Assembly (NCBI GenBank): GCA_003345555.1
Contig: PRDJ01000010.1
Coordinates: 1-32,000 of the forward strand
Reading direction: 5' to 3'
Length of the DNA stretch: 32,000 nt
Source: Candidatus Thorarchaeota archaeon
GTDB taxonomy: Archaea > Asgardarchaeota > Thorarchaeia > Thorarchaeales > Thorarchaeaceae
The number at the start of each line of letters is the position of its first letter. Within the stretch, counting starts at the first letter, position 1. Positions 1 through 32,000 of this stretch are shown piece after piece. The notes below the pieces were generated by a model. It did no database searches. It saw only the letters and a program-made list of their open reading frames with translations, and was not told the DNA's origin. The position numbers and the translations under genes were made by a program.

Positions 1-279
1 TTTGGCGGGGCTCGTTCTGCAGGGAGAAGTAGGATATCCAGTTTCCGATCAGCAATGAAGGAGAAGGCGAAGTCTGCTCCAGTTTCGGCGCAGGCTGCTT
101 TCAAGAAGGCCGACAAGGCGCTGGCGGGCGAAGAGGAAACAATAGCTCGCCAGGAGGAACAGATGAGACAAGCTCCTGCTGGTGCTCCTTCGGCCGCCGC
201 TGACCAAGCGGTCACTGAGAATCTCAGGCAGATGAAGCGAGCATCAAGAGAGCTGTTTGGGGAGGAAGAAAAGGAGTAA
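1..279 (+). CDS. 3' end of a hypothetical protein (5'-truncated by the window edge); Ala/Glu/Lys/Gln-rich, low-complexity C-terminus
   Basis: Frame 1 is open from base 1 (FGGARSAGRSRISSFRSAMKEK...) to TAA at 277-279. It is co-oriented with the Roadblock cluster. Confidence 0.7.
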   Translation, partial: FGGARSAGRSRISSFRSAMKEKAKSAPVSAQAAFKKADKALAGEEETIARQEEQMRQAPAGAPSAAADQAVTENLRQMKRASRELFGEEEKE

Positions 280-452
280 GTTTCCAAGATGTGCTAGCAT
301 GGAAGGAGGTCATTGTCGATGCACTTGTTTGTGCCAATCCCTTGTCTTCGCCATTCCTTGCGCCGAGAAAGCAGAGCCGTTGCTCGGAAGGAAATTGCGC
401 AATCGAAGACCTTGTTGCCACAAGTCTCAAATACCCAAGCGTGGCGTAGGAG

Positions 453-791
453 ATGGTAAATGCACAATTGACAGTAACGAGGAGTTCGCAGTTGGTAAGT
501 CAAGACAAGCTCCGGTCGATTCTTTCTAAGCTTAAGGCGCAGCAAGGAGTGCGAGGAGTTGTTGTCACCAACATGGAGGGACTCCCTCTGAGTAGTGACC
601 TTGACCCTGACACAACCGAAGCCGTTGCTGCAATCATAACCTCTCTTGTGGGCAAGGCGCTTGATGCAGTGAGAGAGCTACGAGAGGGGTCACTGTCATT
701 CCTGACCCTCGACACATCAAAGGGCCAAATCAACATAGCCCCTGATGTGAAGGAGGGGTTGATACTAGTCGTCCTCAAGAAACAAAGCTGA
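453..791 (+). CDS. Roadblock/LC7 domain protein
   Basis: Typical pattern GVRGVVVTNMEGLPLSSDL...AAIITSLVGKA...LSFLTLDTSKGQINI...LILVVL; SD-like AGGAG upstream of the ATG. Confidence 0.85.
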   Translation: MVNAQLTVTRSSQLVSQDKLRSILSKLKAQQGVRGVVVTNMEGLPLSSDLDPDTTEAVAAIITSLVGKALDAVRELREGSLSFLTLDTSKGQINIAPDVKEGLILVVLKKQS

Positions 792-807
792 ATGGAGACA
801 TATTGCC

Positions 808-1275
808 ATGAGCGATCCGAAGGTGTTCGACAAGATCCTCACAGACATCATACGCCAAGACAAGGGGATAAAGAAAGTCATTCTTGTGGACAAGACAGGG
901 CTCACCATAGCGAATGTGAGTAAGCTAAGCTATTTTCCAGTTGATACCGACAGCATAGGTGCCATTGCCAGTGCTGTGTTCTGCGCAAGCGAGGAGCAGG
1001 GCAAGAACCTCCAAATCGGAGAGCTTGAAATTGTGACCTCTGAGTTCTCAGAAGGCAAGATTTTCGCTTCGTCGTGCGGGAAAGGAGTACTATGCGTTGT
1101 ATCTGAAGCAGAGGTCAACATCGGACTGATACGACTGATTATGAAGAAACAGGGCGTGCAGCTTTCTGACGAATTGGACAAGTTCTTAGCAGTTGAACCG
1201 ATGGCACCAACAAAGAGCAAAGAGCTAGATGAGGAGGACCTGAAGTCCGCTCTTGCAGAACTTGAGAAAGTGTAG
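808..1275 (+). CDS. Roadblock/LC7 (MglB-like) protein with a C-terminal acidic amphipathic extension
   Basis: GIKKVILVDKTGLTIA...GAIASAVF...GELEIVTSEFSEGKIF...VNIGLIRLIMKK, followed by a linker and ELDEEDLKSALAELEKV. Confidence 0.85.
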   Translation: MSDPKVFDKILTDIIRQDKGIKKVILVDKTGLTIANVSKLSYFPVDTDSIGAIASAVFCASEEQGKNLQIGELEIVTSEFSEGKIFASSCGKGVLCVVSEAEVNIGLIRLIMKKQGVQLSDELDKFLAVEPMAPTKSKELDEEDLKSALAELEKV

Positions 1276-1331
1276 GCTCCATCATCATCACACTCTGCCT
1301 AGGCGAGCAAGTCTCTCCCTACATAACGGAC

Positions 1332-1343
1332 AAAGGCTTTTAT
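1332..1343 (+). promoter_or_regulatory. Putative BRE/TATA promoter for the mglA-roadblock unit
   Basis: AAAGGC-TTTTAT in the 245-nt gap upstream of the GTPase. Confidence 0.45.
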
Positions 1344-1520
1344 GAGAGTACAATGTTAAGTCAGCCCGCACCCCGACATGGGGCGCCAAGCTCGGGGATT
1401 GACGCTCCTTTCTAAGAGCGCAGGCAGTACCCGATGGAGAATCATTCTGCCATTGACCGAATAGCAGTGCTGCCATCTCCGAACCCCAAAGGGTCCACGA
1501 CAACGACATAGCAGCGAGGT

Positions 1521-2090
1521 GTGAAAGTGCGCAAGGACGACAAAGGCCGGATTCATCTCAAGCTTGTATTCTATGGTCCGAGCCTAGGTGGCAAGACAAC
1601 GGCGCTTCGCTGGCTCTATGGGAAAGTTGAAGGGCTCCAGAAGGGAGAGTTCACAGCAATCGAAGACGAGACCAATCGTACTCTGTTTTTTGACTATGTT
1701 CCGATGAGTGCAGGAGGCCGTGTTCTTTTCGATGTATTCACTGTTGCAGGACAGAAACGACACAGACATCAGAGGAAGGTCGTACTCCAAGGCGCCGACG
1801 GGATTCTATTCGTCGCAGACTCGTCGCCTGATCAAAGAGAAGAGAATGTAGAGAGCTTCGAGGAGCTCAAGCTGTTCCTGGGAGACGCACTTGGCCGCGA
1901 GATCCCTATTGTTGTTATGTTGAACAAGCGGGACCTGCCTAACCGGATGTCACGCGATGAAATGCTCGACCTTCTTGGACTCGGCGGAAACGTGCCAATC
2001 TATGAGACGATTGCCGTTCAAGGCGTGGGCGTCAAAAGAGCTTTCCAGGCCATAGCAAGAGAAGTCATACTTAAGAGAATGTACAAGTAA
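1521..2090 (+). CDS. MglA-family small Ras-like GTPase
   Basis: KLVFYGPSLGGKTT (G1), RTLFFDY (MglA switch I with Arg-Thr), TVAGQ (G3; MglA has TVPGQ), GADGILFVADS, NKRDL (G4), ETIA..GVGV (G5). GTG start after GAGGT. Confidence 0.9.
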   Translation: MKVRKDDKGRIHLKLVFYGPSLGGKTTALRWLYGKVEGLQKGEFTAIEDETNRTLFFDYVPMSAGGRVLFDVFTVAGQKRHRHQRKVVLQGADGILFVADSSPDQREENVESFEELKLFLGDALGREIPIVVMLNKRDLPNRMSRDEMLDLLGLGGNVPIYETIAVQGVGVKRAFQAIAREVILKRMYK

Positions 2091-2100
2091 TCGCACTTAG

Positions 2101-2481
2101 GTGAGTCTGATGAGCGAGTCGCGGGGCGATACACTCGAGGGAGTCCTGAACGAATTACAGGGTAGTATTCCCGAAATAGAGGCTTGTGCAATAGTCAGTG
2201 TTGAAGGGCTCCCCATTGTCTCAGCCCTGCCGACTGATGTTGACGAAGCCAAGCTTGCTGCAATCACGGCAGCAATGCTCACACTGGGCGAAAAGGCAGC
2301 AGTTGAGCTCGGAAAGGGAAACCTCGAACAGGTCAATGTTAAGGGCGCCAACGGCTGGGTGTTGGTAATCCAAGCAGGAATGAATGCATGCCTTACTGTG
2401 TCTACTACGGCCAATGCAAAGCTCGGCCTTGTCTTTCTAGACATGAAACGCGCAGCTGAGAAGGTTGCGCAGCTGATTTAG
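2101..2481 (+). CDS. Roadblock/LC7 domain protein (MglB-like); start may be ATG 2110
   Basis: PEIEACAIVSVEGLPIVSALP...AAITAAMLTLGEKAAVELGKGNLEQVNVKG...AKLGLVFLDMKRAAEKV is the classic archaeal Roadblock signature. Confidence 0.9.
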   Translation: MSLMSESRGDTLEGVLNELQGSIPEIEACAIVSVEGLPIVSALPTDVDEAKLAAITAAMLTLGEKAAVELGKGNLEQVNVKGANGWVLVIQAGMNACLTVSTTANAKLGLVFLDMKRAAEKVAQLI

Positions 2482-2552
2482 CGGCCATGTTTCTACTAAC
2501 ACTAAATCTATGAGCCGCTTTTTCCGCTACTATAGTAAGGTCGTGCATCTAA

Positions 2553-3320
2553 TTGAATCTGGCCGGACCAGTGTATAGGCTCTATGAATATTGGCTGTCT
2601 CGCCAGCTCAGCAAGGAGAAGGCGCCTCGACATGTGGGCATAATCCTTGATGGTAATCGACGATATGCAAAGGAACATGGCTTCGATGTGCCATGGATAG
2701 GACACCGCAAGGGTGCTCAGAAAGTCATGGAAGTCCTGCGCATTCTTTGGGAGGCCGGCGTAAAGGTATGTACGATCTACGCTTTCTCGCTTGAGAACTT
2801 CCAGAGAAGCAGAGAGGAAGTTCGTGAGATAATGGCCATCGCACGACAGAAGTTCGCCGATGTTGTAGGTAACCCGGATGTTAAGCGACACAAAGTCAGG
2901 ATTAAGGCGATTGGTAGGGTGGATCTTCTTCCTCCGGAAGTAAGGGATGCTATCCATAAGGCCGAGGCAGAGACCGAGATGTATAGCGACCATATCCTCA
3001 ATGTCGCAATAGGTTACTCAGGAAGAAGCGAGCTTGTCGATGCAGTCAGAGCAATTGGAGAAGAAATCAAATCAGGTAAGACTTCTCCCGCTGATATTGA
3101 TGAGCGCGTCATTGAAAGCCATCTCTATACAAACGGTGTCCCAGACCCTGACCTAATCATCCGGACATCTGGTGAAGAGCGGCTCTCTGGATTCCTTTTA
3201 TGGCAATCCGCGTATTCCGAGCTCTATTTTGTGCAAATATACTGGCCTGCCATAAGACGGATTGATATCTGGCGCGCCCTGCGCTCATATGAAACTCGTT
3301 CGCGCCGGTTTGGCAAGTGA
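2553..3320 (+). CDS. uppS: cis-prenyltransferase (undecaprenyl/polyprenyl diphosphate synthase)
   Basis: PRHVGIILDGNRR, YAFSLENFQRS, DPDLIIRTSGEERLSGFLLWQSAYSELYF. Confidence 0.95.
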   Translation: MNLAGPVYRLYEYWLSRQLSKEKAPRHVGIILDGNRRYAKEHGFDVPWIGHRKGAQKVMEVLRILWEAGVKVCTIYAFSLENFQRSREEVREIMAIARQKFADVVGNPDVKRHKVRIKAIGRVDLLPPEVRDAIHKAEAETEMYSDHILNVAIGYSGRSELVDAVRAIGEEIKSGKTSPADIDERVIESHLYTNGVPDPDLIIRTSGEERLSGFLLWQSAYSELYFVQIYWPAIRRIDIWRALRSYETRSRRFGK

Positions 3321-3468
3321 GAGACCAGTAGGAATATTGTTCGCAATCTCGGGCGGCTCTAGTGACACAGTCTTTTATATGCCTCATCTCTTTCGACAAC
3401 GGACGTACATAATCTGGCAGATTCCAATCACTGTGCAAGATTATGAGTCCGACTGACGTGAAGAAGGC

Positions 3469-4683
3469 ATGGATTTGGTCCGGCAACCTATTGAGGTATA
3501 CCGCGGATTGGTTGAAGTCCGCCTTGCAGACGGAATCATCGGACACATCTCTCCACTGGTCAGTCGGTTTTCAAATGACATATTTGCGGGTCAGAAGACT
3601 GCCGATCACTTGACGAGATTCCTAGCATTGTTCTCGCGCTTCACTGCTTTCTTGAGTTCCAGCGCTACGGCCAATTTGGACAATCTCGAAATGGCTGTAG
3701 ACTTACTCGATTACTTCACTTCCACATCGAAGTGGTGGGTAATCTCGAGAAAGAAACCTTGTATAATTCCAAGGCCACCATCGCGAGACCCTCGAGATTT
3801 CTTGAAATCGATTGCCGACATTCAGCTTGGCAGCGATGCTTCAGGTCGGATTACCACGTCGACTGAGAAGCTGTCACAATTCCTGTCTGAGCACGGGATT
3901 GCGGATGGTCGAACGCGACAAGCACTCTGTGAGAGCTTTGGATCAATCTGGACCCTGCTAAGCGGCTTTGTCTGTAGAAGTCAAGGTCGGGGCGCCATCT
4001 CAGAAGCCGACTTCGAAGCTGGCTATGACACATTCAGGGTTATGTTGTTCTATGTTCCCATCGAAGACTTCATGGCCCTCACAGCCATTAGGAGGGTTGG
4101 AACCAACGATAAGCTCCCACGGATTGCACGAATAGCCGTGGCTGCAGGGTTCGAGCGTAAGCTTGATTCTTCGGTCGCAGCACGTCTTGAGAGACTGCAC
4201 GGAGAGAATCTCGCAAAGGTCGCGGTCCTGACCTCGGGCGCTTCTCGTGCTGTACTCACGAACTCGCTTCGGTTCATCGCCCAACTTGCTACTGCTGAGA
4301 AAGGAGTGCCCAGCATTGAGGACACCGAGTACGAAACCATGATAGAGCAGGCCATCGAGATACTTCAGAAAGCAGGCGTAGACTCTTCCCTCTTTCAAGA
4401 CGAGAACGCAGTTGCCAAGCTGTTCAAGAGTCTGCGCATTTCTGATGAGATGGCTGAACGGATTAGTCTCGTAACTAGGCGTCTTGAAGGGCTCATAATT
4501 GACACTGCAGGGAGTCATGATTTTCTTCTTCAGTACTCAAGGCTGGTTCCCCGCCTAGTGTCGCTCCTACTGCTGCTTGCCAGCGGAACGAGACCTCCGT
4601 CCGACACTCCTCTGCAAGATGTAGATATGAAGAAGGGTCTGATGTCTCTAAATCAGCTGCTCAGTGAGCGGAGCTCTCCTTAG
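3469..4683 (+). CDS. Hypothetical all-helical protein, 404 aa, with apparent internal repeats
   Basis: Long ORF with protein-like composition and TTTTATAT at 3373-3380 upstream. No recognisable catalytic motif. Confidence 0.75.
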   Translation: MDLVRQPIEVYRGLVEVRLADGIIGHISPLVSRFSNDIFAGQKTADHLTRFLALFSRFTAFLSSSATANLDNLEMAVDLLDYFTSTSKWWVISRKKPCIIPRPPSRDPRDFLKSIADIQLGSDASGRITTSTEKLSQFLSEHGIADGRTRQALCESFGSIWTLLSGFVCRSQGRGAISEADFEAGYDTFRVMLFYVPIEDFMALTAIRRVGTNDKLPRIARIAVAAGFERKLDSSVAARLERLHGENLAKVAVLTSGASRAVLTNSLRFIAQLATAEKGVPSIEDTEYETMIEQAIEILQKAGVDSSLFQDENAVAKLFKSLRISDEMAERISLVTRRLEGLIIDTAGSHDFLLQYSRLVPRLVSLLLLLASGTRPPSDTPLQDVDMKKGLMSLNQLLSERSSP

Positions 4684-5407
4684 GTTTTGTGCCCTCGATT
4701 AGTATCCTTGCGTCTACAACAAGCGCACCCTTGCCCTTGTCATAGACAAAAGTGGGGTTACAGTCGAGTTCTATTATCTCAGGGTTTTCTTTCACCATCT
4801 TCGAGATAGACATTATCACGTTCACCAATGCATCCACGTCACGAGGAGGTTGGCCACGGACTCCATCCAGTATCTTCGCTGCTTTTATCTCGCCTACCAT
4901 TTCGCGCGCGTCGGACTCTGTCATCGGTATGAGCCTGAAGGTCACATCTTTCAGGACTTCCACGAAGATGCCTCCGAGGCCAAACATCAGGGCATGCCCG
5001 AACTGTGGATCGCGAGTGACACCTATGATGACTTCAGTGCCTTGGTCGGCAAAGTCGGAAATGAGAACTCCACGGCTGAGGTCGACTTGGATGCCCTTTT
5101 CGCTGCCGTATTTCCTAGCGCTCTCCATAATCTCTTGAAACGCTTTTCTAACCTCGCTATCGTCCTTCAAGTTTACCTTGACCCCTCCGGCATCAGACTT
5201 GTGGAGAATATCCTTAGACAGTATCTTGAGGACAACAGGGTATCCAATCTTCCTAGCCTTCGTGACCGCCTCGTCAGCAGACTTCGCTGTGTCATAGGCC
5301 GGAACACCGATACCGTATCCTTTCATGATGTCTTTTGCTTCGTTTTCCAATATGAAGGTCCGACCCTCCGCGAGGGCAGTCTCGAATATCTTCTTCGCAG
5401 CTTTCAT
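4661..5407 (-). CDS. acdB: Acetate/acyl-CoA ligase (ADP-forming) beta subunit, ATP-grasp
   Basis: IGYPVVLKILS.DILHKSDAGGVKVNL, EVIIGVTRDPQFGHALMFGLGGIFVEVLKDV, ELDCNP, VVDARI. Confidence 0.9.
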   Translation of the reverse strand: MKAAKKIFETALAEGRTFILENEAKDIMKGYGIGVPAYDTAKSADEAVTKARKIGYPVVLKILSKDILHKSDAGGVKVNLKDDSEVRKAFQEIMESARKYGSEKGIQVDLSRGVLISDFADQGTEVIIGVTRDPQFGHALMFGLGGIFVEVLKDVTFRLIPMTESDAREMVGEIKAAKILDGVRGQPPRDVDALVNVIMSISKMVKENPEIIELDCNPTFVYDKGKGALVVDARILIEGTKPKESSAH

Positions 5408-5453
5408 CCAAACATCAGGCCTCTATCTCTTCAATCGCAGAGTAATGTCCGTT

Positions 5454-6905
5454 TTATCTTTTCTCAGTCTCCGAAGTCTGTTTGAATTCTTTGCCGTACC
5501 TAATCTTGCCATATTCTACAAGTGCGCCTGCAGCCACTGCCGCTTTTTCGCCCGTCGCGTATGTGGGAGTCCCCATGAGCTCCATAATCTCTCCTGCCTT
5601 GGTTGTGAAGGCTCCTCCCATAGATACAACGACAAATGGTTTTCCTGACTGACGTTGGTAATTGGATATGACATTGGTCACATCCATACCCAAGGAGGGC
5701 GTCTGTAGTAGCATACCGACAACAAATGCGTCGTACTCGTCGCTCTTTAGTGCTTCATCGAACACTGCGTCATAGCGACTGGCATCTGTGTCACCCACAA
5801 CATCCACCGGGTTGTGCCAAGCACAATAAGCAGGCAGTCTCGACTTGAATCTGTTTTCAAGCTCTGGGGAGGGTTTCGGTACTGACAGTCCAAGCGCCTC
5901 AAGAGCGTCTATTGTCATGACTCCGAGTCCACCACCATTCGTGACCATCAATACCCTGTCTCCTTTTGCAGGTGGCTGCATCGCGAGGGCCTTGGCCATG
6001 TCAAACATATGCTCGAAATTGTCCGCCCTAATCACTCCGGCCTGTCTATAGGCCGCATCTGCTATTTGATCCGAACCAGCGATGGCTCCAGTGTGGGAGC
6101 TAGCAGCCGCACGAGCACGCCTTCCTTTGCCCGATTTTACTACGAGAACAGGCTTGCGAGCGGTCACAGTCCTTGCAGTATCGAAGAAGGTTCTGCCCTT
6201 TTCTCGGTCGTAGCCTTCTGTATAGTAGCAGATAACCTGTGTCGAAGGGTCATCTCCTAAGTAGTACAGAAGATCGTCGTCGTCAACATCGCATTTATTG
6301 CCCAAGCTGATGATTTTGCTGATACCGATTCCTAGCTGAGATGTCCAGTCGGAGATTGCTGCTGCAAAGGCTCCTGACTGAGATACCAAAGATATGTTGG
6401 CTACAGCACTGGACTTGGGTCTTCCGCAGCGATATTCGGGCAGGAAGAATGAATCGACATGAGTCTGGGTGTCTATAACGCCGACACAATTTGGTCCGAT
6501 TATCCGGATTCCATACTTCTTTGCGGTCGCAACCATCTCATCTTCAATAGCTGCGCCTGCTGGTCCGGTCTCTGAGAATCCTCCTGATATCACAATAGCT
6601 GCTTTCACACCCTTGCTTCCGATGTCTTCGAATACTCTTGGTGTGAGCCTAGCTGGTACAGCAACGATGACCATGTCCACCGGATTAGGTATCTCCTTTA
6701 AGCTCGGATAGCAGGGGACTCCGAGAACAGTCGTGTACTTAGGGTTCACAGCGTAGACTCTGCCCGTGTACTGCGGTTTGATGAAGTTCTGAAGGATCGC
6801 CTGACCTACACTATTGGGTGTGGCCGATGCTCCATAGACTGCAACACCCTTTGCATTGAAGAAGAAGTCAATGCCTTCAGTCTCAACACCCAATGACACG
6901 GTCAT
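5454..6905 (-). CDS. acdA: Acetate/acyl-CoA ligase (ADP-forming) alpha subunit
   Basis: CoA-binding VAVYGAS..., IIGPNC, VSQSGA, ISLGNKCDV, phospho-His motif ASSHTGAIAG, TNGGGLGV, NPVDVVGD. Confidence 0.92.
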   Translation of the reverse strand: MTVSLGVETEGIDFFFNAKGVAVYGASATPNSVGQAILQNFIKPQYTGRVYAVNPKYTTVLGVPCYPSLKEIPNPVDMVIVAVPARLTPRVFEDIGSKGVKAAIVISGGFSETGPAGAAIEDEMVATAKKYGIRIIGPNCVGVIDTQTHVDSFFLPEYRCGRPKSSAVANISLVSQSGAFAAAISDWTSQLGIGISKIISLGNKCDVDDDDLLYYLGDDPSTQVICYYTEGYDREKGRTFFDTARTVTARKPVLVVKSGKGRRARAAASSHTGAIAGSDQIADAAYRQAGVIRADNFEHMFDMAKALAMQPPAKGDRVLMVTNGGGLGVMTIDALEALGLSVPKPSPELENRFKSRLPAYCAWHNPVDVVGDTDASRYDAVFDEALKSDEYDAFVVGMLLQTPSLGMDVTNVISNYQRQSGKPFVVVSMGGAFTTKAGEIMELMGTPTYATGEKAAVAAGALVEYGKIRYGKEFKQTSETEKR

Positions 6906-7058
6906 GGATATTCTGCTCTCCCAGCTAGTCCCTTCTTAGGATATTAGTTATACTTGTGGGTGTCACGCATCTTATATCGATACCCTAATAGCAACTGCTA
7001 GGGAACTCATCGCGAATCTGTGATGACCTTCTCCATTCTCACTGATGGCGCCGCTCTG

Positions 7059-8024
7059 ATGACGGCGTCGGCTTCAGAATTCAAACATTCGATGGCTAAG
7101 GGTTTTGACATCAGAGTGGCGCACTTTGGCCGGGACTTGATGTGCTACAGTCCTACCGCATACCCGTATAGAATCAGAGATCATTCGCAGTCAAATCGCA
7201 GCAGCTTTGTTTCGTTCAGTGTGACTGGTACCAGTTGTGCGCTAAAATGCGAGCATTGTGGAGGTCGTCTCCTTCATAGTATGGAACCTGCTAAGACGCC
7301 TGATTCACTTGTCAGGAAATGCAGGATACTGAAGGAGCATGGAGCCGAGGGCGTTCTGATAAGCGGTGGCTCGGACTCAGCGGGTCATGTACCAATCGAC
7401 AAGTATGCTGATGCGATACAGACAATCAAAAGGGACCTAGGACTGAAGGTTGTTGTCCATACTGGCCTTGTTGGTGAGGGCACAGCTAAGTCATTGGCAC
7501 TTGCACATGTCGATGCGGCAATGTTGGATATCATAGGTGATGAACGCGTAGCCACGGCGGTCTACCACGTACAAGACGGCCCTGAGAGAACCGAGAAATC
7601 TCTCATTATGTTGGAGCGACAGGGGATACCTGTTGTTCCTCACATTCTTGTTGGTCTCAATTATGGGCGATTGGGCGGCGAACTAGAGGCACTACAAATG
7701 ATTTCTTCGAGAAAACCAGCTGCAGTAGTTTTCATTGTTTTCAGCCCAATCCGGGGCACAATCATGGGGCATTTCTTGCCGCCGCCAGCTGAGGTTGTAG
7801 GCCGCTTGCTGACTATTGCCCGTCTTGGTCTACAATCGACACCCATTCTCTTGGGCTGCGCCCGCCCCATGGGTCAGCATAAGATTGAGTCAGATATTCT
7901 TGCTGTCAGATGTGGCATAAATGGAATAGCATATGTCAGTCAGGAAGGGGTCGATGCAGCACGTAGAGTGGGCCTAAGCCCGGTCTTCAGAGATATATGC
8001 TGCAGTCTCATTTACCAAGAATAG
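7059..8024 (+). CDS. lipS1: Radical SAM protein, LipS1-type lipoyl synthase subunit (COG1856-like); start may be GTG 7020 or ATG 7092
   Basis: SVTGTSCALKCEHC (CxxxCxxC), GVLISGG, VVPHILVGL, plus the LipS1 signatures GCARP and a C-terminal CC (DICCS). Confidence 0.75.
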   Translation: MTASASEFKHSMAKGFDIRVAHFGRDLMCYSPTAYPYRIRDHSQSNRSSFVSFSVTGTSCALKCEHCGGRLLHSMEPAKTPDSLVRKCRILKEHGAEGVLISGGSDSAGHVPIDKYADAIQTIKRDLGLKVVVHTGLVGEGTAKSLALAHVDAAMLDIIGDERVATAVYHVQDGPERTEKSLIMLERQGIPVVPHILVGLNYGRLGGELEALQMISSRKPAAVVFIVFSPIRGTIMGHFLPPPAEVVGRLLTIARLGLQSTPILLGCARPMGQHKIESDILAVRCGINGIAYVSQEGVDAARRVGLSPVFRDICCSLIYQE

Positions 8025-8601
8025 CGGACCGTTTGCTTTTCAGAAGCGATCCAGCTATCTCATAGCCCAAATCAAACATCCATATACCTACGGCACTGGG
8101 AAACAGGCCGGGCCAAAGGATACAGAGGAGTAGTGCCGAGAGCTTCAGGGTGAAGCGGTGTCTGAAGAACCATGCAGCGTTTGAGATCTTTGAGAATCCT
8201 ATGACTCCTTGAGTTCCAGACTCCATGATTCCATGACCCACCTCATCGATGGCTGCCGCAAGCAACAGCATGATGAGAAGAGCCCACCAGTCAAGCCAAG
8301 CTGTGACTACGGGAATGCCTCGAATGGCCAGCAATAGCCCAATTAGTAAGAAGCCCGCCATGAACTGGGGTTTGTCGACCTTGCCGGTCAACAGCACGCC
8401 AATCACAACTGCACCAAGCATGGCCATATCCCACTGTGACAGTGTCATTACTGTACCAAAGAATAGGCCCGAGAGTCCAAGCGGGAACCAAGCAAGGTTA
8501 GGTCGATTCAGCTCGTCAAGCAAGTCGTCTCCTGTCTTGAGCGTCAATCCCGCCGACCAGTACATCGCAAGGTAAATGATCCACCACATACTCTCTGGCA
8601 T
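8008..8601 (-). CDS. Conserved archaeal multi-pass membrane protein of unknown function
   Basis: About six hydrophobic segments. Motifs LKTGDDLLD and GKVDKPQF resemble a methanogen hypothetical membrane family. Confidence 0.7.
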   Translation of the reverse strand: MPESMWWIIYLAMYWSAGLTLKTGDDLLDELNRPNLAWFPLGLSGLFFGTVMTLSQWDMAMLGAVVIGVLLTGKVDKPQFMAGFLLIGLLLAIRGIPVVTAWLDWWALLIMLLLAAAIDEVGHGIMESGTQGVIGFSKISNAAWFFRHRFTLKLSALLLCILWPGLFPSAVGIWMFDLGYEIAGSLLKSKRSAILGK

Positions 8602-8624
8602 TCCTCAGGAAGTCATTGCTGAGG

Positions 8625-8698
8625 TGGCTCCTCAGTCTAACTATGACTCGTCGCAGGGCACGAATGCCCTCAGATAGCCAAGATCATCACCGGAGCCA
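8625..8698 (-). ncRNA. Box C/D 2'-O-methylation guide sRNA (double guide)
   Basis: Minus strand: terminal stem UGGCUCC/GGAGCCA; box C GUGAUGA (8690-8684); guide UCUUGGCUAU; D' CUGA (8673-8670); GGGCA-UUCG-UGCCC hairpin; C' GCGACGA; guide GUCAUAGUUAGA; D CUGA (8635-8632). TATA about 25 nt upstream. Confidence 0.85.
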
Positions 8699-8721
8699 TG
8701 TCAGTGTCTGATGATTCTCTG

Positions 8722-8730
8722 ATAAAAGTT
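8722..8730 (-). promoter_or_regulatory. TATA box for the C/D sRNA
   Basis: Minus-strand AACTTTTAT lies 24-29 nt upstream of the predicted sRNA 5' end at 8698. Confidence 0.55.
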
Positions 8731-8741
8731 GAGGGCTGCAC

Positions 8742-9026
8742 TCATAATAGAGTCACGGGAGTCCCCAAAGCCTGTCCCGGCAGGTTTGTCCGAAACTTCG
8801 CTCTGACTGCGCCGCTGTTGCCATGCACACCCAAGACTTTCCCAAGGAACTCGATGCCATTGGGCGAGACCCACTTGACATTCCGGCCCACAAGAGCGGC
8901 TGCGGCGGCCTTCGAGTCAACAGTATCAAACTCTAGTATGACTTGGCCAAAATGCTGAAGATGCTTTCCTCTGCGATAGCTGACTACAGTACCCGTGTGG
9001 CCCTTCAAGACTTTGCCTGCTGACAT
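8742..9026 (-). CDS. rpl35ae: 50S ribosomal protein L35Ae (eL33)
   Basis: GTVVSYRRGKHLQH..QVILE...LVGRNVKW....GKVLGVHGNSGAVRAKFRTNLPGQALG. ATG at 9026 preferred over the longer called ORF. Confidence 0.92.
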   Translation of the reverse strand: MSAGKVLKGHTGTVVSYRRGKHLQHFGQVILEFDTVDSKAAAAALVGRNVKWVSPNGIEFLGKVLGVHGNSGAVRAKFRTNLPGQALGTPVTLL

Positions 9027-9118
9027 TAGCGATTCCTCGCTGAGTGGGTTCTCGAGGCCTCTTGTCAGACACCATTTAAGACTTACTAAATGATGATATC
9101 GAATGCCCAATCCTTTCG

Positions 9119-9760
9119 TTACTCTATTTCGGCTCCTCGCTCCGAGCCCGTGCTTTTCATGGGGACTCTCTCGCCGCGGCGCACTCGCTCTGCTAGCATG
9201 TCCAGTTCTTTTGCTTTCTCCATCAACACGTCTCGCGCAGACCAGCCAACAGGATCCTCGGTCAACGCGATTCTGAAGAGCGCAAACCAGTATCGTCCAT
9301 CCGGCACCTGCAACGGATTCAGGAGGTTGTCAATAACCGTTCTTACTTGACTCACTTTATCAGTTGCAGCATTGATATTATCATACAGCTCTTTCTCGAT
9401 GCGGACGAGTCCTCCAACTCGTCTAGCTGTCTGAATCGGAGCTACAATCGATAGTATCATTACCAGAGCAAGGACCGGCAAAGCCCCCATGAAGTAGCTC
9501 ATATCTGCCTGCGTGAATGTCACATAGAGGACCAGCAGTACGATGGCACTATCAACAATGATGGCCTCAAGCACAACATTGCCCGGTGCCGAAAGGTGCC
9601 AACCGTAGAACCGCTCCGATGCGGAAGAGGGCTTTCGGAAGTTGGTAATACTGCGGATGTACCTTTCGCGCCCCCACCGGGTCAACAACATCCAGACCCC
9701 CTGGACCACCAAACCTGCTATCAAAACGAAGTACCAGTAGCCCGCAGCAATCATCTGCAT
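9119..9760 (-). CDS. Hypothetical membrane protein (about 3 TM helices plus a soluble C-terminal domain)
   Basis: Hydrophobic segments. ATG 9760 lies about 26 nt downstream of a minus-strand CTTAAA (9791-9786), consistent with a leaderless start. Confidence 0.7.
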   Translation of the reverse strand: MQMIAAGYWYFVLIAGLVVQGVWMLLTRWGRERYIRSITNFRKPSSASERFYGWHLSAPGNVVLEAIIVDSAIVLLVLYVTFTQADMSYFMGALPVLALVMILSIVAPIQTARRVGGLVRIEKELYDNINAATDKVSQVRTVIDNLLNPLQVPDGRYWFALFRIALTEDPVGWSARDVLMEKAKELDMLAERVRRGERVPMKSTGSERGAEIE

Positions 9761-9819
9761 GCTGGCTTCTTTGCCCTTGCGCCCGTTTAAGCCTATTGAA
9801 CTAAATACAAGTACTTTCG

Positions 9820-9970
9820 CCAATCCCTCCGGGCCCAAATCCTACTTTCGGGCTCACGATGGAAACCCAAAAGCTTGAATCAAAGCCGCGCCCTATCCCA
9901 TCGTTGAGAACTCGTTCTTAGGCGCGCGAGCCCGAACATAGCCCTCCCGGATTGGTTCGAGCTCGCGCCC
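9820..9970. other. Highly structured intergenic element (candidate ncRNA or cis-regulatory RNA)
   Basis: Perfect helices 9820-26/9949-55, 9847-55/9928-36 and 9856-62/9898-9904, plus an alternative 14-bp stem 9924-37/9955-68. Confidence 0.5.
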
Positions 9971-10031
9971 ATCTTATCCGTTTGACAGAATGCTTTATCA
10001 CCGCCCGACAGCGTTCGACTAATTGATCATC

Positions 10032-10967
10032 ATGGAGCGGGTAAAGTACATCGACCCACAGAGAAACATGTCCGTTGCTGAGCTCGTGCACGCGATGCAG
10101 GACGTTGGAGTGCTCGGCGCTGGTCGTCTTGGCAGGGCTACCGCAATCGTGTCGAGAATGTTTGAAGATCCGGAATGTTTCACTTTCCTTTCGATGTCCG
10201 GTCCAATGGTTCCGGGCGGGCTAAGAAACATGATAGCTTACCTCGTGAGAGAGGGGTACATTGATGCGATAGTTACGAGTGGTGCGAACATCGTACATGA
10301 CCTCGTCGAAGCATACGGTGGCGCACACTATCGTGTTCCCCAGGAGAGGGACGACATCGAGCTCAGGCAGATGGGCATGGGCCGGATTGCTGACATAATC
10401 GTACGTAACGAAGACTTTGAACTCTTTGAAAAGATGATGTATAGGTTTCTAGACTCTTTGTCTCAGAAAAAGCGAGTCACTCTTGCACCAAGCGAATTCC
10501 TGACAGAACTTGGAGACACGTTGACTGACAAGACGTCTATACTGCGCCAGGCTGCACTCAAGAAAGTCCCAATCTTCTCGCCGGGACTGATGGACTCAAT
10601 GCTGGGCTTTCACATGTACACCTATAGCACTATGCAGCCTCTGTCACTTGATTTCGTTAAAGACCTCCGAATACTTGGTGAGATGATTACTGCAACGAAA
10701 AGGACGGGGGCAATCATGCTTGGGGGCGGCCTTGCTAAGCATTTTGCGATGGGCAGCACGATCCTGCGAGGCGGCCTTGACATGGCGATACAGATAACAC
10801 TTGACCGGCCAGAAGGAGGAAGCTTGAGCGGCGCCCCTATCGCGGAAGGAATCTCGTGGCAAAAGGTTCAGACAGATGCGAACTATGAAACGGTCATAGG
10901 CGACGCAACAGTGATTTTCCCGCTAATGGTGATTGCTGCAATCTCTTCAGAAATGACACATCGATGA
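10032..10967 (+). CDS. dys: Deoxyhypusine synthase
   Basis: SGPMVPGGLR, IVTSGANIVHD, GGGLAKH, GSLSGA..AEGISWQK (catalytic Lys), GDATVIFP. TTG 10023 is an alternative start. Confidence 0.92.
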   Translation: MERVKYIDPQRNMSVAELVHAMQDVGVLGAGRLGRATAIVSRMFEDPECFTFLSMSGPMVPGGLRNMIAYLVREGYIDAIVTSGANIVHDLVEAYGGAHYRVPQERDDIELRQMGMGRIADIIVRNEDFELFEKMMYRFLDSLSQKKRVTLAPSEFLTELGDTLTDKTSILRQAALKKVPIFSPGLMDSMLGFHMYTYSTMQPLSLDFVKDLRILGEMITATKRTGAIMLGGGLAKHFAMGSTILRGGLDMAIQITLDRPEGGSLSGAPIAEGISWQKVQTDANYETVIGDATVIFPLMVIAAISSEMTHR

Positions 10968-11221
10968 TACGGGCCCTGTCTTCGTGGATTGAGTCACTCT
11001 TCTGTCAGAATACTGCTTAGCCATTCGTAACGTTGTCTGCCGTATAGTGCCCGTCGCCCGTCCTCGGGTGGTACCATCCTTCTCAAGCAGACTTGGATAC
11101 GCCACATGAATCAGCGGGCACGAGGTTCTCCAAGCCATGCCATAATCCTTTTATTCGGTCCGCAGGGCGTTTCGCTGAGTCCCACTACGTACGGCCATAG
11201 ACTACGTATCAGGTGAGAACA

Positions 11222-11764
11222 ATGGGTAAGCGTCCCGGGCGTTGCTATAGGGAATGTGATCGGCCACCATTCATGCGTGGTAAATTCATTCACAGACAAC
11301 CAGCATCCAAGCTGGTCAGCTTTGACATGGGCCAGCCCAATGGTGACTTTGAGGTAGAGATGTCTCTCGTTGGTCTTGAGCGATGCCAGATTAGGAATCA
11401 AGCCCTTGAGGCCGCACGTATCGCAGCGAACAGGCACATGTCCAAGAAGACCGCGAAACAGAAGTTCCACCTGCGAATTCGTGTCAAACCATATCAGTGG
11501 CTTCGCGAAAACAAAATGGTTACTGGGGCAGGAGCAGACCGAGTACAAGATGGCATGCGAAAGGCGTGGGGCAAGGTTATTGGCAGTTCTGCACGTATTC
11601 GTCCCGGCCAAGCCATAATCACGATACGCGTCAACAGAGATCAGATTCAGACTGCTCACGAAGCACTCGAGAAAGCCGCTCCAAAGATACCTACGCCATG
11701 TAGAATAGTCTTCGACCGAATCGACCCTGAGCTGAGGAGAAAGCTCGGTTACGGCGCAGAGTAG
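11222..11764 (+). CDS. rpl10e: 50S ribosomal protein L10e (uL16)
   Basis: MGKRPGRCYR, QIRNQALEAARIAANRHM, LRENKMVTGAGADRVQDGMRKAWGKVIG. Confidence 0.96.
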   Translation: MGKRPGRCYRECDRPPFMRGKFIHRQPASKLVSFDMGQPNGDFEVEMSLVGLERCQIRNQALEAARIAANRHMSKKTAKQKFHLRIRVKPYQWLRENKMVTGAGADRVQDGMRKAWGKVIGSSARIRPGQAIITIRVNRDQIQTAHEALEKAAPKIPTPCRIVFDRIDPELRRKLGYGAE

Positions 11765-12489
11765 TCCTTGTCCTTTTCTAGTACAAGGTCTCTCAGCACG
11801 CGAGCGAATCCGGTCATTGTGAAAGCTTCTCTCCCTGTAATGTAAGACCTGCTCAACAGATTCCTGAAGACCCGTTTCATTATTGGCTTCCTGTGTTCAG
11901 GGATTGGAAGACAATCCATTACTTCATCGATGAACTTGCACACCTGGTCCCGTTCCTGCCTTGTTGCTGGCCGGGCACCGGACAGGGCTTGTTTCCTCTT
12001 CGGCACGTATCTCACGAAGAGGTCATACAGGGTAACTGCGACTGCATGGCTCAGATTTATGCTTGGATACCTTGCAGAGGTGGGTATCGAGAAGACCAAA
12101 TCACAAGCATCGATTTCTTCATTGGTCAGTCCGGAGCTCTCTCTGCCAAAGACCAATGCAACTTTTCCATTCAATGATGTAGGGTCAGGGAGTTCGGTCA
12201 ATGATACAACGGCACGCGTCACGCTGAGGTTCCCGCCAGCCCTTGCTGTAGCAGCCCATGCCACATGAGTCCCTTCAAGGGCAGACGGCAAGTCTGGGAA
12301 TATCTCCGCGGATTCAAGAATATCCAGTGCATGAACCGAGTATATTCTTGCCTGCTCATCCTCTCTAGGGTCTGCACCGACTATACTGAGATTGGAAATC
12401 CCGAAGTTCGCCATCGCCCTTGCTACGAAACCAACATTGCCGGGGGTTTCTGGTTGGACGAGGACGATAATCAGTTCTGGTAGCTCCAT
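11749..12489 (-). CDS. trmJ: SPOUT RNA methyltransferase, TrmJ/LasT family (tRNA C32 2'-O-methyltransferase-like)
   Basis: VLVQPETPGNVGFVARAMANFG, ALVFGRESSGLTNEE, YPSINLSHAV. Confidence 0.85.
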   Translation of the reverse strand: MELPELIIVLVQPETPGNVGFVARAMANFGISNLSIVGADPREDEQARIYSVHALDILESAEIFPDLPSALEGTHVAWAATARAGGNLSVTRAVVSLTELPDPTSLNGKVALVFGRESSGLTNEEIDACDLVFSIPTSARYPSINLSHAVAVTLYDLFVRYVPKRKQALSGARPATRQERDQVCKFIDEVMDCLPIPEHRKPIMKRVFRNLLSRSYITGREAFTMTGFARVLRDLVLEKDKDYSAP

Positions 12490-12531
12490 AGACTTTCCTG
12501 CCTCGCCGCGATTATACCTCGCAGGAGCCAG

Positions 12532-13707
12532 CTATGTGTGCAACAGCTGGAGTATGTCGCGATCCTGAAGTGGGTAGCTCAGACCTACTTGTCTTCGCTT
12601 AATCTTGTCGTTCTCTCTGAAAATGACTGCGGCTCGGAATCTCTCAACGAACAGCTGTTTGTGTACCTTCCGAGCTGCGTCTTCAACGACAGCGCCCTCG
12701 GGGAGGATAATGGGCTTCTCATCGGGGTCTTTGCCTGGGCTCTTGGTGTAGATGCGGAGGATATCCAAGTGATCAAACAAGGCCCACTTCATCGCCTCCA
12801 AGTTTTGTCCCTTGATGGCGGAGACCGGGACTATGTCGAACCTATCGCCGAACTTGGCCTTGAGTTCCTCATAGCGTTCGCTTGAGCCGGTGATGTCCCC
12901 CTTCGTGGCAATCACAAGGGCCCTCACGTAGACAACGCTGGCGTCGAACGCGTCGACAAACTGCTGAAAGGTTGCGGGTTTCTGAAAGCGGACGATGACA
13001 TTGGTAGCTTTGCGGGCTCTGAGATACTCTCGTACTTCCTCTATGTCGCCCTGATAGCTCTGGGCACCATAGATCATTTGTCCTCCCATGCCAACTCTCT
13101 CGACTCTCACAGCCGACTTCTCTTTGTTGAGCCTGATTCTCGACCTATCAATCTCCTCTAGAATCACACTCATTTGTGAGTCTATGTCCTGAGATAGGTC
13201 GACTATAATGGCAATACAATCAGTATTCCGTGCTAGGGCCATTGCTTGCCTACCGATGCCGGTTTCACGGCTGCCCTCAAAAACGCCCGGGAGTTCCACA
13301 AGCTGAATGTTGACATCTTCCAAAGTCATCATTGCAGGCACGGGCACGGCGGTTGTGAAGGGATGGTCGCCTATGGTGAGGTTTGCATTGGTCACCGAGT
13401 TGATCAGAGCGGACTTGCCACTGGTGGTCATGCCTACCAAGCAAACCTGCCCTGCTCCCTCCTTCTTGATTACTCCTTCTTCACTGCCTGAGCTTCTTCG
13501 TGTCCGTTCAATCTCCTTCTTCTTCTCAAGGTCTGCCTTGTGGCGAGCGAGCTTCTTTCGGTAGTCGGAGACCATTTTCTCCGCTCCCTTGTGGCCGGGA
13601 GCTAGTGACAGAAGCTTCTCCAGTTCTGCAATCTTCTGTTCCAGAGACTCTGCATCCTCATACCGTTGCCGCTGTGCTTCAAACTGGGGAGACACATTTG
13701 TGGGCAC
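12532..13707 (-). CDS. OBG/DRG-family GTPase with a C-terminal TGS domain
   Basis: MPTNV...HKGAE N-terminus (GTG 13707), GMTTSGKS, PFTT, ELPG, TKGD, ILRIYTKSPG, VEDAARKVH, LQDRDILQL. Confidence 0.88.
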   Translation of the reverse strand: MPTNVSPQFEAQRQRYEDAESLEQKIAELEKLLSLAPGHKGAEKMVSDYRKKLARHKADLEKKKEIERTRRSSGSEEGVIKKEGAGQVCLVGMTTSGKSALINSVTNANLTIGDHPFTTAVPVPAMMTLEDVNIQLVELPGVFEGSRETGIGRQAMALARNTDCIAIIVDLSQDIDSQMSVILEEIDRSRIRLNKEKSAVRVERVGMGGQMIYGAQSYQGDIEEVREYLRARKATNVIVRFQKPATFQQFVDAFDASVVYVRALVIATKGDITGSSERYEELKAKFGDRFDIVPVSAIKGQNLEAMKWALFDHLDILRIYTKSPGKDPDEKPIILPEGAVVEDAARKVHKQLFVERFRAAVIFRENDKIKRRQVGLSYPLQDRDILQLLHT

Positions 13708-13759
13708 TCGAGACCACACACACGAGTACTCGATTACAGAGACGATGTGAAGGATGCTA

Positions 13760-14353
13760 TTATGAACCTTTCTTCAGGAGCGATGTCTCAAGCGGGTCGC
13801 AGTGGAAGTTTACGTCAAGAATGAACCTTTCAGGGTTTGAGGGGCGATGTAGCAACACTGACCAAGTACTGGCACGTTGACGCGAAATCACATCCGCCAA
13901 GTCGTACACGAATAATCCTTCTCTTGACACATTTTTCCAATCATTACTATGCGCAGACGAATCCGCAATATGAACACATTGTGCAGACCAGCCTCTAACA
14001 AGGTTCGGTAAGTCGGTTCTGGACAGCACTATACCATTATCCATGAATCTGACTGTACCAAGATGCATCTTGTCTAGCAGAAGCATCGCCTTGAGCAAGA
14101 AGGAAGAAATCGAACGCTCGTCGGGTGATACCCTCTTGATTCTCCCTCCCGAGAAGGATATGACCCGGAGATCGGCATCGTCGCCGACACATACGCTTAC
14201 TTCAACATTTCTTCGAATGCTACCAGAGAGAAAGAGGGCGACATTGACGCACCTGCACGCAACAACCGTCTCTCTGCTGTTGAGACCCGACTTCACCTGC
14301 TCAACATCAATTGGAATGTCTCTGAATCCTACGGCGAAGCGACGGGCAATCAA
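13760..14353 (-). CDS. trmY: Divergent TrmY-like (tRNA pseudouridine54-N1 methyltransferase) SPOUT protein
   Basis: CRCVNVALFLSGSIRRNV and RVSPDERSISSFLLKA match the TrmY N-terminal half. It sits directly downstream of srp54, a common archaeal neighbourhood. The C-terminal knot motifs look degenerate. Confidence 0.65.
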   Translation of the reverse strand: MIARRFAVGFRDIPIDVEQVKSGLNSRETVVACRCVNVALFLSGSIRRNVEVSVCVGDDADLRVISFSGGRIKRVSPDERSISSFLLKAMLLLDKMHLGTVRFMDNGIVLSRTDLPNLVRGWSAQCVHIADSSAHSNDWKNVSREGLFVYDLADVISRQRASTWSVLLHRPSNPERFILDVNFHCDPLETSLLKKGS

Positions 14354-14387
14354 TCTAACACGTCCGCAAGATAAGTGGGTTTACCTC

Positions 14388-15731
14388 TCAAATGCCGGGC
14401 AACCCGGGAACACCTGGCACGGCTCCTCGTCTACCCCTTCTTGACTTCCCAAAGGCCTTCAGCATTTTCTTCATCTGTTCATATTGTTTGAGAAGTTCTT
14501 TCACATCGCTTTGTCGAGTTCCGGAGCCCATTGCTACTCGCCTGATTCGTGATGATTTGATGATTCTTGGATCGTCCAGTTCTTCGCGCGTCATGGAATT
14601 CATAATAACCTCAAACCGTTTCAGATTCTCCTCCTGAAGCTCTGCCACATTTTCCGGCAACTTGTACTTCAGGCCGAGCATCTCCATGACCTTTCCGATG
14701 GGGCCCATTTTCTTGAGCTGCTTGAGCTGAGCCATCATGTCTGTTAGCGAGAATTGGCCTTTCATGATGCGCTTTGCAGATTCCTCGTCGATTTCGACCT
14801 GAGCCTCTCTGACTTTCTCAATCAGGCCTTTGATATCTGACATACCCAACAATCGGCCTGCAAACTTCGTCGGATTGAAGGGCTCAATTGCATCAATGCC
14901 CTCTCCTGTACCGATGAACTTTATCGGTGCTTGAGTGGCTGCCACAGCCGACAATGCCCCGCCTCCCTTTGCACTGCCGTCCAATTTGGTTACTATAATC
15001 GACCCAATATCCGTTGCATTCTTGAATGCCACGGCCTGAACGCCTGCCTGTTGGCCTAGAGTTCCATCCACAACGAGAATTATCTCCTGTGGGTTGACAG
15101 CCTTAGCAATCTCCTGCATTTCCTTGATTAATCCGGCCTCTTCCCGATGGCGGCCTGCCGTGTCCAGCAGAATCAGCTCAATACCTTTGCTCACCATTTC
15201 TTGGTAGCCTTTCTTTGCAAGCTTTACCGCGTTCTTTTCGGTCTCGTCTCCATAGAAAGGCACACTCGATTTCTCAGCCAGTTGTTTGAGCTGAGCATAT
15301 GCACCTAGGCGAAAATTGTCTGCACATATCACACCGGTCTTGATACCGCGTTTCTGATAGTACCGGGCCAGCTTGCCCACACATGTAGTCTTTCCTGAGC
15401 CTTGGATGCCTACCATCATGACTAGGTTGGGCTTGCCGGGGTTAATCGTTAGGGGAACGGCCTTTTCGCCGAGGAAGTAGGAAAGACTGTCCCAGACGAC
15501 TTTTACAATGTGTTCTCTTCGGGAGACTCCCCTGGGAAGTGATTCATCGAGCGCAAGCTTCTGAACCCTGTCAGTAATCTGCATTACCAGATTCACATCC
15601 ACGTCTGCCTGTAGTAGGGCACGCTGGATGTCTTTCACTAGTTCTTTGACCAGTTCCTCGTCTATTACGCCCGCTCCGAACAGCTTCTTGAGCGCTGAAT
15701 TCAGGGCTTTGCCTAGGGCTTCGAGGACCAC
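14388..15731 (-). CDS. srp54: Signal recognition particle protein SRP54
   Basis: ALLQADV, GIQGSGKTT, DTAGRH, TKLDGSAKGGGALS, M domain QLKKMGP...IMNSMT..E...RIRRVAMGSG. Confidence 0.97.
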   Translation of the reverse strand: MVLEALGKALNSALKKLFGAGVIDEELVKELVKDIQRALLQADVDVNLVMQITDRVQKLALDESLPRGVSRREHIVKVVWDSLSYFLGEKAVPLTINPGKPNLVMMVGIQGSGKTTCVGKLARYYQKRGIKTGVICADNFRLGAYAQLKQLAEKSSVPFYGDETEKNAVKLAKKGYQEMVSKGIELILLDTAGRHREEAGLIKEMQEIAKAVNPQEIILVVDGTLGQQAGVQAVAFKNATDIGSIIVTKLDGSAKGGGALSAVAATQAPIKFIGTGEGIDAIEPFNPTKFAGRLLGMSDIKGLIEKVREAQVEIDEESAKRIMKGQFSLTDMMAQLKQLKKMGPIGKVMEMLGLKYKLPENVAELQEENLKRFEVIMNSMTREELDDPRIIKSSRIRRVAMGSGTRQSDVKELLKQYEQMKKMLKAFGKSRRGRRGAVPGVPGLPGI

Positions 15732-15857
15732 TTCTTACCACCCTTTTCGGTCCCGGACACTCCCCTGTATTCTGCATATCAAGCTTGGCATCCATTGTCT
15801 AGAGCAAATGCTAAAATGCGGCGGTATTCTCTGTCTTCGGCAGATACGGTGAGAACC

Positions 15858-16349
15858 ATGGCTACAACCCCAATCGATGAGAAACTAAGGGTCGACAAAA
15901 TCAAGGATGGCACAGTCATAGATCATATCAGGGGAGGTCATGCTCTTGAGGTGCTTGAGATTCTAGGCATTACAGGGAAAGAGGGCGCTATTGTAAGCCT
16001 AGCTATGAATGTAGCTAGTTCCAAGATGGGCCGAAAGGATATAGTGAAAATTGAAACAAGGTTTCTCGATAGCGCCGAGGTGGCAAAGATTGCATTGGTG
16101 GCCCCTGAGGCCACGATAAACCTGATACGTGACACTAAGGTCGTAAAGAAGACTCGTGTTCAGCTGCCAAATATCATCAGCGATGTCATCAAATGCCCGA
16201 ATACACGTTGCATCACCAATCAAGAACGTGAGCCAATAACTGCAAGCTACCAAGTAGTATCCAAGTCCCCAATACAGCTGAAGTGCCTCTACTGTTGGAC
16301 ACTGGTCAGTGACGAAGAAATCATATCCCAGTTCACTGTCAGGAAATGA
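15858..16349 (+). CDS. pyrI: Aspartate carbamoyltransferase regulatory chain
   Basis: LRVDKIKDGTVIDHI, GRKDIVKIE, Zn ligands CPNTRC...CLYC. ATG 15858 follows GGTGA. Confidence 0.95.
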   Translation: MATTPIDEKLRVDKIKDGTVIDHIRGGHALEVLEILGITGKEGAIVSLAMNVASSKMGRKDIVKIETRFLDSAEVAKIALVAPEATINLIRDTKVVKKTRVQLPNIISDVIKCPNTRCITNQEREPITASYQVVSKSPIQLKCLYCWTLVSDEEIISQFTVRK

Positions 16350-16501
16350 AAGGCTGCTCAGCCGTGCGTGGTGGAGATGATTGGCTCTCATCTATGGCTG
16401 CAGACCGTTGCTGCAACCTGCGACGCCAGAATCAGGTGCGTGCAGAACCCTTTTTAATGGGGTATCAGTGGCGCCCTTGAACAAGCTCGACGTGAAGTCC
16501 C

Positions 16502-16825
16502 ATGGTAAGTGATAAGATTGCTGTCATAGGTGACAGGGACACAGTCATCGGCTTTCGCATGGTCGGAGTCAGTGAGGGTTCGATGCCCAAGTCCCCGGAG
16601 GAGACTCGAAGAAAGCTGCTTGAGTACTTCAGAAATCCACGAATGGGATTAATCCTCATTACTGAGCGCCTCGCGTCGACAGTGGAAGACACGATCATTG
16701 AGCTGTCTCAGGCTCCAGTGCCTGTTATCTTACTCATTCCAGATAGACTGGGATCCACAGGCACGCACGAGACTGTATTGAAAGAGCTGATACGCAGGGC
16801 CGTTGGTGTTGAGATTAATGTCTGA
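16502..16825 (+). CDS. atpF: A/V-type ATP synthase subunit F
   Basis: KIAVIGDRDTVIGFRMVGV, LILITERLA, PVILLIPD, LIRRAVGV. TTTTTAAT at 16461-16468 upstream. Confidence 0.93.
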   Translation: MVSDKIAVIGDRDTVIGFRMVGVSEGSMPKSPEETRRKLLEYFRNPRMGLILITERLASTVEDTIIELSQAPVPVILLIPDRLGSTGTHETVLKELIRRAVGVEINV

Positions 16826-16852
16826 TAATTCTGTATGAGGGATCTACCTACA

Positions 16853-18658
16853 ATGACCCAAAAAGCTGGACGAATTGAGAGCATTGCCGGACCAGTCGTA
16901 AGATGCAGCGGAATCCACAATATTCGGATGTACGAGGTTGTACGTGTAGGTAATGAGAAGCTGATTGGCGAAGTTATCGAAGTGGGCGAGCACGAATTCA
17001 CAGCTCAAGTCTATGAAGAGACTTCCGGTTTGGCCCCCGCAGAACCCGTGATTTCTACGGGAGACGCACTATCCGTGGAACTTGGTCCGGGTTTGTTGGG
17101 CTCTATCTATGACGGTATTCAAAGACCTTTGCCCGAACTGCGTTCTATGTCAGGAGACTTCATCACTAGAGGCCTTACGGTGGAAGGCTTAGATAAGAAG
17201 AAGAAGTGGCCCTTTGTTCCCGTCATCAAGGTCGGCAGTCATGTTGTACCTGGTGATATCATCGGCGAAGTCGCTGAGACTGGCATAATCACTTCCAAGG
17301 TTATGATTCCTATTAGTGTCGAAGGCGAGATTGTAAGCATTGTTCCCAAGGGTGAGTACTCAGTCGTCGATACTGTATGCAGCGTGAAGGATGGATATGG
17401 AGACGTACACGACGTGGTGATGATGCAGAGGACACCCGTCCGAACCGGTCGCCCATTCAAAGAACGAATTGCCATGGACACACCTCTCATTAGTGGACAG
17501 CGTGTAATTGATACATTCATGCCTCAGGCCAAAGGAGGCACGGGGGCAATCCCGGGCGGGTTTGGGACTGGAAAGACCGTCACACTTCACCAGTTTGCAA
17601 AATGGGCCGATGCTCAAGTCATTGTGTACGTTGGTTGTGGAGAACGCGGCAATGAAATGACAGAGGCTCTCGAGGAGTGGCCAAAGCTGAAAGACCCAAA
17701 GTCTGGTCGCCCCCTGATGGAACGGACCGTCCTGATTGCAAACACATCAAACATGCCAGTCGCAGCACGAGAGGCTTCTATATACGTGGCAGCAACAATC
17801 GCGGAATACTTCAGAGATCAGGGTTATGACGTTGCCCTCATGGCAGATTCTACTTCTCGTTGGGCAGAAGCACTTCGTGAAATATCAGGCAGACTGGGTC
17901 AGTTGCCGTCCGAAGAGGGATACCCTGCCTATCTTGGCTCGCGCCTTGCACAGTTCTATGAGCGTGGAGGGAGAGTGAAGACGCTTGGCTCTGGAGAAAG
18001 GCTTGGGTCGGTGACGATGTGTGGTGCGGTTTCGCCGCCGGGTGGGGACTTCTCTGAACCGGTTACACAAGCAACTCTACGCATTGTGAAGGTCTTCTGG
18101 GCCCTAGACAAGGACCTTGCCGCTCGAAGATTCTTCCCTGCCATTAACACGCTTACGAGCTACTCGCTGTATCACGGCAACTTGGAGAAATGGGACAGAG
18201 AGAACCTCGGGCCAGATTGGCCAGAGCTCGTCGCTGAAGCGACGGCGCTGCTTCAGAAGGACAACGAACTGCGTGAGATAGTCCAGCTTGTCGGTCCTGA
18301 TGCGCTTCCTGAATCGGAGCGTGCAGTCCTCGAGGCCGCGAGGATGATTAAGGAAGACTTCCTAACTCAGAGTGCAGTACACGAAATTGACACCTATTGC
18401 CCCATAGGCAAAACCTACCGTATGCTTCGCATTATCGTAATATTCTCACGCAAGATGGCCGAAGCCGTCAAGATGGGCGTGCATGTTCGAAGGATTCTCG
18501 AGTTCAGTGTGCTGGATAATATAGCCCGCATGAAGATTGCGCCTTGGGACACCTACAACAAGACGATGGACACTATCGAGAGCAAGATGGAACGAGAGTT
18601 TGAGGCTCTGTTCAAAGAGATGTCCGCCACAGGTGCGCCATTACCTGCAGCATCATGA
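16853..18658 (+). CDS. atpA: A/V-type ATP synthase subunit A (no intein)
   Basis: GQRVIDT, Walker [57 protein letters not shown] 16835 is an alternative start. Confidence 0.96.
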   Translation: MTQKAGRIESIAGPVVRCSGIHNIRMYEVVRVGNEKLIGEVIEVGEHEFTAQVYEETSGLAPAEPVISTGDALSVELGPGLLGSIYDGIQRPLPELRSMSGDFITRGLTVEGLDKKKKWPFVPVIKVGSHVVPGDIIGEVAETGIITSKVMIPISVEGEIVSIVPKGEYSVVDTVCSVKDGYGDVHDVVMMQRTPVRTGRPFKERIAMDTPLISGQRVIDTFMPQAKGGTGAIPGGFGTGKTVTLHQFAKWADAQVIVYVGCGERGNEMTEALEEWPKLKDPKSGRPLMERTVLIANTSNMPVAAREASIYVAATIAEYFRDQGYDVALMADSTSRWAEALREISGRLGQLPSEEGYPAYLGSRLAQFYERGGRVKTLGSGERLGSVTMCGAVSPPGGDFSEPVTQATLRIVKVFWALDKDLAARRFFPAINTLTSYSLYHGNLEKWDRENLGPDWPELVAEATALLQKDNELREIVQLVGPDALPESERAVLEAARMIKEDFLTQSAVHEIDTYCPIGKTYRMLRIIVIFSRKMAEAVKMGVHVRRILEFSVLDNIARMKIAPWDTYNKTMDTIESKMEREFEALFKEMSATGAPLPAAS

Positions 18659-18725
18659 TGAGATCTATCCGATTGCTTGCTTTGGAGTGGTATTTATCAC
18701 GTAACGAGACAAGCAAATCGTTGAC

Positions 18726-19277
18726 ATGAGTCGCTTGGATGAATTGCTGAGCCTTGAGGAAGAGATACGGCAGTGCAGAAGATGTCCTCTTTACAGGACC
18801 CGCAAGAATGCAGTTCCAGGTGAAGGAGCCGCGGAGCCACGGATTATGTTCGTGGGCGAGGCCCCCGGCGCCAGTGAAGATGAATCCGGTAGGCCATTCG
18901 TGGGCAGGTCGGGTGAATTGCTCACCGAGCTAATCGTCGGACTAGGTCTTTCAAGGAATGAAGTATTCATTACTTCAATTCTGAAGTCGCGCCCCCCGAA
19001 CAATCGATCTCCCAATCGGGCGGAGATTGACGCTTGCCTCCCATATCTCAGGCGCCAGTTCGAGATACTGAATCCAAGAATCGTAGTTCTCTTGGGGAAT
19101 ATCGCGGTTTCAGCGGTCATAGGTCATTGGAAGGTATCCGAGTGTCATGGTCGTTCATATGATACAGAAGGCAGGATCTTCTTCATGACGTATCATCCCG
19201 CCGCTGCACTACGATTTCCCAGAATCAAAGAAACGATGAATGGAGACTTCAAGGTTCTTCGAAGTATGCTGGGCTAA
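18726..19277 (+). CDS. udg: Uracil-DNA glycosylase family 4
   Basis: CRRC, VPGEG, FVGEAPG, PFVGRSG, RPPNNRSP, ACLPYL, TYHPAAAL. Confidence 0.92.
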   Translation: MSRLDELLSLEEEIRQCRRCPLYRTRKNAVPGEGAAEPRIMFVGEAPGASEDESGRPFVGRSGELLTELIVGLGLSRNEVFITSILKSRPPNNRSPNRAEIDACLPYLRRQFEILNPRIVVLLGNIAVSAVIGHWKVSECHGRSYDTEGRIFFMTYHPAAALRFPRIKETMNGDFKVLRSMLG

Positions 19278-19312
19278 GTGGCAGTTATATTCATTCAAGA
19301 GCACCTCCTAAC

Positions 19313-19834
19313 GTGAGTGACTGGAGTATTCTCTTGGTAACCATTCTCCCTTTGCAGGCTCTCCCAGCTGGTCCAAGTTTCCCAACTTGGGCGGCCATCA
19401 TGGAGAAAATTCTCAGTGGACTGTACGGATTTGCAGTAAGAGGATATCTTCTATTCGTCTTATTGGGTTTCATCATTTTCATGACGGGCCTCAATGATGG
19501 TCTCGCCAAGGCACTGATCGCATCAGGTATTGTTCTATACATAGGTGGTCCGTATTTCATCGGCATATGTGCAAGGTTGGCGAATATCGAGAACCCGACA
19601 CTTGAGACCGCAACCAGTACATGGGTCAGCGTATTCGGTATGTTCGACAGTGAAATGGTGGCAGTAATCGTCTTTCTAGGCGACATCCTCTTCGCCATTT
19701 GCCTGCTTTCAGGCGCAATACTCTATCTCACACCATCATCGAACGACCTTAGGGCAAAGGGGCATTCGCTTACGGTGAGAGCATTGATGCTAGCGCCGGT
19801 TCTTGTTTTCTTCAATGTCTCTCCATGGATTTGA
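19313..19834 (+). CDS. Hypothetical membrane protein (about 4 TM; two pilin-like helical hairpins)
   Basis: Four hydrophobic segments in two similar halves. TATA-like GTTATAT about 25 nt upstream. Confidence 0.7.
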   Translation: MSDWSILLVTILPLQALPAGPSFPTWAAIMEKILSGLYGFAVRGYLLFVLLGFIIFMTGLNDGLAKALIASGIVLYIGGPYFIGICARLANIENPTLETATSTWVSVFGMFDSEMVAVIVFLGDILFAICLLSGAILYLTPSSNDLRAKGHSLTVRALMLAPVLVFFNVSPWI

Positions 19835-19911
19835 GTGTCGTGCCTGACGTAACTCTTAAATGAAGGCCACCCACGGTCCTTTTGAAGGACCCGGCCTGGA
19901 TGGTCTCGCTG

Positions 19912-21312
19912 ATGGCAAAGAAATCAGTCATTGAATACCGCACAGTCTCTGATGTTAGCGGACCGCTTCTTATTGTAGAGAATACTCACAACGTTAGCTA
20001 CAACGAGGTCGTAAGAATTAGGTCACCCTCGGGAGAACTCCTGACAGGAACCGTGTTGGAGACGGGTCATGGAAGAGCAGTCATACAGGTCTTTGAAGGC
20101 ACAAGCGGGCTCGATGTGGACGTCACATCGGTGCGATTTACGGGCGAGACTCTGAAGCTCCCGGTATCAACTGAGATTCTCGGTCGCGTTCTCGACGGGT
20201 CGGGAAATCCACTCGACAAAGGTCCCCTGCTGACTGCTGAAGATCATTGGGACATAAACGGGTCGCCAATCAATCCATATGCCCGACAGTATCCCCATCA
20301 GCCCATCCAGACGGGCTTGTCTGTGATTGACGGCCTCAACACCCTGATTCGAGGGCAAAAGCTGCCCATCTTTTCGGGTTCCGGCCTTCCGCACAACAGA
20401 ATTGCAGCTCAGATTGTCAGGCAGGCAAGGATTCCCGGTGAAGAAGGCCAGTTCGCCATTGTGTTTGCAGCCATGGGAATCACGGCCACAGAAGCACAGT
20501 ACTTCATGAAATCTTTCGAGGAGACTGGTGCGCTCGAGCATACTACTATGTTCCTTAACCTCGCCAATGACCCGGCAATCGAACGCATAATCACGCCACG
20601 TGCAGCCCTCACTGCAGCAGAGTACCTAGCATACCAATCAGACATGCATGTTCTGGTAATCCTCACCGACATGACGAATTATGCTGAGGCTCTGCGTGAA
20701 ATCAGTGCAGCAAGATCGGAGGTCCCCGGGCGTCGCGGCTACCCCGGCTATCTGTACACAGACTTGAGCTTGATTTACGAACGAGCGGGACGTATTCATG
20801 GCAGAAAGGGAACAATCACACAGATGCCCATTCTATCGATGCCCCAAGACGACATGACTCACCCAATCCCTGATCTTTCGGGGTACATCACTGAAGGACA
20901 GCTTCCTCTCAGCAGGAGTCTTCACAGACGGGGCATATATCCACCCATAGACCCTGGCCCCTCACTAAGTCGACTGATGAAAGAGGGCATAGGAGAGGGC
21001 ATGACGCGTTTCGATCATAAGGAGATACAGGCACAGCTATACTACGGGTACTCCGAAGGTCGTGACCTCAGGGACCTTGTTGCGGTTGTCGGTTCAGAGG
21101 CCTTGACGGAGCGAGATCAGAAATACCTGAAGTTCGCTGACAAATTCGAACAGCAATTCATCAACCAAGGCGAGTTTGAGGACCGGTCGTTTGAACAGAC
21201 TCTTGACCTCGGATGGACTTTGCTCAGCGATTTTCCAGAGAGGGAGCTCAAGAGATGTGATCCCGAGACCATCTTGTGGGCCAAAAAGAAAGGTGTGTAC
21301 AAACCGAGCTGA
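19912..21312 (+). CDS. atpB: A/V-type ATP synthase subunit B
   Basis: [69 protein letters not shown]. Confidence 0.96.
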
Positions 21313-21352
21313 TACGTTGCGACAGCGTCACCGCCTCGTCGGCAGTCGCGTC

Positions 21353-21715
21353 TCACTTGACGCCATAACGAAGATAGTGGTCTCTTTCTTTCTTCGCTCC
21401 GAAGCTTCTGAGGCCCTCTTCTTTGAGCTGCCTCCTCATGGTCTTGGCTTGGGTTTCAGTTAGTTCCCTGCGCTTAACCATGAACTCGATTATTTCTAGT
21501 GCCTCGGATTCAGTATCGCATCGTCGAATGAAGTCGACGACATCCGGTAAGAATGTCTCCTCACGACCTTCAGATGCAGACTCCTCAGAATCTGTAGATT
21601 CGGACTCCTCAGATACAGTCCTTATGCCGCCCACTCTGAATGTCTTGGTCTTTCCTTCCTCAAGTTCGTCCCTCAAGGCCGGAAATTCATTACCAAGCAC
21701 CCTTTTCTTAGCCAT
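21353..21715 (-). CDS. DUF2095-family protein
   Basis: PDVVDFIRRCDTESEALEII....RRE.......LKEEGLRSFGAKKE..HY, preceded by an acidic Ser/Glu linker. Confidence 0.8.
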   Translation of the reverse strand: MAKKRVLGNEFPALRDELEEGKTKTFRVGGIRTVSEESESTDSEESASEGREETFLPDVVDFIRRCDTESEALEIIEFMVKRRELTETQAKTMRRQLKEEGLRSFGAKKERDHYLRYGVK

Positions 21716-21819
21716 GGTCTTTCACCGGGCCATCGACATGCAATCAGTTGTACTATTATGAACCATCCGAAATATGCCTTATGAAGATTAGGCTGACGGC
21801 TCTTGCCGAATTCAAGCGA

Positions 21820-23346
21820 TTAGCTCTTGATGAAGGCCCACGGAAGGTCTCCCTGTTGGCCCCTCTGTTCATTGGCCATAGATAACAACGGTATTCCCGA
21901 GTCCCTCTGTGCCTTCCGCCATCCTCCATAACCCGGATGTCTAGCTGCTATGAGGATAGCTTTTCCTAAGGACCTGTCACCTATCGAAAGTGCTGCCTGA
22001 ATCCGCGCATTCCTCGGATCTAATGGTTCAACATACGCATGTGGGACTCCATGGAGGCCTTTCTCTATGATTCTAACCCTGGATCGGATGACCTCAATTG
22101 GTGCTTGCGCCTCGCGTTCCCACTTCGTCTGAGCTTTCGGCACGAAGGGATTCACACTGACCGTAATTCGCATGCTTGCCAGCTTGCCGAGGCGGCTCAC
22201 AAGCATTGGAATAGCAGCAACGTCCTGTTCACTCTCTCCTGGTAGTCCGATTATGAAATAGAGCTTCAGTGCGTTGAATCCAGACTCGGCAGCTAGTTTC
22301 ACTGTGTGCTCGATATCTTCGTCGGATAGTGCTTTTCCGGTGCTGCGTCTGAGCTCAGGTGAGCCGGTTTCGGGAGCAATCGTAAGAGTCCGCTGTTCCC
22401 CTTTTGCCAATGAGGAGAGGAAACCTTTCGACACCGAGTCAGCTCTTAGTGAGGGCACTGAGAGTTGGTAACCTTGGTCCACAATCCAAGCGGCGAGTTC
22501 TTCGAAGCCCTCAGAGCTGCCCAAGGAAGAGGAAATCAAGGAGACCTTGTGCACAGGAGTTTCGGCCAATCCCTTCGTAATGATTTCCTCAAGTCGATTC
22601 AATGATCTTGTTCTCCAAGGACGGCAGACATGACCGACCAAGCAGAACTTGCACGAATGACCACATCCTCTCGTCGCTTCGACCAGAAGAGACTTTCCGA
22701 ACACCGGCTCAAGTTTGTCGCCTTCTGCAACCTCAGGCACAATCTGCGCTGTAGGATGGAAAAGCGCATCCAAGTCGCTTATGATCAGTCTGCGCACTTC
22801 GGACGGCATGGCTCTTGGCACATATAGTCCGTCCGTCTGCGCCAACTGTTCGAGAGCTGCTGTCCGTGAGTCTGTTCCAGCCACGGAATCAATGATCTTG
22901 TGTATGACTATATCCCCCTCCCCGATAGCAAATGCATCGACAAAGTCGACGTATGGCTCGGGGTTGGAGCTTGGAACGGGCCCCCCTACAAGCACAATTG
23001 GGTCTGATTCTGATCTATCTGCTGCAAGAGCCGGAATGCCTCCCAGCTCGAGCATCTGAATCAGGTTGACTATATCTTCTTCATACGTAAGTGAAAAGCC
23101 CACAACCTGGTTGTCCTTCAGTGGTCTGCTGCTTTCCATCGAATGGCATGGAGAAGGCACATCATACCTGAAGTAGCGTTCACATGATGTATCCTTCCTG
23201 TCGTTTAGAATGGAGTAGAACAAGTGCGTTGCGAGGCTGGTCATCCCGGTCCGGTAGGTTGACGGATACGCATATCCGAATAGCACCTCTACTTTTCTTG
23301 CGTCCTTCCGAACGACATTGAATTCCCTAATCTTCGAGGCACGCAC
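21820..23346 (-). CDS. Radical SAM protein with a B12-binding-like N-terminal domain (TIGR03960/COG1032-like), function unknown
   Basis: YPSTYRTGMTSL, CERYF, LVEATRGCGHSCKFC, SVPSLRAD, TIAPETGS, KLYFIIGLPGE, FVPKAQT. Confidence 0.85.
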   Translation of the reverse strand: MRASKIREFNVVRKDARKVEVLFGYAYPSTYRTGMTSLATHLFYSILNDRKDTSCERYFRYDVPSPCHSMESSRPLKDNQVVGFSLTYEEDIVNLIQMLELGGIPALAADRSESDPIVLVGGPVPSSNPEPYVDFVDAFAIGEGDIVIHKIIDSVAGTDSRTAALEQLAQTDGLYVPRAMPSEVRRLIISDLDALFHPTAQIVPEVAEGDKLEPVFGKSLLVEATRGCGHSCKFCLVGHVCRPWRTRSLNRLEEIITKGLAETPVHKVSLISSSLGSSEGFEELAAWIVDQGYQLSVPSLRADSVSKGFLSSLAKGEQRTLTIAPETGSPELRRSTGKALSDEDIEHTVKLAAESGFNALKLYFIIGLPGESEQDVAAIPMLVSRLGKLASMRITVSVNPFVPKAQTKWEREAQAPIEVIRSRVRIIEKGLHGVPHAYVEPLDPRNARIQAALSIGDRSLGKAILIAARHPGYGGWRKAQRDSGIPLLSMANEQRGQQGDLPWAFIKS

Positions 23347-23356
23347 AGTGCAGTCC

Positions 23357-24643
23357 TCAATTCTCTGGATTCAGATGGATGATTCTCTTAGGCTCCTCAG
23401 CAATCACTAGAACCCCCGGTGGAATGTCTCGGTCAACAATGACACCAATACCTGTGCGAGCATCTTGATGGAGTACAACACCAGGACTGAGGAGAGTGCC
23501 AATTCCAGTCTTCACATTGTCTCCGATGACAGCACCCATCTTGCGGAGGCCGGAGCTAAGTCTCTGGTTCTTGACCGTGACTCGGACTGGCTGGTCATCG
23601 TGCCGCAGATTGGCGGTGATTGTTCCCGCGCCGAAGTTCGACTTGCGGCCTATGATACTGTCGCCGACGTAAGACAGATGTCCAATATGAGTATCGTCCA
23701 TTATTATGCTGTTCTTGATTTCGACAGCGTTTCCGATTCTCACTCCATGCGAAAGAGATGTACTTGCACGAATGTAGCAATTGGGCCCCACCACGCAACC
23801 CGATCCAACGAATGCCGGGCCTTCGATATAGGCTCCACTCTTGATAGTCGCACCTCTCTCAACAATAACGTTTCCTTTGATTACAGCGCCATTCTCAACA
23901 TCGCCCTCGATTTTCCTTACGGCAGCATTTAGTACAAGCTGATTGCCCTTTAGAAGGTCCCAGGGCTTACCGACATCTAGCCACCAAGAGGGCAGGCGAT
24001 AGGCTCCGACAGTGCCCTGCTTTATCATCATCATTATAGAATCTGTGATTTCGTACTCGCCACGGGGTGATAGCCCGGTCTTGTCGATGGCGTCCCATAG
24101 CTTTGGTCCTGCAACATAAATGCCTGCGTTGACGAGTTTGCTGTTGCTCTGTTCGGGGGTTGGTTTCTCGATCAGGCCCGTTGCTCTATCATGATCTACA
24201 GTTACGACTCCATATGGAGAAGGGTCATCGACTGGGGTCACTGAGAGAATCGTGTCAAATTTCCCTTTGCCATGAAGCGTCATCAAACCCGGGAAGGTAT
24301 CCGGCCCGATCATGACGTCCCCATACATGAGGATTATCGGTTCGTTGTGGGCGAATTCTCGTGCGTGCGCGGCAGCGTGGGCCGTCCCCTTCCGCTCTTT
24401 CTGAAACACATACGAGATTTTCATTGGCGCCCAATCACGAGAGTCAATTACTTTCTGCATTTCCTCTCCATGGTAACCGAGTACAACAAGCGTTTCTCTG
24501 ATTCCTGCGGATCTAAGGCCTCTCAAAGTATGGAATATCAAAGGCTCTCCGGCAACTGGGAGAAGGTGCTTGGCCATATTGGCAGACAATGGCAGCATGC
24601 GCGTGGAATCACCTGCTGCCAGCAAAGCTGCCTTCACTATCAT
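23357..24643 (-). CDS. glmU: Bifunctional sugar-1-phosphate nucleotidylyltransferase/acetyltransferase (archaeal GlmU-like)
   Basis: LLAAGDSTRMLPL..K.LLPV, EKP, SPRGEYEITD, WLDVGKPWDLL, hexapeptide left-handed beta-helix, HLSYVGDS, NFGAGT, GDNVKTG. ATG 24643. Confidence 0.88.
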   Translation of the reverse strand: MIVKAALLAAGDSTRMLPLSANMAKHLLPVAGEPLIFHTLRGLRSAGIRETLVVLGYHGEEMQKVIDSRDWAPMKISYVFQKERKGTAHAAAHAREFAHNEPIILMYGDVMIGPDTFPGLMTLHGKGKFDTILSVTPVDDPSPYGVVTVDHDRATGLIEKPTPEQSNSKLVNAGIYVAGPKLWDAIDKTGLSPRGEYEITDSIMMMIKQGTVGAYRLPSWWLDVGKPWDLLKGNQLVLNAAVRKIEGDVENGAVIKGNVIVERGATIKSGAYIEGPAFVGSGCVVGPNCYIRASTSLSHGVRIGNAVEIKNSIIMDDTHIGHLSYVGDSIIGRKSNFGAGTITANLRHDDQPVRVTVKNQRLSSGLRKMGAVIGDNVKTGIGTLLSPGVVLHQDARTGIGVIVDRDIPPGVLVIAEEPKRIIHLNPEN

Positions 24644-24783
24644 AGATGATTCTTGGATTCTGAAGGATGATAAAGAGTTTGCATTGTGCCCAAGGCGGTG
24701 TACAGCTTGGCTTCTGGCCATAGCATCCGGAACTGGGCCACTGGTAGAGGCATAGCAGGCTTCCGCAGGCGCAGACTGAATGG

Positions 24784-24800
24784 CGCCGTCTGTGACGGCG
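24784..24800. promoter_or_regulatory. Perfect inverted repeat (candidate operator) next to a TATA-like element
   Basis: CGCCGTC-TGT-GACGGCG immediately followed by ATAAGTTAATATA. Confidence 0.4.
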
Positions 24801-24893
24801 ATAAGTTAATATAGATTGAAGTATCTAGTGATCCCATAGAGAAAGGAAATCTTAGACCCCTTGAGGTGTGTCTCGGGGTCCTCGATTAGGAGA

Positions 24894-25148
24894 ATGTTCA
24901 CAATGATGACTGACATAGAACTCGCGGAAGAAATCAAGGACATGAAGCTAACAAAGAGTCAGATAATTGTCCTTGACATTCTTAGAAAGACCGGCAGGGG
25001 AGGCGTCACACCAAAGCAGCTCCTAGACAAGGTCTCATTTGCCCCTAGGACTGTCCGGTATGCACTCAGAAAGTTGCTCAAGAAGAATCTGATCAAGCGA
25101 GTACCCTGCTTGCAGGATATGCGGCAGTGGATCTACGTGCCCGCCTAG
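24894..25148 (+). CDS. Small winged-helix (MarR-like) DNA-binding protein
   Basis: LTKSQIIVLDIL...VTPKQLLDKV..APRTVRYALRKL...LIKRVP.LQDMRQ.IY. AGGAG precedes ATG 24894. Confidence 0.8.
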   Translation: MFTMMTDIELAEEIKDMKLTKSQIIVLDILRKTGRGGVTPKQLLDKVSFAPRTVRYALRKLLKKNLIKRVPCLQDMRQWIYVPA

Positions 25149-25266
25149 GTTCAGAGCACTGATCTAGCCCTGTGAAACGTTGCTCTAGCACATGAAGCGT
25201 GTCGTGTGTTAGAACCCACATCTGAGCCCACTTGTCGAGCGATTCAAGAACTCAAGGAGGAAGAAA

Positions 25267-25923
25267 ATGGAGTACGTCAGAGTACTAGCTGGCAAGGATG
25301 CAGCTGCAGCAATCCGTGCACTCAACGACGAATGCCGGAGGCAGATTCTCTCTCTCCTCAAAAGCAGGAGAATGTCAACTTCAGAAATAATCGAGTTTCT
25401 TGAACATCAGCATCCTGACAGACGTATCAAGCCTCAGACCGTTAGGTATCACTTGAAGGAACTCGAACACGGGGGACTGATTCAGCAAGACGGATACGAA
25501 CCTGCCGGAGAGAAGGATACACACATAATGAAGAAGGTCTGGAGAGCTGCAGCAGAGAACATATTCATAGCCACTAGCCGGACAGGCGAAAGCGCGCCCC
25601 GACCGCCAACCAAGCTGAACATCACAGACCTGATGCGCAAGCTCGGGTTTGAGATTTCAGACGAAAGTACTGTGAAGGAGGCCACCAAAAGGTACGTTGA
25701 GTGGGATTCGCTCTGGCAACAAGGCCGAGAAGCCTCTGAGGAAATCCTCCTTAAGATGCCACAGCTCGACCTTGAGGAATACCTCACACTACGGAGGCTC
25801 CTCAGCGTCATCCTGCTACACGACGCCGATTACACCCGCTATTGGGAAGTCAGCAAGGCCGTGAGCGACATGTTCCGCAGAATATACCTCGAAGGCATCG
25901 GGAAAAACCCAGAGGTCTATTAG
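25267..25923 (+). CDS. ArsR-family winged-helix regulator with a C-terminal helical domain
   Basis: IRALNDECRRQILSLL...MSTSEI....PQTVRYHLKELEHGGLI. GGAGG SD. Confidence 0.82.
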   Translation: MEYVRVLAGKDAAAAIRALNDECRRQILSLLKSRRMSTSEIIEFLEHQHPDRRIKPQTVRYHLKELEHGGLIQQDGYEPAGEKDTHIMKKVWRAAAENIFIATSRTGESAPRPPTKLNITDLMRKLGFEISDESTVKEATKRYVEWDSLWQQGREASEEILLKMPQLDLEEYLTLRRLLSVILLHDADYTRYWEVSKAVSDMFRRIYLEGIGKNPEVY

Positions 25924-25929
25924 GTTACC

Positions 25930-28251
25930 TCATCCCGTCGTGTTCTCTTCTCGATGTGATGGATATTCTAACGTAAGCATGTGTCTCAAACGACTGGCCG
26001 TTTTTGGCCCCACACCCTTTACTTTCATTAGTTCGTTCTCATCCGCTGTGAAAGTCTTCTCAAGTGTACCGAATTGTGTGAGAATAGACCGGGATATTAC
26101 TGTATCAATGCCCGGAAAGCCCGAGAGTATGTACTCCAGAGTCTCTGCGTCCGTACCCTTGGTCTCAGGCGACCTAGTACGCAATATCCTCTTTGATTCA
26201 ACCTGCTCGAGGTGTGCAATCCTGTAAAGGATATTGGCTGTCTCCTGAGCGTTGCGCGCCCACAGAATGGGAATTCGAAGTCGTATCGCTATGGATGCAA
26301 GTGCTCCGTATATTGACGCGGGATTGACGGCTCTCAGTCCTGTCAGCTGTTCTCCTTCGATGATCAGTACCGGCCTACGATAAGTGGACTGCAAGGCGCT
26401 GAGCTGGACAAACAGTCGCCCGTCTATAAGAGACTGTATGAAATCGCCAGATTCCTTCCGTTCAATGCCTACGTCTTCGGAAGCTATGTAATCACCTACC
26501 TCAAGGCTCTCGCCAGATATGGAAACATCGAGACGCGCAAGTTCTCTCGCAACAGCTGTTGGCAGTTCTCTTGAATCGACGATAAGCTTCACTCGTGCAT
26601 CTGGGGTGGTGGTTTTGCTCTCTGTCTCTCCGTCCTGCCTTTGCGTTCGACCCAAATCCTGAGGGAACTCCTCCAAGCTTGTCTGTTTTTCTTGGGGCTT
26701 CTCTTCTGCCTCCTTAAGGGCCGATGGCATCTTCTTCAACTTGTTAATCACACTCCAATGATAGAACTCGTCATGAGTTCCTCTGGCTACGAAAATCACA
26801 ACGCGACCCGGTAGTCTTCTACCCGTACGGCCACGACGCTGAATGTATGGAACAACTGACGGAACACAATCGTAGAAGATTACAAGATTGCACTCAGGAA
26901 TGTCAAGCCCTTCTTCGCCCACCTGAGTGGCCACAAGCACATTGAACTCGCTGTTGCGAAAACCATCCAATACCTCGATTTGCTTTTTCTGACTGAAACC
27001 GCGGTCGGAGCCTTTGGAACTCTGCCCGACGAAGCGGCTTACTCTGGCATCATCGAGTTGCTCTATTACCTGACAAACCTCTGCTGCCGTATCGCGAAAG
27101 CGAGTGAATACAAGTATGCGTGAATCCAAGTCAGTTGACAGTTGCTCCCCTATGATTTCGAGCAAAGCATCTGCCTTGGGATGACGATAACCCTTTGTCA
27201 CAAGTGCGTCCAATAGGCTTTCGAACTGCATGAACTCGGACCTAGAGACTAGGTCTTTGACACCTTTGGAGCTTCTCTTGTTACGAGCTTCCTCGTGCAT
27301 GCCTTGGACGTATCTCTGAGTTGGTCCTATCCCCTGCGTTCCGACAAATTCTATTAGATGGACTACTCTCAATGCTGCCGTCAAGTCACGGATTATCAAA
27401 TAGAGATGGGGTGGGGGTTTCGTATAGGACCCTATTTCCTTACGAACTTCAGTCTGAACCCGGAGTATCTCTTTCCTGCTAAGTCGTCGGCTGTCAGGCA
27501 GAGCATAACCATAGTTCAGTACTCGGGAAGTGTAATCTTTGAGCAATCCAAACAGCATCTCTCTTAGCACTTGGATTTCAGAAGGCAGAGTAACGTAACG
27601 GATGTCTGTGGCAATTGCGACCACGTAGTCGCGTACATCAGGACTGTCTTCATTCCGCACTTCGATGTGGCCAAGTCTCAGGTTTTCACATACCTTTCTG
27701 ACCTGCTCGGCGTCATGGCCCGGTGATGCAGTGAGACCCAAGGAGCGCGGAAATCGAGCCTGTTTTTCATAGAGCTCCGCAATGAAAGTGTAAGCGTAGT
27801 TGCCCACACCGCGATGCGCCTCATCGTAGACAAGGAGTGACACATCGCCAAGAGTATAGCTCTGTTGCACCAAGTCATTCTGAAGGGCTTGAGGCGTCAT
27901 GACAATAACGCGAGCCCGCGACCACTCCGCCCGACGCTGTTCAGGTGGATCCTGACCAGTCATGCAAATGACTGAATCTTCTTCAATATCAAGCATCTGT
28001 CTTAGAGTTCGGGCCTGTTGATCAACAAGCGGACGAGAGGGAGCAAGGAACAATATCTTGGAATTGGGATATTGATTCAGTCGTTTTGATGCAGCAAGAG
28101 CTGCGATGACGGTCTTACCAAGACCCGTACTCAATACGATCAGAGTGTTTTCGCTACCGGCGATTTCTGAGAGCACAACTTGATACTCTCTGTATTCGAC
28201 GGTCTCTTTCCTAATCAGCGGCATCTCAACAAAGGACGGTGCTGCTGCCAT
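25930..28251 (-). CDS. hef: Hef (FANCM-like) DEAH helicase fused to ERCC4/XPF nuclease with HhH repeats
   Basis: REYQ, LSTGLGKT, YDEAHR, GLTASPG, VATQVGEEGLDIP, QRRGRTGR; VDSRE, GDY, IERK; GFPGI, GVGPKTA. Confidence 0.95.
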   Translation of the reverse strand: MAAAPSFVEMPLIRKETVEYREYQVVLSEIAGSENTLIVLSTGLGKTVIAALAASKRLNQYPNSKILFLAPSRPLVDQQARTLRQMLDIEEDSVICMTGQDPPEQRRAEWSRARVIVMTPQALQNDLVQQSYTLGDVSLLVYDEAHRGVGNYAYTFIAELYEKQARFPRSLGLTASPGHDAEQVRKVCENLRLGHIEVRNEDSPDVRDYVVAIATDIRYVTLPSEIQVLREMLFGLLKDYTSRVLNYGYALPDSRRLSRKEILRVQTEVRKEIGSYTKPPPHLYLIIRDLTAALRVVHLIEFVGTQGIGPTQRYVQGMHEEARNKRSSKGVKDLVSRSEFMQFESLLDALVTKGYRHPKADALLEIIGEQLSTDLDSRILVFTRFRDTAAEVCQVIEQLDDARVSRFVGQSSKGSDRGFSQKKQIEVLDGFRNSEFNVLVATQVGEEGLDIPECNLVIFYDCVPSVVPYIQRRGRTGRRLPGRVVIFVARGTHDEFYHWSVINKLKKMPSALKEAEEKPQEKQTSLEEFPQDLGRTQRQDGETESKTTTPDARVKLIVDSRELPTAVARELARLDVSISGESLEVGDYIASEDVGIERKESGDFIQSLIDGRLFVQLSALQSTYRRPVLIIEGEQLTGLRAVNPASIYGALASIAIRLRIPILWARNAQETANILYRIAHLEQVESKRILRTRSPETKGTDAETLEYILSGFPGIDTVISRSILTQFGTLEKTFTADENELMKVKGVGPKTASRLRHMLTLEYPSHREENTTG

Positions 28252-28350
28252 GCTTCTTCTCGACCATATGGATGTCTTGTCTATCAGACCTTTGATAATA
28301 CACAGTGTAAAAAGCCTCCTACATACATCCAGCTGAAGGAGTCAGATAGG

Positions 28351-28686
28351 ATGACCGCAAAGGAACCATTGACCAGCATTGAAGCCGAACTGTATGAGCT
28401 CAGCATGCCTGGCCGACTTCTGGGAAAAGAAGTGCTCGACAACAGGGCGCGGAGGATTGGCATAGTCCGGAGTATAAGAATCGGGCTGAATCCGACTCGC
28501 TCTGAGCTAATTGTGAAGGGTGCAGAGGTCGAGTTTCCTGTTGACTTCGGTAAGGTTGAGACTGTAGGCACGGTCGTACAACTGAACTCAATGGTGAAAG
28601 ATGCCGAAGAGATTGAAGTTCACGATGTGATCAGGCTTCAGAAGGAAGTACTGGACGACATGCGCAGCTACTTGGCTGGACGGTAG
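28351..28686 (+). CDS. PRC-barrel domain protein
   Basis: RLLGKEVLDNRARRIGIVRSI.I......LIV......PV....V.TVGTVV.L. The longer called ORF overlaps hef, so ATG 28351 is preferred. Confidence 0.75.
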   Translation: MTAKEPLTSIEAELYELSMPGRLLGKEVLDNRARRIGIVRSIRIGLNPTRSELIVKGAEVEFPVDFGKVETVGTVVQLNSMVKDAEEIEVHDVIRLQKEVLDDMRSYLAGR

Positions 28687-28757
28687 TATCCAGCCACAAC
28701 TCCCTTCGAATATGTTAATAGCCTCAGAAGATGCTCCCCACATTCGGAGCGGTTCCA

Positions 28758-29579
28758 ATGGATCTTACGGTTGAGAAACTGGCTCGGATGATTGATCATA
28801 CAGAGCTGAAACCAGAGGCAAAACACGAGAAGATAAAGCAGCTTTGCGAGGAGGCTCTTGCTTACAGATTCGCGGCAGTCTGTATCAATGCCAGCCATGT
28901 TCAGTATGCGGTCGAGATGTTGAAAGATTCGGACGTCAAGGTCGCCTGCGTTATCGGTTTTCCTCTCGGCGCGACCCTCTCAGAAGTGAAAGCCTACGAG
29001 GCAAAGGAAGTCGTTAGACTGGGCGCCCAAGAAGTCGACATGGTAATGAATATTGGCGCTCTTCGTGACAAGAACTATGATCTTGTGAAAACTGACATGG
29101 AAGCCGTGGTTAAAGCAGCTGGGGATGCGCATACCAAAGTAATCCTAGAGACGGGCTTTCTCACTGATGACGAAAAGAGAAAGGCCTGCTTGCTTGCAAA
29201 GGAGGCCGGAGCGTACTTTGTCAAGACATCAACTGGTTTTGGTCCTATGGGCGCAACTCCTTATGACGTACGGTTAATGCGTGAGACAGTAGGTCCTGAC
29301 ATGGGTGTGAAAGCTGCTGGGGGCATTCGCAGCTTCAAAGACGCAATCCAAGTGATTGAAGCAGGAGCTGATCGCTTGGGCTGCAGTTCCAGTGTCGCAG
29401 TGGTAGAGGACTTTCGCTGGGCTCAGTACAGCGACATTTGGATGCAGCATGACAAACCGTGTTGGACATGTCCCAGTCGGCAGGCAAACTTGGCGAAACA
29501 ACCCAAGGACGTCTATCTTTACTACAAGCAGCGTTGTCTGACTTGCCCCGACCGGGAACAGAATATCTTCAACGACTAG
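28758..29579 (+). CDS. deoC: Deoxyribose-phosphate aldolase with a C-terminal double-CxxC extension
   Basis: IDHTELKP, VIGFPLG, EVDMVMNIG, KVILETG, FVKTSTGF, GVKAAGGIR, RLGCS; then CWTC-x21-CLTC. Confidence 0.93.
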   Translation: MDLTVEKLARMIDHTELKPEAKHEKIKQLCEEALAYRFAAVCINASHVQYAVEMLKDSDVKVACVIGFPLGATLSEVKAYEAKEVVRLGAQEVDMVMNIGALRDKNYDLVKTDMEAVVKAAGDAHTKVILETGFLTDDEKRKACLLAKEAGAYFVKTSTGFGPMGATPYDVRLMRETVGPDMGVKAAGGIRSFKDAIQVIEAGADRLGCSSSVAVVEDFRWAQYSDIWMQHDKPCWTCPSRQANLAKQPKDVYLYYKQRCLTCPDREQNIFND

Positions 29580-29590
29580 GAGGAGCAATC

Positions 29591-31387
29591 TTGTCAAAGT
29601 CACTATCTGGTAAGTATGCGGATGCAGCAATACTGCATGTGTCTCTGACTGACAGAAGTATCCGGAGAGAGCCTTTGTCTCCTGGTCTGTTCAAGGGATA
29701 TCTCGGCGGTCGCGGTCTTGGCGTTAGGACGCTATACGATCGTTTGGAGCCTCATTTGGACCCGATGTCGCCAAGCAACCTGCTGATTTTTGCTGTCGGC
29801 CCTGTAACTGCGACAAGTGTGCCTACTGCAGGCCGCTTTGCGGTCATTACGAAGTCACCCTTGACTGGTACAGTATTCGATTCTCATGCCGGCGGTTCGT
29901 TTGGAGCACATCTGAGACGCGCAGGGTATGCCGCTATCGTGTTGGAGGGCCGCTCCACATCTCCTGTCTATCTTTGGATTAACGATGACAGGACCGAGAT
30001 AAGAGATGGTTCTGGTGTCTGGGGAAAGGACACGAGTGTGACCACCAGTCAGCTCCTTCAAGAAACAGATTCGCAAGCGGAAGTGGCGTGTATAGGTCCC
30101 GCTGGAGAGCACGGAGTCAAGCTGGCCGCAATAATCACTGACCGACATCGTGCTGCTGGACGTGGCGGCGTTGGGGCAGTCATGGGGTCAAAGAATCTGA
30201 AAGCTGTGGTTGTCCGAGGGACGACCAAAGTGGCAGTTAGCGACGAAGAAGGTCTGAACAAGACCGTCGAGCGAGCCCGTCGTCTCATAAAGAAGAATCA
30301 GGTAACCGACAAGTCGCTGCCAATCTACGGGACGCCAGTCTTGGTTAGTCTTATCAATGAGCATGGAATGCTGCCCACCTTCAATTTCCAAGAGGGAACA
30401 TTCAACGATGCTGAAGGTGTTTCCGGAGAGAAACTGCTAGAACGCTTCTCCGTTCGCCAGTATCATTGCTTCGGGTGCCCTATTGGCTGCGGGCGGATAA
30501 GTCGACTTGGCGGGGAGGAGGTCGGTGGACCCGAATATGAGAGCCTATGGGCATTGGGTCCGGAGTGCGGCATAAACGACCTCGAGTGGATTATCACAGC
30601 GAACAATCGCTGCAATCTCATGGGTCTCGACACAATATCCGTCGGGAGCACTGTCGGTTGTGCAATGGAACTTACTCAGAAGGGCAAGCTGGATTCTTCC
30701 CTCAGATTTGGTGAGACCGAAGGCGTACTCGAGCTCATTGACGATATTGCATTCAGAAAAGGTCTAGGAGCAGAGCTCGGCGAGGGATCCAGAGCCTTTG
30801 CTTCGAACCATGGTTCTCCAGAATTGGCCATGCAGGTCAAGGCTCTTGAGCTGCCGGCATATGACCTCCGAGGGGTTCAAGGCCATGCGCTGGGTTCTGC
30901 AACTTCCAACCGCGGCGGCTGCCATCTGAGGTCCTATCTCATTGGACCTGAGGTTATGGGCGCTCCGGTCCTTGTAGATCGCGACCGGACAGAGGGTAAG
31001 CCAGAGTTGGTTATTCTCTTTCAGAATCTCTCGGCCGCTATGGACTCGATGGTGCTCTGCAGATTCACAAGTTTCGCTTGGAGTATCGACGACTATGCCG
31101 AGATGCTGACCAACTGCACCGGGGTTCGGATCTCTGGTCCTAGTCTTCTTGTCATCGGAGAGCGTATCTGGAACCTTGAACGTTTATTCAATAACCGGGA
31201 GGGTTTCACTTCCCGAGATGATCAGTTACCGCCGCGTTTCTTCAAACCGCTACCTGAAGGCGGTTCACGGAATCGAGTTGTCCATCTCGAAGAGATGCTG
31301 CCCAAGTACTATGCTCTCCGGGGCTGGGACAAAGAAGGTCGTCCAACTAAGGAGCGGCTCAAACGCGTTGGTATTGACAAGACCTAG
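29591..31387 (+). CDS. aor: Tungsten-dependent aldehyde:ferredoxin oxidoreductase family protein
   Basis: YLGGRGLG, KSPLTG, AAGRGGVGAVMGSKNLKA, CFGCPIGC, GPEYE, NRGGCHL, DSMVLC.F, YYALRGWD. AGGAGG SD precedes TTG 29591. Confidence 0.93.
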   Translation: MSKSLSGKYADAAILHVSLTDRSIRREPLSPGLFKGYLGGRGLGVRTLYDRLEPHLDPMSPSNLLIFAVGPVTATSVPTAGRFAVITKSPLTGTVFDSHAGGSFGAHLRRAGYAAIVLEGRSTSPVYLWINDDRTEIRDGSGVWGKDTSVTTSQLLQETDSQAEVACIGPAGEHGVKLAAIITDRHRAAGRGGVGAVMGSKNLKAVVVRGTTKVAVSDEEGLNKTVERARRLIKKNQVTDKSLPIYGTPVLVSLINEHGMLPTFNFQEGTFNDAEGVSGEKLLERFSVRQYHCFGCPIGCGRISRLGGEEVGGPEYESLWALGPECGINDLEWIITANNRCNLMGLDTISVGSTVGCAMELTQKGKLDSSLRFGETEGVLELIDDIAFRKGLGAELGEGSRAFASNHGSPELAMQVKALELPAYDLRGVQGHALGSATSNRGGCHLRSYLIGPEVMGAPVLVDRDRTEGKPELVILFQNLSAAMDSMVLCRFTSFAWSIDDYAEMLTNCTGVRISGPSLLVIGERIWNLERLFNNREGFTSRDDQLPPRFFKPLPEGGSRNRVVHLEEMLPKYYALRGWDKEGRPTKERLKRVGIDKT

Positions 31388-31433
31388 GTCAAGCCGCGTT
31401 CGTGACGAATGACCAAGACCATGAAGATGGGGA

Positions 31434-32000
31434 TTGATTCAACTGGCAAGAGGACTGAACCGCGGAAGGAAGTTTCGTCGTGGACATGCACCGTACCTGA
31501 CAAGAATCAGGTTCTATTGGTGTGAGAGCTGCAATGTTCCCCGAATCGCCAATACCCGGTGCTCTGTTTGTGGAGGCTCGCCAAGACCTGTTGGGTTATC
31601 CCCTCCTGGTGATCCCTATCCGGCGATGGATGGCCATCTTAAACGCGCAAAGAAGACCATCGACCGGCAGTTTGGAGATGGCATTGGCCAAGCGTTGTTG
31701 CCCTCCACGAAGACCATAGTCATGAATAAGGTGTCATCACTGGATGCCATGTATGAAATCATTGTTGATGGTCATGTGGTAGGTCGATTGAGATTCGATA
31801 TTCCTCAGTGTGACTATACATTCGTGCTGTCACTTGAGGGTGGCCGAAGGATTGGTGCCTTGAGGGCTCAGAAATGGGTCTCATGTCAAGATGGTGTTCT
31901 AGAGTACCTCAAGAAGGGGGCCAACCTACTGGTTCCTGGTATCATAGACTGCGACACGGCCATTGATGCAGGTGATGAAGTTTGGCTGATGGACTCGCAG
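31434..32000 (+). CDS. 5' part of an archaeal PAPS-reductase-family protein (N-terminal Zn ribbon plus PUA domain); truncated by the window end
   Basis: Missing from the supplied ORF track. Frame from TTG 31434 reads ...APYLTRIRFYWCESCNVPRIANTRCSVCG...SPPGDPYPA...QFGDG...NKV...EIIVDG...GANLLVPGIIDCD..IDAGDEV and stays open to 32000. Confidence 0.85.
   Translation, partial: MIQLARGLNRGRKFRRGHAPYLTRIRFYWCESCNVPRIANTRCSVCGGSPRPVGLSPPGDPYPAMDGHLKRAKKTIDRQFGDGIGQALLPSTKTIVMNKVSSLDAMYEIIVDGHVVGRLRFDIPQCDYTFVLSLEGGRRIGALRAQKWVSCQDGVLEYLKKGANLLVPGIIDCDTAIDAGDEVWLMDSQ

Follow-up and report, generated by a model that had tools for sequence, protein, structure and literature searches.

The Roadblock and GTPase genes at the start of this Candidatus Thorarchaeota contig are probably the local copy of an old, Asgard-wide MglA/MglB-type switch that is accompanied by accessory Roadblock platform proteins. 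In this switch, MglA is a Ras-like GTPase supplying its own catalytic Arg and Gln, and Rb2, encoded directly upstream as in bacterial mglB-mglA operons, would be its MglB-type regulator. By analogy with the bacterial proteins, an Rb2 dimer may bind MglA-GTP and position the catalytic residues, acting as a GAP, and the acidic C-terminal helix of Rb2 could provide a second, allosteric contact. Rb1, which is short and of the LC7 type and whose helix-binding face is open, is one of three non-redundant Roadblock paralogues, the others being Rb3 and, in relatives, Rb4. Their dimers most likely stack on, or compete with, Rb2, and the resulting platform would position or tune the switch in the way that MglC, an accessory Roadblock, does for MglB in Myxococcus. 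Two promoter-like boxes split the cluster in the Thorarchaeota family into an Rb1-Rb2 unit and an MglA-Rb3 unit. These boxes, the domain identities, the catalytic motifs, the orthology, the conserved order and the tail helix are observed in the sequences and models, whereas we infer all of the protein contacts, the GAP/GEF activity and the cellular output (polarity, or selection of a membrane or cytoskeleton site). The cluster is not evidence for an ancestor of Ragulator or of COPII.

Asgard archaea have numerous genes for small GTPases and for Roadblock/longin proteins. The GTPases are hard to match to their regulators from genome layout (PMC10933270). The gene set described here is old and common to many Asgard lineages, and it therefore provides one archaeal G protein with partners that can be tested. 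Gene order supplies a matched set comprising a GTPase, an MglB-like regulator and as many as three more Roadblocks, one member having a crystal structure, and this set could show how multi-Roadblock GTPase platforms operated before there were eukaryotes. In addition, a GTPase here stands next to the closest Asgard relative of the dynein LC7 light chain. A link between the dynein LC7 light chain and a GTPase was reportedly proposed by Koonin and Aravind in 2000.

Organization and conservation of the cluster

The window is the whole 32,000-nt stretch of contig PRDJ01000010.1 that was analysed. Within its positions 1-2481, all genes lie on the plus strand in the order 92-codon gene tail, Rb1, Rb2 (with a tail of its own), MglA-type GTPase and Rb3. 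Pfam Robl_LC7 matches fall in the reading frames at 453-791 (E 2.2e-16), 808-1275 (6e-11) and 2101-2481 (2.5e-17). The first-pass annotation had given the order and strand correctly, but its "unknown ORF" at the contig start turned out to be the tail of a Sec23/24-like gene. The three Roadblocks that it had called distinct are indeed old paralogues, and 1:1 orthologues of each exist across Asgard families. The set in the window is incomplete, with three Roadblocks here and four in relatives, where Rb4 is transcribed divergently from a position upstream, just beyond the Sec23/24-like gene; at locus L004, for instance, Rb4 occupies 4740-5108.

That annotation had also called for a synteny survey, in which the gene order proved to be kept by nearly all of the 25 genomes surveyed from the Thorarchaeota family and by six further Asgard families. 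Rb1-Rb2 stand upstream of MglA in all 23 informative genomes of the Thorarchaeota family, and Rb3 directly follows MglA in 23 of 24, as well as in the six other families. Heimdall-type genomes have kept only Rb1-MglA, so the main partner of the GTPase could be Rb1 instead of Rb2. In Odin LCB_4, the Roadblock genes are found together (Rb4|Rb1-Rb2-Rb3) without a GTPase gene, mglA being located 140 kb away. This persistence of the Roadblock group without mglA fits the notion that the Roadblocks work as a set, in a multi-Roadblock assembly. It is conceivable, if rather unlikely, that all four constitute one hetero-oligomeric platform controlling MglA, for example with the conserved C-terminal helix of Rb2 holding an Rb1 dimer, alongside a pair of Rb3 and Rb4. 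If so, prokaryotes would have a multi-Roadblock scaffold for a GTPase that follows the same principle as Ragulator and the dynein LC7 site, and that persists even in genomes whose GTPase gene is no longer part of the cluster, as in Odin.

The GTPase belongs to the MglA family

The GTPase gene is located at 1521..2090 on the plus strand, with a conserved start probably at GTG 1527, giving a protein of 187 aa. The protein matched Myxococcus MglA structures with an E value of 6.6e-39 (residues 10-184), the next best solved match being Arf at 1.5e-11. The RTLFFD and TVxGQ motifs, which had been read as MglA-specific in the first pass, were both recovered and are conserved in orthologues. R53, the intrinsic Arg in NRTLFFD, aligns with the Arg of TDRTLFFD in M. 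xanthus and is invariant among orthologues, as are the P-loop GPSLGGKT and the G4 motif NKRD. The G3 motif is TVAGQ, with Thr in place of Asp and with the catalytic Gln, and T74 and Q78 are nearly invariant. In the G1-G2 stretch, residues 10-64 align without gaps to M. xanthus MglA; an extra stretch between G1 and G2 is typical of bacterial MglA (PMC4316618). The Asgard GTPase shares TxxGQ, the intrinsic Arg, the gap-free G1-G2 alignment and NKxD with the MglA/MglB systems of M. xanthus and Thermus thermophilus.

The nearest outside relatives of the GTPase are bacterial MglAs, and the protein carries the hallmarks of Group 1, the MglA class of Wuichet and Sogaard-Andersen (PMC4316618). The Asgard sequences nevertheless differ from the bacterial ones in lying outside the sampled bacterial clade. 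A recent transfer from bacteria was considered and rejected, as the bacterial sequences formed one clade with no Asgard sequence inside it in a quick tree computed without bootstraps. Another bacterial system, the actinobacterial conservon (CvnA-D; MglA Group 2), also has an MglA-family GTPase clustered with a Roadblock, and Rb3 matched CvnB5 at 5e-7. However, the Asgard G4 is the canonical NKRD, unlike that of Group 2 (PMC4316618). Neither a CvnA sensor kinase nor CvnC (DUF742) was seen at 1-7 kb of the window or among the cluster ORFs of related loci, and no RomR/RomX, Frz or motility genes were seen at 1-7 kb of the window either.

No protein of the neighbourhood is more strongly conserved than MglA, which shows 90-98% identity across 24 Thorarchaeota-family genomes of 16 genera, as compared to 72-95% for UppS and an acetyl-CoA synthetase subunit. 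Its sequence shows no lipid-anchor motif, no extra domain and no C-terminal Roadblock domain, leaving a bare G domain of 187-189 aa. The genomic coupling of this G domain is to Roadblocks, with Rb2 upstream and Rb3 downstream.

Rb2 as a probable counterpart of MglB

Rb2 (808..1275, plus strand) consists of an MglB-type Roadblock, a variable linker and an acidic C-terminal helix at residues ~142-153. Its top PDB sequence matches are to M. xanthus MglB, although only at 1e-5 to 1e-6 (1.3e-5 over residues 11-147), and it also passes the Pfam cut-off for MAPKK1_Int (LAMTOR3). When profiles were compared, the Rb2 profile was the best match for most bacterial MglBs, and hhalign scores for MglB likeness were 70 for Rb2, 58 for Rb3, 41 for Rb1 and 40 for Rb4. 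Rb2 grouped with bacterial MglB in the tree with an SH-aLRT value of 83, a join that is flagged for long branches.

The AF2 model of Rb2 (pLDDT 87) shows the full Roadblock fold, with the elements alpha-beta-beta-alpha-beta-beta-beta-alpha in order, followed by a disordered linker at 132-141 (pLDDT below 50) and then the helix at 142-153. With only 12 close orthologues in the alignment, pLDDT was 49; it reached 87 after bacterial MglBs were added. Foldseek searches with the model retrieved MglB structures at about 1e-9, with LAMTOR2 and the MK-D1 Roadblock ranking alike with MglB. The tail that the first-pass annotation had noticed on this Roadblock is MglB-like: it forms a conserved acidic C-terminal helix, is kept across families with L145, A148, L152 and E153 invariant, and falls in the alignment columns that the bacterial MglB tail occupies. 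A Roadblock gene with such a helix lies directly upstream of mglA in most of 68 bacterial loci, too.

Taken together, the position upstream of mglA, the sequence matches, the shared clade (83) and the acidic C-terminal helix make Rb2 the best MglB counterpart in the cluster, although confidence in this assignment is moderate only. An MglA-MglB pair from Thorarchaeota has been modelled with AlphaFold3 in print; binding of the C-terminal helix to the G protein was not predicted for it, and the pair may not be Rb2-MglA (PMC13408092).

The other Roadblocks and the comparison with Ragulator

Rb1 (492..791, plus strand) is a short Roadblock of the RBLC7/dynein-LC7 type. Its longest ORF begins at 453, but conserved starts in relatives point to TTG 492 and a product of 99 aa, which, in the alignment, terminates just past the last strand without a C-terminal helix. 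The best matches of Rb1 are PDB 7F8F (4e-24) and dynein light chain roadblock (5e-14), and it scores 30.4 bits against Pfam LAMTOR5 (cut-off 27). The Rb1 orthologue in the Odin cluster is letter-for-letter identical to 7F8F (Odin-RBLC7), which crystallised as a homodimer (PMC10933270) and is the only member of the cluster studied experimentally.

Rb3 (2101..2481, plus strand) is a full-length Roadblock that begins at GTG 2101 or ATG 2110, 10-19 nt past the MglA stop. Besides CvnB5, it matched PDB 7F8M (1.3e-24) and the MK-D1 Roadblock 9JUE (1.7e-17). Thor-RB (7F8M) was rejected as its orthologue, since 7F8M is orthologous to a paralogue encoded on another contig of the same genome. Thor-RB, Odin-RBLC7 and MKD1-RB are the Asgard Roadblock structures reported by Tran et al. 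2024 (PMC10933270), each studied singly, as homodimers. Every Roadblock type forms its own clade in the tree, in which Thor, Odin, Heimdall-type and other Asgard lineages are represented by orthologues. Extra Roadblock paralogues also occur in bacteria, in the form of MglC and of 1:2 MglA:MglB systems (PMC4316618). The Asgard cluster differs from these in having three to four distinct Roadblocks, one of which is of the short LC7 type.

Several Roadblock-fold subunits, short as well as long, are likewise tied to a small GTPase in Ragulator-Rag (LAMTOR1-5, RagA/C), and the cluster might be read as a forerunner of it. In such a system, the Roadblocks would pair obligatorily as heterodimers, with GAP, GEF and scaffold roles shared out among them, and would mark an intermediate between MglA/MglB and Ragulator/Rag; the first-pass annotation had proposed such an intermediate. 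Rag GTPases dock on Ragulator through their own C-terminal Roadblock domain, and Ragulator pairs like with like (RB-RB, RBLC7-RBLC7). The MglA-type GTPase of the cluster is not of the Rag type, has no Roadblock domain of its own, and finds its nearest outside relatives and its hallmarks in bacterial MglA. Rb1 is the single RBLC7 gene in the cluster, and its orthologue is a homodimer in crystals (PMC10933270). Separate Rag-like GTPases are reported from Asgards (PMC10933270). Short (RBLC7) and long (RB) designs do stand side by side as in Ragulator (PMC10933270).

Further likeness comes from the Pfam cut-offs passed by Rb1 (LAMTOR5) and Rb2 (LAMTOR3), which are weak matches, from the Rb2 model, which fits LAMTOR2 equally well as MglB, and from the four Roadblock genes that lie together in Odin without mglA. 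However, no LAMTOR1-like extended scaffold gene, the wrap protein of Ragulator, was seen among the cluster ORFs of the window and related loci, where a very divergent one could escape notice. We regard this reading as quite unlikely. With a bare G domain, bacterial Group 1 hallmarks and relatives, and no LAMTOR1-like gene seen in the cluster, the label of an intermediate is not supported. GAP, GEF and scaffold roles might still be split among the Roadblocks.

Promoter-like boxes and transcription units

Upstream of Rb1, a palindrome, ATTGCGCAAT, is found at 394..403 and is a candidate regulator-binding site. Its core, TGCGCA, is invariant in all 11 aligned Thorarchaeota-family loci, where it precedes the Rb1 start by 96-117 nt. 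As the WTGCGCAW 8-mer is not above chance in the window, where no copy was found before MglA, the weight of the palindrome rests on its positional conservation. It is followed at 418..433 (plus strand) by a CCACAAGTCT(A/C)AAATA box, nearly invariant in the same number of family loci (11/11) and about 60 nt upstream of the TTG/GTG start. This box could be an archaeal BRE/TATA-like promoter for Rb1-Rb2.

A second box, ACAAAGGCTTTTATGAGA (1330..1347, plus strand), lies in the Rb2-MglA spacer and might be a BRE/TATA-like internal promoter for MglA-Rb3. Its core is kept in 8/8 family spacers, which are 233-306 nt long and not conserved outside that core; spacers of only 16-186 nt were found in the other-family loci sampled first (L009-L014). 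An Rfam scan of positions 1-3500 gave only a sub-threshold chance match, so the spacer does not correspond to a known RNA. The small ORFs that it contains are not conserved. Some family members carry inserts between Rb2 and MglA, either TetR plus a methyltransferase or an arrestin-fold gene. Given these inserts of unrelated genes and the promoter-like boxes before Rb1 and MglA, the cluster in the Thorarchaeota family is not one tight operon.

The Sec23/24-like gene at the contig start

The 92 codons at 1..279 (plus strand) encode a Lys/Glu/Ala-rich C-terminal tail, the remainder of the gene being cut off by the contig start. The product shares 83% identity with the last part of a 542-aa ORF from a genome of the same genus (locus L005) and 38% with residues 449-544 of the ORF at 5287-6921 of locus L004. 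Full-length relatives match Sec23_trunk, Sec23_BS and zf-Sec23_Sec24 in Pfam, giving a protein of ~540 aa with a zinc finger, a trunk/VWA and a beta-sandwich. The missing N-terminal part and Rb4 were searched for in the whole assembly, and neither was found.

The Sec23/24-like gene lies directly upstream of the cluster, in the same direction, in 20 of 23 informative Thorarchaeota-family genomes, and this position would be expected if its product and MglA worked as Sec23/24 and Sar1 do, with the Roadblocks as regulators. We consider such a proto-coat module highly improbable. The gene is absent from the cluster in the three remaining family genomes and in all other families sampled, which makes it a late insertion between Rb4 and Rb1, and the conserved promoter-like box separates it from Rb1. 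Moreover, the helical and gelsolin domains, which bear the arginine finger of Sec23, have no Pfam match in the 540-aa protein.

Downstream neighbours and the meaning of adjacency

A cis-prenyltransferase gene of the UppS family (2553..3320, plus strand; Pfam Prenyltransf 2.7e-76, TIGR00055) follows the cluster on the MglA strand in nearly all full-cluster loci, including those of five other families; a functional link is putative. The next protein, of 404 aa (3469-4683), gave no lead in Pfam, NCBIfam or the Atlas. As the downstream UppS and acetyl-CoA synthetase genes are syntenic too, function may not account for all of the order conservation, some of which could be frozen synteny.

Only one Roadblock (Rb2 or Rb3) might serve MglA, the others being independent homodimeric adaptors that have other clients and whose adjacency reflects inherited gene order, with no complex in common. 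The separate promoter-led units, the tolerance of inserts between Rb2 and MglA, the scattering of the module in several lineages, the syntenic but unrelated neighbours, and the at least seven further Roadblock proteins encoded elsewhere in this genome would all agree with this. We nevertheless hold such a loose neighbourhood to be possible but not likely, and prefer the switch with its accessory platform. Only 10-20 nt separate Rb1 from Rb2 and MglA from Rb3 in the window, and the same four Roadblock paralogues are adjacent from Thor to Odin, at 40-65% identity, amid differing surrounding genes.

Layout of the cluster

In the source assembly (2.28 Mb, 82 contigs), the window forms the beginning of contig C10. 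MglA loci with 97-98% identity occur in records titled Candidatus Thorarchaeota archaeon, and the Asgard assignment therefore holds. The ORF map and Pfam agree with the first-pass annotation on the gene order: Roadblock, Roadblock with a tail, MglA, Roadblock, all on the + strand. The genes are Rb1 (453/492-791, conserved start TTG), the tailed Rb2 (808-1275), a small GTPase gene of the MglA type recognized by matches to solved MglA structures (1521/1527-2090) and Rb3 (2101-2481). A spacer of 245 nt separates Rb2 from the GTPase gene, and a cis-prenyltransferase gene (UppS type, 2553-3320, + strand) lies downstream. Pfam Roadblock/LC7 domains were found in Rb1, Rb2 and Rb3 (E 6e-11 to 2.5e-17).

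The open-ended frame at 1-279 (+ strand), previously listed as an unknown ORF, is the C-terminal end (92 codons) of a Sec23/24-like protein of about 540 aa, which in relatives is encoded directly upstream of Rb1. A full-length relative carries the Sec23/24 zinc finger, trunk (VWA) and beta-sandwich domain. The remainder of this gene was not found in the source assembly.

Conservation across Asgard genomes

MglA loci came from each of the 24 other family genomes, from genomes in 13 more families of the phylum and from named records, and the ORFs were sorted by profiles made from orthologues. This survey, proposed with the first-pass annotation, revealed an order conserved within the family and in six other families. 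Rb1-Rb2 lies upstream of MglA in 23/23 informative family genomes and Rb3 downstream in 23/24. A fourth, divergently transcribed Roadblock gene, Rb4, with a weak Pfam Roadblock match, is present in 20 of 21. It is absent from the source assembly, presumably because it fell into the gap where the contig begins. Rb1-Rb2-MglA-Rb3 is kept in the six other families and in records LC30 and DZ2M.271, usually with the divergent Rb4. In one locus (L013:5686-6356, genome G035) Rb2 is in two ORFs of 99 and 106 aa, possibly due to a frameshift or an assembly error.

The Sec23/24-like gene sits between Rb4 and Rb1 in 20/23 informative family genomes and at the cluster in none of those six families, nor in LC30 or DZ2M.271. 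As it never occurs in the cluster outside the Thorarchaeota family loci surveyed, it is a late insertion.

Heimdall-type genomes retain Rb1-MglA alone at the locus, with Rb2- and Rb3-like genes elsewhere. In Odin LCB_4 (L125:6938-8707, genome G026), a divergent Rb4 is followed by Rb1-Rb2-Rb3 with no GTPase gene among them, and the nearest MglA gene is 140 kb from the Roadblock cluster. This retention of four Roadblocks without mglA is the strongest hint of a joint role for them.

The MglA-type GTPase

Among solved structures, the best matches of the GTPase were to MglA of M. xanthus and T. thermophilus (about 1e-38 to 1e-39), with Arf next at 1e-11. The MglA-specific RTLFFD and TVxGQ motifs noticed earlier are indeed present: the alignment, gap-free over the G1-G2 stretch, contains the P-loop, RTLFFD with its intrinsic arginine, TVAGQ and NKRD, and Asgard orthologues show little or no variation at these positions. 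The protein is 90-98% identical across 16 genera, above any neighbour (72-95% for UppS and an acetyl-CoA synthetase subunit). Its nearest non-Asgard relatives are bacterial MglAs (40-44% identity). In a quick tree, 58 bacterial MglA sequences formed one clade (support 99) with all Asgard sequences outside it, which argues against recent transfer; the tree gave no link to Rag GTPases.

The source genome has three MglA paralogues, and nearly every family member retains all three. The two others, on contigs C34 (L001:10191-11045) and C50 (L002:6418-7032), are 51% and 38% identical. The former has an N-terminal extension of about 95 residues, and a 336-aa Roadblock-containing protein is encoded 0.9 kb upstream of the latter.

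Identity of the Roadblocks

In profile-profile comparison, the four Roadblock types are as distant from one another as each is from bacterial MglB. Separate clades are well supported for Rb1, Rb2 and Rb4; the grouping of Rb3, a standard full Roadblock, is weak (support 13). Thor-RB (7F8M) was rejected as an Rb3 orthologue, as it is orthologous to a different paralogue, encoded on contig C34.

Rb1 stops right after its last strand and is the type closest to the eukaryotic dynein light chain roadblock (5e-14). PDB 7F8F (Odin-RBLC7) is Odin Rb1, letter for letter, and its crystal contains a homodimer with a site open for a partner helix (PMC10933270).

Judged by sequence comparison, Rb2 appears to be the best MglB counterpart. 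Its top solved-structure match is MglB, it has the highest profile-profile score to bacterial MglB, and most bacterial MglBs, whose genes lie directly upstream of mglA, score highest on its profile. In the tree, Rb2 groups with bacterial MglB (support 83) through a join flagged as long-branch. An AF2 model from a 52-sequence alignment (pLDDT 87) shows a complete Roadblock fold followed by a disordered linker (132-141) and, at the C terminus, a helix (142-153) that is kept across families and lines up with the acidic tail found in bacterial MglB. Foldseek on this model did not separate MglB, LAMTOR2 and Asgard Roadblocks.

A probable switch of the MglA/MglB type

The cluster had been proposed as an intermediate between MglAB and eukaryotic Ragulator/Rag. 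This reading fails on two defining points, as the GTPase is without a Roadblock domain and the cluster has no LAMTOR1-like gene. On a third point, the formation of heterodimers, the single experimental datum is the homodimer of the Rb1 orthologue. The evidence best supports a switch of the MglA/MglB type in which Rb2 acts as the MglB-like regulator, with all contacts and activities inferred. The other Roadblock paralogues, also old, probably assemble into a platform, by analogy with MglC joining MglB in Myxococcus. One specific idea is that the conserved Rb2 tail helix might fit into the site that the LC7-type Rb1 dimer leaves open for a helix.

That Roadblock genes are coupled to MglA-like GTPases is already in print (Koonin and Aravind 2000, cited in PMC10933270), as are 1:2 MglA:MglB systems (PMC4316618) and Asgard MglA-like GTPases and Roadblock and RBLC7 structures (PMC10933270); a Thorarchaeota MglA-MglB pair has also been modelled with AlphaFold3 (PMC13408092). 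The conserved cluster of four Roadblocks was not described in the literature searched.

Promoter-like boxes, insertions and downstream genes

Within the Thorarchaeota family these genes do not make up a single compact operon. The conserved TTG of Rb1 is preceded, at about 60 nt, by a nearly invariant CCACAAGTCT(A/C)AAATA box (418-433), and 15 nt before the box is the palindrome ATTGCGCAAT (394-403) with a TGCGCA core (396-401); core and box are found in 11/11 aligned family loci with their distance to Rb1 kept. These could be an operator plus promoter. The sole conserved part of the Rb2-MglA spacer is a ACAAAGGCTTTTATGAGA box (1330-1347), and both boxes may be BRE/TATA-like promoters.

This spacer is an insertion hotspot. 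In the first loci sampled from other families (L009-L014) it measures only 16-186 nt, and in some relatives it holds unrelated genes, e.g. a TetR regulator and a methyltransferase (L025) or, in the same-genus G003 (L005:6201-7190), a two-domain arrestin-fold gene on the opposite strand (Arrestin_N 2.5e-20, Arrestin_C 3.6e-11).

Throughout the family, UppS is followed by a gene for a fast-evolving 404-aa protein (3469-4683 in the window; 39-84% identity), for which Pfam, NCBIfam and Atlas gave no lead and BLAST detected none in other families. The UppS-type gene itself lies after Rb3, on the strand of MglA, in nearly all Asgard loci that have the full cluster, and it keeps that strand even where Rb3 is inverted (L010, L123). 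Co-transcription or frozen synteny may account for this.

Follow-up and report, generated by a model that had tools for sequence, protein, structure and literature searches.

The window analysed here, a 32,000-nt stretch of DNA from a Thorarchaeota genome, harbours on its minus strand (positions 8625-8698) a 74-nt gene which, judging by its anatomy and by comparison with related genomes, is a real, conserved box C/D sRNA gene. We put at roughly four in five the probability that the D guide of the encoded archaeal sRNA is directed at A2043 in helix 69 (H69) of the 23S rRNA, and its D' guide most likely at C2064. That the RNA is a previously uncatalogued member (it is not in Rfam) of a known class, the box C/D sRNAs, is well supported. 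Its target site has already been predicted in other archaea, and the modification has already been mapped in eukaryotes.

The source genome is an Asgard (Thorarchaeota) MAG of 2.28 Mb in 82 contigs, in which no 16S rRNA was found despite a completeness rating of 93%. The 23S rRNA is on contig C47 with no 16S match adjoining it, and ARAGORN detected only 17 tRNAs in the whole assembly. DNA of this genome was found in wetland metagenomes (12 sequencing runs); hence, the host is probably mesophilic. The genome codes for the proteins of a box C/D sRNP. The fibrillarin (PF01269, 298 bits) and Nop5 (PF01798, 228 bits) genes adjoin each other on contig C18, and L7Ae-family proteins (PF01248, 96 bits; L7Ae on contig C26) are encoded in the same genome.

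As in archaeal box C/D sRNAs, box C is found on the 5' side and box D on the 3' side, joined by a terminal stem. All features are on the minus strand. The 5' strand of the stem, UGGCUCC (8692-8698), forms a covarying helix of seven base pairs with the 3' strand, GGAGCCA (8625-8631). Box C is GUGAUGA (8684-8690), which conforms to the RUGAUGA consensus and has a UGA that is invariant in 15 homologues. It is followed by the 10-nt D' guide UCUUGGCUAU (8674-8683), the GGCUA core of which is invariant in the family, and by box D', CUGA (8670-8673), which is mostly CUGA or CCGA in relatives. The internal boxes D' and C' are closed by a hairpin, GGGCA-UUCG-UGCCC (8656-8669), with a covarying stem of five base pairs and a loop that is not conserved. 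Box C', CGACGA (8648-8653), is a degenerate version of UGAUGA that keeps both GA dinucleotides, as do nearly all homologues. The 12-nt D guide GUCAUAGUUAGA (8636-8647) has a core, UCAUAGUUA, that is invariant in 32 of 32 aligned Asgard homologues, and it is followed by the conserved box D, CUGA (8632-8635). Thus, the D and D' spacers, of 12 and 10 nt, have the length of ~10-12 nt expected for this class. A TATA-like box, TTTTATC (8721-8727), is centred ~26 nt upstream of the first base of the stem and probably acts as the promoter of the sRNA.

The complete C/D'/C'/D architecture, the 7-bp terminal stem and the dedicated TATA box described in a previous, sequence-only reading of this DNA are therefore all present, on the minus strand. 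The UUCG hairpin that it reported is present as well, but the UUCG loop is restricted to this genome, since relatives have GAAA, GCAA or other loops on the covarying stem.

BLAST searches identified the element in ~14 relatives. In the alignments, the TATA box, the boxes and both guide cores are invariant or nearly so, while the 5' parts of the spacers, the hairpin loop and the flanks drift. The TATA box is at a fixed distance from the sRNA in 15 relatives. Both helices covary, with changes on both sides for 7 of the 12 pairs, and the covariation score of the real alignment was reached by none of 500 shuffled alignments. In controls in which the positions were slid, pairing dropped from 91% to <50%. 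In the terminal stem, 94% of the alignment cells are paired and three pairs have changed on both sides, and across relatives four of the five pairs of the internal hairpin show two-sided changes.

We built a covariance model, R1, from 15 aligned sequences and ran it over 151 sampled genomes of the phylum. The gene itself scores 93 bits. R1 matched 24 of the 26 genomes of the same family, the single genome of a sister family and 12 of 13 genomes of a second Asgard family, as well as weak, scattered sequences elsewhere, although such counts over related genomes are not independent of each other. Anatomy, covariation and the R1 homologues in nearly the whole family thus agree that this Asgard genome has a genuine box C/D sRNA gene here, as had been proposed.

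Guides of this class are expected to form at least ~9-10 bp with rRNA or tRNA, with a Watson-Crick pair at the N+5 position. We aligned the D guide with the 23S rRNA of the same organism, which reads ...GGGACUAACUAUGAGUCUCUUAAGGUAGCCAAAUGCCUUGUCGG... around H69 (GGGACUAACUAUGAGUC in shorter form). Ten contiguous Watson-Crick pairs join positions 2-11 of the guide (numbered from box D) to CUAACUAUGA (LSU 2040-2049) in the H69 loop, and by the N+5 rule guide position 5 faces nucleotide 2043. Only 25 of 3000 shuffled D guides (0.8%) reached 10 Watson-Crick pairs with the LSU. The target 10-mer is unique in the 2.28-Mb assembly, apart from the antisense of the sRNA gene. The sequence-only reading had given the target, on the basis of other taxa, as UAACUAUGAC, which is inexact, as the host has a G where that 10-mer ends with a C. 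The last pair is thereby lost and a C-G pair gained at the other end; complementarity to the H69 loop holds, and the predicted nucleotide is unchanged. A scan of 16S rRNA from the same genus revealed no credible target for either the D or the D' guide.

BLAST did not match the H69 region to any E. coli genome, and E. coli numbering was obtained by direct alignment of the host 23S rRNA to MG1655 rrlB. LSU nucleotides 2043 and 2064 correspond to A1913 and C1934, respectively, which agrees with the earlier assignment of the N+5 nucleotide of the D guide to the A1913 equivalent. The D guide is thus predicted, by analogy with characterised sRNAs, to direct 2'-O-methylation of A2043 at the tip of H69. 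This helix forms intersubunit bridge B2a and is in contact with both the decoding centre and the A-site tRNA. Yeast Psi2258 is the equivalent of E. coli m3Psi1915, and yeast Am2256 is guided by snR63 and human Am3739 by U46/SNORD46 (PMC2794176, PMC8817022). On this basis, A2043 is the counterpart of Am2256 in yeast and of Am3739 in humans, and the link to Am2256 and snR63 drawn in the sequence-only reading holds.

The D' guide had been proposed to pair ~20 nt downstream and to designate the C1934 equivalent. The motif in question, GUAGCCAA (LSU 2060-2067), is present in the host 23S rRNA 21 nt 3' of the D site, and its N+5 nucleotide, C2064, aligns with C1934. However, UCUUGGCUAU forms only seven Watson-Crick pairs with it, plus a G-U pair at position 1. 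This match is not significant alone: of 3000 shuffled guides, 2056 had an equally good match in some part of the LSU, and 234 had one no more than 100 nt from the D site. There are also competing targets. LSU C493 pairs with the D' guide as well as C2064 does, and in this genome the D-arms of tRNA-Leu(CAA) and tRNA-Ser(GGA) carry GUAGCCAAGC, which provides one pair more than the C2064 site (9 bp in tRNA-Leu(CAA)). The D' spacer has 10 nt, compared with an optimum of 12, and invariance within the family is limited to GGCUA (positions 2-6). Duplex length in the family varies between 6 and 9 bp, and several relatives have only 6 bp.

These features, together with the frequency of 'empty' or defective second guides in archaeal sRNAs (Dennis et al. 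2015, PMC4644070), speak for a functional C/D sRNA that effectively guides modification of H69 only. The D' guide would then be vestigial, or serve as a non-methylating tether or chaperone, or target C11 in the D-arms of tRNA-Leu and tRNA-Ser. We regard this as a genuine possibility, though an unlikely one. It does not readily account for the invariance of GGCUA across ~16 genera in a spacer whose 5' part drifts, a pattern indicating selection centred on the N+5 pair, nor for the strong D' guides to the adjacent 23S strand in homologues from other lineages. In addition, position 9 of the guide, the source of the extra pair with the tRNAs, is not conserved, and to our knowledge no 2'-O-methyl group has been described at position 11 of archaeal tRNAs. 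The comparative data thus favour 23S rRNA over other targets of the D' guide, and we give roughly even odds to C2064 (E. coli C1934) being the target. A scan of the same genome for another RNA that might guide the CCUUGUCGG site yielded no candidate with a C-box context.

The two guides are also partly complementary to each other. The D' guide UUGGCUAU (8674-8683, minus strand) and the D guide AUAGUUAG (8636-8647, minus strand) can form 8 bp, three of which are G-U, and the minimum free energy fold of the naked RNA pairs them (-32.7 kcal/mol, z = -3.6). Conservation of GGCUA could therefore have another cause. However, the second Asgard family, which has a different D' guide, does not show this self-complementarity, which was therefore rejected as the conserved constraint.

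The D' guides of homologues are informative as to the second site. In the second Asgard family, the D' guide ACAAGGCAUU forms 10 Watson-Crick pairs with AAUGCCUUGU in the corresponding 23S rRNA, in which GUAGCCAA is replaced by GUAGGCAA. In six further Asgard families and several Thermoproteota with the H69 D guide, the D' guide is complementary to CCUUG(U/C)CGG, slightly further 3'. Since homologues in other lineages aim their D' guides at the adjoining 23S strand, the habit of the family, as read from these sequences, is to target H69 together with the strand leading into H71, with a second site that wanders over E. coli positions 1934, 1940 and 1945.

For the CCUUG(U/C)CGG-type D' guides (loci L182-L190, L135-L137 and L169-L171 among the relatives, and the published IHOsR91), the N+5 nucleotide is a G equivalent to E. 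coli G1945. By constant offset, G1945 would correspond to yeast Gm2288, which is the snR75 site (PMC8817022). These data suggest an ancient dual guide for A1913 and G1945, with the D' guide having since moved to C1934 in Thorarchaeota and to 1940 in another Asgard family; the ancestral D' site is likely to be G1945, which by the +343 offset would be the equivalent of Gm2288. In one genome of the sister family (locus L128, G025:C23, ~689-760), the H69 loop of the 23S rRNA (UAACUAUGACUCUC) is followed by unrelated sequence and not by UUAAGGUAGCC; the H69-H71 linker could contain an intron or an insertion there. The sRNA of that genome is devoid of the internal hairpin.

We then asked how widely the H69 guide occurs, using a pattern search of 400 Asgard genomes (C'-type GA..G, guide core, two nucleotides, CUGA; at most one mismatch). 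The pattern was found in 73 of the 85 genomes of the home family (f1), in 28 of 31 genomes of family f5 and in all five of family f17. Its frequency was at the level of the reversed-pattern control in families f9 (8/135), f12 (0/19) and f14 (0/12). Lone genomes of several other Asgard families also match. In the Thermoproteota, the pattern was found in 49 of 401 genomes, ~35 of which have the same single mismatch, UCAGAGUUA instead of UCAUAGUUA. In two such genomes, belonging to neither the Sulfolobus nor the Ignicoccus species discussed below, the H69 loop of the 23S rRNA is UAACUCUGA. Thus, the guide UCAUAGUUA goes with UAACUAUGA in Asgard 23S rRNA and the guide UCAGAGUUA with UAACUCUGA in Thermoproteota, at an equal distance from box D. 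This compensating change at constant register indicates that guide and target changed together.

The exact Asgard guide string does not occur among the sRNAs listed in the supplement of Dennis et al. 2015 (PMC4644070). The TACK variant of the guide is contained in two RNAs of that supplement, Sac-sR113 of Sulfolobus acidocaldarius and IHOsR91 of Ignicoccus hospitalis. Like the window RNA, both have C, D, C' and D' boxes and an H69 D guide equally distant from box D, with A1913 as the N+5 nucleotide. Their guide core is UCAGAGUUA and that of the window RNA UCAUAGUUA, a difference that follows that of the 23S rRNAs, read in other Thermoproteota genomes. The D' guide of IHOsR91 is directed at the H71 strand, with a spacer nearly identical to that of one Asgard family (UAACUCGGCAAGC vs UAACCCGGCAAGC); its type of target is CCUUGYCGG (G1945), in contrast with GUAGCCAA (C1934) for the window RNA. 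The D' guide of Sac-sR113 is unrelated to that of the window RNA, and the latter differs from both RNAs by its longer, closed D'-C' hairpin and its 7-bp terminal stem. As a guide to H69 in the same register exists in Thermoproteota genomes and in these two published RNAs, it is not Asgard-specific, and the special Asgard-eukaryote link implied in the sequence-only reading is not supported.

Helices H68, H69 and H71 are methylation hot spots in hyperthermophilic archaea, with dense predictions around E. coli A1912 (PMC4644070). In Pyrobaculum, ~45% of the sRNAs have two targets that are no more than 100 nt apart, and dual guiding of such nearby sites is typical of archaeal sRNAs (PMC6009581). 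The two sites predicted for the window RNA, 21 nt apart in domain IV and inside the hot spot, follow this rule. In contrast with those hyperthermophilic systems, the Thorarchaeota host is probably mesophilic and apparently has very few canonical C/D sRNAs.

No Rfam family, archaeal sR families included, was matched at gathering thresholds anywhere in the window, in line with the original description of the RNA as unannotated. In a permissive scan, SNORD46 (RF00218) ranked first, with a score of 23.2 bits and E = 0.0033 for the 161 nt searched, below its gathering threshold of 40 bits, so that the RNA is not a member of that family by the Rfam criterion. The alignment to SNORD46 covers the boxes and the D guide only. 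The same permissive scan of eight Asgard homologues returned sub-threshold C/D families only.

In SNORD46/snR63 and the window RNA, the guide core, GUCAUAGUUA, is identical, lies two nucleotides from box D and is aimed at the same target nucleotide. The eukaryotic H69 loop presumably shares UAACUAUGA with Asgard archaea, as the SNORD46 guide consensus also implies. SNORD46 and snR63 differ from the 74-nt window RNA in being ~100 nt long, in having no D' guide to H71 and in acting within Nop56/Nop58 snoRNPs. Their likeness may represent convergence on one conserved target. Alternatively, the window RNA could be the Thorarchaeota branch of a dual-guide family older than the Asgard-TACK split (D guide to A1913 in H69, D' guide to H71, ancestrally to the CCUUG motif at G1945, equivalent to Gm2288), of which SNORD46 and snR63 would be descendants rather than convergent look-alikes. 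Because the likeness is confined to the boxes and the guide, such descent is possible but unproven, and we consider it doubtful. If true, this RNA would belong to the very small number of guide RNAs that can be followed from archaea to eukaryotes.

The genes around the sRNA were also analysed. The L35Ae (eL33) ribosomal protein gene (8742-9110, minus strand; Pfam PF01247, E = 2e-17) lies upstream, with a 15-nt gap between its stop codon and the TATA-like box on the same strand. Downstream, the ORF list contains a 197-residue multi-pass membrane protein (8008-8601, minus strand), which gave no Pfam match and whose ATG (8601) is 23 nt past the 3' end of the sRNA. This ORF directly follows the sRNA in every genome of the family examined, with 42-72% identity. 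The order L35Ae-sRNA is kept in nearly all Thorarchaeota-family loci examined and in the sister family, and the order conserved in the Thorarchaeota family is an ORF of unknown function, L35Ae, the sRNA, the membrane protein ORF and a convergent radical-SAM gene. Neither inspection of the sequence nor a scan for sigma-70 promoters and intrinsic terminators, which is uninformative for archaea, revealed a terminator-like site or promoter signal between the sRNA and the membrane protein ORF. Read-through is therefore probable, and the sRNA and the membrane protein gene are probably co-transcribed. Between the 3' end of the sRNA and the ATG, a 6-bp hairpin, CCUCAG ... CUGAGG (8603-8624, minus strand), overlaps the GAGG just 5' of the start codon; it is not kept in relatives.

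Given the short distance to the ATG, the absence of a separate promoter or terminator signal in between and the conserved gene order, the element might be a cis-acting leader of the membrane protein mRNA, in which L7Ae-binding kink-turns control translation or stability and the complementarity to rRNA is secondary. We find this very improbable. In the second Asgard family, the homologous sRNA is found in a different gene context and yet retains its boxes and H69 guide, and a leader function does not explain why the guide covaries with 23S rRNA across phyla. Moreover, archaeal C/D sRNAs are commonly embedded in or located beside mRNAs. Finally, a chance constellation of motifs in an intergenic spacer, conceivable with such short boxes and a degenerate C', is refuted by conservation and covariation in >30 genomes, by the unique 10-bp match to H69 and by a strict whole-genome architecture scan in which only the window RNA had an rRNA match of at least 9 bp.

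That scan for full C/D architecture yielded two matches in the host genome, compared with one in the reversed genome. A k-mer scan for rRNA-complementary C/D candidates yielded 46 raw, uncurated matches that are mostly noise, compared with 16 in the reversed genome. Overall, the host genome appears poor in canonical C/D sRNAs. Two possible additional ones, in which C and C'-like boxes are accompanied by a guide ahead of CUGA, were noted on the minus strands of contig C57 (near position 40651 when the contig is reverse-complemented; 9-mer complementarity to LSU ~2506) and contig C41 (near 79579; 9-mer complementarity to LSU ~1432).

To return to the preferred reading, a guide for A2043 and most likely C2064, the anatomy, conservation, covariation and complementarity observed in the organism's own rRNA can be combined with what is known of characterised archaeal C/D sRNPs into a proposal for how the RNA is transcribed, assembled into an sRNP and used in methylation. 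The RNA would be transcribed from its own TATA box just 3' of the L35Ae gene, probably into the membrane protein gene. It would fold into a terminal C/D kink-turn with the 7-bp stem and an internal C'/D' kink-turn with the 5-bp hairpin, and these would bind L7Ae, Nop5 and fibrillarin. Pairing of the D guide with the nascent H69 loop would place fibrillarin opposite guide position 5. A2043 would then be methylated to Am at the tip of bridge B2a, the same modification as that guided by snR63/SNORD46 in eukaryotes. The D' guide would contact GUAGCCAA 21 nt further 3' (C2064), resulting in its methylation or in mere tethering of the nascent H69-H71 region.

The window RNA alone reveals no new mechanism. 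Nevertheless, a covariance model and an alignment now exist for a family absent from Rfam, with a specific prediction of Am at nucleotide 2043 of the LSU and, possibly, of Cm at nucleotide 2064. The dual-guide architecture appears common to the Asgard and TACK lineages, and the family provides an example of a second guide wandering along a neighbouring rRNA strand (E. coli 1934, 1940, 1945) from one lineage to another. The H69 Am (yeast Am2256, human Am3739) is among the modifications conserved across eukaryotes. Its guide is retained in a host that apparently has very few C/D sRNAs, which makes this retention notable, and it follows the change in 23S sequence between two archaeal phyla. These observations argue that the H69 modification is old and selected, rather than a thermophile-specific stabiliser.
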